Shown here: piece after piece, positions 1-64,000 of the stretch
Position numbering within the stretch: the stretch's first letter is position 1
Layout: every line of letters starts with the position of its first letter
NCBI RefSeq assembly: GCF_006345805.1
Contig: NC_043005.1
Coordinates: 59,272,001 to 59,336,000 of the forward strand
Direction of reading: 5' to 3'
Length of the DNA: 64,000 nucleotides
DNA from: Octopus sinensis
Taxonomy: Eukaryota
Translations under genes and position numbers: made by a program
Notes under the pieces: generated by a model
What the model was told of the DNA's origin: nothing
The model's input: the letters and a program-made list of their open reading frames with translations, nothing else
Database searches by the model: none

Positions 1-99
1 TACTCCATTAATGAAAATGCATCATTACTTCAAGTGTCATGATTAAATAATTCTAAGCAATCATTATAAAACAAGCATCAATCTGTTATTGACCTATTT

Positions 100-1000
100 G
101 CAAAATACATGTTAATAACATATCAAGCTACCAGTAATGCCTTTTTGGTTAAAATTTATAGGGGGCGTAACTCACTGTAACTTAATATATTCGTATACAA
201 CTGATTTCTTGATCAAGTAGAAGAACCTTGATTGACAGAGATCATAAAAAACGGGTACATATAGGAGCAAGAGCTTATCGGCAGTAAGAACTTCATACTC
301 AAAAGTTTAATAAGTTCGCAAATTATCTAAATCTCTATATATAAAGCTGAAGTTGTCTGTGTATGGCAGGTTTGGTAGCCTTCAACTAACACTATCTCCT
401 CCGAGACCCTGCGGCGCAAGTTGACCAAAATTGAGAGTATGATAGAAGGCTTGCTCTTCATTCTGTGGAAGAAAAATTCAAATCGGACCATTTTAAGACC
501 AAAAAGTATTAACATTAAAAAGGTGCTTTTTTTTTCTATGAAAATCCCTATTTTTTTACGATTTTTTGACTGTTGTGTCGCCATTTTTCGGTGTATTTCA
601 ACCAGAAAAATGTTCACTTAAAGAGAATAACAGGCTACATAATGCAAAAGTTTTACTTTTCAAAAATTCTAATTCTAAAGGGTCGAAACAAACCCGAGCA
701 ACGCCGGGCGATACTGCTAGTGTTACAGTAAAATTATTTACTAAACGCCGCCACTTCGACAGCTACCTACTAAAGCAGTGGATCAGCAGATACCTTCTGA
801 TATAATGGAACTATCTTTACCTTTTTGCCAGCAACAGTCGAACATTCCTTTTGACAGATATGCCTTATCTCATTACATCTTTGATATTTCTGGCTCTATT
901 TTTCTACGCTCATTTCAATATATCGGAGTGGTTCTATACATAACTATTCGCCAAAAACATTCTCTCTGATTTCCCTTTCAAATTTAACCCTTTATAGCTA
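100..1000 (+). mobile_element. Possible highly decayed Penelope-like RT fragment interrupted by the Helitron
   Basis: Weak motif resemblance only (QWISRYLLI*W to WxRYIDDIFxIW; FL...LYITIRQKH..FPF to the FLD...TTIYxKP thumb). Many stops. Confidence 0.25.
332..720 (+). mobile_element. Non-autonomous Helitron (389 bp)
   Basis: Starts TC(TCTATATATAAAG) after A331. Ends with GC-rich hairpin CCCGAGCAACGCCGGG then CTAG (717-720) before T721. A|T insertion, no TSD. Confidence 0.85.
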
Positions 1001-1537
1001 CTTCTGACCTTAGACACTCAATAGTTATTTCCGTATGGCTTTTCTTTTTTTGTTTCTTTTCACTCTCCCAGATAAGTTTTAGATATTTCTATGTTCTTTT
1101 GCATTTTGTAAACATTTCGTTTGTTTCAACGTCTTTCTAGTGAACGAAAAGAAGCACAAAAAAAGATAATGCAAAAACTATTATGTAATGATTTATGCGT
1201 CATACAACTTTTAGCCCGGAACACATTACTGAAAACTCCATGTAAAAGCAAAATGTATCTCGCAGATATGCTGCTGAAGATAATGCTGATGGTAAAGGTT
1301 AATGCGATAGACTTGCGCATGATGATAACGATGATGGTCACGATGCGGATGGTGATAAAGATATCCATAGCAATGATCATGATCATGTTCATGATAAATT
1401 GAACGATGACTGGAAGGATGTGAAAAAATAAAAAAAAAACAAAAAAACATCGTGGATGTATTGATTATAATCCAATTCTCTTTCAGTTTGTTTGCCATAA
1501 TAATGAATCATATTTTCATTGGCATTTAAGAAGAATT

Positions 1538-1617
<80 letters not shown>

Positions 1618-2977
1618 TGTGTGTGTCTGTCTGTCTGTCTGTCTGTGTGTGTCGGTTATATGTGTAGACTAAAAGATGAATCGAATTCAGTAGAAAAAGA
1701 AATTAAATGTTCGTGGTTTTATGAAATGACAATATCACCGCAAGCTAAGGGTAATGATTTTAACAGCGAATTGTAACGTCATTTTCAGCCTTGGCTAGTT
1801 CTTTCTCTACACTATATAACGGGAATAAAAGTAGGCGCCATTACGTGAGCATCCAAACTGTCAAAAATAACAGCCAAAGTTCCCTCAATTCATATTGTAT
1901 CAATTTTATACAAAAGGAAAGAAATATTTGATAATGTGTTATTGAGTACGGTTTATGAAAATACTCGAGAATGGTCGAGACTGTATCGCTTTTGTTCATA
2001 AATGGATTTCACTGGTCTAAATTGGTCAGTTGGAAACTGCACGACAGAAGTACCATATATGGTCTCAAATTCTTTGAGAAACAAGACTAGACATTTTTGG
2101 AATAGAGCAAACATCAATTAAATAGACTCACTATTATTTTCTAATTAATTTAATGATTGTCACTGGACACGTGGAAAAGGAAAAACTATAAGGCATCACT
2201 AAACTCTACTAGACATATATTCTAGCATTGTGCATTCTCGACTAGTCCTCCATCGCACCACTCTTAATGATTTTTAAATATTGGGTTTGTATTCATGATT
2301 TTACTTTCACAGTATGTATACTACTGATTTAAGGATAGCAAACGTAATTACTCTCTCTCTCACACACACAAAACAACACACACACTCTGTATACGTACAT
2401 ACACCTACACATATATATGCATCTGTGTGTGTGTATATATATATATATTATAATATTTGATTGGACGCCACGCATCCATTTCCAAGTTGTAATATATATA
2501 AGAAATTATATATATAGTTTTAATATAATTTTTAATATATCGTCCGGTTTCGCTTTAGCTATTCATGATATTATGGTTTACTTATTTGAATATGTATTTT
2601 CTTAAGAAGAAATTTTGCCCATGTTGTATGTGATGATATTTACGAGTGTATGACTGCGCAAGTAGAAAAATAAGGGGAAGTAATTGGTTATTATTATTAT
2701 TGTTATTGTTGTGGGCAAGGGAGATAGCTGTTCAGCTTTCGGTTAGAGGAGGGGGATATATCGATGTACAGACAAAAAAGGTTTCGAAAAACTTGTTTAG
2801 TGAGGGGATTTATGTACAGTGATGTAATCGTGAATTGAAATATGTAAAAATATAAAAGTTGGTTATAAAAGTTGGATGAGCTACGGATAATTAATTATTA
2901 ATTAATTATCTTATTAGTTGATTTATTTGGTCAGTAACAGCGAAACTTATATATATATATATATGCATATATCTACG

Positions 2978-3010
<33 letters not shown>

Positions 3011-3013
3011 ATA

Positions 3014-3098
<85 letters not shown>

Positions 3099-3592
3099 AT
3101 ATGTATATATGTGTATATATATCAATATTATATCCAAAATACACTTCGAATGATTTTTTCATAATGTCATGCCACACTTTCATTATTCAGTTTTCGATGT
3201 CACCTCAAAGATGCCATCGTTTTGAACCAAGAAAGTTGTTGGTTGATTTCCTGTTTGAAGACGGAATTACGTGATATGCTGTGGCATCACGAAACGATTC
3301 ATAGCATATCCTGGTGATTGTGTTATATTAAACTACAATATATTCTGCTATACCGGCATTTTAATACTCTCATCTGATATATGGAAAGTACACATAAGCT
3401 ACAAAGATACAGTCACACACTCGTATAAATACATTACCTTTAGTTCTCGAAGACACAGCCCATGACTATGAAGAAATCATATTATTTCTACATAATAGCT
3501 TACGATTGCAAAAATGTTTTAATGCAACCATATATTTTCAAAGGTAAATAAAATTATAGATACGAAATATTTTTATAAGGATAAGGCATTGA

Positions 3593-3630
<38 letters not shown>

Positions 3631-3866
3631 TACACGCACGCACGCACGCACACACTAACGTACACAAATACACTTTTTCTTCTTTTTCTTCGTTAGAAAT
3701 ATAACAGGTACAAAATGTTGAGCTTACGGAAATTCTAAAGTATGACCACTAATTTCAAAATTCGCTCTTACATAAACCCTGATAATGTGAGCTCAATATA
3801 AACTGGGCGGGAGGCATGCTTTCGCTGAAATGATTGTATCTGGGCCAATCAAGTAAGGAGATGGGT

Positions 3867-4014
3867 GTGCTTATTTTATCGATCCCGAAAGGATGAAAGG
3901 AAAGGTCAACCTCGGCGGAGTTAGAACTCAGAACGGAGAAACGGATGGAACACCGCTAAGCATCTTGCCTGATGTGGTAACGATTCTGCCAGCGCTCCGC
4001 CCTAATAATAATAA

Positions 4015-4086
<72 letters not shown>

Positions 4087-4498
4087 TAATAATAACCCTT
4101 TCTGCTATAGGCACAAGTTCTGGAATTTTGTGGGAGGCGGATAGTCGATTTATCGACTCCTAGTGTTTCACTGGCACTTAATTTATAGTCCCCGAAAGAT
4201 TGAAAGGTAAAGTCGATCTCGGCTAAATTTAAATTTAAAACGTAAAGACAGACGAAACGCCAACTCGCCGCCTAAAGAATAATAATCTTTTCTATTATAG
4301 GCACAAGGCCTGAAATTTGGAGGAGATTTTTAAGTCGATTACATCGACGTCAGTACTAAACTGGTAGTTATTTGATCGACCGCGAAATGATGACAGATAA
4401 AGTTGACCTCCGTGGAATTTGAACCCAGAACGTAAAGACGGACGAAATGCCACTAAGTATTTTGTCCGGCGTGCTAAGGATTCTGCCAGCTCGCCTCC
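3867..4498 (-). mobile_element. Cluster of three tandem SINE family-A copies separated by (AAT)n
   Basis: Three reverse copies of GGCGGCGAGCTGGCAGAATCGTTAGC...GGTCGACTTTGCCTTTCATCCTTTCGGGGTCGATAAA... at 3867-4002, 4095-4272 and 4285-4498. Confidence 0.85.
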
Positions 4499-4522
4499 TA
4501 GATAATAATAATAATAATAATA

Positions 4523-4560
<38 letters not shown>

Positions 4561-4585
4561 AATAATAATAATGATAAAAACTGAC

Positions 4586-4960
4586 GATAAATGGTATAAA
4601 CGTGCCAAACAATGTTCAAGATAACGACTAGGCCACAATCATCTGAGGCATACCTGTTCAAACCGACAAAGAAATAAAAGCTAATCTTCCAAACACAATA
4701 CTTAAGGATTGGAAAAAAAACCCTGCTTACTGTTAGACATTGCAGGGCCTTCTGACCAAAATGTTGCCCAAAAGGAAGTGGAGAAAATGTAAATGTTATA
4801 AAGACCTCGGAATTGAAGTATTCAAGATATGTATCATGAAGGTGAAAACAATACCAATAATAATTAGAGTACTGGGAATGATAAAAAAAAAACATATGAA
4901 CAAAAACGTAGAAGCTATACCTGGATCCTCAACAAACACTACACACTATCCAAAAACAAA
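4586..4960 (+). mobile_element. R4/Dong-like non-LTR retrotransposon 3' fragment (restriction-like endonuclease domain), decayed
   Basis: Pieces translate as KWYK..VPNNVQDND*ATII*GIPVQTDKEIKANLPNTILKD..TCLLLDIAGPSDQNVAQKEVEK..YKDLGIEV...IPIIIRVLG, matching the RLE pattern WD.PIQTD...NRPD..D...E.K..KY.DL. Lies between TAA/TGA repeats. Confidence 0.75.
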
Positions 4961-5340
4961 GATCTGTAAGGAACAGCCCACAACCTATGCGAGACACTAT
5001 CAGTTCAATAATGCACCGTAAACAAATCAATCCACAAAACAAGATTCTCTATACAGCAAATATCCAATGAAATAAACTACCACCAGCAAGCTAGATACCC
5101 AATACATTACACGCATAACTCACAATACAAACAGTAATACAACAAAAGACTGCACCACACCCCAAAAAACAAAAAACAAAAAAATCAAAAAGAAAAAAAA
5201 GAAACTGATCAATATAATACCAGGAAGAGTTTGCACACTTCCAACAACAAAAATGAACACACAATGCTGCACATAGTAGAAATTTGCCCGAAACTATCAA
5301 AGGTAGAACAATGATAATGATCATAATGCTAATAATAATA

Positions 5341-5373
<33 letters not shown>

Positions 5374-5799
5374 TATGCAAATTACAATATATGAATGTTT
5401 TGGTTCAGGAACTGATGTTATTTCGATATCATTAATGTAATTTTATCTGTATTTCTAAAATGCCACGCTCTTCCGGAGATGTAAATAGAATTGTTTCCCT
5501 CAGTTGGAAGTCTTAAACGTAAACAGCCTCTTTTGTATCCAGCGTTGTTGCTTCCTATTCGTTGTTATTGTTATTGTTAATAGTTGTTGATTGGTTGTCG
5601 TTACGAATGCCGAGTTTATTTTCAAATTTTCTGACGAAATATATATATTTTACACAACCATTTGTATTGAGGTCTTTGCTATAACAGTTTGTTAAAAAAA
5701 GGATAACAAAACAATAATTACATTTATATACAAGTTATGTAAAAAAAAAAAAAAGATTTAAAACAGTGCACCAACTATCTGAAGTTATGTGCTGGCAAA

Positions 5800-6340
5800 T
5801 ATTGGGTTGTCCGGAAAGTTCGTGCCGATTTATAGTAGCTTACCTTTCGACTTATTTTAGATCATGGTTGAGTCTATTAAAATAGGATTTGACTGCACCT
5901 CCATTAAGAGCACAGTTTAAGCTATCTTTTCGTGGAAGAAGGTTTATGTTCCTATAACCTGTGTTAATTCTGTAACCCTTTAAAATGGAAGATAAAGTTC
6001 ATTTTCGGCACTTGATACTTTGGGAACCAGACAAAATTTGATGCAGCTCGGCTGGGATGTGTTACCCCACCCTCCATATTCACCAGATATTGCTCCTTCG
6101 GATTTCCACTTATTCAGGTCTCTGCAGAATAGTCTTAATGGTAAAAATTTCAATTCCTTGGATGACGTAAAAAGATACCTTGATGAATTCTTTGCCATGA
6201 AACCACCTTAATTCTGGAAAGAGGGTATTTTCAAGTTAAAGGAAAGATGGAGACGCATTGTGCAACAAAATAGTTCATATTTGGTTGATTAAAAATGTAA
6301 TGGCAAGTATTTATTGACATTTTTCTTTTGTCTTTAAATG
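5800..6340 (+). mobile_element. Internally deleted mariner element
   Basis: 5' TIR TA-TTGGGTTGTCCGGAAAGTTCG. ATG 5985 MEDKVHFRHLILW fused directly to LGWDVLPHPPYSPDIAPSDFHLFRSLQNSLNGK...KLKERWRRIVQQNSSYLVD*. No 3' TIR seen. Confidence 0.9.
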
Positions 6341-6447
6341 ATTGGTTTAGTTAGGAACAATACGTCATGAATGTGTGAGTTTACGCGTACAGAGGGAGAG
6401 AGAGAGAGAGAGGGGGGAGAGAGAGACACAAGGTATAGTGTTCATAT

Positions 6448-6496
<49 letters not shown>

Positions 6497-6784
6497 GCGT
6501 GTGTTTGTGTGTGTGTGCCTGTAAATATAACTCAATACGTATAAATGTATGTATGCGTGTATGTTCGATTGCGCACGCGCCTGTTATACAACGGACGAAA
6601 GAAAAAGTGTACAACAGAGTGGGCCAAAAGAACTCGGACATTCTCTGGTAAAATCAATAATACTTGCTGGAAGGCGCGATAGTTTTGAAAGTTTTCGAAA
6701 TCATTATCATCTACATTGAACGGCTGATAAATAGTGTCCAGCAATGCAAACACTAAGAAATCGTGATATATGCTTGTTGTGTAC

Positions 6785-6836
<52 letters not shown>

Positions 6837-7410
6837 ATTTATGTATGCATGCATCTGTATATACATTTAGCCATTTGTGTATCATTCTTAATGTTAATAT
6901 AATCGGAATAGGTAAGTTTATTGCAATATTAGTTCTGAGACAATGTCACATATGGATATGCTGTGGTTAAAAACATAAAATATATTAGTAGCAGTTGAAA
7001 ATCATTTTAGCGCCGGCCGGTAAGTATGCGACGGACATTTCAAACGCCTTAAGCTTTGTCTCATGTACTCAAAGCTAAACTCATGAGAAGAAAGAATCTG
7101 TCTCCAACGATATAAGGAAACAGTGAGTAAACATTCACTGATGTTCCAAAAAGCCTCCTGGCTGAATAAAAATCCGTTATATGCAACAGAAACAATATTA
7201 GATTAAGATAACCGTTTGTGTATCGTTTTTAACTTTAATACATCGTGATAGTCAAATTTATTTGTCCTGAGATAAAATGACATAGGGATATTCTGTGCTT
7301 TGAAGCAAAGAAAAAAATATCAGTTGGTTCTTAGTATATGCTATTAACAAAAGCCCAATGTGACAAAAATACATTCTCACTGGCTGCCTCTAATATGGTT
7401 TGTGTTTCTA

Positions 7411-7830
7411 GGGCGGCGGGCTGGCAGAATCGTTAGCACATCGGGCGAAATGCTTAGCGGTACTTCGTCTGCCGTTACATTCTCAGTTCAAATTTCGCCG
7501 AGGCCGACTTTGACTTTAATCCTTTCGGGGTCGATTAAATAAATACCCGTTACGCACTGGGGTCGATGTAATCGACTTAATTCGTATGTCTGTTATTGTT
7601 TGTCCCCTCTGTGTTTAGCCCCTTGTGGGTGGTAAAAACATAGGTATTTCGTCTGCCGTTACATTCTGAGTTCAAATTTCGCCGAAGTCGACTTTGCCTT
7701 TAATCCTTTCGGGGTCGATTAAATAAGTACCCGTTACGCACTGGGGTCGATGTAATCGAATTAATCCCTTTGTCTGTCCTTGTTTGTTCCCTCTATGTTC
7801 ACTCCCTTCCCCTATTGGCAATAAAGAAAT
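7411..7830 (+). mobile_element. SINE family-A head-to-tail dimer
   Basis: Full copy 7411-~7645, then a second body restarting at GGTATTTCGTCTGCCGTTAC. Confidence 0.85.
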
Positions 7831-7981
7831 TAATATATTTTGTGTTTCTAACCTTTGTATGCCTATGTGAGATTTCATATTTCTCGACGAAAACCCCAGG
7901 AAAATTTGCCTATCATGATGTATTAACCTTTAGTATGACTCACAAACAGCTATTTTATACTGTTTCTGTTGCATGTAACGG

Positions 7982-8012
<31 letters not shown>

Positions 8013-8018
8013 CATACA

Positions 8019-8052
<34 letters not shown>

Positions 8053-8165
8053 CATCACACTTTGAAGACTACATCACATCACACTTTGAAGGCTATGCGT
8101 TTGCAATCCAGAAACGAAGAGCCTGGTAAACTGACGCTCTTGTAATCCCTATTTGCAACCGCGTG

Positions 8166-8671
8166 TGTAGGCTATGTCATGTTTCTGAGGAAGACATCAC
8201 GAGGGTGAATAACAGTTGTTCTGAAATGTCACGGTACTACTTCCCTATGCGCACGATGTTGTTGCTATAACAATTTACCATCCCAAGGAATACTGGTGGA
8301 ATATTCCCATCAAAACATCTGTCAAATGTAAACATAACAGGCCGGATATTGTTGTTAGGGACAGAGGGGCAAAGCTATGTACCATCATAGAGGTAAGCTG
8401 CCTTGCAGGTATAAATATCTCTTTGAAAATAAAAGAAAAAGAGGATATCTATGGACAACTGCTTCAAAACCTCCAGCTTCTACATCCAGACTATGAATGC
8501 ATATTCATATCAATAATAATTGGAGCACTAGGTTTTGTTAATAAATGCTTAAAGGAGAATCTAGATAAAATGGGTTTTTCAGAAAGAGAGATCGACCGGC
8601 TAATTCGTACAATGCAAGTGCAATCTGTGAGTGGAAAAATAAAAATATGCAAAACTTTTCTCAAGTTCTAA
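8166..8671 (+). mobile_element. RLE-type non-LTR retrotransposon 3' end (CCHC knuckle plus PD-(D/E)xK endonuclease), decayed
   Basis: CRLCHVSEEDITRVNNSC...WWNIPIKTSVKCKHNRPDIVVRD...IIEVSC...KEKEDIYGQLLQNLQLLHPDY...IIIGALG...CKTFLKF*. Confidence 0.85.
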
Positions 8672-8789
8672 ATGTGAATTTATCTGTGTTAACTTCATAT
8701 AAATCATGGAACCTTGTATCTTTGCTGGAAATTGGCTTTCTCGTCAGTGGAAACTTTGAAAAAATTAAAAACTAGAAGAGACATCCATG

Positions 8790-9240
8790 CATACCTGAAG
8801 ATCTCTAAAAGAGAGAATACCTACGCTGAACTGTTGAGAAATCTGCTGTTACTCTAACCCTATAACAAGTTCAGGTTTATACCTGTAATTATTGGGGCCC
8901 TGGGAAATGGTACACACTGCCTAAATACCAATCTTGAGAAATTAGGGTTCTCAAAATCATTAAGGTGAAAGCTAATTTGAAGACTACAGATCCAATCCAT
9001 CACTGGAACTGTAAAGCTCTGTAAAACTTTCCTGAAGTTTATCATTTAAATATATATGAGGAGCATGTTTAGATATGCAACTAAATGGGTGCTACATTCA
9101 TAAAACAAAGCATACGAATCTGCATGCATGCATGAATACATACATACATACATACATAGAAAAAATACCCTGTTGTTGATGCTGAAATTCCAATGAAGGA
9201 GGCTTGGACCTAGGTTTGAAAGCAGCTCTTTCTCTATTGG
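8790..9240 (+). mobile_element. Second, diverged 3' tail of the same RLE LINE family with 3' UTR
   Basis: KRENTYAELLRNLLLL*PYNKFRFIPVIIGALG..CLNTNLEKLGFS...LQIQSITGTVKLCKTFLKFII*, paralleling 8423-8671. Confidence 0.75.
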
Positions 9241-10057
9241 CAAGAAATCTCGAAATAAAACTGAATAATTGCATACACACACAAATACACACACATACAC
9301 ACAATGCATCATATCCTTGTACTTAACTATCTGATTGGTTCTGTCAGCTGAAATGTGCGGTGCCTCTAGTCATTATGATCCTTCATTTTATTACTAACTT
9401 TTAGTTCGGTTACTAATTCTCCCAACTACTTACTGGAAGTTTACTTGTGCAAGAAGAAATCCTTGCTGCAAGCTAGAAGTCATATAAATCTTAAATGGCT
9501 TTTCGTAGCAATACATTCATTTTAATGCTTTATTTTCTGGACCAGGTAAGATTACTCTTCCATTGTAATTCTATACTCTGCGGTCATTCAAATGCTACAC
9601 ACCTTTAAAAGTACATTATTTCTATCTAAGCTTATATGATCAGACATTTTTGACTTACCGACATAATATCGTTTCCCACCCCACATTCGCCATTCATATT
9701 CATGTGGGTTTGAATGACAACCGAGTGTATGATACAAAAGTAAATTTACTACAGAATTTTAGAATAGTGCTACATTCCATTATCGGATGAATTGCATTGA
9801 TTTTTATCTTATCCATTATGTTTATAACATGAGAACAAAGATCATACTTTATACAATTCGAATGTTTTCTTTTTTTAACTCAAGAACTAAAAGACTAAAC
9901 CAATCTAGAGAGATAATATTCCAACCTCGAATTATGAGGTCGACAATTGTATCTTATTTAAATATCTCATCCCAAAACGTGGTTTTGTATGTGCAATCTG
10001 TTGCAGAATATTTCATATTTTAATACGACATTGTAAGGACGGTTTTTTCTGTCGTGT

Positions 10058-10088
<31 letters not shown>

Positions 10089-10114
10089 CACACACACACA
10101 CACAAACACACACA

Positions 10115-10146
<32 letters not shown>

Positions 10147-10457
10147 GCATGTCTGTATGTACAATACTGTGTGGGTATATCTCTCGTTCACTTTTTCATA
10201 TACACACTGAAACACACAAATGCACACATGCCTACCCATATTGGCCTGAGTTGCCAATCGGAAGTGTATATGTGTTAGTAGTGTATATTGTGCTTTCCTT
10301 AATAGTATTTATTTAGCCGTGCTACTCAGCAAATAAAAATAATATGCGAGATGATTTTTGCGTCTACTTTTTTATACTTGTTTTGACTGGAGAGAAGAGT
10401 AGTGTTTATGGACTGTGCAGGCTCTTTTGGAAAGACAGAATTATCTTCATTATTGTT

Positions 10458-10690
10458 CCAATGGCTCAGTGGTTAAGGCGTCGGGCTCACAAACATGAGA
10501 TTGTGAGCTCGATTCCTGGACCGGGCTGTGTGTTGTGTTCTTGACTAATTTTATTTCACGTTGCTCCAGTTCACTCAACTGTAGAGATGAGGTGCAACGT
10601 CACTGGTGTCAACCTGTATCGGCCTGTGCCTTTCCCTTGGATAGCATCGATGGCGTGGAGAGGGGAGGCTGGTATGCATGAGCGAACCAA
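10458..10690 (+). mobile_element. tRNA-derived SINE family B
   Basis: A box TGGCTCAGTGG, B box GCTCGATTCC, body TTTATTTCACGTTGCTCCAGTTCACTCA. Confidence 0.85.
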
Positions 10691-11199
10691 CGTGTGTATA
10701 TGTACATGTATGTATGTATGTATTATGTATGTATGTATTCAAAGAAAGGGAGAAGTAGAGATACGTACAACTACTTACTCCTACTTCTCCCTTTTTGATT
10801 CACCTATAATTAAATATTCTAAATGACTTGAAATGCTCGTCTTGCCTTGGTTTTTGTTTTCCTTTTCCTTGGGTATATACTGACTCGAAAGTCTACTACA
10901 GATCCCTAGCTCCAGCCTTAGCTGTGAACTTAGAACCTAATGGATGACCAATTATAGCCCTTATGCAGCCTACCTATTGGTTTAGATCATCAGTGAACTA
11001 AACCCCCTCATACTCTTTATGTATGTGTGTGCGTGTGTCTATGCGTGTGTATTGTAACGTGTATATTCGGTACGTGAAAATATTGAAACACCTAAATTCT
11101 AATGAATTCTACAACCGATTAATTATAGACACCTACAACGGTCAATCTTCTAGGGTACTCTCTAGGTACAATCCCATGGTTATTCATGACCGAAGGCGA

Positions 11200-11650
11200 T
11201 TTTTAATCTTTACCCTGAACAATTTTTTAAGTCAGCAATTGCAAGAAAGATATTTACAAGGAGAGCATTCTAGAGTGTCGACGTTTTGATAAGAAAAGAT
11301 TGAGCATAGCAGTTAGTGTGTGTGTGTGTCGGGGTTGGTGATGGTTAAATAGGTAGACACGAGTGATGGGAGTTAGAGAGACGAGCAGGAGTTACTAGAT
11401 GGAGGCGGGATGCACCCAACCATTTCCAAGCATCAGATGGAATTATAGAAGTAATGGAAAATGCAACGAGAGGAAATTGCTTGCTTATAGACAAGAAAAT
11501 AGAGCGTGTTGGTGAATGGTTTTGTAGCAATCAGTCAGGTGGTCTTTTTCTGGATACACCCAAGGCTGTCTGTGTGTACAGAAGCAAACCTGTCCCAGAT
11601 TTTAGAGAGATAGTATACTGTGCTTCTTATTTGAGTTTTGCAGAATATAG
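11200..11650 (-). mobile_element. CR1/L2/Jockey-like LINE ORF2 C-terminal relic
   Basis: Minus strand IFCKTQIRSTVYYLSKIWDRFASVHTDSLGCIQKK resembles LYKAQIRPxMEYCSxIW..A..H...LDRIQKK. Confidence 0.6.
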
Positions 11651-11950
11651 CATGGAATTTTGTCAGTGAACAGGTCGCGGTCTCAAAGCGACGAAAATAT
11701 TTTGACAAATTAAATTTAAATGTTGATGTGAATCTAACGGATTTTGTGTTTCTTAAATGGCTTATAAACACCTTCCACGCTGCAACTGTTTTCGTTCCTG
11801 CACACGATCTCAGATCAGGTCACTTGCTATGCAAGTACATCTCCCTAATATTCTTTTTTTCTTTTTTTGAAATTGTAAAAAATTGTAATGCGAATATGAA
11901 GAAACAAATAATTATCTGAAAGCTAAACAAGTAGCAAAATAAGGTAACTA

Positions 11951-12042
<92 letters not shown>

Positions 12043-15010
12043 GTGTGTGAGTGTGCGTGTGGAAAGAGAGAGAGAGAGATTGAATTTGAATATATAGAAT
12101 ATAAAAGAAAGTGTAATTATAAATTTGACATCCAATGAGAGATTAAGAAAGAGGAGGTATCTTTGATATTGGAACTTAACCACTTGTGCGAAAAGTTACC
12201 AAGAAGAATACAAGAGTTTCAATGGAGGAAGAAAGGTAGGAGTAACGGAGAAAGATGTTCTATTTCAAATAACGATGAAGATATGCATTCATATGTGTTT
12301 GTGTATGTGTGCGTGCGTGTGTATGTGTGTATACACCGATACAAAAGGCTTCCATCCACTTTGTGTTTTTCCAATCTCCACTCACAAGCTATTTCTTCAA
12401 TGGACCGCTTACTAGGATCAAACATAAAACCACACAGTAGCGAAATGAGCTTCTTAGCTACACACGCATGCCTAATACTCAACTCCAAATATATTTAATA
12501 ATCTCATAATCCATTGTGTTAAGTTTCAAGCAAAGATCTCCATCGATTTATTCATTATATGAAACTGTCTGCTCTGTTCAGTTTATTTAGTTTTGTTTCT
12601 CTCTTCGTTTTATTGATTAACTTTTTTTAAGGCTGTTGTGTAAGATTACATCGAATTTTCATGCGATAATTCGACCTCTGATACTAATTAGATTAGAAGG
12701 ATCAATTTTTCTACATTTCTACCTTCACCTATAATGTTGTTAGCTAAATTTGTTCATTGATATGAAAATATACTTTTGACAAGTGCATGGAATAGTTTTA
12801 TTTTTAGATTTATTAAATAAGTTAATGATTGGGCGAGACGGTTACCACCTCCCAGATGCAATGATTTATTCACTTTCAGATAAAAGAAAGCAAAATCTCG
12901 TGAGAGTGAGGGAGAAATCTACCTTTCATTGTCTGAATTGTGAATATAGTCGAAATAATTCCTGGTAGAAATTGATAGACGTTATTTCCTAAAAGGTGGC
13001 GCAAGTGAATACAAATTACCAGTTTGAGTAACCAAAGAAAGAACGCATTCCCGTCGCATAACATGCTAGAAATAGCAACCTGATCTCCATAAAATCATAC
13101 CTTATCGTTTCAAAATATGATAAAACCTTTGAGAAAGGGAGTCTAAAGTTCAATATATCTGAACAGAAGGTAGAATGGTTATGGCTGAAACACCTTTAGT
13201 CATAAATCTTGTCAATCAAGTCTGATCTGGAGTGACACAAATACAGGAGAGTTATAATTGGTTGGTTGCATAACCTTCATTAGCAACGAATTTCTTATTT
13301 TCTTGTAGGCAAAATCAGTAGGCTGACAAATGGTTTGAATGGCAGAGAGAACCTACCGGCCTATATTTAATAAGTTACTCCTGTCTTTCATATTTAAGAC
13401 ACCTGCATATGGTACTTTATCTGGGACATTTTGTTAATGTACATAATCGACGTCACTACACTTTCTCCATTTCTGTATGTACATTATTCTTTCTTATCCC
13501 TACTAACTGGTTAGTGTATGCTTCGCGGAGGTGTTCCAATTACGCCAAAACATGCCACTGTCATCAGCAGCTTGTTTTAACCTTGCATCAAAACACTTAC
13601 ATGTAGATAAATTAAGTACCAGTTGATCACTGAGGTCCATATAATCTACAATTTCCTTCCCTCCAGATTTTCAGGTTTTGAGCACCTATAGTAGAAAAAA
13701 ATCATTAAGAAGTGAATACGCCAACTTGAAATAATCTAAAATTATCTGTACATAGTTTGAGCGTCTATACAGTCCTAACTTATGATGTCTAAAAATTTCC
13801 GTTACCTGATCTCATTGGAATTATCTCTCTTGTTAGTTTATTTCGTATTTTAAACAACCCTAGATGGAAAATTTGTCTACCATTTGCGTGGATAACATTA
13901 GTTGATCAAAGTTGAAAACCTGATTTTCCATACTGTAGATTCTAACGTATTATATTTAGTATATAAAACGCTCTCCTGAGTTACCTCCCCCGCTTCATCT
14001 TGTTGCAGTTTGCACTAAGTCAGCGTTGATTGAGATTTATGATCAGTAGCGTTTCAGTCATGACTCTCTTATCTCTTTGTGTCTATCTTAGTACAGTACC
14101 CACTCTAGTTTTGCAATTTTAAGCCAATATGAAGAAGGAATGGAACAAAACGAAAAGCGAAAGATGAATGAAGAATAGATTTAAATGCTCTTAATTAAGA
14201 AACGCCTAAAAACAACAAAATGTGTCAATGGGTCTCATTCTGAATTGAAAATATTCACCTCAAACCTTTTCTTTTTTCTGAAACACATTTGTCAGAGGAG
14301 ACAAAATGAAATTGGCTGTCATTAGAATCATGGTTCGCTAGATTGAAAACGATTTCTTCGTGAGGTTATCAAACGTCAGCAATTTGGCTGTACTTCAGAT
14401 CTACAATACCGCCCGCCCTATCTAAAAATATTATTTCCAAGTGTTGTTCTCGTAATATCCTAATATCATGAGTGTTGACTCGTTACAGATTACTACATCA
14501 TTGAATTCGCTTGTACCACATTCCTGGCGAAGTTATTAGTTAATCCTTATCTTTCCCTTTTTTATGGTGGTGGTGGTGGTGGTGGGGGATGAAGTGAATT
14601 TATAGCAACGCGTATTTTCTTTTAATTATTCTTCATATTTGATTTCTGCTTGACACTACACTTAAAAGGCAACTTGAAGTGATATTCTTCTCTTAGTTAA
14701 AGTTCAATCCCTAATCTAGCTAAACAAAGTAACCTGAAGAAGGTTGGAGACAATACCCATTAAAACGTTACTTCAAAACACTTCTGGGTCGATAAAATTA
14801 GTACAAGTTGAGCACCGGGAACCATATGAACAGACTAGTTCCCTCCAAAATTTCAGGCTTCGTGCGTCTATATTAGAAAGAATTATTGATAAGTGAAGAT
14901 GTCAGTTCAAATTAATGTAAAATATTTCAGTATAAAAGTAAACCAGGGAAGTTATATGTATTAGGGATAGGGACAGCTGTATTCGTGTTCTGTGGTGAAT
15001 TAGATAAAAA

Positions 15011-15064
<54 letters not shown>

Positions 15065-15623
15065 CAGCAGCAGCAGCAACCGCATTATTTTCATAGTACC
15101 AGTACGTCTGTATATTACATACTAAGCTTTTATGATTTCGTGTCATTTACTAAAACTGCTTTAAAAAGTCCCTCAAATCTCACCCCTAATATCTTGTAAG
15201 AAAGTACAGTGCATATTAAACAATTTTATTCTAGATTATCAACATCTGGAATCCCTTTGACCATAAAATTAAATAGTGTTCACACAAACACAACAAAAAT
15301 CTGCCTGTCGTTGAGTTACTTAAATCATGCTGGCAACTCGATATTACAGGGTGAAATAAATCAATGAAAACTATACTGACAGGCAACAGGTTTGGGTATT
15401 TAAAATTAGATTTTTCGTGTATTAGCTGAGCTCTTTAATCATTCTAAATTGCCTAGCGCCATATTTACACCGTTGCATTTTACTATCTCCTTCAAGTATC
15501 TTATAACTTTTCTGTATACGCCAAATCAGTTTAATAAAAGGTGCAACGACGCACGTAATTTTCTCGAACTACTCTTTTCCTTCCCAACGGGCTTTTTTCT
15601 TTTTTTCCTCTCACTCTCTCTCT

Positions 15624-15650
15624 CTGACGAAGAGCCATGCTCGAAATGTC
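15624..15650 (+). ncRNA. Minimal hammerhead-ribozyme motif (Penelope-type), one core-adjacent substitution
   Basis: CTGACGA-A-GAGC(CAT)GCTC-GAAA-TGTC. The usual form is GAAACGTC. Confidence 0.55.
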
Positions 15651-15790
15651 ACATCCCTACATTTTTCTATCTTAAACTTTCTCTGAGCATCAGTCTAGTA
15701 CATTTCCTACGGACTTCCATTTGACATTTGTTTTTTCTATTTTTCTTATGATTTTTCATTTGTCTACACACACGCACACACACAAACATA

Positions 15791-15857
<67 letters not shown>

Positions 15858-16394
15858 TGATATATATATAGTTATGGTTTATTCTGTTAACAACGTAGTA
15901 GAGTACAGTATAAAGCTCATCCACCTTCAGATTTCACCCTGTGTTATCCAGTAATAGTATTATGCGTACTTCTAGGTTTGTGCTTGGGCATCTGAGGTGT
16001 GTGAATAGATAATAGATAAAATCCTTCTTGTTGACTCCATAATGTTTTCAATGGATTCATTTCTTCAGGCGATATAAGATTAGTGGATGCTCAACAGAGG
16101 GATGTTTATCCCTTTTTACCAGTATGACGGTTACAGAAGTTTTGTGGGTATTTCATTGTGTATTTGATGGGGAAGGGATGGGAAGGTGATGGAAATAGAG
16201 GAAGGAATGGTGGCTATATGAGGATGGAGGTGTGTGTGTGTGATGGTGTTCGATCTATTCCGCTATTCATTCAGCAGATGTCAAGGATGGGCGGTACATT
16301 CTTTTGTTTGATTTCGTTTAAGGCATGATTATCTTCAATAAATAGTGAACTCAACAGGTCATCAGTTACTACTGCTATATTTATCAGTTGCAAA

Positions 16395-16625
16395 GGCGGC
16401 GAGCTGGCAGAACCGTTAGCACGCCGGGTGAAATGCTTAGCGGTATTTCGTCTGTCGTTACGTTCCGAGATCAAATTCCGCCGAGGTCGACTTTGCCTTT
16501 CATCCTTTCGGGGTCGATAAATTAAGTACCAGCTACGCACTGGGGTCGATGTAATCGACTTAATACCTATGTCTGTCCTTGTTCGTCCCCTCTGTGTTTA
16601 GCCCCTTGTGGGTAGTAAAGAAATA
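16395..16625 (+). mobile_element. Full-length SINE family A with 17-bp target-site duplication
   Basis: TATATTTATCAGTTGCA at 16376-16392 and 16626-16642. Confidence 0.95.
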
Positions 16626-16925
16626 TATATTTATCAGTTGCAGGGTTTTGTTGATTGAATAGATAAATGCTACTTTCTTATAGTGACCTTTTCATTGTTT
16701 CTGTCGTTATAGTGTATAGCATCTCAAATATTGGTTGGTTTGTTTATTTGTTCGAGTTCCTTCGCTGTTCTATGATGTGTTATTTCGTTTCAAAATATTT
16801 TTCAAATTCCAGAAATGATGTTTTGTACCTATGTTTACATGATGTGATCACCCCAGAGTGCATATTTATCCCGTCTTCCCTAAATGTGATTATTTTCATG
16901 GTTTCTTCTAGGCTTAGGTTTCTTT

Positions 16926-16975
<50 letters not shown>

Positions 16976-17399
16976 AAAGGAATAAATTTTTATAATTCTA
17001 ATCCAGAAACGCGTCCGTAATTAATCGAAGACTGTTTGATTTCATTATTTTTCTTCTTTTTACCTATGTGAGTTACAAATATTGTTATCTGTGGAGACAT
17101 TTTGTAAGAAGATGAAATAGCGGTCTTTTGCCTGCTGTTTCTAAATGTTCGGTATGTGGCGAAGCAACTTGTTGCTAAACCCTTAATTATTGTTATATAT
17201 ATCGTAATGTTGACAAACCAAAAACATAGCGAAACATCCGATGTCAATCATTCCAAAATAGGATTGAGGGTGAGTTACCACGTTTGTTCATGATGCCGAG
17301 GTGTTTTAACACTCGGCGCTTTGAGAGTGTATGCACACAACCACACCACGCTATTGCAGCCACCGGAAAATACACGAAGCATATACGTTAAATATATGC

Positions 17400-17435
<36 letters not shown>

Positions 17436-17770
17436 TAATAATAATAATAATAATGATAATTATATATATATATATATATAATATATATATATATATATAG
17501 TCAGATTTTGAACTCAAAAGCCATCACAAGGTTTCAACACTCTCGAATAGTAACCACACACCCACAGACTTTCGTATCCTTGCTGATTTGTTCGCATAAA
17601 CTTAAAATAAGTAAGCTCCGTTTATAGTAGGAGACTCGTTTGATTTTTTTTTTTTGGTATTTGGCAGTATAGATATACAGAAAATAGATATAAAGAAAAC
17701 CCATTAACAAAGCAACAACAGCAGAGGTTTGCTACCATTTAGGATATTGATTGAGGCTAAAGAAAATATT

Positions 17771-17811
<41 letters not shown>

Positions 17812-18807
17812 TATCCTTCAGCAATAAAGTAAGTCAAGGCGTGTATGTGAGTGAGTGTGTGTGTGTGTGTTGGTTTTAAATAGACAGGATGACGTGTTTA
17901 TGTTCCGTTTTTTCCCCTCAATGATAATCACTTACGTTGGCATAAAGCCATAGGTTCAGCACAAAAGTAGGATGTTTGCAGTGGTAGTGTTGTTCTTTTC
18001 TTTTGAATTTATTTTCTTCGTGCATCACTGGTATTTTTTTATCAACCTTGGTGATTGAAATAAAATTTAAAAAAAAACAACTCAAAAAGCAATCTGAACT
18101 CACATCTGTTGGATTTGAACTCAGTACAAGTACTCAGAAAAATAGAAAATAAAGTAAACAAAATACTGCAAGTTATTTTGAGCCAGTATTCGACTCTGTC
18201 CAAGCAATTATCTTCCAAGATATCTGACCTAACGATATTTTTACTCAGTGACTTTCTCCGTTTACAGACAGTGTGTCCGGCAGAACTTCATTCAATACAT
18301 CCGAAAAATTTTAATGTGCGATCAAGAAGCAAATTGAAACTAAATGATAAACAAACAAACAGAAATAAACACAAGCAAACAGTGGAATCAGTGATTTTCT
18401 TCTTGTCTTATATATATTTTATTATCTCTTCGAAAAATTGCGCTTGTAATAAAATACATCATTATTTTTATATGCTATTAATCACAAATCGTATAATATT
18501 GGTTTATAAATCACGATGTAAAAAGAAAGATGATTAAACTCGTTTTTTTTGTTGGTTTTGTTTTTATTTTTTGTTTGTTATTTTACAAATAGTAAACACT
18601 AAACAAGGAGATAAAATAGGCTAAATTAGAAAGAAAATATAAAGAAAATACAAAAATATAAGAAAATAAAAAGATACGTCAGCTAAATCACTTCAGTCTT
18701 TATATATTTTTAAAGATTTATTCGGAATGGTACATAACTTTCGAAAAATATGAAACTTATGACGAAGTATTTTCTGTTTTATTGTTGGCACAATTTTTTT
18801 CATATAT

Positions 18808-18998
18808 GCGCAGTTTTGGCTGTGTGGTAAGATACTTGCTTCCAAACCACACGGTTCCGAGTTTAGTCCCACTGCGTGGAACCAGTGGGACTAAACGTCT
18901 TCTGTTATCGCCTCGGTCCGACCAAAACATTGAGAGTAGATTTGGTAGACGGAAACTCAAAGAAGCTCGTCATATATATATATATATTTCTTTACTAG

Positions 18999-19040
<42 letters not shown>

Positions 19041-19301
19041 TCGTGACCACCGTGACCGACCAGACTATCAGATGTTGCTACACCTCGCTGGTCACAATGC
19101 GCTTCAAATGACACCACACCGCTGGCTAAGAGAGCAGAAGAAAGAGAGAAAGTTGTGGCGAAAGAGTACAGCAGGGTCGCCACCAACCCCTGCCGGAGTC
19201 TCGTGGAGCTTCTAGGTGTTTTCTAGGTGGGGCTTTGTGAATCGAAACCACGAACCTACGACCGCGAGTCCGCTGCTCTAACCACTGAGCCATTGCGCCT
19301 C

Positions 19302-19350
<49 letters not shown>

Positions 19351-19648
19351 ATACACACATACACACACACACACACAAACACGCACATACACACACACCC
19401 ACACATATATATATGTGTGTGTGTGTTTGTGTGTGTGTGCGTGTGTGTATGTGTATGTCTTTGTGTCTGCCCCCCACTCCCTTGAAAACCGTTGCTGGTG
19501 TGTTTACGTCAACGTAACTTAGTGTTTCGGTTAAAAAAAAGATCGATAAGAATAAGTACCAGCTTAAAGAAATAAGCCCCGACTAAAGCCCTTCAAGGCG
19601 GTGCCCCAACATGGCCACAGTCAACTGACTGAAGCAAGTAAAAAATTA
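18808..19648 (+). mobile_element. SINE family D split by a family-C SINE inserted in its internal (TA)n
   Basis: Head GGCTGTGTGGTAAGA...GATTTGGTAGACGGAAACT 18808-18975. Tail GGTGTGTTTACGTC...GACTGAAGCAAGTAAAA 19430-19648. Confidence 0.8.
19041..19304 (-). mobile_element. tRNA-derived SINE family C
   Basis: Reverse head GGAGGCGCAATGGCTCAGTGGTTAGAGCAGCGGACTCGCGG...GGTTTCGATTC. Similar to 63052-63346. Confidence 0.8.
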
Positions 19649-20254
19649 CAAGCTATATACACCCATCCATCCATCCATCCACCCATCCATCCATCCATCC
19701 CTACATACATGCATACATACATAGTCTCTCTTCTAATTGTGGATCGTTCGGATCCTGCTCACCTCCTCTCGATTCAAGTGTGGCTTAGAAGCCATACTAT
19801 ATATATATATATAATGCCTTCATGTTTGTTTACTTAAATCCTATAAGACATCATGTTCGTTTGAATTTCTCTTTACGAATTTTTATCCATTTCTAATATC
19901 CTATTAATCCTCTTCAAAGAACACTTTTTATGCTGATATATTACATAGTCAATCCCTATATTACATAAAATCTGAAACTTGCTCATACTATTTTCTTAAC
20001 ATATGATGGTCGTTTACTGCACCATCCTTTACAATTTTCGCCGTGGTCATTGCTGATCTTGGTTAGTTTTTTTTCTCTCTCTCCCTCTCTCTGTATTCCT
20101 CTCTGTCCCATTCTCACTCACATGCATATACATACATAGTGTATGCTTGTGTACATATATAGACACGCATATACATAAATGCATGTATATATTGTATATA
20201 AAAATACGTACACTAATACATATGTGTGTATATGTGCGCTTGACATTTTAATGG

Positions 20255-20874
20255 AGAACCCATTTCTAGTCACCAGTGACTATTCGATCCAAAAAGGTTC
20301 ATTTGTGAGACGTGACAGCAAAGAAGAGAACACATTCACTCTCTGCGCGTGATTAGACTCGGAACGTTTGTGAGGAACCCATTGACCCAATTTACTAACT
20401 TTTCCGATGGCATGCAGGTGTCAATGAATGGTTGAATGACCAAATCCAAGCTTTTCTGTTAGTTCCTCAACAGTTACGATGAAACTTTGTTTTGCAAAAC
20501 ATCCTCGTCGTGCTCTTCAAATCTTCTAAGATGAGGCTCATCTTTTAGGCTGTAGTTTCCGGGTGGGAATTTCTGGAACCACCGTTGGTACTGGCTAACG
20601 CTTATTGCCCGATTTCCATATACTGCACATATTCCTCGCACTCTCCATTGCGTTCTTGCCTTTATTGAACTCATGAAGCAAATTATGCTGAATATGCTCC
20701 TTTGTCACTTCCATTATAGCTTTGAGAAATTAACTGTTAAAATGGAACTGCACTCTTCAAAACTTGCAATAAGAATAAATATAAGGTAAAATTACTACCT
20801 GCTTTTATAGCAAGTTAATGCAGGTTGTTTATCCCGTCACCCTCCGACTCATGAAAATGAAAAAAATGCATTTT

Positions 20875-20880
<6 letters not shown>
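20255..20880 (-). mobile_element. Mariner 5'-half relic, same family as 31070-32718
   Basis: ICAVYGNRAISVSQYQRWFQKFPPGNYSLKDEP and FLDRIVTGD*KWV. The 5' UTR matches 31085-31260. Confidence 0.85.
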
Positions 20881-20923
<43 letters not shown>

Positions 20924-20930
20924 TGTGTGT

Positions 20931-21384
<454 letters not shown>

Positions 21385-21420
21385 GTTTATATATATATAT
21401 ATATGTATATGTATATATGT

Positions 21421-21470
<50 letters not shown>

Positions 21471-21558
21471 AATATATGCATATACACACGTACATTAATT
21501 ATTATATATTATATGTTATTTAATATATTTTATATATTATTTAATATATATTATATAT

Positions 21559-21628
<70 letters not shown>

Positions 21629-21770
21629 CACACACACATACATACATAAATACTCAATACACTCGCACATACACACAGCGTCAGCGATCGGCCACTAACG
21701 TTATTATTTTTAGGAATAATAATGTTATCTTATATTCATACATATATATGTATACACCCCCACATACCTG

Positions 21771-21831
<61 letters not shown>

Positions 21832-22424
21832 ATATACACACATTTATATCTGTTTGTATGTGTATATGCCTGTCTGTTTTTCTCTATATATACATGTATA
21901 TTTATCATGAATGTAGGTTTTTATGTATGATTCTATGCATTTATGTGTGTGTGTGTGTATGTTTTTGGTTGTATTTGTGTGTGTGTGCGTGTGCGTGTGT
22001 TTGTGAATGTGTGTGTTCAAGTTTTTATATTTGATCATGTAGTGATATATTTCTCTTATATCGAAAAAAAATCTGCAATGGCATCTACATTAATCCGGAT
22101 ATAAATGCTGCAATGACGATGTTCGAGAGCCAAGATCTACGTCCATTTTATATGGACGACTTAAGAAACCAAGCCTTTTAAAACAGAAATTTATTGTTTT
22201 GTTTCTATTTACTAAGATTTACCTCTTCCATAATATATGTTTCTGTTGTTAACGAACTGGTTCCTTTGTATTAGTCAGTTTTGAAATGTTTCCACGAATG
22301 TTTCATGTATAGTTTGCAGTTGTAGCAGCAAATTGTCATCTTTTGTCAGAAATCGGTTAGTTATCAAGGTGGGTATCTGCCCCGGGTATAAAAGTTATCG
22401 GTATTGACCATATATTGGCAGGCT

Positions 22425-22560
22425 TCAATCGGTCGAATTTCCTCAAATGCTTATTTAATAAATTTCGATACTATAGGTTGATTGATCGAATTTCATAAGA
22501 CAAGCAATTGCCCGTATTTCATCAGACAGCTGATGGAATTTCATCAGCCCGACAGAATTT
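22425..22560 (+). repeat. Shorter, more decayed array of the same 26-bp unit (about 5 units)
   Basis: ggtcgaatttcctcaaatg, ttgatcgaatttcataagac, gacagctgatggaatttcatcag. Same orientation as 25081-25640. Confidence 0.7.
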
Positions 22561-22640
22561 TTATAGACTATAGAAGAGGACTTAGTATAGGTTACATACG
22601 ATAAGTTACAGTGTAGGTTATAGACTTAACTTACTAGCTA

Positions 22641-22806
22641 TGTAAATAGAGAATACTAACGAGTTCTCTATGGATACCGTATTTATTACGAGTGGTTTGT
22701 AAACGTATCTAACGAGCGAAAGCGAGTTAGATACGTTTACAAGCCACGAGTTGTAATAAATACGGTATCCATAGGGAATGAGTTGGGTATTTTATTTATT
22801 ACACAC
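22641..22806 (+). repeat. Long imperfect inverted repeat (hairpin) at the recombinase-element 3' end
   Basis: 22692-22713 pairs with 22726-22747 (21/22 plus one T.G). 22663-22689 pairs with 22750-22779 (two G.T, 3-nt bulge). Apex GCGAAAGC 22716-22723. Confidence 0.95.
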
Positions 22807-23134
22807 GAATAAACGACCATATTTTATTAATTTAATAATTAAATTCTTCACATCATGTTGAAGCGCGCATGAATACAGCTTGATTTCACGTCAGTGACGT
22901 CACAATGTGTAACTGTAAAAGGTGTCATGCCGCAGGAAGATAGTCCGACTTTATAACGCTAAGTTTTCAGGTGAAATGACTGATAACTGATGACTATTTA
23001 ACATTTTGTTAACATTCAAGTTCACGTTCAAGAAATACATAACACAGATTGAATCTTCAATAACTTTAATAATACTCAAACATGTTTTCGAGTAGCAATG
23101 TCAGTCAGAGTAGAGCACAATAGTCCAGGAAAAC

Positions 23135-24778
23135 TTAACAATCCTGATTATCTGTGAGACGAGGTCGCTTTGCATCTGAACCAAAGAAGTTCACATTGAT
23201 TGTTCCCCCATATATTGGAGCCGAGAAAATGGAGTGCAATGAACCAAAGCAAGTGACAGCGTTCCGAGATTGACTCGACGTAACGTTGACGGTGGAGGGG
23301 AGTTCACTTGCACTCATTGCTGCTGTGTGTGACGGAGGTACAAGCGAACCAGGCTGGTCGTTGTTGCTACTAAGGATGTTACTGATGGCACGATGACGAT
23401 CCATGGAAATATTGCTGTAACTATTGATGCTTTGCACATTACGATGTCCAGATATCTGCATGATTTCAGTTGGAGGAATGTTCTGGTCAGCGAGCTTCTG
23501 TACAAGGTATTTGCGTGCTGAATGGTTCGTGAATCTTCGATTGTCCAAACCAGCTGATTTAGCCATCCTTTTCATAATTGTACCTAGTTTGTTGACACCG
23601 ACCGGTTGACGTTTAAACCACGGATGAGAATGGGAGGCATCTTTGCAGTTGGTGGCCAAATAAAATGGTGAATCCGGCGATGAATAATCTGATGGTCTCA
23701 GATCAGCAAAACGCTTGTACAGGTTAACTGGACAACGCTCATCATTCGTCGCCCATGCTTTTGGGTAGATGTTACGTGCATGGTCGAGATTATCACCTTG
23801 ACAAGTTTTGGACTGTCGCTCCCTAAACTGAAGGAATTCCTTGCCTTCATTGTCAACATGCAAAGAAACGTCGCCCCATCACATGTCGTTGTGAGGTTTG
23901 ACACTCCGGATACCAAAGTGAACGGTGTTGTTCCACCATAGCGTGTTGAGGATGGATTCAGGTGTGTTCGGACCGAGCTGGTCACATTCCCATAGCTTGT
24001 TGATATCATCGTCGGAGAGAGATTCCGCGCGTTAAGGTAGGTTTCCCATTCCTTCACTTTTCAACAGCTTTTGCTTCATTTTTAGTACGTCATGTAGTTT
24101 CACGATGTCCCGTCCGAGAATAGTGACGTCGAGTAGTGTTTTGACTTCAGATATCTTTCAATACTGGATAACATTCCCCTCAAAGATGAAGGTTCATAGT
24201 TGCTACCGTTCGGCTTTCGTAACGAAATAAAGAAAGTACAGAGAATGTCACAAAGTTCGCTTTTTTTCGATAGATTCAATTGGACGCGTGTCGCCATTTG
24301 TCGCCATGAAAGCAAACAATCGTTTAACATCATAGTTTGTTTTCCGAAGAGTATTTTTATTTTGATTACCTTGAACGAATTTATCAATTCCAGAATGATC
24401 ATACCTCGGTTGAAATTCAAGATCATTATGGCTATCATCAAAGAAATCGCCACGAAGAAGATCATTGTACACCTCATCAGGGATGTTAAATGCAAGGTTC
24501 GATGACAATCCACTCGTCGATGACACTGTTTCAGGTACCTTTGTTAACCTGTATCCAGCAACATGTCGAATTTGGCCAGTATTTATCTTCACATTGAACA
24601 TTCTGTATGTTCCAAGAGGTTGAACAACGGATAATAATCTTCCCCCATCTTTACCATTAATCTTAACAAAATCATTCACCTTGATATCGATAACATTAAC
24701 TATCTTGTTGATAGATCTATCTGCACTGCAACAGTATCGACGAGCAGACGATATATGTTGTGATTTTTTTGGCAACAA
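23135..24778 (-). pseudogene. Tyrosine recombinase, Crypton/DUF3504 family (ZMYM/QRICH1/KCTD1-related domain), about 547 codons when repaired
   Basis: Hand reconstruction: ...IDKFVQGNQNKNTLRKTNYDVKRLF...[+1 fs in T7 run 24261-24267] ELCDILCTFFISLRKPNGSNYEPSSLRGMLSSIERYLKSKHY [-1 fs near 24110] VKLHDVLKMKQKLLKSEGMGNLP*RAESLSDDDINKLWECDQLGPNTPESILNTLWWNNTVHFGIRSVKPHNDM*WGD...RERQSKT...RCPVNLYKRF...PFYL...WFKRQPVGVNKLGTIMKRMAKSAGL...FTNHSARK...IMQISGHRNVQSINSY. Stops at 24032-24034 and 23879-23881. Catalytic R 23906-23908, H 23522-23524, R 23513-23515, H 23444-23446, Y 23417-23419. Confidence 0.92.
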
Positions 24779-25080
24779 AAAATTGAATTATGACCAGAAA
24801 TGTTTATATTTTATCTGTATATGACTTTAAGTGATATCTGGTATAAAAAAGATAGTATGTTTGTTTAATTACATGGCTACATTCTACCGGCTCGTGAAAG
24901 TTTAGTTGTAACTTATGAATGACAAAAGTAGTGCCGTCACCGTGACCTCGGGTCATCACCATGGATTGACCAATCAGAAGCAGCGCTCGCAGTATCTGAC
25001 ATATGTTAGATACCAAAAATATCTCAAAGTGTTCTCACTCACATGTGTGTAATAATCTATAATACAACCTAAAATGACGA

Positions 25081-25640
25081 GGACAGTTCTGCGAATTTTC
25101 TGAGCCTGACAGTTGAGATCGAACTTCATTGAACGGGCAACTGGTCGAATTTGATCCAATTTGATTCAGGGAGTTTCTCAGACGAGCAGTTGATCGAGGG
25201 TCAGTTGATCGAATCTTATTTGATGAACAGTTGATCAAATTTCATTAAATGAACAACCGATCGAAAATTTTAACTGGACAGTTTCTCGAATTTCACGTGA
25301 CAAAGTTGATCGACTTTCATAAGATGGGCAGTCGATCGAATTCCACCAAATGGACAGGTGATCGAATTTCATCGAACAGAGACAATTGATTGAATTTCAT
25401 ACAACAGACAGGGGCTCCAATATCATTAAAAGGGCAGTTGATCAAATTTGGTGAGACAAACAGTTGATCGAATTTCATCAGATGGACAATTGCTCGAATT
25501 CCTTTCAACTGACAGTTGATCCAACTTCATCTTTGGGCACATGATCAATTTCTGTCAAATTGACAGTTGATCGAATTTTAACAATCGGACGTTTGACCTA
25601 ATTTCAGCAAATGTGTGTTGGTCGAATTTAATGGGCTATG
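25081..25640 (+). repeat. Degenerate 26-bp minisatellite array, about 20 units, consensus GACAGTTGATCGAATTTCATCAAATG
   Basis: Units read directly, e.g. aacagttgatcgaatttcatcagatg, ggcagtcgatcgaattccaccaaatg, gacagttgatcgaattttaacaatcg. Confidence 0.9.
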
Positions 25641-28600
25641 GTATATGCTATAAACTATAGGCTAGGGTATAAACTAAATATATAGACTTATTTGAACAGG
25701 TATTTTTTTTTTGCATTCAAGAAATCTTGAATCCAATCCCACTACATTGCATCTTGGGATGGTGTGATTTTCTGTTGGCTTGAATCGACACGATCCCTAT
25801 GATTGAAATTGGATTCATTGAAGACTTGACTTTTGAGTAGAGTATAAATGTAATTCAATGATGTAATTCTGCCATACTGATTATGCTTGAGAATAACGTT
25901 AAATATGCAAACCTTTGTGGGATACTCAACCACTTATACTTAAATTCAATGAATTAGCCTTTCCGATGGCATTCTTGGAATACTCCTACTTAAAACCAAA
26001 GGGTATAGATTCACCGAATATGACTTCATGTCAAAGAAAATTCATATAAGAACTAGAATATAACATTTCTATATACAAGATCTTCATGTATGCCCTTTTC
26101 CCTCAGAACATATAATTGTTGTTGCTATATACTTTATATAAAGCTTTAATTTTCTATGTACAAGCACGGAGATCGCACTTGCAATATTGCTGTTGGCGTT
26201 GTTTTCTAAAAGTTCAACGAGTGATATTCATTAAACGCCTCAAATCATATTTTAACCGATATAAGCTGCGTGACACAAGAAAATCACGGAAGCTATAAAA
26301 ACAAATACAGAAATACAACTCCAAAACGATCAAAGAACTCCTTTTCCGGTTTGCCGAAGATGCCTAGAATTAACAGTTAAACTTTCACATCAATGCAATT
26401 ATTCTTGATTCTTGATCACTAATAACCAATAACAGCACACGTCACGAATAACCATTTCATTCACCAGGAAAGTCTGGAAACTATTTTGGATCAAAATGCA
26501 TTACTTTTCCAAACAAAATCTGAAGTAAGGAACACAAAAACCTTAATAGAAAAGATCAAACTTGAAGACATTCTTTATTTTAAGATCCACAAAAAAGTAT
26601 ATTTTTGAGCGTACAGCGGTTGTCGTAGATGAAATAGAATTGGGTGGAAAATAAATCAAAGATGCTAACCATATGAAAAATAGTTAAATTAGTGCTAATA
26701 TAGAGAGCATTCAAGCAACAATATACTCTAAACACGTAAGCTTTACATTACAATATAACCACGCTACATTCCTTAAAGCCTCTATTGTACTGTAATAAGC
26801 TTAATAAAACGATAGAGCAACCGTATGCAGGTCAGAGACGTGTCGTTCGCCCATTTACCATTTCCAATACTGCCTTGCGAACCTTCATAGGAGTCTGATG
26901 CTTCTAACATTGAAATTGGTTAATTTTAACTGTGTTCATGTGGAATATGAATGCTTTCGCTTTTCTTGAGCTTCCAATTATTGATTAGAGCACATTTCAC
27001 TATATGTGCACTTAAACATCCCTCTTTTGTTGTTGGGTTTTCGTGTTCGCCACATTAGTTCTGATGAAGCAAACTACAAATCAAAAGCATTCCAGTTATG
27101 GTCATCACATTTCTCGATGTTGTTACTACATTCGTCGTAGTTTAACGTGGTATTGCGTGAGAACATGAAGATTTTGCTGGTGTTTCTAAGACGTCAAGGG
27201 ACCGCAAAGATCTTTCCCCGTTGGATCGTAATCTATTTGTAAACAGCTACAATAGTGTGTTGAAATTCCCTACTGTTCTAGCAACAATATAATGTTATAG
27301 TTTTCATGTAAGCATTGCTAGTTCGGAGACAGTATGTAACTGCTGTGGATAACACTGTATGGAAATGATTTCTTTCACTTGCACCTCTAACATCCAGTGA
27401 ATTGCGAGACTTTCATAAGAAGCAGTGCTTCTCAATGTGATGGTGAAATGAACAGTCTTTAAAACTATGTCTAAATTGTAATTCATGATATTTGACATAT
27501 AAAATTGCTGTTGTTCTTATCTTATATTCATCTTATCGATCGGTGTCTTTCGCCTACCCCCAGAGAGAAGTATTGTAAATTCTCAAATGTGTACAACATG
27601 AATTAGATGTCATGAACTGTATTCTTTTAGAGATGTAATCTCTAAAAGAATTCTTTCTGATAATAATTTTGATTAGTTACAGGCCGCTTTTATAAAATAT
27701 TACTCATGGAAGAAGCTGCGAAACATTGCGTTAAATGCGACTACTAGCTACACAATCTCGATATACAATGGTCCTCAAATAAAACACACGTATCTTTCAT
27801 GTGTGTGTGTTGTTACGATCTGTCTGCTATTCATTCCACAATGAAAAATTTTGAATATGATATAAGTTCAATTTCAAGTTTTACGATTACTTTCAATCTT
27901 CTCTGACTGTTTGTTCACAAGTTCTGTTCTTTTATACCGTTTTGCAACTAAGCTCTTTTCCAAATACCATTGACGATTGAGTGGGATATATCTATAGACT
28001 CAAAATGTAAATGACAATTTTGAAATGTATACGAGCAAACAAGAAGAATGGCTTCATTCTAATTGCTTGCTGTCTAAATTCAATGCATCACAAATCACAC
28101 GGCTCTCGAATGAATGTGTATATACGTGTATCTGTGAAAGAGAAAAAGAGGAAGACACTGAGGGTGAGGGAAGAAGAACTAGATAGGAAATGAGAAATAT
28201 ATATTGATACATAAGAGGAAATGAGCGGAAGAGGTGAAATCAAGAGGATGTGAGGCATGCATAGTTATCGAGCGAAGAATAGACGAAATCAAAGACAAAG
28301 AAACAAAATAGTAAAGTCTACTATAAATGGAGGAAATATTGACCCACTAACACATTGTTCTTGTTGTTGTAGAGATTATTGGAATTGTGCTGTCATTGCT
28401 ATTATAGCTGAATGATTACAGATACACCTCCTAGTATACACATTACGGTGTTATATTGAAGGTTTACTCCTGTATCCTTCATTGTTTCTGTTCGTTTCAG
28501 TTTCTTTGAAATTTATAAACGGTCTAACAGTCTCTTAAACATACGATATTCATTGAGTAATAAGGTTTTCAAGCTTAACCTTATGGTAATGTTCGGTATA

Positions 28601-28879
28601 TCCTGTTTGAATAGCCGTAACATGATTGCAGATATCTTTAGAGTGTCCTATTACAGTAATATTCTTCTTAAGAAATATTACTAATGCATTCTGCACACCA
28701 TTTCCACCAGTTTCATATCTTCTCTATTATTTATAGTTGTTGGTGTCATTTAACCTCAGCTCAGGCTTCATTAAGCAAATTTATGATCGAAATAATTTCT
28801 GCTGCAAAGATTCCATCTTCATATACAAGCACAGTGTGTCTAGAACTGAATCAATGCAAGGTATCATTTTTTTTTTAAT

Positions 28880-29360
28880 GAGGGTAGTGCGTGACTTTTA
28901 AGAAGCTTTGGTTGCTATTTATAACCACGATACAGGAAATACTTGTTGTTTAAGTCATCCCACGCTTATATCATCTGTAATCAAAGACATTCAAGCCATG
29001 ACTATCCCTCCTAAAGTTTCTAAAGTTTTTTTTTACCCGTCGTGTATCTCGGAATAAATTCTCCGATGCATTCTATTCTAAGACTATCGGGTGCGGTTTA
29101 AGGGAGCTTTTTGTTCTTATTTCTTGTTGGGCGAGTAGATACGTAGAGACGGCACTCTCATTAACTCATTCAGTGAATAACTTTGTTTCCGCTTGATGCT
29201 CTTTAGCCACAGGTCGATCATAATTGAGCAGACCTATGATCAACGTAATTCTAGCCATGACCGTTCATTGATTTTAGAAATATTATCTAATATGATCTAT
29301 CATCTCCAAAAACAGTAGCGTTTGATTCGAGAGAAATTTAGTTGCTATTTCTAAAACGTC
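28880..29360 (+). repeat. Unclassified interspersed repeat (family G), decayed
   Basis: Motifs ATCAAAGACATTCAAGCCATGAC and TTAGTTGCTATTTCTAA recur at about 14040, 27070 and 60140, and inverted at about 13075, 15170 and 47950. Confidence 0.45.
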
Positions 29361-29695
29361 AAGCGCGCCTGTTCGTATTATATAGGGCGGCGAATTGGCC
29401 GAATTGTGAGGAGCCTTGCGGTATTTATTCCTGCTCTCTGAGTTCAAATCACACCGATGTCAACTGCCAAGAAATATGAAAATATGAGTCAGGAATTGGT
29501 GTTCATACTTCTTTGTTCTCACCCAGAATTGGCCTTATCTTTCATTTACGTCAGTCATAAGACCGCGGCCATGATGGAGCACCGCCTAGAATGGTTTTAC
29601 TCGAACAAATCGCTCCTAGTGCTTATTTTCTTTTAAAGTCAAGTGCTTAGTCTACTGGTCTCGTTTGCTGAACCATTAAATTACGGGAATGTCAA

Positions 29696-29750
<55 letters not shown>

Positions 29751-29826
29751 ATTATATATATATATATATATTATATGTTATATATATATATATATATTAT
29801 ATATATATATATATACATAGATATAT

Positions 29827-30450
29827 AATTTAAATAATCAGAAAATGGAGAAAACTTTTGATCAGCAAACAAATTGGACCATTCTGTACATTATGTTTCA
29901 ATGCAAAACATGACATAACGTTTCTGTGACATAACATTATTACGGCCGTTTCCGCTTCCAATGCCAGTCAGTGCTTACGAAAGAATTACGAAAATAATAT
30001 TTTCATTAGACATTCGATCTAGTGCATGGAGCTCCATCAGAGTGAAAACAAATGCGTAAAATAAAATAAACGGAGGCTCAATATATTAAGATCGACTTCA
30101 AAGCTCTACGCTGGAAGATGGTATGATTTTAATATATTGAGCTTCCTGGCTTCTTCCCGAGGCCATGTTCTTTCCTATTCGCTCTTCCCTTCGTTTATTT
30201 TATTTTACGCATTTGTTTTCATTCTGATGAAGCTCCATGTACTAGATCGAATGTGCTATGACAGTGATGAATATTATACTCGTAATTCTTTCGTAAGCAT
30301 CGTCTGGCATTGGAAGCGGAAACGGCCGGAAGAATTGTTATGTTATAGAAATGTTATGTCTTGTTTTGTATTAAAATATAATCTACAGATGTGGTCCAAT
30401 TTGTTTGTTTGTTGATCAAAAGTTTTATCCATTTTCTGATTATTTAAATT
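29827..30450. mobile_element. Foldback-type MITE, almost entirely an inverted repeat (about 260-bp arms)
   Basis: AATTTAAATAATCAGAAAATGGA... (29827) is the reverse complement of ...TCCATTTTCTGATTATTTAAATT (30450). Arms align throughout at roughly 85% identity by eye. 31-nt loop 30094-30124. Confidence 0.85.
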
Positions 30451-30563
30451 TGATTTCTGATAAACTCGTTTATTCTGTTATTACCTGTACCCTACGTGCA
30501 TAGTGTGCCTGCATACCCATGCCTAGGGATAGCACAAAGTAACTGATACCGATAGTAAATACG

Positions 30564-31068
<505 letters not shown>

Positions 31069-31069
31069 A

Positions 31070-32718
31070 GGGTCATCCTATAAATAATGCAGTTTTTACA
31101 ATTGCATGAACTCAAAGTCGGAGCGTGACGGGATAAGCTACGTGCATTAACTTGCTATAAAAGCAGGTAGTAATTCTACCTTGTATTTATTCTTAGTGCA
31201 AGTTTTGAAGAGTGCAGTTCGATTTTAACAGTTATTTTGCTAAGGTTACAATGGAAGTGGCAGAGGAGCATATTCGGCATGTTTTGTTTTATGAGTTCAA
31301 TAAAGGCAACAACGTAACGGAAAATGTGGGGAATATTAATGCAGTATATGGGGATCGGACAGTAAGCGCAAGCCAGTGTCAAACGTGGTTCCAGAAATTC
31401 CCACCCGAAAACTACAGCCTTGAAGACGAACCTCATGGAATATCGAGAACGTCCTGCAAACCCTTGTGGAACAAAATTTTATCTTAACCGTTGAAAATAC
31501 TAGCAGAGAAGCTTGGAATTGGTTATTCAACCATTTATCGACACCTACGTGCCATTGGAAAAGTCAGCAAATTGGGTCAATGTGTTCTTCACAAACTTTC
31601 CGAGTCTAGACACACGCAGAGAGTGAATGTGGGCCTCTTCTTTGCTGTCACGTCTCAGAAATGAAACATTTTTGGATCCAATTGTCACTGGTGAAATGGG
31701 TTCTCTATAAAAGTGTCAAGCGCTGAAGACAGTGAGTAGGGAGAGGAGAAACACCGGCACTGAAGTCTAAAGAAGGTCTTCATCTACGAGAGGTATTGTC
31801 ATGTGTTTGGTGGGATATGAAATGTTTATTCCACTTTGAACTTTTAAAGCCAAACCAAACGATAACAAAGGAGATCTACTGCGAGCAGCTTGAGCGACTT
31901 AAGCCAGCGCTTGAAGAAAAACAACCATCTTTGATTTCAAGACGAAAGGTGTTCTTCCATCAGGATAATGCTCAGCCAAATACAGCGAAGATGACATTCC
32001 AAAGGCTGGGGCAGTTTGACTGAGAAACGATGCCTCACCCACCATATTCACCGGACATTGTCCCATTTGATTATCATTTATTCAACAGTCTTCAAAATCA
32101 TTTGGACGGAAAAATATGAATTCTGTAGATGAGGTCAGAATAGTACTGGAGGAGTATTTTTCGTCACAGACAATTGAATTTTGGAAGTCTACCTGATAGA
32201 TGGAAGAGTATTGTAGAAAATGCAGGAGAGTATATCTTTATATATAAAAGTGAGCTTGTGTGCTATCTGTCTCCTACGATTTAGATTCCTAACTACTCCT
32301 ACATTTTGCGGTGCAGTTTAACCACAACCGGGTATCTTATAGTCGTGATTCATATCGAGCCCTTCTGGGTATTAGCGCGCGTTTACGATGAGTCTACGAT
32401 TAAAAAAAAAAATTACCATCAATTTTTCCCATTTTTAATGCATTTTTGGCATATATAAGGGAAGTAACTCTCTAAAAATTTATTATTAAATCTCAGAACG
32501 TAAAAAGCTACAGTAACACGCCCCCCCCTTTGTGGTTAGCCATATTGAGATGACTATTATACTTTACATCTCTAAGAATGCTTATATAGTTATTTCCCTT
32601 ACAAACCCGAGCAACGCCGGGCGATACTGCTAGTTTTAGATAAAAAAAAGAACTTCGTTTATCGTAATTTTAAAAAATAAAAGTTTATAAACCACGCATT
32701 ATTTATGGGATGACCCAA
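31070..32718 (+). mobile_element. Full-length decayed mariner (DD34D-type) with both TIRs, Helitron inserted
   Basis: Left GGGTCATCCTATAAATAATGC, right GCATTATTTATGGGATGACCCAA-TA. Transposase pieces MEVAEEHIRHVLFYEFNKG..., CVWWDMK...FFHQDNAQP, PHPPYSPDIVPFDYHLF. Confidence 0.92.
32235..32633 (+). mobile_element. Non-autonomous Helitron (399 bp) nested in a mariner
   Basis: TCTTTATATATAAAAG start after A32234. 3' 33 nt identical to 688-720. Removing it rejoins mariner GGAGAGTATA|TTTTAGAT (GEYILD). Confidence 0.9.
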
Positions 32719-33527
32719 TACATATATATATACACACACATACTTTATATCTATACTTATATGTACACACATACATCAGCATATACTATACACATGTAGT
32801 TTTTCTTCTCCAATATAAACACATATTCACACACACTTTTTTCTCCCTTCCTCTTACCGTTTTTTCTGACTACATTTCCTCTTGGTGGCCTTTTCTGTCA
32901 GAAGAAAAAAACTAATGTTTAAAACACCAAAACTAGTCTTTTATCTTTCCTTGCAAGCGTTAAACTAATACCTGATTCGCACTATTATTCGGTTACGTCT
33001 GTATTGCTTTTTTCAGTTGCTTTAATCGTTTTGTGATACATACATACATGTACACAATCATATACACACGTATGTTCACATGTAAATATATATAAATGTG
33101 CCGGTATGTAGATATAGGCACATACATGCATATGCATGGCACGCTCATATGCAAATATATGCATATACATATACATATATATATAAATATACACTCATAT
33201 ATATACTTATTGTATATATGTATATGCACAATACACAGACACACATATATTCATATAGATACTTATATATGTACACACTCACATTCATAAATATACAGTC
33301 ATGCATACATACGTACGTACATATTTAGGAAATGCAAACTCTGCCACCTATATTTCTTTTTATCTCTGTGTACATAAATTCGACAAAGCACATATTTGCC
33401 CTCCCGTCAGTCTAATAGAATTAATTCTATTTAAGAGTTTGAATGCCGAAATAAAACTTGTATTGAATGTAAACACTACGAATTTTTTTTTTTTTTTTTT
33501 TTACTTTGATATTTATTATTCAGAAAC

Positions 33528-33702
33528 GAAGGTTATTTCATATTTATTTGTTGGTTTTGATTTTTGCTTTCTTATTTATCTTGAACTTTTTTTTTTTTTT
33601 GGAAAAATGCTATCACGTTAAGATTATAATTGATAGTTTACAAGCTATAAGGGGTTGATAAATTCATAAATATTCACGTAAGTATAGGTTAGATGTATAA
33701 AT
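33528..33702 (+). repeat. 175-bp direct duplication, copy 1 (copy 2 at 35521-35693)
   Basis: GAAGGTTATTTCATATTTATTTGTTGG...GTTAGATGTATAAAT at both sites with few differences. Confidence 0.9.
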
Positions 33703-33757
33703 CTTTACAAACATTAGTATATTAGTTTGCACATATGAATGTATATATATATATTAA

Positions 33758-33788
<31 letters not shown>

Positions 33789-33916
33789 TCGTGTGTGTGT
33801 ATGTGTGTTTGCATATGTGCGTATACATGTCTGTTTTTGCATGTATATATGTAGATATATATGTATACACACATCTATACACATGAATTAACACACACGC
33901 ACTCACGTGTATATAC

Positions 33917-33947
<31 letters not shown>

Positions 33948-34215
33948 TGTATATATATATATATTATATATATATATATCGTTCCTTTTCAATCTTCTAC
34001 ATATATACACGTGTGTGCGTGTGTCTGTGTGTGTGTGTGTATGTATGCATGTATGTATATAAACTCACATACACATAAACATTCATATCGAAAATCGATA
34101 ATCAGTTGAAGCTTCGAACCGTTTATCGTATTTATGGTAGCAAACACCACCATATATTGTTTTGTTTCTCATAACCTTACTAATCATCTAGATATTGTAG
34201 AGGGTTTGGAGAGAA

Positions 34216-34258
<43 letters not shown>

Positions 34259-35753
34259 CAGACACTCGTGTCTGTGTGCATGTGTGAGTGCGTAAACCAA
34301 TCGTAATCTATATTTGCTCTATTTTAAGGCTATCAACGAAATAGAAACTTTTATATTTTTGTTCACTTTCTGTTATTTTTTTTAGCATTTTGTTGCATCA
34401 TTCAGGCAACCAGAGAATACTTTACTCAGTCGAAAATATCTCCTTCAAATTTTCTTTTATTTTTCCTTTTTTTTTTTTGTAAAATATTTTCATTGCACAA
34501 GTAATTTTATTTTCATTTTATTTTTAATTCTTACTTGTATTTTTTTTTTTGTGTGTTTTTCGTAAATATTCTCTGGCTGTCAATTTTACGAAATATTCTG
34601 GCAAAACTTCAACTTCTTTCAGTAAGAAGAATAATCGCAGCAGTCAGTATTGGCCAGCTGTTGTTGTTGTTTAACCGAAGGTCAACATTGATCGAAAATA
34701 CCCGCTATGACAGGCATTCGAACCATTATAATTTCATTACTTGAGGAACATTTAACGCTACTACATAATCCCATGTGATCCAACCCACGTTTTTAAGCCG
34801 CTGGGATTCAACTGTTTTATTTATTTATATATTTTTATTCAATCAAAATATCAGCCTGATACCTTTGGAAATATAATCATTCCTCGCTGTTTTTTAGATT
34901 TTAATCATGAGCAGAGGGATTTTCCTTCTAATTTGTGTGGACATTCTCAGCTAATACACATTGTTCAGTTTACAATATTATGTATGTGACTTTCTGCCGT
35001 ATACGTATCTTGTGTGTAGGACACCTTCCGAATTATTCCCTTCTATTGCTATAGTCGAAGTACCTATCTAAAACTTCAGCAGTTGGTATGCTGTCGTCAT
35101 AGTCTCTTTCTCTCAATTCTTCATAGTCAGCACTGTGGCTCTTTGTGGCCAAAGCCCAGGTAGTTGAGAATAGGTTCCTTGCTGATCTTAAATTCTAGTC
35201 GTTTGTGTTTGAGTTAACCTGTAGCTATGTGTTTTACCCTGTTATTCGTATATAATTTGTTTCAATCTCTAGGGTGTGGCCTTGTCGCACTATAGCCTTT
35301 AAGTGTTAAATTCGATTATACCAGACTAAAGTTGCCTGTTACTTATTTCATTTTTCTCGTGAGTAAAGAAAGGCAAAATGCGCGTTGATTTCAAGTGAGA
35401 AAATTCGTTCAGACATCGACATCTTTGAATATTTCTGTTCGAGTATATCAGTTCAAACCTCACACTGATATGCACATTCAATACACATATCTGAATACAC
35501 ACACATACACATACACAAATGAAGGTTATTTCATATTTATTTGTTGGTTTTGGTTTTTGTTTTCTTATTTATCTTGAACTTTTTTTGGGGGGAATAATGC
35601 TATCACGTTAAGATTATAATTGATAGTTTAACAAGCTACAAGGGGTTGATAAATTCATAAATATTCACGTCAGTATAAGTTAGATGTATAAATGTCGTTG
35701 CTTGGTTTAAAGACGAGGGTGTGATGATGATTAAACGGTATTTCCTTTATATG

Positions 35754-35990
35754 GGTGGCGAGCTGGCAGAAACGTTAGCACGCCGGGCGAAATGCGTAGC
35801 CGTATTTCGTCTGCCGTTACGTTGTGAGTTCAAATTCCGCCGAGGTCGACTTTGCCTTTCATCCTTTCGGGGTCGATTAAATAAGTACCAGTTACGCACT
35901 GGGGTCGATGTAGTCGACTTAATCTGTGTGTCTGTCCTTGTTTGTCCCCTCTGTGTTTAGCCCCTTGTGGGTAGTAAAGAAATAGGTATT
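35754..35990 (+). mobile_element. Full-length SINE family A with 12-bp flanking direct repeat
   Basis: GGTATTTCCTTT at 35737-35748 and 35985-35996. Confidence 0.92.
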
Positions 35991-36769
35991 TCCTTTTCTT
36001 TAGTCGCTTATGATGGAAACAATGATAAAAAAGAGAATTTCTTTTACACACGCATACAATATAAATTTAATCACCAAACATTTTAATTAGCATAACGTAG
36101 TTGATGGTGGAAATAATAAAACCACAAAAAGGATTACTTAATTTATGAACGTCTTAAAATAATGAAGCTTAACTTTAATATTTGATGCTTTACATTATCG
36201 AAATAAAACAGACAATAAATAAATATCTGGTTATATTGTCCTAGAATCTATTTTAGTCTTCAGAGGTTCAATTATTAATTGTCTAAACGGATGGATTGAA
36301 AAACACTTCAAGCAATTGCTACTGAAGCTGGTTATGCAATAACTGCTTTTTGTCATGCTGTTGAAATCTTTATGAAACGATGGCTATTCTGATTATCTTC
36401 TCTGAGGGCAACCGTAAAACTTACGTAGAAGACAGGCAGATGAATGAATGTTTCACCATTTGTCGATGACGAACAGTAAAATAACTAAAGTAAATATTTG
36501 AATGTCGTTCGACATTACTAACGCAAGTAGATCACTGTCACTATCATAAAAAAAAATCAACTAAAGCTTAATTCAAGGCTAGTGGAATATGATATAATTT
36601 CTCTGAAATTATATTCAAGAAATATAATTTCTCCGAAAGACCTACGGACAGGCTTTCGCTTTGTTTAGAGTACAAGAATTTGGTGTTGTGAGATTGATAA
36701 AAACATCGGAAATTTTATTTGTTTGGTTCGATATTTTTCAAGAATTTCACTTCGACTGTGTGGATCTGA

Positions 36770-37060
36770 AAGTTAAACATGGTAATATAATGGTTTGGGG
36801 GCTGCATATCTACAAAAAGAGTCGGTTCTATAAGATAGCTGAAAATCATCATGACAAGTGAATCTTATCGGAAGTTATGTGGAACCTACAAAACTGTGGT
36901 TCTACCCATATAAAATGTACTTTATGCGGGTAGCGGATTTTTCAACATAATAACGACTTGAAGCATACCGCATATCAAGGAACGTAATAAGCGTAAGAAA
37001 TCTTAGTGTTGTTTGGGTTAGCATAATCCCCGGATTAAAAACGATAGATTTAAGCAAACG
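36770..37060 (+). mobile_element. Tc1-like transposase relic
   Basis: VKHGNIMVWG (cf. VKHGGGSIMVWG), FQHNNDLKHTA (cf. FQQDNDPKHT) and SPD. Confidence 0.6.
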
Positions 37061-37438
37061 GATGAACATGAGCATTCAATAAAGAAGATAAAGTACACTG
37101 AACAAATTGCATGATTATATCGCCAAAAAACAAACAAGAAAAAAAACACGAGAAGAAATTTGAGATGATGTGATAAGGAGATTTATTGATTCAATGCCTC
37201 TAATTTGTGAGTGTTTCAAGAAATTTCGTGTATAGAACAAATATTGTTATTCTTCATCACGATTATTGATGCATACATATCAAAATTATAAAATTTTTGT
37301 TTTCAAATTAATTGACGGTGCATTTTCGAAGCATTATTTATACTCTCAGTAATTGTTTTGGCGTAATCAAAATATTCATGGTTAAATTATATAATTTGAT
37401 AAAGCTAAATATACGTGTGTATGTGTCTGTATGTGTGC

Positions 37439-37504
<66 letters not shown>

Positions 37505-37878
37505 CATACACACATATTTACAGACATTTAAACATGTTTATTTGTTCATAACTAGACGTGGAACAGGAATTTTTCACCTCACAAAATAAAAAAGATGATC
37601 CAATAAAAATGATGTTTATACACATGTTAATTTTAGTTTCACTGGCTCCTCGTCTACCGACTGATGTTATCTTCTGCTGTGTATTCAAGTGTTTTTTGTA
37701 CTCTTAATCCATTATAGCCTTTTCTTTAGTAAAACCACAGTGAAAAAGGAAATGCATTTAACATGTGAATTCCCGGATTTTAACGCGATGTGACATATTC
37801 AGACTTTGTATTTATGGTAATTTCTCGCACATTAACATTACATCATAAAGTCGTTAAGACGTGCATGTACAAACGCAC

Positions 37879-37909
<31 letters not shown>

Positions 37910-37912
<3 letters not shown>

Positions 37913-38960
37913 GAAGGTAAATCAAAAATTATACACACTCTTGTTTCTGAAAATTTATTAACACAAAAGTACTTGTCGAACAATACATCATTTTTCGACA
38001 TAGACTCCTTGACTTTCTATACACTTCCTCCAGCAGTCCAGGAGATTGCTTATTCCATCGAAAAAAGGTCTTCAGTTAGTTGCGCAGCCATTTATGCATC
38101 ACTTTTTGCACTTCTCCCGTAACAAATTTATGGCCGCTTAAAGGATATCAAAGAGATGATAGTCGGAATGGACGTGATCTAGAGTGTATGCAGGCTGTTA
38201 CAGCAACTCGAAACCCAATCGTTCAATGTTTTCAATGGTGTGGGCCTGCATTGTCGTGCAACAATAACACTTGATTTGATAATAGACCTCGGCGTCTGGT
38301 GCGAATTTCTGGCTTCAGTTTGTTGACCAGAATTTCTCTGTAGCCTGCAGTGGCGACTGTTGGTTCCTATTTCAGGTGATGTTCCAGTATAAACCCTTTT
38401 GTGGCCCCAAAACTCGATTAGCATCACTTTTCCGGCGTAATGTTCAATCCTGAATTTCTTTTTCGCTGGTAATTACAGGTGTTTCCACTCATTACCCTGC
38501 CTTTTGGATTCTGGCTGAAAGTGATGGACTTAGGTCTCATCTCCTATGACTATTCTTTCTAAAATAGTTTCACCTTCATCATTGTAGTGACCGAATAGGC
38601 ATTAGCAAATCTTCACGTAATTGCACTTATGTGCCTCGACGAGCTATCTTGACACCTATCTCGCACAGAGTTAACGAAAGCGAAGCTTGTGAATGATTTC
38701 GAATACAGAACCACCACTAATTTGCAGAGAACGTGTCACTTCATCGAGAGTCACTCGTTGGTTCGCAGAGCATGCCGAAACTTCCCTTAGGTAATGGAGG
38801 TTCATAGGAAACCTGATCCCGCTTCGTGTTTCATGCTTTCCCGGCCAATTTTAACCTTCTCGATCCACTCATATACACGCCTAGGCTGAAGAGCGCTGCC
38901 CCTATATTGTACTGAAAGCTTGCGCTGAATTTCAGCCCCCGACACAGTTTCAGATTAGAT
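37910..38960 (-). mobile_element. Decayed mariner, near full transposase
   Basis: End TATGAAGGTAAATCAAAAATTAT. Minus-strand pieces VYEWIEK, RIVIGDET*VHHFQPESKRQ, AGKVMLIEFW, LLLHDNAGPH, DYHLF, WRKCIESQGVYVEK. Confidence 0.88.
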
Positions 38961-39388
38961 TAATCAGATCACTCGTGTCTGTTCTGTTTTGGTACATACT
39001 GCCAGTGGAGCAGCCATCTTTACTCTCTAACACAAGAAATCAAGGTCAAACCTCGGTTACGTAACCACAGGAGTGCCACCTTTTAGCTTACGGGCGTTGA
39101 AAACAGTGCAGACAACCTAAAAAAAGTTTTGGCTGAAATGCTGATAAGTTCTGACTTCTCCAGTGTGTGTGTAAATTACATAAATACACTAAGGTTTGTT
39201 TTATTGTAAAGCTATAAAGCAAGTTGAACATTATACCAAATGATCCCTTCTTAACACGGTACTATAATTATTCATTCTGATACGGAAGTCTGATATCGAC
39301 GACTAAACCGAAAGCTAGAAGTCATTGCCAACATTTTCCTTGTAAAACGTACACCCCCATACACACACTCACACGTATACACACACAT

Positions 39389-39425
<37 letters not shown>

Positions 39426-39584
39426 AAAAAACATATATTAGATGGAGGCAGGTGAATTGTCACCATTTTTATTTCTAATTTCGCGTATGTAATTTTGGTA
39501 AATATATCTTAAAATGAGATGTCTGTGTTATTTTTGTTTTTGCATAATTTAGACGACAATTTATTCACCGCACCCTGTACATAG

Positions 39585-40253
39585 TATTGACCGCACATAC
39601 TCGATGGATGTGTTTTGTTTGTTCGCCGACTTGCTGCCCTTTAGCGCCCGTGTGGACGACTTTCTCAAAGCACTGAATATTAAAACATCTGAAAGCTACA
39701 GACAGGCAAGCTGGCTCACCTTCGATCCCATACAGGAGTGATGGATATCGATGTTTCGTCATTTTTATGGCTTATCAATATCACGTACCAGAATCGAATT
39801 GCCGGTCTAGGACTATATAGATATAGAGTAAAAGCTATTTTCTGGTATGCCAAGACAATGTTTACGTTAGATTAAATTAAATAAAGAATTAGAAGCAGTC
39901 TTAGTTTCGTAAACTTTATCGACCGCGCATGCTCAATGTAAATATTTTTTTGTTCGCCGGCTCGCTTGGGAATATCGACTGTGTAGACGACTCCTTTAAT
40001 GACGCTGTGTATTGAAACATATGGTAGACGTAGAGACTTGAGACTACTTGTTACCGATCCCATTGACGAATGGTGGATACCGATATTTCGCCATTGAACC
40101 GGAGACGAACTGACTGATCGGTACATAGCTATATATAGAGAGAGTGTAAAAATTATTTCCTGGTATGCCGTGACGATAGTATAAGATTAAATTCAATTAC
40201 GAATTAAGCGCAGTGCTAGTGTTGCAAACATTACCGACCGCACTTATTCAATG
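39585..40253 (+). repeat. Diverged tandem repeat of about 320-330 bp (2 copies plus the start of a third)
   Basis: GACCGC anchors at 39589, 39921 and 40236. Shared blocks TGTTCGCCG, GACGACT, CGATCCCAT, CTGGTATGCC and AGATTAAATT. Confidence 0.8.
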
Positions 40254-40382
40254 TGAACTGGAGCAACGTGAAATAAAGTGTCTTGCTCAAGAACACAACA
40301 CGCAGCCCTGTCCGGGATTCGAGCTCATAACCTCACGATCGTAAGCTCGACGTTCTAACCACTGAGCCGCCACGCGCCTTCA
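40254..40382 (-). mobile_element. SINE family B 5' fragment
   Basis: Reverse head and GAACTGGAGCAACGTGAAATAAAGTGTCTTGCTCAAG. Confidence 0.85.
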
Positions 40383-40392
40383 CACACACACA

Positions 40393-40485
<93 letters not shown>

Positions 40486-40748
40486 CATCTTTAAACTCCA
40501 TCCTGTCAACACCTCAAATATAAAATTCTCCAATGTCAAAGTCTCCCCCCGAAGACGGAGGCGGTGTTATCCAATAATAGATCCAAGTAACTATCATTAT
40601 TCCGGACCACCAATCTCCCAGAAATACCAGCTGGAGTCGTAAAACTTTACTTATTTAACTCCTGATATCATTTACGTTCCGTAAATCGGACTGTTTTATA
40701 TCCATACACATGTACAATTTTTTTTCCTATTAAATGTATTTAATTGTC

Positions 40749-41010
40749 TGCGTCTTGTGTTCTTGAGCAAGACACTTTATTTCACGTTGCTCCAGTTCAC
40801 TCAGCTGTAGAAATGAGTTGCGACGTCACAAGTGCCAAGCTGTATCGGCCCTTGCCTTTCCCTTGGACAACATCGGTGACGTGGAGAGGGGAGGCCGGTA
40901 TGCATGGGCGACTGCTGGTCTTCCATAAAACAACCTTGCCCAGACTTGTGCCTCAGAGGGTAACTCTCTAGGTGCAAACCCATGGTCAGTGTCTGACCGA
41001 AGGGGGTCAC
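40749..41010 (+). mobile_element. SINE family B 3' fragment
   Basis: CTTGAGCAAGACACTTTATTTCACG... to GTCTGACCGAAGGGGGTCAC. Matches the reverse of 20931-21180. Confidence 0.9.
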
Positions 41011-41054
41011 CAGTCTGTGTAAATCAACTTGCCTAACTTGTTTCTCATTACATT

Positions 41055-41937
41055 TACGAGTTCTGGTTAATAAGTATCCGAACTGTTGCCATAGTGACGA
41101 AGCTGAAGCACGCAGAGTGAAGCCGTTTGGAAAACGTTGACTTTGAAGAACTCTGCTGTGCATGCGCACAGAACGTTTTAAAGTTCTAGCTCACTTCCGC
41201 TGTTTACACCAGTGCTTGGAAAGAAAGAGTGTAACGTGAGATCGTTGCATTGACCATGACAGAGAAAGTTGTCATTGTGATACCTGCCTCAGACGCCTGC
41301 GCAAATTTACAGAAAGTGTATGGAGAGGAGTGTATGAGCCTCGCAAATGTGCCACGAGTGGTTCAGACGTTTCCAAAATGGCTGAAAAATTGTCGATATT
41401 GACGAACGTTCTGAGAGAACCGCAACTAGCAGAAATGAGTGCAGCTGTTAGGGAAAATCGTCGAATCACCATACGTGAGTTATCAGAGGATGTATAGATT
41501 AGTTACGGTTCAGCTTAGTTCCTTATCATTGAAGATTTATGTATGAGACGTGTGTCTGCCAAGTTTGTGCCAAAACTGCTTTCAGTTGACCAAAAAAGAC
41601 ACTCGGGTTTCAGTTGCACAAGATCTTCTTGATTGTGTCGAGAACGATGAAAACCTTTTGAAAACTTTACGTAGGCCTCTGAGCAGTATCGCCACGTTTT
41701 TGCAAAATTTGATGCAGATTCTCTGCTTAACTTTCTCTGTTATGGTCAATGCAACGATCACACGCCACACACCTTCGTTCTAAACACTGCTGTAAAACAG
41801 CGGAAGTAAACCAGAACGTTAAAACTTAGTGCGCATGCACAGCAGAGTTCGTCAATCTGTGTCGAGCAGCTTTACTCTGCGTGCTTTAGATTCGTTACTA
41901 TGGTAAAAGTCCGGATACTTATTGATCAGACTATGTA
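41055..41937. mobile_element. Mariner derivative built from two inverted 5' ends (long-IR MITE)
   Basis: 41057-41270 is the reverse complement of 41729-41935, including the start MTEKV. The interior encodes HTH pieces (EWFRRFQNG, VRENRRITIRELSE, MRRVSAKFVPKLL). TA at both ends. Confidence 0.88.
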
Positions 41938-42049
41938 CTCATCTACCAGCTCAAGTTCAAGTCTTTTGAGCACTTCGAAGTGTATTCTATATAGTGAACA
42001 CCTGTCTCTAAACTATATATATATATATATATATGAATATATGTGGCTA

Positions 42050-42989
42050 CGTTCAAATTCCGGCGAGGTCGACTTCCCTTTTCATCTTTTCGGGTCGATA
42101 AAATAAGTACCAGCTGAACTGTGGTCGATGTAATCAGCTCATCTTCACCTTTCTCAAGCTACCCTTGTGGTGAAACTTTGAAATAATAATAATAATATTA
42201 ATAATAATTGTTGTTATTATTGAATGACAGAGCAATGTATGTCATCAAAGTGACACCGGGTTACAAATATACGAAGCTCAATATATCCATTATGATTACC
42301 CGTTTGATAAGTGTACACCAGGTACATGCATCACAACCATATTTGCGCAATACCACGTCTCATATCGAGAAAATCATCAGTGCATGGTCATGTCGGTGGC
42401 CCCTAGTTGAAATTATCGTCACGTTGATTAGCCTATCCCACTCTAAAGGGCTTTGAATAAGGGTTTTTTAAGGATGTTGAATGAAACACTCATGTTTCCA
42501 GAGGTGAATTATTCGAACCCCAAAAAATTCCTCTCAAGATATTATTATAATGCGCCACTACTACTCCTGTTCGTCATCAGAGATACAAAAATCGTAAGCT
42601 AGTAATTGACATGCTCAATTGGCTAAAGTCAAGCAAGTGAGAAACAAACCTGTGATATTGAGCAGAATATTTGCTGTAGCCCATCTTTTATATCAAGGCA
42701 AGACATGTACATGATAACACTTCCAATCAGTTAAGATGAGAAGCCATGAGAGCCACAGTCTGGTACTGTATCAGGGGATTTTCATTGTTATTATTAAGGC
42801 GGCGAGCTGGCAGATGAAATGCTTAGTAGTATTTCGCCCGTCGCTACGTTCTGAGTTCGAATTCCACCGAGGTCGACTTTGCCTTTCATCCTTACAGGTG
42901 CGATAAATTAAGTACCAGTGACACTCCGGAGTCGATGTAATCGATTATTCCCCCGCCCGAAAATTTCAGGCCTTGTGACAAAATTTGAA

Positions 42990-43032
<43 letters not shown>

Positions 43033-43255
43033 ATATTTTCCATATCTTCCTATCCATGCTCATCAGTTCTTTCTTTTATCAGTTTATGATTCCAGCTTCA
43101 TACCGAACTGATGCTATCGCCCATGGAAGAATCGTTAGTATACCGGACGAAATGCTTCGTTCTGGGTTCGAATTCCGCCGAGGTCGACTTTGCTTTTCAT
43201 CCTTTCGGGGTCGACTAACCCCATTTCACAAATTTCAGGCCTTGTGCCTTTAATA
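42050..43255 (+). mobile_element. Three partial SINE family-A copies (42050-42180, 42797-42995, 43125-43255)
   Basis: GAGGTCGACTTTGCCTTTCATCC core in each. Confidence 0.8.
42225..42785. repeat. Unclassified interspersed repeat (family E) next to (TTA)n, also at 57680-57990
   Basis: Shared CATCAAAG(T/C)GACAC...GTACACCAGG(T/C)ACATGCATCACAACCATAT...GAATAAGG...CATGTTTCCA(G/A)AGGTGAATTAT. Confidence 0.75.
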
Positions 43256-43257
43256 TG

Positions 43258-43660
43258 AATGTGACTGTGTGGTAAGAAGCATGTTCCCCAATAACTTGGT
43301 TCCGCGTTCAGTCCCATTGCGTGGCACCTTAGGGGTAAGTCTCGGACAGCTGAACAAAGCCCTGTGAGTGAATTTGGTAGACAGAAATTGAAAGAAACCC
43401 GTCCTATATATATATATACTTATGTGTGTGTGTTGTGAGTGTGTGTGTCTTTGTGTCTGTGTTCATTACTCCCACCGAATGATAACCGGTGTTGGTGTAT
43501 TCACGTCCCCGTAACAAAGCGGTTCGACAAAAAGACCGATAGATTAAGTACTAGGCTTTAAAAAATAAGTCCTATGGTCGATTTGTTCGTCTAAAATACT
43601 TCAAGGTGATGCCTCAGTATGGGCTGTCAAATGACTGAAACAAGACAAAAAAGATAAAAG
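43258..43660 (+). mobile_element. SINE family D
   Basis: GACTGTGTGGTAAGAAGC...GAATTTGGTAGAC...internal microsatellite...AATGACTGAAACAAG. Confidence 0.85.
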
Positions 43661-43859
43661 GTGTATATATATTATGCATTATATTTTACATTATATTACA
43701 TTATATTAAAATTTAATCCTTTATATAATTCCCATCATTATCTATGATTTCCTTCTGTTTATTCATAATTTAAAAAAATTCCATCGATGAATCACTTTGG
43801 GGGTTTTGATCAGAAGAAGGAAGAGAGGTCAGATTGACCTCGTTAGGGATTTTGAGTGC

Positions 43860-44600
43860 TAATCTGTCTAAATGAATCTATAAGCTTTGAAGCAAATGAT
43901 AATCAAAGGGAGTGCGATCCAGGAAATGAGGCGGGTGAGAGATTTTTTTCCCCAGCCGAGTTCTTCGATTTCTTCTGATGTAATCTTTGCAGTGTGGTGT
44001 CTTGCGTTATCATGATGAAACATCAAAGCAGCATCCAAACGTTGTAGTTGTTGGCAGTAAGTGTGAGCAGTAATTGTTGATTAGTTAGTAGCAGCTCAAA
44101 AGTAGATGACTCCAGTGCAATTCCACCAGGCAGAAAGAAGAACCATTTTTGTATGGAGGTCCTTTTTGGTCTGTCGTTTAGCTTGTTGTCACAACTAAGT
44201 CATTGCCCGCTTCTCTTAAAATTTTCATTAAAAATACATTTTTCATCACCAGTCACTAAGCTGTCCAAAAATCGTGAGATACATTCACGAGAGTGAAGAG
44301 ATTAACAGATGTCCACTCGTGATTTTCGGTTAGTTTCTGTCCAATCATGGGCGTCCTGTCCGTGGTCTCTTTCTTAGGCTGAAATCACCATTTTTGGACT
44401 TTGCGAACCATCTTCTGCAACATTTTTCGTCCAAGTGCTCTTCTCCCTAAACAGAATGGAGATTTTGAGTTGCTTCTGTTGCATTGTTTCCCTTTTTAAT
44501 TTAGTCAGATTATTCTGTAAAAATAAATCATATTAAGTTAAAGGCTTCCGAATTCATATGAGTATCAATCAATAACATTTAACATTTTATAATACTGTAA
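43860..44600 (-). mobile_element. Decayed mariner transposase
   Basis: Minus-strand FLDSLVTGDEKCIF, HHDNARHHTAKITSEEIEELGW, RPRTGRP. Confidence 0.75.
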
Positions 44601-45359
44601 AATGATAGGATTTATATATGATATTTCGGATATCATTTAAGAGATGACCTCCTAAATCCATCCCCACCACACACATGTATATGTGTGTTTATAGGCAGAT
44701 GGATAGATAGATATAGATACAAACATAATGTATGTGTATGCGTGTTATTTCCAAAATGCACTTTTACATTTAATTCTTATTAAAACCTTTTTAATTATTA
44801 GTTTTCGTTCGCATTACGAACAACAGGCAAATTTAAGATAAAAACCTATAAAAACATTAAACTGGAACATACTCGTGTTTTTTTATATAACATCTCTAAA
44901 AGAGATGAAAGCTTTTTCCTACCATGTATATAAACAAACATATATGTGTGTTTGCGTGTGTGCGTGTGCGTGTGCACGCGTTTGTGTGCGTATTCTGGGA
45001 ACTGCACTTCTTTTGTATATAGATGAAAATATTGATAGACATTGAAATTGATGTGTGCACGTTTGTGTATTAATAATACATTTTGACTATAGAATTTCCA
45101 AATCGTATTGGGTGAATCGGGTTGTATGAAATATAGAATGTTATGAATTAAACGGATGCATTATTAAAACTTACAAATGATACATTGCTATTCGTTCGTT
45201 TTACGATTGATTCAGCATATCGGAAAATTGGGTTACAATTTTCATTGCATTTGGATCCCTGGAAAGTTTGGAGCCAAGGTAACTTAAACAAAGTACACAA
45301 CACACACACGCACACATTCACATACACATACACATGTATATATGCAAGTATATGGACAT

Positions 45360-45406
<47 letters not shown>

Positions 45407-45499
45407 ATAAATATTAGGGAATATATCCAAATTTACAGGGAAAAAAATCAGATTTAGGATTAAATCCAATTTTATAGTAAAATATTATAAAATATTATT

Positions 45500-46130
<631 letters not shown>

Positions 46131-48154
46131 CCATATACATACATTCGTACAAGCACACTCACTGATACACACGAACACACACACACACACATTCCTATAT
46201 ACTCTCCTGTTCCTTTCCGATTTGTTCTTTGTTATTCTGTTTACCTTTGTCTATGTATTCTGTATGGGTTGCGCCATTCTTTTTACATAGATTGATATAT
46301 TCTCGCTTTCGTTTTTGCCTATTCAATCGTTTGTTTCATTTTTGTCTTTTGTGTGTGCGTGTGCGTGTGCGTGCGTGCGTGTGTTGAAAACTTCTTTCTT
46401 TTTTTTTTTTTTTATTAATTGTATGTATTCTTGTTTGTTTTGTTTTCGTTTCGTTTCGTTTTCTGTTTGTAAACTTTTACAAACCACTTTTCTTAATCAA
46501 TATTTGTTCACAATGTTTATGGTGGATGCTGAATTCTTTTAGTGCTCCACAGCCCGATATTGATTTCGAAAGAGTATTTCATGGAGGTTTTCCAATATCT
46601 TCTCCTATCAGACCATTAAGCTATAACTAATTGGATTTGTTTTATGAAATACAAGTGTGTTTGGTGTCGAGCATATAGGCTCTTCTTTTTTCATTTTTGG
46701 AAATATATATTTTTATTGTGTGTTTGCTTTGTGTTTTTGTTAATTCCCTCTTTTTCCTTTTTTCCTGTGCTTCTTTTCTTGTTTATTTATATCCTTATTG
46801 CTTTCGTTTCATTTTATTCATTCCTTTATTTATTTATTTGTTTATTTATTTTTCTCTTTTGAAAAGAGAAATAACTAAAGAAAAGTTTTGAATAAACTAT
46901 GTTCTCTTTAGTTTGTTTTATTTCGTTTAATTTTAATGTTTTTCTTGTTTTGTTGGTTTGTGTTTTTACTTAGAAAATTGCTTTGCATAAAGGAAATTTC
47001 AGCTTGTGTTGAAGTAAACCAATAACAAAGAATGGGGGAATCTGAGATTTCAGATACAATATAAATGAACAGGCTTTGTCCCTTTTCCTCTTCGTCAATT
47101 GACTACTATGATTTAACTTATACAAGCAGAAAAAAAGACTGCTTCCCACTCAGACAATATTTAAAATCATATATATTTTTTTCCATAATACTATCATGTC
47201 AAACATCGCATAAAGGAATATAAATGCACTGATTTGATTGGCTTGTGCTGGAAATAGATTTAAAGTTACACAGTAATGAAGGGCAAGCAAGCAAAGATTT
47301 GAACTACATGAATCATGGCGGCGGTAGAAATGGGTGAAGGATAATTTTATGTGAAACACGACACCGCTAATATTTACATTTTCTCTATTTATGAACGTAA
47401 AATAACGAATTCAAATAGTTATATTTAAGTTACTAATTATATCCGAATCGAATTCAAGAAATGAGGTTTTGCTAAAATTATTTAATATTTTTAGACTGTC
47501 TAACGATGCCATTTATTTCTTTTGGTAATGCTTCAATTTCAATCAATTTCTTATCTGACCGTCTTTTGGAGTACTATGCTTTTACAGATAAACATTACTT
47601 TGGGATATACTAATAGATAATGTACCGGTATTCTGCATTATTTTCAGTGTCTTGAAGTTCTACTTCAGTTGGGTATTCTGTATTTCATAAATATGAAGCA
47701 ATTGACACATCGTCTATCGAACCCAGAGGAAAATATGAGGAAGTTTCAATTTAACTATTTGGATTTGCAATTGAATTAATACGATTTTAATGTTTCAATT
47801 TAACAAAAACAAACAACATCAATATACGAGAGGAATTATCTCACAATGCAAACTACAGAATATTATTGCTAAAGATACTAAAAGCACTTAGATGCAGTAA
47901 TTAAATTGTCACGTGCGGCATTGAGCAACTAGCTGGATGATCGAACTGTTATAAATAACAGCTAAATTTTTCTGAAAGTGTCCATGCCATATTTACAAAC
48001 AAACAATAAGGACACATTAGATAATATAGTTCTGGATTGCTTGTGTTCAAATAAAAAATATGATGGTCAATGTCCAGATGTATTTCATTTTAAATTTGCT
48101 TGTAAAACCTGAAGCAAAATATCAACAGAAACCCACCACCACCACCACCACACC

Positions 48155-48195
<41 letters not shown>

Positions 48196-48358
48196 CTGCA
48201 GCAGCGGCAACAACAACAAGATGGGCACCATAAATCTGAACTAAAATCAAACAGGTTGATTGTTCAATCGTTTATTCATTCAGAAAAACAAGAGTTGAAT
48301 TGTATTTTTATAATTAGTTGTATATATTGATGAACCATTGCTCAACCATGTTATGCTG

Positions 48359-48389
<31 letters not shown>

Positions 48390-49083
48390 CACACATACAT
48401 ACATACATACATACATACATACATACATACATACATACATACATACATACACATAATACGTACGTATATGTGTGTATATGCACGTGCGCTTGTATCCTTC
48501 TAGCATTGTATTGTAAAGAAAATAAAACAAGACATTTTCTATTAAAGAAAAAGAAAATCTTATAATTATAGATGTAGTTTTTTCTTTAGGGTGGGGGGCT
48601 TCCATCTTGATTATATTTCGGTATTAATGTTTGTTTCTTTAAAATAATTTCTGTTCTATAGCTTAGATGAAGAATTAAAAAAATATATTTTTCTATATAT
48701 CTAATTATTTTTGTTCTCGATATTTATTTGCGTTATTCACAGATTTTATTATTTCCCTCATGGCATCATTGAAATGTGGACAATATTTCATTTAGAAGTG
48801 TAATTTTGCTAGCTATGGTCGTTTTTTTTCTTTCTATGACTTGCATTATCTCTTTAAAAAATATATTTATATATTATTTTCCTAAGCATCCGTGATTTAG
48901 TGGCAATGCTTTATCTTTTAATCTAAATGGAAGATTTAATGATAAACTTATTACTAAACAAAGTCTGAGATAATGAAATGAAAAACAAAATTGTATGAAG
49001 CTTTTCTCATGGCTTAGTAGAGCCGCTAAGTTGATAATGTGTTAGGCTCCTGACTGATAATGCAATGACTCATATTTTCATTT

Positions 49084-49320
49084 ATTTCTTTATTGCCCAC
49101 AAGGGGCTAAACATAGAGGGGACAAACAAGGACAGACAAAGGGATTAAGTCGATTACATAGACCCCAGTGCGTAACTGGTACTTAATTTATCGATCCCGA
49201 AAGGATGAAAGGCAAAGTCGACCTCGGCAGAAATTGAACTCAGAACGTAACGACATACGAAATACCTATTTCTTTACTACCCACAAGGGGCTAAACACAG
49301 CGAACAAACAAGGACAGACA
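49084..49320 (-). mobile_element. SINE family-A tandem-unit fragment
   Basis: Reverse body with junction ACGAAATACCTATTTCTTTACTACCCACAAGGGGCTAAAC. Confidence 0.85.
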
Positions 49321-49416
49321 CAACAACTGAAGTACGGTATAATCAACTAGCGGTGGCCTTATTTTTGGGAACGTTATGCGTTGACACTACCATCTCTGAA
49401 ATGATGAATTAGTTAA

Positions 49417-50069
49417 TACAGTAATCCCTCGAGTATCGCGGGTGTTACGTTTCAAAACTCACCGCGATAGGTGAAAATCCGCGAAGTAGAAACAGTACTG
49501 TACAGAATACTCTTTACTCTTTTACTTGTTTCAGTCATTTGACTGTAGCCATGCTAGAGCACCGCCTTTTGTTGAGCAAATCGACCCCAGGACTTATTCA
49601 GTGTAAACCTAGTATTTATTCTATCGGACTCTTTTGCCGAACCGCTAAGTTATGGGGACGTGAACACACCAGCCTTGGTTGCCAAGCGATGGTGGGGGAG
49701 GGGAGACAAACACAGACACAAACATATACACACATACATATATACATATATAGATATACATATATACGACGGACTTCTTTCAGTTTTCGTCTACCAAATC
49801 CACTCACAAGGCTTTGGTAAGTCCGAAGACACTTGCCCAAGGTGCCACGCAGTGGGATTGAACCCGGAGCCATGTGCATCATAAGCAGCTACTTACTACA
49901 CAGCCACTCTTACGCCTATAATTTTTAATTCTTATTTTTATAATTTGTATATATTTATTTTATTATAAATGTAAAACACCACTACGGCGGAATCGGTGTA
50001 AGCTTAAATAATAAACCGCGATATGGGAACCGCGATAGATGAACCGCAATATGGCTGGGGATAACAGTA
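49417..50069. mobile_element. Tigger/pogo-type MITE interrupted by a SINE
   Basis: TA-CAGTAATCCCTCGAGTATCGCGG ... CCGCAATATGGCTGGGGATAACAG-TA imperfect TIRs. Confidence 0.7.
49508..49915 (-). mobile_element. SINE family D nested in the MITE
   Basis: Reverse of the 43258-type sequence (CCAAGGTGCCACGCAGTGGGATTGAACCC; CGTCTACCAAATCCACTCACAAGGC). Confidence 0.88.
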
Positions 50070-50559
50070 AAGTTAAATTTTTACTCTATTGCGATCGTAA
50101 CCATGTCGCTACGCTGCATCAGAATAAAATGTGTGGTTGTTAGTCTTTAAATTATATCCATATACAGGTTCTGGTTTAAAACTATGTGTGAACACTAAAG
50201 TTTTACAGATAAGCGTATAGTAAACTCATCATAACGTGAATAATTTAGTTAAATGTAAAAAAGATTGAACGAAAAAGAAATGTATTTGTTTTGCTTGCTA
50301 ATAACATCAATAAAACCCATTTCTAACATAACAGCTTTTTTTAATGTGAAAATTTTGATTCCTTCAATTAGATTTCTTTTTCTTGATACTAAAGAATACA
50401 ACCCAAATAAACTGTGAGTTGTCTTGGGTGTTTAATAGGGAGCTATCTTCAAGTATTTATTTTTGAAACGTCAACCAAATTACGGGGTACTATAAGAATT
50501 CAGGCACTTATTCTATCAGCATATTTTTAAGAAACCGCTCGATTACAAGGCCGATAACA

Positions 50560-50639
50560 AACCAACATCGGTTGTCAGGCGTTGGAGGTACAAGCACAAA
50601 AACAGAAGTGTGTGTGTATATATATATCACACACACACA

Positions 50640-50702
<63 letters not shown>

Positions 50703-50860
50703 GTCAGGCTTCTATGGAGTTTCCGTCTACCAAAACCAACTTCATTAACAAAGTGCTGGTTAGCCCGGTTCTAGAGTAGAACACACTTGCCCAAGGTACC
50801 GTGCAACGGGATTGAACTCGATACTTCGTTGTCTCAAAGTAAACTTCAAAACACAGCCTA
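50560..50860 (-). mobile_element. Decayed SINE family D
   Basis: TTTCCGTCTACCAAAA...ACACTTGCCCAAGGTACCGTGCAACGGGATTGAAC. Confidence 0.75.
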
Positions 50861-50967
50861 TACATGCGTTTAAATTATGAAAGCAACGAACGCAAAATGA
50901 AAAAGAGAGGAGGGACACGTATTAACAAATGTGGTGCTAACTTCACGCTTAAAAGAAAAAAAGTATT

Positions 50968-50995
50968 GACGTTTCGGACGATAGTCCTTCGTTAG
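50968..50995 (-). ncRNA. Decayed minimal hammerhead motif (Penelope-type)
   Basis: Minus strand CTAACGA-A-GGAC(TATC)GTCC-GAAACGTC. The core G of CUGA is mutated to A. Confidence 0.45.
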
Positions 50996-53889
50996 AAAAA
51001 TGACAGAAGGAAAATGGTGTGTTAGAGAAAAATGGAACGGAAAAACAACACGGACGTAAATTAGGTGCCTTGTGGGAATGCGGTTCTTTGAGGGAGTTAA
51101 GAAGGGTGTAGTTAGTAGGTTTCCGTATAGGAATGTATCTGTGAATGGAGATGTGCATAAGGTCGGAGATATATGTATGGATTGTTTTCGACGTATATCT
51201 ATAGAGGTGCGCATGGGCAGAAGTGAGGAGGAGGCAGAGGGCGTAAATGTTAGTTGAAAGAAAAGGCTCATGGAATATGAAGGGTGTGGTAGAAGTGTGT
51301 GGTAGAAATGTGTGAAGAGTGGGAGATGCTGTTAGTTATGATGTACGGGAAGGAAAGTGAAAATGGTAAAAGAAACATTACATTGCAATATAATGAAAAA
51401 ATGCTTGCACATACACACATCTATTTATATATAAAAATATATATCTTTAAGCAGGTAACAACAAAACTAAACATTCTCGAAACACTCAAGAAGCAATGCT
51501 AATCAATGATGATGTTACTATGCCGTCGCTCACTCTGCTAGAAATAATCTTTTAATGACCCGCTTCTGTCATAAAAAAAAGGAATAACGCACAAAATATG
51601 ATCTAAGTATATTGTATCTTTAAGTCACCGCTGGAACATCTTTAATTATACGTCTGCTCAGTCAAGGGAGACTAGGAGACAAGCAACAACAGGAAATTAC
51701 AAATGTACATTGTTTTGTTTTGCTTCGAATTATTAAATTATTTCGACTGTTTTACTGTTGAAGTAAAACAGAAATAATTTTCAATGGCTATCATTACAAA
51801 AACAGGAAAACACATTTATAAGAACAGCTTGCTATGTTACTGCTTCGAGTAAGTTTTTTTTTTAAGCTGTTAAGAAATGCAAATTATCCAAAATGAAACA
51901 GAAATTATAAAAAAACAACCTGGCTGTCAGGTATCTAACATAATGACAGATTAGAGAGTTAATTTTTTGCACAGCAGTGAAAACTTTTCCTTTTCTTTTG
52001 TTTAATTAGAATCTATATTTTTACTTGTTCTATACATTCAATAGTTTTATTGTCTTTTTGCTCCTACAGCTGTGTTATCTCAAGTTTAAATATAGAAAAT
52101 GAAAATAAAAGAATATCAAGACTTATGTTTGGTTTCATCGAAACTGCTGTCACGTCTTATTACAGTCTGAATATTCTGTAGGCTCCATGTGATTTAATAT
52201 ATATTACATGATTAAATTACATTGTATGTTAAAAGCTCGTTGGCTTGTATTATTATCTAAGTGTGATTATTTTTACGTTAAATTTCAGTTTTTTATTTCG
52301 TGTTTTCTCTTGCAGCAAAGTTGTCTTTTTTATTTTAGATAACATTTGATTAACATTGACTATTTTGTTTGAAGTCTAAATGATAAATAATACAAGAATA
52401 GACTCATTTCTAAATAAGCTCTACCTGCGATATTCCTTGTTTACCATTCTTTATTCAAAGGAATAACAGTAAAATAAGAAAAAATTACAAAAAGTAAGAG
52501 TGGGTGTGAGGTTTAAAAAAAGAGTAAAAACAGATAATTTGGAAATTAATGCTTTAATGTTCGGACAAGTATATTTTATGAGGAATTAATTAGAACATTA
52601 ATATTTATTTGAAGAGCTCAGATGCTTTTACTGATGCCAATATTTCAAGTTTATGTGCTAATCAAATGAGAAACATATCCTGTTGTATATTAGATATACG
52701 AGATTTGTACCAAAAGTAATGCAAACGAGGGCATAATTTTTCTATTAACTGATTCAAATCATTGAAATTGCACATCTGGATATAATAACTCTTTTTTATT
52801 GCAAGCAAGTAACGGGTTCCGAGCAGGAACAACATGTTGACGTCATTGAGTTTATGATAAAGAGGAGTATCCCTATGAATGCAGGTTGGTTGAAATTTAC
52901 GGAAGGCTACATGATATTTTTACGGAGATGGCGCTATTAAAAAGAGCTATTAACACGTGAATGATGTTTAAAGAAGGAGAAATCACGCAGTAGAAAACAG
53001 TTGTAGTGGTTATATGTAGTCAGTATCGGGTGTTGATATGGCTGCGTGATATTATTACAAGAGTTCATATAGAGATGAAGAATAAATTCAAGAACTAGAA
53101 CTATATATTTACTATATAAAAAATATATTTTATTTACTCGTCGATGATGATACACAATCAAAATGTAGAATCTAGTTGAATGAAGTAATCTACACAAAAA
53201 AGTTCAGAGATAGGAAATGCAGAATAACAGCTAAGTGGTGGCTTTCAGTCATGTGGCGTAGAGAAATAGACAGACATAGCAATGACGTGAGTGGTTCTTA
53301 GTCTAATCGACGAAGAAGCGAAGAGCAGGGTTGGCAAGCTGTTTTTATTAATGGAACGCTAGACATTCTAGAAACTTCCAAGAGAAACGCTAAGCTTCTT
53401 GAATGATTAAGATTCACGTCTCATGACACAGATGCTTCGAGAAACTTAGAAAGGGGGCTTTACTCTATAATCTTGCTTGCCAGGGAGATCATTCATCTAT
53501 CTAGCTACCGCTACAAAGTCAACCACAGACACGAATTGCCCGCAATTTAACGAATTGATTCGGGCGAACAGATGAGTGATAAAACGAACTTGCTACACAA
53601 TTGAACTACTTACACAATGCTTTACAGAAGACAGGAAATGGAAATTTTCAGTGAGCAAAAAGCACACACGAGTTGAAAAAGTGGAGAACAAAAGTGTATT
53701 GTGATCTGCCGGAAGGCTTTGGAGCTTACAAAGACCTTTTCCCAGTCTGGTGACAAAATATGAAATGTGGACATATGTTTATGATCCGGAAGCAAAGGCA
53801 CAATTCGTAGAATGGAGTCATACTTTCGGGCCTGTGAAATTTCGGAGCCAGCGATCGGCACAGTGAGTCAGTGTGATTGATTTCTTATT

Positions 53890-54300
53890 GTTGAGATGAC
53901 TAGGGATTCGTTCTCCTTGATTCTTTGGAACATGAAAAATACACTGGGTCTCTATAAAAGCTTAGAGGAGCCACTAGGGGTAGGGAACTGAATAAGAATA
54001 TGAGAAAAGTCCACATTCACTATGACAAGGCATGGTCACACACATCTTTGCCAACAAATCATGAAATCAGGATACTGAGCTGGTCACTTGACCCCCATCT
54101 TCTGTATAGCCCGGATCTGTTATCCTATGACATCCACCTGTTCATTCGAACGAAGGCAGTTATAGGAGACAATGTTTTCATGACACAAACTGAAAGTCGC
54201 TATGAAAAACTGAATACAACAATGCGCTTCTGATTTTTTCAAACACCATGTTGAGTATTACCTTTGTATTCAGGAAGTGTAACTCTATCAACATGTGCAG
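53890..54300 (+). mobile_element. Very old mariner relic
   Basis: KVHIHYDKAWSHTSLPT...LSW...PHLLYSPDLLSYDIHLF resembles LHHDNARPHT...LGWEVLPHPPYSPDLAPSDFHLF. Confidence 0.6.
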
Positions 54301-54704
54301 GTTGAACAATGTATGTCAATTAATAAAGTGTTATGCCTACTTTTGTTTACCTGTACGTCATGGAAATCAGGATAAATTCTGTCCTCATAAGCCTGTAATT
54401 AAATAAGCACAGTTGTAGAAGTGCTATTTTGTCGTATGAAATGTTATCTCTTGCCAATCATTTTGCCAATAATTTCTTTTAATCTCTTGCCAATAATTTC
54501 TTTTAATTGTAATTAAGAACATGAGCATGCAGCATGACACATATTGCACATAACCATATAGGATTATTCCTTCTGATGCGCAACATGACAACATGTTATT
54601 TTTCTGATGGTATATAAGCCTCGTGAATCTTTCAAAACGCATTTAGCTCAATAATTAGATGTTTGGAAAGTTAAATATAACTGGGTGTGCCATAAAATAA
54701 ATAT

Positions 54705-54872
54705 GTTTCAAATTTTGGCATAAGACGAACAGTTTGGTGGTGGGGGGGGTATGCAAGTCGATTACGTCGACCCCTGAGCTTAACTGGTACATATTTAAAT
54801 TACCATAAAGACGGAAGAAGTGCTGCTATGCATTTAGCCCGGCGCGGTAACGATTCAACCAGCTCGCCGCGT
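54705..54872 (-). mobile_element. Decayed SINE family A
   Basis: Reverse GCGGCGAGCTGGTTGAATCGTTACCGCGCCGGG head and AAGTCGATTACGTCGACCCC. Confidence 0.7.
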
Positions 54873-56429
54873 CATAAAATATTACGACTGTTAAACTGGG
54901 TTACAAAGCCATTTCATTTTTACAGTAGGTAAATTGAACTGGTTCTATATAGAATGCTTCCACAATTATCATCAATAGTATTCTTGAAATAAAATGTTTC
55001 TTAGAGTACACATCCGTTCATAATAGTTTCTTAAATCTTGCTCTTATCATTTAGTAAGAGGAATAGCTATAATAGATATTCTATTTTATGGAAGGCAATT
55101 ACTGAGGAATGTACTCGGCACAGACATGTACAACACATCAAGGATGACTAGATATGTAACTACACGTGTTGTTGGTGATTTTTTCTCTTTGGACTTTTCC
55201 TTTTCCCTCTTTTCTTTCTGACAAAGATCTATGTTCGAAAAGTCAAAACCTTTCTCTTTTTACTGAGCGTCAGACTAACCATGTGCACGACCTCTTGTTT
55301 CTTGTTATGTTTAATGTTCGCGTATTTGATTTGATATATATATATATATATATATATATTCGTGTGCGTGTCATGTTTTATGCATTGTATATATTCTTTT
55401 TTTTTAATTGTGTGTTTACATTCATGCATTAATATATATAATGTATATAAATTCCTGTTCTTTATATATTCAGATGCTTTTCGTTGGCGTAACAGTAGAA
55501 GTCAACATGCCGTACATACATTTCAACTCTCTTCAGCATACTTTCTCCCCTATGGCAATTGGAACGGAATTTCAACCTAAACAGGTATGATCGTATTTAA
55601 TGTATTTCTCAGACTAAACCTGTTATTGCTCCTTCATAATTCCTTTGCATAATGAAGCACAAGATTCATTCCAGTCATTTTAAATGGAGAAAGAGAGATT
55701 TACAACTTGGATATTATTCTCTTCGATATAGTAAACATTCTTTATTGTTTCTGCTTTCTCAGACCTGGTTCGGGGCAAAACAGTTTAGAGGTATTTCAGT
55801 ACATATACATGCTTGATGTGTATCAACAATCTGTATCTGTTTCAAAACCGTCTAGAATGAATGACAATCGTTTATGTAGAAAAGCAAAATATTTACCAAA
55901 ATCAATTTTGTTTGTGCTAAGAGAACAATAAGATATGCTTACATAGTAAACATTATAAACTATCGGTGTTTATGTGTGTATAATAATTTTACGGTAAAAG
56001 TAAATTTTTGATTGGTTGTTTCTTTTGATGATGTCTTTTGTTCTTCTCGTGGGTGTTTTGGTCAAAATAGTTTTGTTTCAGCAAAGTCCATCGTTCTGGG
56101 TGGTTGGCTTCCTGGTGACGTCATTTGTATGACAAATATTTTCTTTCTTTGTTGACCACGGTAAGGGAACACATTCTGATTGGTTTTAAGCTTAATTATA
56201 TCATTTGTTTTAATCAAAATATTTATATTTGGCTTAGTTCAGCGTTCTGGTTGGTTGACTTCCTGGTGAGGACTTGGTAACTTGTTTTTGCCTGATGGTC
56301 TTTTAGTAAACGGACTGGTTCCATTCCTTACGAAGTCACTGGTTCGGTCGGCTCGACGTTTATTTGTTTATTTCCTGAGAGTCCGACTTTCACCTGAGAA
56401 AAGTCTAATTGGTTTAGACTAAGGTGACG

Positions 56430-56985
56430 TCAAATAAAATGGCTGAGCGCTCCAAAGACACGCGTACCTTTAACGTAGTGCTTAGGGAGTTTCAGCGTGA
56501 CAAAGTTGGCCCTTTGAATTACAACGAGTGAGTGACCTGGAGCAACGTGAAATAAAGAGTCTTGCTCAAGGATACAACGCGCAATCTTTGAGTTTCTTTT
56601 ATTTCTTTTATATACAACTTAATAAAAAAGCAAATACACACTCACACACACGCATTTATACATACATAACTGGCTTCCCGTCAGTTACAACGACGAAGGT
56701 TCGAGTTGATCCGATCAACGGAACAGCTTGCTCGCGAAATTAAAATGCAAGTGGCTGAGCACTCCACAGACACGTGTACGCTTAACATAGTTCTCGGGGA
56801 GACGCATACTGTGACAAGGCTGGCCTTTTGAAATACAGCTACTAATCATTATTGACAGCTGAGTTGACTGGAGCAAGGTGAATTAAAGTGTCTTGCTCAA
56901 GGACAGGACTCGCTGCCAGGAAATCGAACTCATGACTTTACAATCATGAACTAAATACTCTAATCACAAAGCCATGCACCTTCTC
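56430..56985 (-). mobile_element. Two tandem SINE family-B-related copies with an alternative tail
   Basis: CTGGAGCAA(C/G)GTGAA..AAAG.GTCTTGCTCAAGGA at about 56537 and 56868. Shared GGCTGAGC.CTCCA.AGACACG.GTAC block at about 56441 and 56752. Confidence 0.7.
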
Positions 56986-57099
56986 CACACGTGTGTTTAT
57001 GTTTGTCCCCCACCACCGTTTGATAACTGGTGAAATTATTTTGTGGGACGGCTACGGCTATAGGCCGAGTTCATAGTGAAGATCCATCCGCCACCATCC

Positions 57100-57581
57100 A
57101 TTGGTCCGGAAGAGCAGACAATTTTCCTCTATGATAGCAGTAGCGAAAGCGGTTGTATGGTGGAACAGGGTGAAAGGATTGAAGACGGTCACTTTTCGGC
57201 CAATCCCTCATCAACTTATTCAAATTTCACTTGGAAAGGAAGATGAGGGTGGAGAGAGAAGTGCTGCCTCCCAGTATATTTGCTAAAAGGTGGGTAAATG
57301 TAGCGAAAATGGCACATGTTTGTGGACCTACACCAATAATGCGCCCGTAGGCTAGTGAATTTGAGAGGAAAAAGGGTGCCCTTCTCGGAAAAAGCGTCGA
57401 GTGGTTCAGGATTAGTGAGTTACCTGAGCCAACTCCAGGTGGTTACCCACCTATTGGGGAACTTTCATTGTTATATTATTCTTATTTGATAATATTGTTA
57501 TTGTTTTAACTGTGTACTCCCCACTGTCCACGTCTACTGTATTGCCCCGTATATGTCGGCCCTGGTGACCAATAAATGAAA

Positions 57582-57640
<59 letters not shown>
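57100..57640 (+). mobile_element. Tx1/L1-like LINE 3' end with poly(A) signal and (TAC)n tail
   Basis: MIAVAKAVVWWNRVKGLKT..GQSLINLFKFHLERKMRVEREVLPPSIFAKRW, resembling Tx1-like ORF2 C-termini. AATAAA 57571-57576, then (TAC)n. Confidence 0.55.
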
Positions 57641-57995
57641 ATAATAATAATAATAATAATAATTATTATTATTATTATTGTGTGAGAGAGCAGGGCATGC
57701 CATCAAAGCGACACTGGGGTAAAATATACAAAGCCCAGTATACCCATCATGACTTCCCGTCTGATAAGGGTACACCAGGCACATGCATCACAACCATATG
57801 TGCGCGACATCATGATCTCATATGAAGATAAACAGCGCATGACCTTGCAGGTGGGGCCCAGTTAGAATTTTCTTCTGGTCATGTAGCCCATCCTGCTCAA
57901 AAGGTCCCTGAATAAGGATTGTTTAAGGGTGTTGAACGAACCACCCATGTTTCCAAAGGTGAATTATCCAAATCCAAGAATTCTTTTCAATACAA

Positions 57996-58053
<58 letters not shown>

Positions 58054-58167
58054 ATTCTTCTTCTTCTTCTTCTTCTTCTTCTTCTTCTTCTTCTTCTTCT
58101 TCTTCTCTTCTTCTTCTCTTCTTCTTTCTTCTTCTTCTTCTTCTTCTTCTTCTTATTCTTATTATTA

Positions 58168-58200
<33 letters not shown>

Positions 58201-61200
58201 ATAATATATTATTATTATTATTATTATTTATTATTATTATTCACGATGCATGTATATTTGTGAATGTGTTTGTGTGAGTTTGTTTTTATGTATGAAAATA
58301 AGATAAATATTGATTGAAGTGTCTTCCATACCTTTAAGTAGTTTATCGTATTCCTTATAGTTGCATAAGGGAAAGGTGACGGACGGTAATACAAGTTTCA
58401 TCTTAGTTTCTGAATTTATGTAATAATATATGTATCATCCATTTACATTTTGCTAAACGAACATCAATTCCGTTGTCCTTGGTGTCGTTTGTTGTATAAA
58501 TGATACAAATAATGCTTACAATAATTTTGAAATGCATGATATCTTCAGCAAAAAGCACATTAGCTGCCATCATTTTCAGTTCAATGATATTTTCAAAAGA
58601 AATAATGAAGGAATAAATGGAAATAAATATTGACAATTGGGAAAGCATGCCATTGAACAGGGTCTTATAGATGGTAGATTAAAACTGATCTCGTGGCTCC
58701 TAAATTCAATTACGGTAACGATATGAAATTATTAGAACGTTGTAAGAGGAGAAACACTCGGTATAACTACCTCGCTATCTACTTTAATTCATCTGTGAAA
58801 GCAAATCGGATGCAATGTCTTTACGGATAATTGGACTGTCGACGAGAATACAAAACATAGCCGTTTATATTTAGCTTTGGGACACATTTCTATCCAGTGT
58901 TCAGATTTTTTGTTATAGCCTCTTAATACCAATTCCAATGGCGCCAATATAAAAATAAACACATGCACCTACACGCACGCGCACACATGCATATGCATGC
59001 TTACAAATGCACACGTGATGGAGGTATCTGCTTGCTTTTTCCAACTAGACAATGTTTTATAAGTTTATATTATAAAAATCTTAACGATTTGTGCTACAAT
59101 TTATCACTATATTCTAGAGTTTGCTTCAGTCATAGGCAGAGAGTAATTTCGGTATGATACCGGACTTCACAGAAGGATGTCAGAGCAACTTGTCTGCTGA
59201 AGTTTGAGTGGTTACAAAATACTTTTGATACACATGCCATACGAGATGGATTAGATGCTTTAGGGTTTATCTAGTAAAACGTTTCTAAGTTTTAACTTGA
59301 TAGCTTGCGTCGTCCATTGGCACTCTCGCATAAATAGTAACATAGTCGTTCGCTATATGACAAATACAATTTGCCTTCCAGGGATGCTTTACTTAATTTT
59401 ACTCTATTCTGAATCGTTCTTATATACGTACACACAGATGCACACAGAGGAACACATATACATATTGAATAAAAGTTTAGCTTTTACTCAATATGTGCGT
59501 GTTCCTTCTGCTTTGTGGCTGGGAAAAGTCATTCATCTCTTCAGACATTTGAGATCAGAGAAAAGAAAACTATGACGGCTTTATTATTGAGAGAAGTTAA
59601 CTTCCATTGGTTAGTTCGGGTTACATTGCTATAATGATTACTTAGGGACATCAGTTACTCTGTAGAAACACATATGTCGTAAAGAAGGCAGGATATTATA
59701 TGTTAGGTCATTTTTGGGTGCGCAAGTGTTATTGTGCTCTCAGTGTCTTCAAAAGTGGTGAGACAAAGTGGTGGAAACAATATTGGTTCAATGCCTAATC
59801 ATTTCTCAATCAGTATGTCAAGTACGGGAAAAATAACTCTGCTCTTGTTTCGTGCTAATTATGCCTCTTCAGTGAAACCTACATATATAATCGAACTTGT
59901 TGAATTAGCGACGAGACAATCATTAACTAGCGTTACACTTTAGCAACCAAAGTAGACGTAGAAAGGCTATTTAGAAAATATCTGTTTTGTTTTATATGTA
60001 CACGTATACATGCACATACAAAACTCAGTCATACACTCACAAAGCACACATACAGACATACACGCACACAAAGATACACATACACACAAACACACACACA
60101 CATGCGCACACAAACACACACACACGTAATTTTATAGTACCAGGTCAGTCTTGACTTATAATCAAAGATGGTCCCGTCTTAATTAATCTGACACGATTCC
60201 GTACTTTTTATGAAATCTTAGCATCAGAAGACCTCACACCGAGCATCTATGTTATCAAATGCATCCTAACTACGACCACCCAATCTTATTTTCAGGCATA
60301 GTAGTATATCCAGGTTGTACAGTGTGTCCTCTTTTCAAATGTTATGGTTCAGTGTTATGGTTTCAGTGATATTTGTTTGCTTTTTCTAGCAGACTGGGCA
60401 ATCGAATAAAGGGCCCTTCATTGGCACACCATACACAGTGTATTCAATATGTTGTTGTTTTTCTTAGACGATAAAGGTGGGTTGTTAGAGAAATGTGGCT
60501 GAAATTCCTTGCATATCGGAAATTCCAAACACGCTCGCTTGTTGGCTCGAGTGTAACAAGCCTACTAATGAAATTGAACCACTATTTTATAGCTGACTGG
60601 GTGAATGCCATTCTAGTTTACACTACATATTACTTGCAATTTCTCTCTCTTCCTCCCTCCACCCTCTCTCTGTACGTGTGTGTGTTTAAATGAATGGACG
60701 TTCAGTAATTGGTATACACGACCTCAAAGCACATCAAAAACTGTACGTTTCGTACAGTACACCTTGCATGAAGTTTGCTTTGATCGCTAGCAGTTGGTGT
60801 TTCGTATTTCTGTTTCTACGATTCTTAATAATTGCACTCGCCTTCACTGAATGTAATTTGCAGCTATGACAACGTATGTTGTATTCAAGCGAAGAATTAA
60901 GTTGAAATGATTATTGGAAGGGTTATATTAGATTATATTAACTGGAAAAGCATTTAAATCTCTCTCATCAGTTATGCGACTGACCCAAAGTACAAATGTA
61001 TGTTGGAATTTTGGGGGATTTTGATTTTAACCACCGAGTCAAATATTGAGACAGGAGAGTTTTAAAACTTATAATCAAGAGGGACAGTAATGTCAACGTC
61101 CCTTTACAAGACTTTTGAGACACATAGGACAGAAAAAGAAATTTATTCCAAAATTGGGGACGTGACCCGATTGCTTGCAAAAAAAGGTGTTCGGCCGAAG

Positions 61201-61324
61201 GCATCCAAGTTGCCGAGACGGTGGGTTATGTCTACCAGCTAAGTTGGGCATAATGTAATCTGTGGCTGGAGCAAATGCCACAAGGCATCTTATCTGATGT
61301 TTTAACAGCTCCATCTATCAGCTT

Positions 61325-61445
61325 CCCTGAATTGGTATCTTTTTATCGACCCCGAAGAGAAGAAAGGCGAAATTTGAACTTAGTGCGCAATAAGTCAGGT
61401 GAGATATTCTGTCCAATGCGTTGACGAATCTGCCAATTCGTCACC
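61325..61445 (-). mobile_element. Decayed SINE family-A fragment
   Basis: TTTATCGACCCCGAAGAGAAGAAAGGC and ACGAATCTGCCAATTCGTCACC. Confidence 0.55.
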
Positions 61446-61776
61446 TTTACAAAAAAACTAAAACTAAAAAACGAGTAAAGGAAAAAGGTTTTGGATGGTC
61501 TGACATATATAAGAAGAGCAGCGCACATGGCTTTTTTTTCTGCAAGGTACAGAGAAATGAAGGAAACAAACACCAATATATTGAGTTACTTTCTTAATCA
61601 ATCTCTGCACTAAATACTTGCAATATGGTGTGGACTTTGCTAAAGGCACTGAAGGGCCAGGAGATAGTGTTAGTGCAGGCAATACATATTTAATTTCGTT
61701 TTTGGATTTGGTTTGCAAGATTCTTTATATGAGTTCGTGTGTTGAAGCATATTCTGTTGTGCCTGGGGAGAATAAT

Positions 61777-61949
61777 TTTCTTTCTGTGCCTTATAATGTA
61801 ACACACTCGCCGGTAAAATTTCCACTTATTTCTTATTTTTATTTTTTTTTATTTTCTATTTTATTATTATTATTTTTTTTTATTTTATTATTTTATTTTT
61901 TTGGAAATGTTACCGGTGAGTGTGTTACATTATAAGGCACAGAAAGAAA
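61777..61949. mobile_element. 173-bp MITE/hairpin with 47-bp TIRs and a T-rich spacer
   Basis: 61777-61823 vs 61903-61949, 45/47 complementary. Confidence 0.8.
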
Positions 61950-62611
61950 TTGACTCTACCCACGCACAATAGTACATATTTAATGTTCTACCAAAAACAT
62001 TTATACTTAGCTGGCACCAGATAATATCTTTCTATTTACGCGACTGGTACGAAGTGAAGGCAATTTCATTATCGTATACGGAAGAAAATACATTTCCATG
62101 CTTCCAAACAGCAGTATGAATCTTGGAACTATATGATTTCAAAATAATCTTCTTACCCATACGGCCATTCGTGCACACCGAACAATTTGAAAAATACTTT
62201 TATCAGTATTAATATACGCTATCTAAAAATACAGACCCATAATATGCTTCCTTCTTCAAACAATGTTTCTTTTAAGCCTCACTTACCCGCATACAATCCC
62301 TAATAAAATCAATAATCGATATCGTGTAGGAGTCTTGGCTGCAGTGAAATTCTCTAAAATGTGATAAAAATGTAACACTAAAAGAAGATTTCTAATATTT
62401 TTTCCAATTAAAAAGTTTGTATGTAAGTATATATCTGTTCGTGTGTGTGTGTAGTTTGATGCAATCTGAAGAATTCAATAGCAAACTTTTATTGATAATA
62501 TGTACTTTCAATTATTCTATTGAAAACCATCCTTCTTTAAGGGATACATTAAAAGTGCTTAAACTTTCGACCTCTTCTAGTGAACTTTTACACACACACA
62601 CACACACACAC

Positions 62612-62643
<32 letters not shown>

Positions 62644-62645
<2 letters not shown>

Positions 62646-62724
62646 CAGGGATGGCCATAAGTCGCTTTACTCATTTCTTTATTATCATTAGAAATGGGTA
62701 AAGCGATTTATGCCTATCCCTGTA
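62644..62724. mobile_element. 77-bp Tc1/mariner mini-element (MADE-like) in a TA site
   Basis: TA-CAGGGATGGCCATAAGTCGCTTTACTCATTTCT, 11-nt spacer, AGAAATGGGTAAAGCGATTTATGCCTATCCCTG-TA. 29/33 complementary. Confidence 0.85.
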
Positions 62725-62768
62725 TATATGTTTTTGTATGCGTGCGCGCATTGTGATATATGTATTTT

Positions 62769-62814
<46 letters not shown>

Positions 62815-63051
62815 AATATATACATGTATGTATGTATATATATATATATATACTACTAATATTAGGGAGTATAACTCCAAACTTACAAGGATTATTCAAT
62901 TTAGTATTAAATCAAATTTTACAGTATAAATATATAAAATATAAATTAGAGATAAACCCACTATTATACAACTCAAAGTGTGATAGACATAAATCAATAG
63001 TGGTTTTATCTCTAATTTATATTTTATATATATATATATATATATGTTTAT

Positions 63052-63343
63052 TTATGCGCCCTTGTCAAGCCTAGCCAGGCTCATGGGCCCGGTTTCTGTG
63101 GCGTATGTGTTCCCCCCAGCTAGACAGGACGCCAGTCCATCGCAGCGTTACTCAAGAAACAGGAAGACAGAGTGAAAGAAAGTTGGGCGAGAGAGTAGAA
63201 CAGCGGTCGCCCCCACCTCTGCCGGAGCCTCGTGAAGCTTTTAGGTGTTTTCGGTCAATAAACACACAACGCCCAGTCTGGGAATCGAAACCGCGATCCT
63301 CCGTCCGCGAGTCCGCTGCTCTAACCACTGGGCCATTGCACCT

Positions 63344-63346
<3 letters not shown>
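63052..63346 (-). mobile_element. tRNA-derived SINE family C
   Basis: Reverse head GGAGGTGCAATGGCCCAGTGGTTAGAGCAGCGG...GGTTTCGATTCCCAG. Confidence 0.85.
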
Positions 63347-63432
<86 letters not shown>

Positions 63433-63467
63433 TATATATATATATTATAATATATATATATAATATA

Positions 63468-63540
<73 letters not shown>

Positions 63541-64000
63541 ATGCGTGCTTGTGTGTGTTTTATATTTGTGTACTTATGTAGAAAGATAGAAATTATGACT
63601 ATATTCTAATTTATGCATTTACTTTTGGAATTTTTCGTATCTGCATATCAGGTTCATATATATAAAAGAGGAATAAAGCTTTAGAAATAATTTTTATTAA
63701 CGTGTCCAGGCTACTTCAGCCATATTTTCAGGATATGGAGCGGTGCTGGCTTCTTTAGTATTCCATTTTGTAGTGAGTTGCATTTTTATGTACTCTTTTC
63801 ATCCAGAATTTTGTTTGTGTGTGTGTGCGTGTGCAGATTTTACCGCTTACGTAGAAAGACACACATATAATGCCTACAAAATCTTTATGACTACAAAATG
63901 TCACATTTTAGGAAATTCTTTCCCATAAATGAAAATCATAAAATAAACACCAATTAATAATGGATATTCAAAGGAGGTAGACCAAGGTATTGAAGAATAA

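Follow-up and report, generated by a model that had tools for sequence, protein, structure and literature searches.

The window analysed here, a stretch of 64,000 nucleotides of Octopus sinensis DNA (GCF_006345805.1 NC_043005.1:59272001-59336000), contains only one ORF of 200 aa or more, which represents the C-terminal part of a tyrosine recombinase (YR) encoded on the minus strand. Reading of three frames extended this ORF to a decayed gene (23135-24778, minus strand) with two frameshifts and in-frame stops, in which the catalytic K, HxxR, H and Y are present, and Pfam analysis assigned DUF3504 (2.8e-26), Phage_integrase (3.4e-9) and QRICH1 domains to its product, identifying it as a decayed KIAA1958-like CryptonA recombinase. 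The gene is part of a 2415-bp element (22642-25056) that is flanked on both sides by the direct repeat CTAT (22638-22641 on the 3' side and 25057-25060 on the 5' side; ATAG on the sense strand). On the sense strand the element starts with ...tattATAG|ATTATTACACAC (from 25056 downwards) and ends with ...CTCTATTTAC|ATAGctag (22642). A 12-bp terminal inverted repeat (TIR; ATTATTACACAC, 25045-25056, minus strand) forms the 5' end and recurs as an inverted copy, here called TIR' (TTTATTACACAC, 22795-22806, plus strand), overlapping the ORF-proximal base of a fold-back that occupies 22642-22806 (plus strand) and represents the 3' end of the element; the shared TTATTACACAC is found in inverted orientation at 22796-22806. 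The gene is preceded by a 5' untranslated region (24779-25044, minus strand) with a CTGATTGG (inverted CCAAT) motif near 24970 (about 24963-24977), and is separated from the hairpin by an untranslated spacer (22807-23134, minus strand) containing AATAAA motifs next to TIR', for which a role in polyadenylation is inferred.

The element lies next to a 26-bp tandem repeat (about TTGATCGAATTTCATCAGAnnnACAG), which begins just beyond the 5' direct repeat (25075-25611) and reappears about 85 bp beyond the 3' end (22420-22560), suggesting that the Crypton inserted into or beside a satellite array. Two copies (73% identical) of a GC-rich segment of approximately 55 bp ending with ...CTCTAACCACTGAGCCAT were found at 19239-19293 and 21201-21255, each followed by long (TA)n/(CA)n microsatellites; they resemble heads of a tRNA-derived SINE, although ARAGORN detected no tRNA.

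The fold-back at the 3' end of the element

Pair-by-pair layout of the fold-back confirmed the structure described in the earlier note, including three tandem GA mismatches, main stems whose only single mismatches are G.T, and a GCGAAAGC apex. The apex (GC/GAAA/GC, 22716-22723) matches the DNA mini-hairpin consensus GCGNNAGC. GA faces GA at 22714-15/22724-25, 22690-91/22748-49 and 22661-62/22780-81, in the contexts CGAG/CGAG (22713-22716 with 22723-22726), CGAG/CGAG (22689-22692 with 22747-22750) and CGAG/TGAG (22660-22663 with 22779-22782). The 22-bp inner stem (22692-22713 with 22726-22747) contains one T.G (22696.22743), and the 27-bp outer stem (22663-22689 with 22753-22779) contains two G.T (22663.22779 and 22667.22775), with no other mismatches in either stem. 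In addition, we observed a 3-nt bulge on the 3' arm (22750-52) and small asymmetric loops near the base, which the earlier note had not mentioned. Three identical double mismatches in one context cannot arise from random decay of a palindrome, and their conservation was confirmed in homologues (see below).

When folded as DNA, the plus strand reached -49.4 kcal/mol (z = -14.6, with 0/200 shuffles as good) and the minus strand -42.7 kcal/mol (z = -11.9). However, the energy difference between the strands proved uninformative as a test, because the DNA parameters of ViennaRNA treat GA/GA as a generic loop and do not model sheared G.A, and many homologues consequently show similar energies for both strands. 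The hairpin ends 328 bp from the YR stop codon (23135-37) and is a single copy in the window. Other palindromic, MITE-like repeats in the window (29819-30458, 61754-61972, 62639-62729 and 62925-63036), including a 640-bp fold-back of 78% complementarity, are unrelated and none has GA/GA mismatches.

Related loci and element boundaries

To examine whether the hairpin is linked to this recombinase type, we fetched the DNA around related YR genes (individual loci are denoted by L numbers), the closest proteins being only about 53% identical. In 12 out of 12 assembly loci a homologous hairpin, truncated in one case, lies 130-830 bp downstream of the YR match with the GA-bearing strand antisense to the gene. 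These loci comprise L001 (two hairpins) and L002 from Littorina saxatilis, in which the apex string CGAGCGAAAGCGAG is identical to that of the window, L003-L008, including Saccostrea cucullata (L005), as well as Porites lutea (L089), Paramuricea clavata (L090) and two loci of Mizuhopecten yessoensis (L091 and L092). The YRs are diverged (39-55% identity), and their catalytic residues are invariant in the alignment. Intact copies exist in Littorina, scallop and Porites; the intact Littorina element (L002 4917-13239), annotated as a host gene ('KIAA1958 homolog', 412 aa) although it has transposon ends, lies within the span of another annotated gene, apparently in an intron. Furthermore, a metagenome scan with a YR alignment returned 80 loci, mostly of unknown host, about 26 of which carry such a hairpin 130-830 bp after the YR match, and one of these YRs is 89% identical to Porites proteins. 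Nevertheless, roughly half of the related loci with more than 900 bp of downstream sequence have no such hairpin, indicating that it belongs to a large subset of the family and is not universal to DUF3504/CryptonA.

Comparison of independent copies showed that the hairpin is the end of the element. The scallop copies L091 and L092 are 99.6% identical over 2160 bp (2831-4990) with unrelated flanks, and their hairpin (4853-4994) ends where identity ends; L092 also sits in a short tandem repeat (GGCTGTCAATATAACATACATTAA). Likewise, L003 and L007, which are 86.6% identical and derive from different assemblies, lose homology at the distal hairpin base, and L008, which is truncated exactly at the apex (about 6021) and keeps only the proximal arm, shares the same 5' end. 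In at least 12 elements the first 12-28 bp recur inverted just inside the hairpin, an arrangement seen in L003-L007, L034, L047, L062, L088, L037 and L018, whereas no 5' TIR was found for one element of L001 (element A), and only a 10/11 match at about 5689 was found in L002. In L018 and L072 the 5' end of a second copy directly follows the hairpin, and in these head-to-tail junctions the palindrome extends through TIR:TIR'. Moreover, mini-elements of about 300 bp (L001 9537-9830; L018 2384 to about 2700, the latter following a full element head-to-tail) consist of the 5' TIR, about 100 bp, TIR' and the hairpin, and are probably non-autonomous Crypton derivatives.

Short direct repeats comparable to CTAT flank other copies, namely CTGT in L010 and ATAT in L091 and L092, although this sample is small. 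The few bases between the direct repeat and the TIR differ between the near-identical scallop copies (CACAT against ACATA), which places strand exchange there, the crossover being inferred from end points and not from chemistry. Just outside the distal base of the L003 hairpin lies a perfect 28-bp inverted duplication of the terminal arm (6338-6416), a tail-to-tail partial copy suggesting template switching or recombination at the terminus. Next to this Crypton end, a different, nearly perfect 188-nt hairpin (L003 6418-6605; also L023 3691-3804) carries CGAG/CGAG tandem mismatches, one CTCG/CTCG and a C-GAA-G mini-hairpin apex, and might be a solo-hairpin relative or a second family using the same motif. 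The 5' regions of L003 (about 4530), L089 (2843-2942) and L090 (2836-2936) share the AGCCAATCAG/CTGATTGG (CCAAT-box-like) motifs with the window copy, which in the coral copies are arranged as a palindrome of approximately 100 bp just upstream of the ORF and probably represent the promoter.

Covariation and strand asymmetry

Since one global alignment of all subfamilies was too rough for pair counting, covariation was assessed in an alignment of 11 hairpins of one subfamily. Of 44 consensus pairs, 23 carry compensatory double changes, and 90.9% of cells are paired, compared with 77.0 +/- 1.1 after shuffling (0/500 reached the observed value) and 30-43% in controls with slid partners. Across subfamilies the sequences are 55-70% identical, yet 66-85% of nucleotides stay paired.

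Investigating 34 YR-linked hairpins, we observed that the 2x2 internal loops are GA/GA in 65 cases, TC/TC in five and other in 20, that G.T outnumbers A.C 62 to 18, and that GCGN(N)AGC occurs 13 times on the GA strand and four times on the other strand. The GA/GA contexts are CGAG/CGAG (36), TGAG/CGAA (12), CGAA/TGAG (7), CGAG/TGAG (1) and CGAC/GGAG (1), so that 56 of 57 loops are in 5'-Y-GA-R-3' context; the closing pairs switch from C-G to T-A together while the GA never changes. The five TC/TC loops are found in rearranged copies: the 29-nt apex module of L031 (1089-1224) is inverted relative to L033 (1265-1400), L025 (2093-2262) has a larger inversion, and L088 (4346-4509) has been converted to a near-perfect palindrome. 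It is important to point out that the hairpin counts are inflated by shared ancestry, although roughly seven sequence-distinct subfamilies all show the same polarity. GA/GA is present three times in the intact, recently moved scallop copies and is therefore a feature of working elements and not of decay. The scallop apex is an ordinary palindrome without a mini-hairpin.

Taken together, every testable part of the interpretation in the earlier note, which had proposed a single-stranded attachment site or replication/processing signal of a eukaryotic YR transposon folding on the plus strand only, held up: the hairpin is linked to Crypton-type YR genes, and its GA/GA positions are neither Watson-Crick nor random in homologues. 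The note had missed the 12-bp TIR, the flanking CTAT repeats and the crossover position at the hairpin base. The hairpin is very likely the cis-acting terminal structure of the transposon, and that it acts as folded DNA appears somewhat more likely than not, while its use as a single-stranded recombinase substrate remains at most an even possibility.

Our favoured explanation, held with about even confidence, is that the fold-back is the attachment site at the 3' end of a CryptonA-type transposon laid out as direct repeat, 5' TIR, promoter, YR gene, TIR', hairpin and direct repeat. When the two ends are joined, in a circle or at a head-to-tail junction, TIR pairs with TIR' and the palindrome lengthens by 12-28 bp on each side, the strand-exchange point lying in the few base pairs between the hairpin base and the TIR. 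We propose that the site acts as folded DNA on the strand antisense to the YR, either as a single strand or as an extruded cruciform arm, for neither of which there is direct evidence, and that TIR' and the proximal arm supply the complementary strand, so that a single strand can rebuild duplex recombinase-binding sites. The tandem sheared G.A pairs, the G.T wobbles and the GCGN(N)AGC apex would make only that strand fold well and give the otherwise symmetrical site its polarity. Arm-to-arm copying or selection for mere palindromy would remove GA/GA, and selection for any polar mark would not demand Y-GA-R, G.T over A.C or mini-hairpin apices. However, a search for two recombinase-binding boxes of inverted symmetry around the crossover gave no convincing candidates. 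In a speculative cycle, the hairpin and TIR:TIR' pairing would juxtapose the two ends when the antisense strand is single-stranded, one strand exchange at the hairpin base would release a single-stranded circle whose folded site recombines with an AT-rich target, and replication would complete the event. Such transposition through a single DNA strand, shared by molluscs and cnidarians, is a tentative reading, somewhat less likely than not, and would be mechanistically new for eukaryotes.

Among the alternatives, a purely duplex attachment site, in which the repeated ACGAG(T) motif in direct orientation on both arms serves as polar binding site for the N-terminal domain of the YR or a host factor and the palindrome only positions these sites, is the least unlikely and is not excluded. 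ACGAGT is conserved in sequence as well as in context across subfamilies, short direct repeats flank copies, and Cryptons are generally thought to move as double-stranded circles (PMC3212892). Yet this reading does not explain why variable stem sequence stays complementary, why closing pairs change in a compensatory way instead of keeping CGAG, why G.T outnumbers A.C or why apices fit the DNA mini-hairpin consensus, and it leaves TIR' and the proximal arm without a role, since a duplex-only reaction needs only the distal base and the TIR on either side of the crossover. A complementary-strand origin, priming site or SSB-free landmark of a single-stranded circular intermediate is also improbable, though it could coexist with the favoured explanation; it would fit the strand asymmetry and the occurrence of GCGN(N)AGC mini-hairpins at ssDNA phage priming sites (PMC13037366), but an origin does not require a position exactly at the terminus with the crossover at its base, and some active-looking copies lack the mini-hairpin apex.

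An RNA structure, either an antisense non-coding RNA, which the earlier note had raised because GAAA is also a GNRA loop, or a 3'-UTR element regulating the YR, is disfavoured but not excluded. Tandem G.A in a CGAG context and G.U pairs are probably favourable in RNA as well, and the G.T bias is compatible with it. On the other hand, the favoured strand is antisense to the only gene, a 3'-UTR hairpin would carry UC/UC and A.C mismatches, many apices are GNA triloops of the DNA mini-hairpin type (GCGCAGC, GCGTAGC, GCGAAGC, G-GTA-C), AATAAA signals precede the hairpin, and the position at the exact terminus is left unexplained. Rfam gave only sub-threshold mir-7386 hits on both strands, and a k-turn reading of GA plus the 3-nt bulge was rejected, as the bulge lies 3' of the GA, on the wrong side, and is not conserved in homologues. 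Resolution of the palindrome at its dyad centre in a protelomerase-like or poxvirus-like way is very unlikely: although a palindrome lies beside a YR gene, L008 is truncated at the apex and apex modules are flipped in L031 and L025, the integrated boundaries are at the base, flip orientation is rare (3 of 34) instead of 1:1, and Pfam shows only DUF3504, Phage_integrase and QRICH1. Finally, an unrelated foldback or MITE, or a palindrome kept symmetrical by arm-to-arm copying, might be suggested by the other palindromic repeats in the window but is refuted by the comparative data, as the hairpin has the same position and orientation beside diverged YRs in molluscs and cnidarians, is always found at the 3' end of a YR element or of a mini-element keeping the same TIRs, and retains GA/GA in 99.6%-identical, active-looking copies.

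Comparison with known recombination systems

By enzyme and size the element is a CryptonA, sharing with described CryptonA/DUF3504 transposons (Kojima and Jurka 2011, PMC3212892; Glomhopper 2026, PMC13465315) the recombinase family, a single ORF, a length of about 2 kb, short flanking direct repeats and non-autonomous derivatives; with one gene in 2.4 kb, it lacks the reverse transcriptase, methyltransferase, LTRs and split direct repeats that would separate it from this group towards DIRS/Ngaro. Those papers report no terminal repeats in animal Cryptons and mention no hairpin, and no description of a Crypton hairpin or palindrome was found in the literature searched, which did not extend to Repbase. 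The TIR pair and terminal fold-back of this lineage thus depart from the published description but not from the defining enzyme of the family. Crypton ends have been described as featureless and the transposition mechanism has never been shown experimentally, and animal Cryptons are the source of the ZMYM, QRICH1, KIAA1958 and KCTD1 DUF3504 domains. The hairpin now provides a precise definition of the cis-acting ends and of minimal non-autonomous elements, which should improve annotation in mollusc and coral genomes, as well as a testable hypothesis that a eukaryotic tyrosine recombinase uses folded DNA, a mechanism so far known only in bacteria.

The apex and mismatch contexts match the consensus sequences of DNA mini-hairpins (GCGNNAGC/GCGNAGC) and of sheared tandem G.A (5'-Py-GA-Pu-3'), offering a natural, repeatedly selected case of such motifs as putative biological signals in DNA. 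d(GCGAAAGC) melts at 76.5 C and r(GCGAAAGC) at 39 C, d(GCGAAGC) is likewise exceptionally stable as DNA, and mini-hairpins mark ssDNA phage origins (PMC13037366), whereas the physical structure of the present sequences is inferred from these consensus matches. In CTX phage, a folded single strand, attP(+), appears to form the duplex core site for the host tyrosine recombinases XerCD, but no ssDNA stage is known for the element described here.

The closest parallel is the integron attC site recombined by IntI (PMC8946536). The present site is not a member of that family, as the element is eukaryotic and carries its own recombinase gene, the stem is about 165 nt, RYYYAAC/GTTRRRY boxes are absent and the conserved ends are TAAATAGAG... 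and ...TTTATTAC instead, the asymmetry consists of tandem G.A pairs rather than extrahelical bases, and single-strand use is inferred only. Nevertheless, both are imperfect palindromes at the end of a mobile unit with conserved structure and mostly unconserved sequence, in both the asymmetries make one strand, the folded bottom strand in attC and, by inference, the antisense strand here, the substrate, and in both the crossover, here inferred, is at the stem base and the site is split on integration, so that the other end of the unit carries the last few bases of the palindrome.

What the first reader, a model, noticed from the sequence alone, without database searches (positions are those of the whole stretch)
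22641..25052. Apparently complete Crypton-like element with intact catalytic residues but a recently broken ORF
Seen: a 2412-bp unit bounded by TGTAA direct repeats. The ~547-codon YR frame is broken by only four lesions: +1 in a T7 run, a compensating -1 about 155 nt later, a TAA, and a TGA that looks like CpG decay of CGA. All of R, K, HxxR, GH and Y are retained. Established: DUF3504 domains of ZMYM2/3/4, QRICH1 and KCTD1 derive from CryptonA recombinases, and the domesticated forms typically lose catalytic residues. Inference: this is a transposon copy, not a host gene, from a family young enough that active or near-intact siblings may exist in this genome.
Basis: partly seen in the sequence, partly recalled or inferred. 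Interest (0 to 1): 0.8.

Follow-up and report, generated by a model that had tools for sequence, protein, structure and literature searches.

The report
Decayed Crypton transposon copy in octopus
This is a full-length but dead copy of a small tyrosine-recombinase ("Crypton") jumping gene in an octopus genome, from a young family in which at least two sister copies still have unbroken genes. It is an ordinary member of a rare transposon class, and comparing it with relatives exposes the class's conserved DNA ends.

Summary
The element lies on the minus strand. The real ORF is 522 intronless codons (24703..23135), not about 547. It carries five lesions, not four. The four reported ones are confirmed, and both stop codons derive from CGA. 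All catalytic residues (R266, K299, H394, R397, H420, Y429) are intact.

TGTAA is not the family's bounding repeat. The family shows only an imperfect 4-bp match: TTAT at the 5' end and WTAY just past the 3' end.

This is a neutrally decaying CryptonA copy, not a host gene. Two siblings keep unbroken ORFs.

One feature looks undescribed in the papers I could search. The last ~150 bp form a long palindrome carrying four co-oriented ACTCG motifs. At least 15 distant CryptonA-like loci keep this architecture, and an alignment of ten families shows strong compensatory variation. It is probably the cis-acting recombination region.

Verdict: new member of a known kind, moderate interest.

The parts
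22643..25055 (-). Whole CryptonA-type element (2413 bp), full length relative to siblings of about 2415-2420 bp
   Evidence: BLAST against 9 sibling loci ends at these coordinates, and the flanks are unrelated.
25029..25055 (-). 5' terminal motif TTATTACACACATGTGAGTGAGAACAC. The first 8 nt (TTATTAC-) are shared with two metagenome CryptonA families.
   Evidence: Identical in 9 of 10 Octopus copies, with one substitution in L005. Families B and E begin TTTATTAC....
24704..25028 (-). 5' untranslated region, presumably holding the promoter
   Evidence: Lies between the shared 5' end and the ATG of the siblings. Function not tested.
23135..24703 (-). Pseudogenised tyrosine-recombinase ORF: 522 codons, intronless, five lesions
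   Evidence: Alignment to the intact sibling ORFs L002 and L003. Pfam DUF3504 and Phage_integrase.
24701..24703 (-).
   Evidence: All 8 siblings have ATG here.
24261..24267 (-). Lesion 2: +1 base in the homopolymer run (T7 on the + strand). The run arose from one inserted base plus a C>A substitution.
24104..24105 (-). Lesion 3: -1 base (one T of TT on the element strand is missing), which restores the frame
24032..24034 (-). Lesion 4: codon 224, CGA>TAA, by two CpG-type transitions
23879..23881 (-). Lesion 5: codon 275, CGA>TGA
24539..24670 (-). N-terminal small beta-barrel domain (codons about 12-55)
   Evidence: AlphaFold model of sibling P0109 shows five strands at residues 12-55. Foldseek gives weak matches (E about 0.01-0.03) to the ribosomal eS4 barrel and to YorP.
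23384..23983 (-). Catalytic (DUF3504 / Phage_integrase) domain. Active-site codons: R266 23906-23908, K299 23807-23809, H394 23522-23524, R397 23513-23515, H420 23444-23446, Y429 23417-23419. All are intact.
   Evidence: The model has a Cre-like fold.
22654..22798 (-). 3' subterminal long imperfect palindrome. AATAAA signals sit in and just upstream of its outer arms.
   Evidence: DNA fold -43.8 kcal/mol, z = -12. Inverted repeats I1, I2 and I4. Conserved with compensatory changes across 10 families.
22660..22751 (-). Four ACTCG motifs, all in the same orientation, embedded in the palindrome. On the + strand they read CGAGT at 22660-64, 22689-93, 22723-27 and 22747-51.
   Evidence: No opposite-orientation copy occurs in the 3' 175 nt of any Octopus copy.
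22646..22659 (-). 3' terminal tail ...TTAGTATTCTCTAT, conserved as GTA(A/T)(T/A)..CTAT(AT) in distant families
22642..22645 (-). 3' junction tetranucleotide TTAC (WTAY across copies). It imperfectly repeats the element's first four bases, TTAT (25052-25055). Probably crossover microhomology that is partly target-derived.
   Evidence: The eight independent junctions read TTAC, ATAT, ATAC, TTCT, TTAT, TTAT, TTAT, ATAT, and the variation does not follow subfamily.

Best explanation
Window 22643-25055 (minus strand) is a complete but coding-dead copy of a CryptonA-type DNA transposon. The family is young and lives in the Octopus vulgaris / O. sinensis lineage.

**What the element encodes (shown).** It has one intronless gene for a tyrosine recombinase. 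The protein has a small N-terminal beta-barrel, followed by a Cre-like core-binding domain and catalytic domain.

**How the family most likely moves (inferred from the Goodwin / Kojima-Jurka Crypton model and from the anatomy seen here).**
1. The recombinase excises the element as a double-stranded circle.
2. In the circle, the 3' tail (...GTATTCTCTAT) meets the 5' end (TTATTAC...). This makes an AT-rich crossover region flanked by an imperfect inverted pair, GTATT/ATTAC.
3. The circle recombines with AT-rich genomic pseudo-sites of the form (A)T|WTAY.
4. No target-site duplication results, only a 4-bp imperfect direct repeat.

**The 3' palindrome (role inferred).** The conserved palindrome with four co-oriented ACTCG motifs is probably the accessory or recombinase-binding region.

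**This copy (shown).** After insertion it decayed neutrally. It lost its start codon, gained a +1/-1 frameshift pair, and had two CGA codons turned into stops. It cannot make recombinase. It keeps both termini, so a sibling's enzyme could in principle still move it. That last point is inference.
For: **Protein**
- Domains: DUF3504 8.5e-26 and Phage_integrase 7.8e-9.
- The only PDB sequence relative is QRICH1.
- The AlphaFold model of a sibling matches QRICH1, Cre/Tre, XerA, IntI, XerH, Flp and Tn1549 Int.
- R266, R397, H420 and Y429 are invariant, and K299 and H394 nearly invariant, in 17 homologues. All six are intact in the window.

**Family**
- The best protein hit is O. sinensis XP_029643456 (93% identity). 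Its 90% cluster holds 10 O. vulgaris models.
- Nine fetched copies share both ends, and their flanks are unrelated.
- Divergence from the family majority is 0.8-1.9%.
- Decay is neutral: 23 synonymous against 87 non-synonymous private substitutions.
- ORFs are intact in L002 and L003.
- There are no terminal inverted repeats and no second ORF.

**Junctions**
- The 3' junction reads WTAY against the 5' TTAT, matching at 26 of 32 positions.
- The last two bases of the 5' flank are AT in 5 of 9 copies, matching the element's 3'-terminal AT.

**Palindrome**
- Folding z-scores are -12 and -13.7.
- The same architecture occurs in at least 15 metagenome loci with 35-47% protein identity.
- 86.6% of cells pair, against 34-43% in the slid controls. 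25 of 31 pairs show compensatory change. 0 of 500 shuffles reach the observed values.
Against: - No transposition, circle or empty site has been observed. I could not retrieve an orthologous or paralogous empty site.
- Copy number is known only from copies that received gene models.
- The crossover model rests on eight independent insertions in an AT-rich genome, so the WTAY and GTA preferences have little statistical power.
- The inverted pair at the joined ends is short and imperfect (4 of 5 bases).
- The intact siblings carry private substitutions. L003 has a 4-aa deletion right after the catalytic Tyr, so current activity is unproven.
- Placement within CryptonA rests on domain content and best hits, not on a phylogeny.
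Confidence: 0.9

Rival explanations
1. It is a pseudogene of a domesticated host DUF3504 gene (ZMYM-, QRICH1- or KIAA1958-like), not a mobile element.
For: Databases name the relatives 'zinc finger MYM-type 2-like', 'KIAA1958 homolog' or 'QRICH1-like'. QRICH1 is the only solved structure found by sequence search.
Against: - The catalytic set is complete, whereas domesticated DUF3504 proteins have lost Tyr and the second Arg (PMC3212892).
- The gene is intronless. There are at least 10 copies at unrelated loci with identical ends.
- Copies decay neutrally.
Confidence: 0.02
2. It is the recombinase module of a larger element: a DIRS/Ngaro-type YR retrotransposon, a composite such as MarCry, or a giant cargo-carrying element.
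For: YR genes occur in all of those. One sibling, L010, is annotated as a chimera with a DUF4817/HTH protein.
Against: - In 9 copies, similarity stops within 1-3 nt of the same two positions, 2.4 kb apart, and the flanks are unrelated.
- The unit has no second ORF, no reverse transcriptase, and no terminal inverted or split direct repeats.
- L010 is simply a copy truncated at element position 974.
Confidence: 0.02
3. The element is as described, but the 3' palindrome and ACTCG motifs serve transcription (terminator, polyadenylation or small-RNA hairpin), not recombination. The WTAY match is then only AT-rich target bias.
For: - AATAAA signals lie in and just upstream of the outer arms.
- The genome is about 65% A+T, so short AT matches are cheap.
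- Kojima & Jurka found no terminal repeats in animal Cryptons.
Against: - The palindrome ends a fixed ~14-20 nt before the exact 3' terminus in every family.
- The terminal tail and the 5' TTTATTAC are conserved between families that share only 35-47% protein identity.
- In L009, the last 74 nt are better conserved at DNA level (78%) than the coding region (67-69%).
- The strict co-orientation of ACTCG inside an otherwise symmetric sequence (46 against 0 in 17 loci) is what a polarity-setting recombination site would show. A terminator hairpin has no need for it.
Confidence: 0.2

Closest known systems
CryptonA elements of animals (Kojima & Jurka 2011, Mobile DNA 2:12; e.g. CryptonA-1_OL in medaka, Crypton-1_SP in sea urchin, and elements in Lottia gigantea)
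   Same: - A single gene for a DUF3504-type tyrosine recombinase with full catalytic residues and no C-terminal DNA-binding domain.
- No terminal inverted repeats and no target-site duplication.
- Multi-copy, with a patchy distribution. A mollusc host is already on record.
   Different: - The host is a cephalopod. In the papers I could search, none describes a Crypton in Octopus.
- The termini are defined here to the base.
- An N-terminal beta-barrel is present.
- A conserved 3' palindrome carries co-oriented ACTCG motifs. The 2011 paper reports no terminal repeats for animal Cryptons and never uses the words palindrome or hairpin.
Fungal and oomycete Cryptons (CryptonF and CryptonS; Goodwin et al. 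2003 model)
   Same: - A YR-only DNA transposon with a proposed circular intermediate.
- Short (4-6 bp) direct repeats at the ends, interpreted as microhomology with the target rather than duplication.
   Different: - A different YR clade. CryptonF has a GCR1_C domain, which this element lacks.
- The repeat here is only 4 bp and imperfect (TTAT/WTAY).
Glomhoppers (DUF3504-encoding CryptonA elements of Glomeromycota; PMC13465315)
   Same: DUF3504 YR with retained catalytic residues. A mix of intact intronless copies and decayed copies.
   Different: The host is fungal. Terminal repeats are reported as variable or poorly conserved, whereas the termini here are sharply conserved.
Domesticated DUF3504 genes (QRICH1, ZMYM2/3/4, KIAA1958, KCTD1)
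   Same: Homologous fold and sequence. QRICH1 (9hjt) is the best PDB match both by sequence and by fold.
   Different: Those are single-copy host genes with introns, and they have lost the catalytic Tyr and Arg. This element keeps all catalytic residues and is mobile-element-like.
Cre/loxP, and Tn916/Tn1549-type integrases with circular intermediates
   Same: - A Cre-like two-domain fold (Foldseek E about 1e-7). Tn1549 Int bound to circular-intermediate DNA is also among the matches.
- The proposed joined-end site has inverted half-sites around an AT-rich spacer of about 8 bp.
- Integration goes into AT-rich pseudo-sites.
   Different: - These are resemblances of mechanism only. Sequence identity is 11-15%.
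- The half-sites are much shorter and imperfect.
- None of this chemistry has been tested for any CryptonA.

Membership tests
CryptonA (animal Crypton DNA transposons) | Encodes a tyrosine recombinase with the catalytic R-(K)-H-R-(H/W)-Y set | tested here: met
   R266, K299, H394, R397, H420 and Y429 are intact in the window's conceptual translation and in siblings. Pfam Phage_integrase 7.8e-9. Cre-like fold.
CryptonA (animal Crypton DNA transposons) | YR of the DUF3504 type, with no GCR1_C or other C-terminal DNA-binding domain | tested here: met
   PF12012 at 8.5e-26. No other Pfam domain except a sub-threshold QRICH1 N-domain. The C-terminal 80 residues are predicted disordered.
CryptonA (animal Crypton DNA transposons) | A YR-only element: no reverse transcriptase, methyltransferase or DDE transposase | tested here: met
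   One ORF in a 2.4-kb unit bounded by unrelated flanks in 9 copies.
CryptonA (animal Crypton DNA transposons) | No terminal inverted repeats, no long terminal repeats, no target-site duplication; at most short direct repeats | tested here: met
   No terminal inverted or direct repeat longer than 4-5 nt joins the two ends. Only an imperfect TTAT/WTAY match is present.
CryptonA (animal Crypton DNA transposons) | Repeated in the genome at non-homologous sites with shared boundaries | tested here: met
   Window plus L001-L008 and L010. L001 and L006 are orthologous; all the others have distinct flanks.
CryptonA (animal Crypton DNA transposons) | Phylogenetic placement of the YR inside the CryptonA clade | not tested
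   No tree including reference Repbase Cryptons was built. The inference rests on domain content and on best hits being mollusc and cnidarian DUF3504 recombinases.
CryptonA (animal Crypton DNA transposons) | Excision as a circle and YR-mediated reintegration | not testable with these tools
   Needs eccDNA sequencing, inverse PCR or biochemical data.
Domesticated DUF3504 host genes (ZMYM / QRICH1 / KIAA1958 / KCTD1) | Loss of catalytic Tyr and second Arg; single-copy, intron-bearing, syntenic | tested here: not met
   The catalytic set is complete. The gene is intronless and multi-copy.
DIRS / Ngaro YR retrotransposons | Reverse transcriptase/RNase H ORF and split or inverted terminal repeats | tested here: not met
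   No such ORF or repeats occur within or beside the shared unit.

The most novel reading that the evidence does not exclude
The conserved 3' subterminal palindrome, with its four co-oriented near-palindromic ACTCGT units, may be the so-far undescribed cis-acting recombination site of a large CryptonA clade (molluscs and the unidentified hosts of the metagenome loci). It would act together with the conserved ends (5' TTTATTAC..., 3' ...GTAAT..CTAT), which form a lox-like core when joined in a circle. The TC centre of each ACTCGT would set polarity, and the extra N-terminal beta-barrel of the recombinase might read these motifs as arm-type sites, as lambda and Tn916 integrases read theirs. With an intact sibling ORF in O. 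vulgaris, this would give the first experimentally tractable animal Crypton: a defined recombinase plus defined sites.
Probability: 0.4. Interest if true: 0.65.

Novelty: new member of a known kind. Interest (0 to 1): 0.4.

Why it matters
Cryptons are the least understood class of eukaryotic DNA transposons. As far as I know (not checked in the papers searched), no animal Crypton has been shown to move, and the reference description of animal Cryptons found no terminal repeats.

This octopus family gives base-precise termini and several independent insertion sites. It also provides at least one uninterrupted recombinase gene with all catalytic residues. A structured 3' region is conserved, with compensatory changes, in at least 15 loci from distantly related families (35-47% protein identity). 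Those are the ingredients needed to test the circle-and-reintegrate model directly.

The family also offers a living comparison for how the QRICH1/ZMYM DUF3504 domain was derived from an active recombinase.

The window copy itself is an ordinary dead transposon copy and has no evident effect on the host.

Tried and rejected
1. **Paralogous empty site.** I joined the two flanks (300 nt each) and searched the window and all held loci. Nothing spans the junction. An orthologous empty site could not be fetched, because no tool searches eukaryotic genomes by DNA.
2. **Non-autonomous derivatives or solo ends.** The 5' end, 3' end and palindrome-arm motifs (up to 4 mismatches) occur only in the known copies across the 213 kb held.
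Rejected as a family feature, because it is absent from the 3' junction of the other seven independent insertions.
4. **Sequence search of PDB for a catalytically characterised YR.** Only QRICH1 passes. Tn1549 Int is marginal at E = 0.76. The link to Cre and Xer needed the fold search.
5. **Metagenome families D and F, and L009.** These were meant to define 5' ends. Their boundaries were ambiguous (shared flanks, or only one copy), so I did not use them for the 5' end.
6. **Family A (WLWD contigs).** No strong palindrome was found within the loop limit of my scan, so the palindrome is not universal among DUF3504 elements.
7. **Literature.** Searches for a described Crypton palindrome or hairpin, and for Cryptons in octopus, found nothing relevant.
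8. **Species of the window.** Not settled. It is O. vulgaris, O. sinensis or a very close relative, judged by 97-98% identity to their copies.
Full report
**1. What is in the sequence**

The region contains the pieces of one long reading frame on the minus strand. The frame runs in one phase from about 24778. It shifts by +1 in a homopolymer run (T7 on the + strand, 24261-24267). It shifts back about 160 nt later, at 24104/24105. It then passes a TAA (24032-24034) and a TGA (23879-23881), and ends at 23135. TGTAA is present at 22641-22645 and at 25048-25052. The conceptual protein matches Pfam DUF3504 (8.5e-26) and Phage_integrase (7.8e-9), and weakly the QRICH1 N-domain. Its only relative among solved structures, by sequence, is human QRICH1.

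**2. Identity and family**

A search of the protein collection gives Octopus sinensis XP_029643456 as the top hit (497 aa, 93% identity). About a hundred DUF3504 recombinases follow, from molluscs, cnidarians and metagenomes, at 30-60% identity. The 90% cluster of the top hit holds ten O. vulgaris gene models on six chromosomes.

I fetched nine loci: L001 from O. sinensis, and L002-L008 and L010 from O. vulgaris.

- All nine align to the window from 25055, and the eight with a 3' end align down to about 22643. Pairwise identity to the window over ungapped columns is 97.0-97.8% for seven copies. L008 carries a large internal deletion, and L010 stops at element position 974.
- Their flanks are unrelated.
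- The exception is L001 and L006. They have identical flanks and are 99.1% identical, so they are one insertion inherited by both species.
- Copies differ from the family majority by 0.8-1.9%, and the window copy by 1.67%.

The window is a separate locus in O. vulgaris, O. sinensis or a very close relative.

**3. Corrections to the observation**

Alignment to the siblings fixes the ORF at 522 codons in a single exon, window 24703..23135. Against the siblings the window has five disabling changes:

| Lesion | Window position | Change |
|---|---|---|
| 2 | 24261-24267 | one extra base; with a neighbouring C>A substitution this creates the 7-base run |
| 3 | about 24104/24105 | -1 base, which restores the frame |
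| 4 | 24032-24034 (codon 224) | CGA>TAA, two CpG-type transitions |
| 5 | 23879-23881 (codon 275) | CGA>TGA |

The window's own substitutions fall 10:7:12 over codon positions 1, 2 and 3. Over all eight full-length copies, private substitutions fall 32:49:29, with 23 synonymous and 87 non-synonymous, which is the neutral pattern. The few differences that separate the two subfamilies are mostly synonymous (5 of 8). This hints at selection on the active lineage, but the numbers are small.

Columns R266, R397, H420 and Y429 are invariant, and K299 and H394 nearly so, in 17 homologues. All six codons are intact in the window.

Among the siblings:
- L002 encodes an unbroken 522-aa protein with all six residues.
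- L003 encodes 518 aa, with a 4-residue deletion directly after the Tyr.
- L001 encodes 497 aa, ending at a premature stop in the disordered tail.
- L004 has R397H.

**4. Boundaries**

In element orientation, every copy begins flank|TTATTACACACATGTGAG... and ends ...GTATT(C/G)TCTAT(T/A)T(A/C)|flank. At the 5' end it occupies element positions 4-8 and belongs to the element. At the 3' end it straddles the junction and exists only in this copy. The true unit is 22643-25055.

The four bases after the constant ...TCTAT read TTAC, ATAT, ATAC, TTCT, TTAT, TTAT, TTAT and ATAT in the eight independent insertions. That is 26 of 32 matches to the element's first four bases, TTAT. The variation does not follow subfamily, and it far exceeds the 1-2% per-site divergence. 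These bases are therefore at least partly target-derived. The last two bases of the 5' flank are AT in 5 of 9 copies, matching the element's 3'-terminal AT.

This is the pattern described for Cryptons: short direct repeats that reflect microhomology with the target, not a duplication. The sample is small and the genome is AT-rich, so I treat the (A)T|WTAY preference as provisional.

**5. Protein architecture**

An AlphaFold model of the intact sibling has mean pLDDT 71.7, and most 10-residue blocks of the core score 80-94. It shows a five-stranded beta-barrel at residues 12-55, a disordered linker, a helical domain, a catalytic domain and a disordered tail. Foldseek against the PDB finds the following:

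- QRICH1 at 1e-10;
- Cre and Tre on lox DNA at about 1e-7, covering both domains;
- XerA, integron integrase, XerH, Flp, and Tn1549 integrase bound to circular-intermediate DNA.

The barrel alone weakly resembles ribosomal eS4 and YorP barrels.

**6. Conserved cis structure (beyond the finding)**

The last ~150 bp of the element form a long imperfect palindrome (fold -43.8 kcal/mol, z = -12). It contains four ACTCG motifs, all in the same orientation.

A related family with only 61% protein identity (L009) has the same layout (z = -13.7). Its last 74 nt are 78% identical to the octopus element at DNA level, better than its coding region at 67-69%.

A scan of metagenome contigs with the protein alignment returned 80 CryptonA-like loci.

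- In at least 15 of about 50 loci with enough downstream sequence, a palindrome of 90-170 nt lies 250-650 nt beyond the end of the recombinase match.
- These palindromes carry 2-4 ACTCG motifs and no CGAGT. In 17 loci the totals are 46 against 0.
- The layout is: outer arm, middle arm, ACTCGT, inner arm, a central direct repeat CTCACTCGTTCG..CTCACTCGTTCG, then the mirrored arms with another ACTCGT, then a tail GTAAT..CTAT(AT).

On an alignment of ten families, 86.6% of cells pair, against 34-43% when the partner columns are slid. 25 of 31 pairs show compensatory change. No shuffle out of 500 reaches the observed values. ACTCGT pairs with its counterpart except at the central TC. The symmetry of the palindrome is therefore broken only at those dinucleotides, and always in the same direction.

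Related metagenome copies lose similarity right after ...CTAT(AT) followed by WTAY, as in octopus. Two families begin with TTTATTAC..., again as in octopus.

When the two ends are joined they read GTATT-CTCTAT|TT-ATTAC. This is a short imperfect inverted pair around an 8-bp AT-rich spacer, which is the general form of a tyrosine-recombinase core site.

I found no description of this palindrome in the searchable literature. The reference paper reports no terminal repeats in animal Cryptons and never uses the words palindrome or hairpin. Repbase entries were not available to me.

**7. Mechanism**

*Shown:*
- a Cre-like recombinase gene with an intact active site in siblings;
- precise ends shared by all copies;
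- no terminal inverted repeats and no target-site duplication;
- neutral decay of copies;
- a conserved, co-varying 3' palindrome and conserved terminal motifs.

*Inferred:*
- excision as a circle, with recombination between the joined-end core and AT-rich pseudo-sites, following the Goodwin model for Cryptons;
- the palindrome and the ACTCGT motifs as accessory or polarity-setting binding sites, possibly read by the N-terminal barrel;
- possible mobilisation of this dead copy in trans.

*Rivals:*
- A host-gene pseudogene and part of a larger element are both contradicted by the copy structure.
- A transcriptional role for the palindrome is not excluded.

**8. Comparison, novelty and score**

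The element meets every structural criterion of a CryptonA that I could test. Placement by phylogeny and the circular intermediate were not tested. It fails the criteria for domesticated DUF3504 genes and for DIRS/Ngaro retrotransposons. Molluscan CryptonA elements are already known from Lottia, so this is a new member of a known kind. The window copy itself is ordinary.

What raises the interest above that of a routine repeat annotation is the combination of base-precise termini, an intact sibling recombinase, and a conserved structured 3' region. Together these make the Crypton mechanism testable. Interest 0.4.

Noticed in passing
window 22654-22798 (minus strand); L009:5740-5866; L012, L016, L022, L024, L028, L029, L035, L037, L061, L063, L067, L070, L074, L087, L088 (250-650 nt downstream of the YR match): A long 3' subterminal palindrome with 2-4 ACTCG motifs, all co-oriented, is conserved in CryptonA-like elements that share only 35-61% protein identity. 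The arms co-vary: 25 of 31 pairs show compensatory change, and 86.6% of cells pair against about 38% in slid controls.
   Followed up: yes
window 25048-25055 and 22646-22659; L024:505 and 2444; L070:1905 and 3852; L015:2047: Terminal motifs are shared across families: 5' (T)TTATTAC... and 3' ...GTA(A/T)(T/A)..CTAT(AT). Joined head to tail they form a short imperfect inverted pair (GTATT/ATTAC) around an AT-rich spacer of about 8 bp, like a recombinase core site. Five of nine octopus target sites have GTA 10-14 nt upstream of the insertion point.
   Followed up: partly
L001:5649-8015 (O. sinensis) and L006:2831-5250 (O. vulgaris): This is the same insertion in both species (identical flanks, 99.1% identity). 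The ORF is nearly intact in O. sinensis (497 aa) but split into two gene models in O. vulgaris. The pair gives a yardstick of 0.9% for divergence between the two species.
   Followed up: partly
L001, L002, L003, L008, near alignment column 2446 of the element (palindrome centre): Four copies lack 15-34 nt at the centre of the palindrome. L001 lacks 34 nt even though its ortholog L006 keeps them. This could be palindrome-centre instability in vivo, or collapse of the hairpin during assembly.
   Followed up: no
L010:3639-4622 (O. vulgaris OX597825): This copy is truncated after element position 974 and is annotated as the first exon of a 59-kb chimeric gene model. The model continues into DUF4817/HTH sequence of a kind usual in Tc1/mariner-type transposases (my reading, not tested), duplicated in tandem.
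   Followed up: no
L003 (P0112) and L004: The 'intact' 518-aa sibling has a 4-residue deletion (SNIS) immediately after the catalytic tyrosine. L004 has R397H in the HxxR motif. Only L002 (P0109) combines a full ORF with an untouched active site.
   Followed up: partly
window 25082-25640 and 22426-22560: A diverged 26-bp tandem repeat (consensus CAGTTGATCGAATTTCATTAAATGGA, about 14.6 copies at 25202-25578) lies on both sides of the element. The element sits in about 110 bp of non-repeat sequence inside or at the edge of this array. The left flank (22616-22626, TAGGTTATAGA) and the right flank (25056-25071) are partly inverted copies of each other.
   Followed up: no
window 22895-22902: A perfect palindromic TGACGTCA (CRE-like site) within GTGACGTCACTGACGTGA lies in the 3' untranslated part of the element. 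It is conserved in the O. sinensis copy.
   Followed up: no
L017, L018, L020, L026, L036, L041, L051, L071, L075, L079 (WLWD/WLWI contigs): This is a ~1.8-kb DUF3504 family with ends ATTATTCATTTG... and ...CCTAATAA. Most 5' flanks end in ATATAT. My scan found no strong palindrome in it. The 5' flank of L026 (CTCGCTCGCTACGCTCGCTCG) and a stretch of L020 about 20 nt upstream of position 4486 (CGAGCGAGCGAAGCGAGCGAAGC) look like the central repeat of the palindrome seen in other families.
   Followed up: no
window 19300-22020: A dense run of microsatellites ((TA)n of about 300 bp at 21266-21562, plus (AC)n, (TG)n and (ACAT)n) lies just left of the element. Apart from the Crypton fragments, the 64-kb window has only four ORFs of 130 aa or more, and two of them are low-complexity repeat translations.
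   Followed up: no

What the first reader, a model, noticed from the sequence alone, without database searches (positions are those of the whole stretch)
24992..25055. Both ends share paired GTATCTAAC/GTTAGATAC boxes: candidate recombinase sites
Seen: the 5' end has GTATCTGAC-ATAT-GTTAGATAC (24992-25013). The 3' hairpin has GTATCTAAC-GAGCGAAAGCGA-GTTAGATAC (22705-22734). The inverted 9-mers are the same, with a 4-nt versus 12-nt spacer. GTGTGTAATAA (25045-25055) is the exact reverse complement of TTATTACACAC (22796-22806) at the hairpin foot and an imperfect direct repeat of the outer arm. Established: YR sites are two inverted binding elements around a spacer. Inference: these define the attL/attR-like core or accessory arm sites. 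The far end could swap pairing with the outer hairpin arm during excision.
Basis: partly seen in the sequence, partly recalled or inferred. Interest (0 to 1): 0.72.

Follow-up and report, generated by a model that had tools for sequence, protein, structure and literature searches.

The report
Terminal palindrome of an animal Crypton transposon
The repeats are real and mark the two ends of a decayed 2.4-kb Crypton transposon, showing that this group, described as having no terminal repeats, has a conserved end structure: a long hairpin-forming palindrome whose outer stem is split between the two ends.

Summary
All three sequence observations are exact. They lie in a decayed CryptonA-type tyrosine-recombinase (YR) DNA transposon, window 22646-25055, gene on the minus strand, in a microsatellite-rich, probably molluscan genome.

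The 11-mer at 25045-25055 is the element's 5' terminus. Its inverted copy at 22796-22806 abuts a ~150-nt imperfect palindrome that ends at the 3' terminus (22646). With the two termini side by side, as in the circular form assumed for Cryptons, the outer stem of the palindrome is completed.

This layout recurs in relatives with 37-55% protein identity, including Littorina and Saccostrea. A palindrome lies downstream of the gene in 20 of 36 metagenome loci. In seven loci the 5' terminus matches the palindrome flank over 17-30 nt.

The 9-mer boxes are family-specific and lie inside both ends, so they cannot be crossover cores. They are best read as accessory binding sites; their conservation is only partial.

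The palindrome is strand-asymmetric: ACTCG occurs at mirrored positions on one strand, and most mismatches would be G.A pairs on the antisense strand.

The layout resembles the internal complementary region of DIRS1 retrotransposons. I found no published description of it for animal Cryptons.

The parts
22646..25055 (-). Whole element: decayed CryptonA-type tyrosine-recombinase DNA transposon, 2,410 bp. The ends are uncertain by about 3-5 nt because short AT-rich bases are shared with the flanks.
   Evidence: The 5' terminus follows from homology with L001/L003, whose mutual similarity (95%) starts at the homologous 12-mer. The 3' terminus follows from L002, where flanking satellite resumes right after the homologous 11-mer. 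The same 11-mer ends the palindrome in 12 other loci. There is no second copy in the window.
25045..25055 (-). 5' terminal 11-mer (TTATTACACAC in gene orientation).
   Evidence: The homologous terminus is TTTCTTACACAC in L001/L003 and TTATCCTTCAT in Littorina L005.
25014..25044 (-). 5' subterminal block between the terminus and the box pair.
   Evidence: It aligns with L001, L003 and L005; GAGA is invariant in all five rows.
24992..25013 (.). 5' box pair: GTATCTGAC-ATAT-GTTAGATAC on the + strand. Candidate accessory binding site.
   Evidence: I20; 11 of 200,000 shuffles. A homologous pair with the same ATAT spacer sits at the same offset in L001/L003.
24970..24974 (+). CCAAT box (ATTGG on the gene strand), 18 nt gene-ward of the box pair. 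Presumed promoter element (inference).
   Evidence: Read. CCAAT boxes sit at comparable places in L002, L006, L027, L046, L079 and L059.
23135..24778 (-). Tyrosine recombinase gene remnant (QRICH1-like N-terminal domain, DUF3504, Phage_integrase). It is broken: read in one frame it has 6 stops; about 50 codons read in another frame (2 frameshifts), which leaves 2 nonsense codons. No ATG start is evident.
   Evidence: The catalytic R, K, H, R, H, Y columns are still occupied.
22796..22806 (.). Inverted copy of the 5' terminus, abutting the gene-proximal foot of the palindrome (ICR-like segment). It overlaps an AATAAA on the gene strand.
22646..22795 (.). Imperfect palindrome of about 150 nt (hairpin or cruciform former) that ends at the 3' terminus.
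   Evidence: Compensatory changes occur in 24 of 47 pairs and 25 of 30 pairs. Homologous palindromes are found in L002-L006, L087 and 20 of 36 metagenome loci.
22705..22734 (.). Apex of the palindrome: 9-mer box pair around a 12-nt loop. The loop carries GCGAAAGC on the + (antisense) strand.
   Evidence: The boxes are exact in L002, one half remains in L004, and they are diverged in L003 and L005. The loop is conserved in L002 and L005.
22646..22656 (-). 3' terminal 11-mer (GTATTCTCTAT in gene orientation).
   Evidence: identical in L002, L005 and L077, one change in 7 loci, two changes in 2. L003 has one change.
22426..22560 (.). Neighbour: degenerate copies of a 26-bp satellite on the 3' side of the element. 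An 85-nt unique stretch (22561-22645) lies between the satellite and the element.
   Evidence: (D18).
25078..25610 (.). Neighbour: 26-bp satellite array on the 5' side. 22 nt (25056-25077) lie between the element and the array.
   Evidence: (D18).

Best explanation
The finding sits at the 5' end of a dead CryptonA-type transposon (22646-25055, gene on the minus strand). The three repeats are parts of one conserved end architecture.

Shown:
(a) The 11-mer is the 5' terminus.
(b) An inverted copy of it lies directly next to a ~150-nt palindrome downstream of the recombinase gene.
(c) The palindrome ends at the 3' terminus.
(d) Read together, the 3' and 5' termini are therefore the complement of the gene-proximal arm plus its flank.
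(e) This holds in relatives from gastropod, bivalve and marine metagenome contigs.

Inferred:
- In the circular form that the accepted Crypton model postulates, the two termini abut and complete a palindrome of about 170 nt.
- The recombinase crosses over inside one arm of that palindrome, at an asymmetric spot next to a short AT-rich stretch. That stretch reads TAA on the window + strand. It is present both in the left flank (22643-22645) and at the right end of the element (25053-25055).
- The 9-mer box pairs (43 nt inside the 5' end, and at the palindrome tip) are family-specific accessory sites. The recombinase or one of its N-terminal domains would bind them on either side of the junction. 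They are not the crossover core.
- Because the 5' pair lies just upstream of a CCAAT box, it could also couple binding to transcription of the gene.
For: Element identity: DUF3504, Phage_integrase and QRICH1-like domains; 58 relatives, best 53% identity, in molluscs.

Termini:
- L001/L003 similarity starts at the homologous 12-mer.
- L002 satellite resumes after the homologous 3' 11-mer.
- The 3' 11-mer is kept with 0-2 changes in 12 loci.

Palindrome as a clade feature:
- Present downstream of the gene in L002-L006 and L087.
- Present in 20 of 36 metagenome loci, against 4 of 30 in equal-sized upstream controls.
- Compensatory pairs: 24 of 47 and 25 of 30.
- Other palindromes in the same loci lack the hallmark motifs.

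Complementarity of the termini to the palindrome flank:
- 17-30 nt in L006, L027, L046, L079, L059, L023 and L036, always 783-833 nt upstream of the C-terminal domain. For the five loci tested by shuffling, 0 of 100 shuffles reached the observed match.
- 15 nt in Saccostrea; 10 of 11 in Littorina; 11 of 11 in the window.

Boxes:
- 11 of 200,000 shuffles.
- Exact in the L002 apex.
- In L001/L003 the 5' pair has the same ATAT spacer, and its half-site is 8 of 9 identical to L003's own apex box.
Against: - No second copy from the same genome and no empty site were available, so the ends are inferred from relatives and remain uncertain by 3-5 nt.
- Seven loci that have a palindrome showed no detectable match to a 5' terminus (L015, L026, L061, L076, L012, L021, L080).
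- The 5' box pair is absent from L002, whose 5' end is rearranged.
- Sharing of a half-site between the 5' palindrome and the hairpin is weak or absent in distant relatives.
- A 3-nt shared TAA has no statistical weight.
- Nothing here shows protein binding or a circular form. Both are taken from the published Crypton model (PMC3212892).
Confidence: 0.6

Rival explanations
1. The palindrome works as a folded single strand (a hairpin of the antisense strand, or a cruciform), not as ordinary duplex DNA. The recombinase would recognise a structured, strand-specific substrate, as integron integrases do with attC. Alternatively, the ends would fold back on the complementary segment, as proposed for DIRS1 single-stranded intermediates. 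This concerns the physical form of the site and is compatible with the end architecture described above.
For: - ACTCG occurs 65 times on the sense strand of 29 palindromes against 12 CGAGT (p = 6e-10; 22 loci against 3).
- The ACTCG motifs sit at mirrored offsets of about -34, -9, +8 and +33 from the centre.
- Arm mismatches are pyrimidine-pyrimidine on the sense strand 201 times against 40 purine-purine. On the antisense strand these are therefore mostly G.A pairs.
- The antisense hairpin is predicted more stable in 21 of 21 loci with RNA parameters and 18 of 21 with DNA parameters.
- The window loop reads GCGAAAGC on the antisense strand.
- The 5' box pair also has G.T on the antisense strand where the sense strand has A.C.
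Against: - Direct repeats of ACTCG embedded in a duplex palindrome could equally be oriented protein-binding sites.
- No single-stranded stage is known for Cryptons.
- Three loci have the opposite polarity (L079, L023, L021). L079's apex is simply flipped relative to its relative L046.
Confidence: 0.25
2. The 5' box pair is a promoter or operator element for a host factor or for autoregulation. Its likeness to the hairpin tip reflects shared ancestry or a shared binding protein, with no direct role in recombination.
For: - The pair lies 18 nt upstream of a CCAAT box.
- Distant relatives have other small palindromes (of the TTTCAC..GTGAAA type, one with a CACGTG centre) next to CCAAT boxes in the same region.
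- L002 keeps the apex boxes but has no 5' pair.
Against: - The same 9-mer is used twice in inverted order at both places (11 of 200,000 shuffles).
- The half-site changes in step at both places in L001/L003.
- The hairpin tip lies downstream of the gene and is not in a promoter.
Confidence: 0.2
3. One reading: each box pair is a recombination core (two inverted binding elements around a spacer), and crossover takes place in the ATAT or 12-nt spacer.
For: The form fits the textbook core site (inverted 9-mers around a short spacer).
Against: - After integration a core would be split between element and host. Here both pairs are complete and internal.
- Conserved element sequence runs 43 nt (5') and about 60-75 nt (3') beyond them.
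- The flanks diverge only beyond the 11-mers.
Confidence: 0.04
4. The palindrome acts at the RNA level, as a 3' UTR hairpin, a terminator, or a source of small RNAs. The terminal complementarity would then be incidental.
For: - It lies 330-530 nt downstream of the stop codon in all relatives.
- It gives a weak, sub-threshold miRNA-precursor-like hit (26 bits against a gathering score of 44).
- With RNA parameters there is a strong strand bias.
Against: - The more stable strand is antisense to the gene.
- An AATAAA sits in the gene-proximal foot, so the mRNA probably ends before or within the first arm.
- The complementary partner of the flank is the 5' terminus, upstream of the CCAAT box, and is unlikely to be transcribed.
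- No Rfam family reaches threshold.
Confidence: 0.08

Closest known systems
CryptonA (animal Crypton) DNA transposons, Kojima and Jurka 2011 (PMC3212892)
   Same: A single gene for a tyrosine recombinase with a DUF3504-type domain, no other enzyme, about 2.4 kb, no terminal inverted or long direct repeats, and relatives in molluscs and other invertebrates.
   Different: [quoted passage not shown] A 2026 study of fungal CryptonA elements also found no detectable repeats (PMC13465315). Here the clade has a defined end structure: a 3'-terminal palindrome plus an inverted copy of the 5' terminus.
DIRS1-like retrotransposons: termini and internal complementary regions (PMC3266345)
   Same: - A segment near the 3' end is complementary to the start of the element and, next to it, to the end of the element, so that the joined ends are mirrored internally.
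- The junction is AT-rich and about 3 bp long.
- There is no target-site duplication.
- The enzyme is a tyrosine recombinase.
   Different: - No reverse transcriptase, RNase H or methyltransferase, and no inverted terminal repeats.
- The segment complementary to the 3' end and the 3' end itself form one compact hairpin, instead of an ICR plus a long ITR.
- The element is 2.4 kb against 4-6 kb.
Fungal and oomycete Cryptons (CryptonF/S) and the Goodwin circle model (as summarised in PMC3212892)
   Same: Short bases shared between the element ends and the flanks (here TAA, and TTAT or TTTAT in several relatives). This is consistent with recombination between a circle junction and a target that shares microhomology.
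   Different: Those families show 4-6-bp terminal direct repeats and no reported palindrome. Here the shared bases are shorter and less certain, and the junction lies inside a long palindrome.
Folded single-stranded substrates of bacterial tyrosine recombinases (integron attC; CTX phage attP). From my own knowledge, not tested here.
   Same: An imperfect palindrome whose conserved mismatches are strand-specific, with short paired boxes near the ends of the stem.
   Different: The host is eukaryotic, the recombinase family is unrelated at the sequence level, the palindrome is about twice as long, and there is no evidence for a single-stranded stage.
Arm-type or accessory sites of lambda-like integrases, and the inverted repeats of the yeast 2-micron plasmid. 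From my own knowledge.
   Same: Binding sites lie away from the crossover point on both sides of it. The flip of the segment between inverted arms (L079 against L046) resembles FLP-type inversion.
   Different: No binding data exist. The flip could equally arise by replication template switching or by any recombination between the arms.

Membership tests
Crypton (CryptonA) DNA transposon | Encodes a tyrosine recombinase with the catalytic R..H-x-x-R..Y set and a DUF3504-type domain. | tested here: met
   Pfam DUF3504 at 1.1e-11 and Phage_integrase at 2.4e-9. The invariant R, K, H, R, H, Y columns are occupied in the window copy. The gene is nevertheless broken.
Crypton (CryptonA) DNA transposon | No reverse transcriptase or other transposition enzyme inside the element. 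| tested here: met
   Between 22646 and 25055 the only coding remnant is the recombinase.
Crypton (CryptonA) DNA transposon | No terminal inverted repeats and no long direct repeats. | tested here: met
   The two termini are not complementary to each other. The only long repeat is the internal palindrome at one end.
Crypton (CryptonA) DNA transposon | Short direct repeats or microhomology at the two junctions. | tested here: inconclusive
   TAA at 22643-22645 and 25053-25055. TTAT or TTTAT is present at both junctions in L005, L023 and L027. These are too short to be significant, and no empty site was available.
Crypton (CryptonA) DNA transposon | Repeated, dispersed copies in the host genome. 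| tested here: not met
   There is only one copy in the 64-kb window, and the source genome could not be searched. Multiple related copies exist in assembly ERZ25071447 (L001-L004).
DIRS1-like retrotransposon | Reverse transcriptase, RNase H and methyltransferase ORFs. | tested here: not met
   No such domains in the element.
DIRS1-like retrotransposon | Inverted terminal repeats. | tested here: not met
   The 5' and 3' termini are not inverted copies of each other.
DIRS1-like retrotransposon | An internal region complementary to the start and to the end of the element, adjacent to each other. | tested here: met
   22796-22806 complements the 5' terminus. The adjoining arm 22785-22795 and inward complements the 3' terminus. 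The same holds in 7 strong and 4 weaker relatives.
attC-like folded recombination site | An imperfect palindrome with conserved strand-specific unpaired or mismatched bases. | tested here: met
attC-like folded recombination site | Recombination of one folded strand by the recombinase. | not testable with these tools
   No tool here addresses the physical form of the substrate.

The most novel reading that the evidence does not exclude
Animal CryptonA transposons carry a DIRS-type internal complementary segment fused to a strand-specific, hairpin-forming 3' end, and their recombinase acts on this folded or cruciform site. On this reading the unusual 'ends mirrored inside' logic of DIRS retrotransposons was inherited from RT-less Crypton ancestors rather than invented for reverse transcription. 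The DNA site once recognised by the ancestors of the domesticated DUF3504 genes (ZMYM2-4, QRICH1, KCTD1) would then become identifiable.
Probability: 0.3. Interest if true: 0.8.

Novelty: new variant of a known kind. Interest (0 to 1): 0.62.

Why it matters
Cryptons are the least understood class of eukaryotic DNA transposons. For the animal lineages the literature held here reports no terminal repeats at all, so their ends and recombination sites are essentially undefined and copies are hard to annotate.

A conserved, recognisable end architecture would do several things:
- It would let genome annotators delimit these elements and find gene-less derivatives. The architecture is a 3' palindrome with a conserved terminal 11-mer, mirrored ACTCG motifs, and an inverted copy of the 5' terminus.
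- It gives a concrete model of where the recombinase crosses over.
- It offers a structural link between Cryptons and DIRS retrotransposons, which are thought to descend from a Crypton-like ancestor.

The window copy itself is dead and of no functional consequence.

Tried and rejected
- Searched the window for other copies: none.
- Single-motif enrichment in the window: none.
- Rfam and tRNA scans: nothing at threshold.
- L002 was examined as a possible clean insertion in a ~510-bp satellite. Its 3' boundary is sharp. Its 5' part is rearranged: two insertions of an unrelated inverted-repeat element, a duplicated internal segment, and flanks that cover the same part of the satellite unit. It therefore gives no empty site.
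- The 5' end of L004 could not be found. Its upstream DNA is a different repeat.
- L088 (Ylistrum) has no palindrome and its gene model does not translate to the query, so it may be domesticated or decayed.
- An automated test for sharing of half-sites between 5' palindromes and hairpins across families gave weak results: L036 4 of 300, L006 23 of 300, others not significant. It also chose a poor register for the window. The general claim that boxes are shared at both ends is therefore not made beyond the window family and L001/L003.
- Considered that the hairpin is an unrelated foldback insertion. Rejected because of its fixed distance from the gene, the hallmark motifs and the terminal complementarity.
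- Considered mutational bias as the cause of the strand asymmetry. Deamination of the non-transcribed strand would favour the opposite polarity, and it cannot place ACTCG at mirrored positions.

Full report
**1. Observation.** The three sequence statements are exact.
- 24992-25013 reads GTATCTGAC-ATAT-GTTAGATAC.
- 22705-22734 reads GTATCTAAC-GAGCGAAAGCGA-GTTAGATAC.
- 25045-25055 (GTGTGTAATAA) is the reverse complement of 22796-22806.

The second pair sits at the tip of a long imperfect palindrome (self-match 22664-22778, 83% over 118 nt). Neither the 9-mer nor the 11-mer is enriched in the window as a whole. An inverted pair of the apex 9-mer in the 170 nt inside the 5' end arose in only 11 of 200,000 shuffles. 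The 11-mer match alone is not significant in the window. Its weight comes from relatives.

**2. What the element is.** The window is AT-rich (about 35% GC), full of microsatellites and dispersed repeats, and has no long ORFs, so it is a eukaryotic genome. On the minus strand between 24778 and 23135 lies the remnant of one gene. Its pieces match Pfam DUF3504 (1.1e-11), Phage_integrase (2.4e-9) and the QRICH1 domain (just below the cut-off). This is the domain set of animal Cryptons, DNA transposons that encode only a tyrosine recombinase (PMC3212892).

The best protein relatives are molluscan (Littorina saxatilis 53% identity, then Saccostrea, Ylistrum and Mytilus). The gene is dead. Read in one frame against the Littorina protein it carries 6 stops. 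About 50 codons read in another frame (two frameshifts), which leaves two nonsense codons, and no ATG start is evident. The catalytic columns are still occupied. There is no second copy in the window. Degenerate copies of a 26-bp satellite lie on both sides.

**3. The ends, from relatives.** One ENA assembly (ERZ25071447) holds DNA-level relatives at 65-76% identity (L001-L004).
- L001 and L003 are 95% identical, and their similarity starts at TTTCTTACACAC. This aligns with the window's TTATTACACAC, the gene-strand reading of 25045-25055.
- In L002 the flanking ~510-bp satellite resumes directly after GTATTCTCTAT, at the outer foot of the homologous palindrome.
- The window has the identical 11-mer at 22646-22656 (gene strand). 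It is also identical in L005 and L077. It has one change in seven loci and two changes in two, and one change in L003.

The element is therefore 22646-25055 (2,410 bp), give or take a few bases.

**4. The palindrome is a feature of the clade.**
- Every relative I fetched with enough downstream DNA has a 115-190-nt palindrome 200-530 nt after the stop codon: L002, L003 (shortened), L004, L005 (Littorina), L006 and L087 (Saccostrea).
- A metagenome scan with a protein alignment gave 80 further loci. Of 36 loci with at least 900 nt downstream of the catalytic region, 20 have such a palindrome starting 210-830 nt further on. Only 4 of 30 have one in an equal stretch upstream.
- Sequence diverges while pairing is kept. 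24 of 47 pairs show compensatory changes among five close relatives, and 25 of 30 among 18 loci.
- Other palindromes in the same loci lack the hallmark motifs.

**5. The ends are mirrored inside the element.** In the window, the inverted copy of the 5' terminus (22796-22806) directly abuts the gene-proximal foot of the palindrome. The adjoining arm is the complement of the 3' terminus. The same relation holds elsewhere.
- The reverse complement of the palindrome's gene-proximal flank matches a site upstream of the gene over 17-30 nt in L006, L027, L046, L079, L059, L023 and L036. The match is always 783-833 nt upstream of the start of the C-terminal domain. For the five loci tested by shuffling, 0 of 100 shuffles reached it.
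- The match is 15 nt in Saccostrea and 10 of 11 in Littorina. It is weaker in L008 and L016.
- L002's flank (GTGTGTAAGAAA) is the exact complement of the L001/L003 terminus.
- Seven loci with a palindrome gave no match.

When the 3' and 5' termini are read one after the other they continue the distal arm, and the palindrome becomes about 22 bp longer in the window and up to 60 bp longer in relatives. The breakpoint coincides with a small asymmetry between the arms (window: CTCTAT against TTAT). It lies next to a short AT-rich stretch that in several loci occurs on both sides of the insertion: TTAT or TTTAT in L005, L023 and L027. In the window this is TAA, at 22643-22645 and 25053-25055. These short repeats carry no statistical weight on their own.

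**6. The 9-mer boxes.** Both pairs are internal: 43 nt inside the 5' terminus, and about 60-75 nt inside the 3' terminus. They cannot be the crossover core of integration, because conserved element sequence continues beyond them.

For a shared function:
- The pair statistics in the window.
- Exact conservation of both apex boxes in L002, and of one in L004.
- In L001/L003 a homologous 5' pair lies at the same offset with the same ATAT spacer. Its half-site (GTATACAAC) is 8 of 9 identical to L003's own apex box (GTATCCAAC). The boxes therefore change together.

Against:
- L002 has no 5' pair, although its 5' part is rearranged.
- Littorina has other sequences at both places.
- In distant relatives the 5' region carries different small palindromes next to CCAAT boxes, and their likeness to the hairpin is weak.

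I read the boxes as family-specific accessory sites, possibly doubling as an operator. The window pair lies 18 nt upstream of a CCAAT box.

**7. Strand asymmetry (unexpected).** For a palindrome, the two strands are remarkably different.
- ACTCG occurs 65 times on the gene strand of 29 palindromes against 12 CGAGT (p = 6e-10).
- The ACTCG motifs sit at mirrored offsets of about -34, -9, +8 and +33 from the centre in most loci. The arms therefore face each other with T.C/C.T mismatches there.
- Over all arms, mismatches are pyrimidine-pyrimidine on the gene strand 201 times against 40 purine-purine. On the antisense strand they are thus mostly G.A pairs.
- The antisense hairpin is predicted to be more stable in 21 of 21 loci (RNA parameters) and 18 of 21 (DNA parameters).
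- The window loop reads GCGAAAGC on the antisense strand. From my own knowledge this is a very stable DNA mini-hairpin motif.
- Three loci have the opposite polarity. In L079 the apex is simply flipped relative to its relative L046.

This points to either oriented binding sites inside a duplex palindrome or a folded antisense strand as the working form. I cannot decide between them.

**8. Mechanism.** The published model for Cryptons is excision as a circle and integration by recombination between the circle junction and a target that shares a few bases (PMC3212892, PMC13465315). Placed in that model, the data say the following.
- The junction lies inside one arm of a long palindrome.
- The conserved 3' 11-mer and the 5' terminus are the two half-sites at the crossover.
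- The box pairs flank the junction at about 45 and 60-75 nt.

Shown: the anatomy and its conservation. Inferred: the circle, the crossover position, and binding by the recombinase.

**9. Comparison with known systems.**
- By gene content the element is a CryptonA member (see the membership table).
- Its end layout is closest to DIRS1-like retrotransposons. Their internal complementary regions are complementary to the start and the end of the element and overlap on a 3-bp AT-rich 'circular junction' (PMC3266345). The element lacks reverse transcriptase and inverted terminal repeats, so it is not a DIRS element.
- The strand-specific imperfect palindrome resembles folded attC or CTX sites of bacterial recombinases (my own knowledge, untested).

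**10. Novelty and limits.** In the paper library searched, animal Cryptons are described as having no terminal repeats. A 2026 study of CryptonA elements found none with many repeat finders. No paper linked Cryptons with a palindrome or hairpin. Repbase entries and subscription papers could not be checked.

The conclusions rest on one dead copy plus relatives of 37-76% identity. The source genome itself could not be searched.

Noticed in passing
window 22426-22548 and 25078-25610: A 26-bp satellite (TRF unit CAGTTGATCGAATTTCATTAAATGGA, 14.6 copies on the right) lies on both sides of the element. The transposon therefore seems to sit in or beside a satellite array. In L002 the relative also sits in a satellite, of about 510 bp.
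   Followed up: partly
window 7412-7833, 16395-16632, 35754-35991, 42815-42944; inverted at 49080-49300, 4330-4505 and 3867-4022: A dispersed repeat family of about 240 nt (85-92% identity between copies), probably a SINE or MITE. ARAGORN finds no tRNA and Rfam finds nothing.
   Followed up: no
window 20331-20849 and 31116-31631: Two inverted repeat segments (221 nt at 87% and 133 nt at 87%) bracket a ~10-kb region that contains the Crypton. They are probably two copies of another repeat in opposite orientation.
   Followed up: no
window 21009-21190, 40748-40929, 10550-10685: Another repeat family (93% and 89% complementary pairs).
   Followed up: no
L002 4682-5040 and 5458-5812: Two inverted copies (88% identity) of an unrelated ~360-bp element with G/C-homopolymer-rich ends. 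The second copy interrupts the N-terminal coding part of the Crypton relative, and the first lies just upstream. In addition, 5108-5206 duplicates the internal coding segment 5985-6084 (91%).
   Followed up: partly
L079 about 5400-5460, compared with L046 about 4955-5010: The central ~30 nt of the palindrome is inverted between two members of one family (a flip of the apex).
   Followed up: partly
L006 6338-6605: Two further, unrelated near-perfect palindromes follow directly after the Crypton palindrome. They lack the ACTCG and terminal motifs.
   Followed up: partly
window about 24560-24700 (minus strand); L001 about 2860-2960; L002 5343-5457: A short conserved N-terminal segment of the recombinase (about 45 residues, containing ...PLGTY...) has no Pfam match. 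It could be a small DNA- or chromatin-binding domain.
   Followed up: no
window 22584-22625: A 26-nt-spaced direct repeat (AGTATAGGTTACATAC / AGTGTAGGTTATAGAC) lies in the 85-nt stretch between the satellite and the 3' terminus. It is weakly similar, in inverted order, to the 22 nt beyond the 5' terminus. Its meaning is unknown.
   Followed up: no
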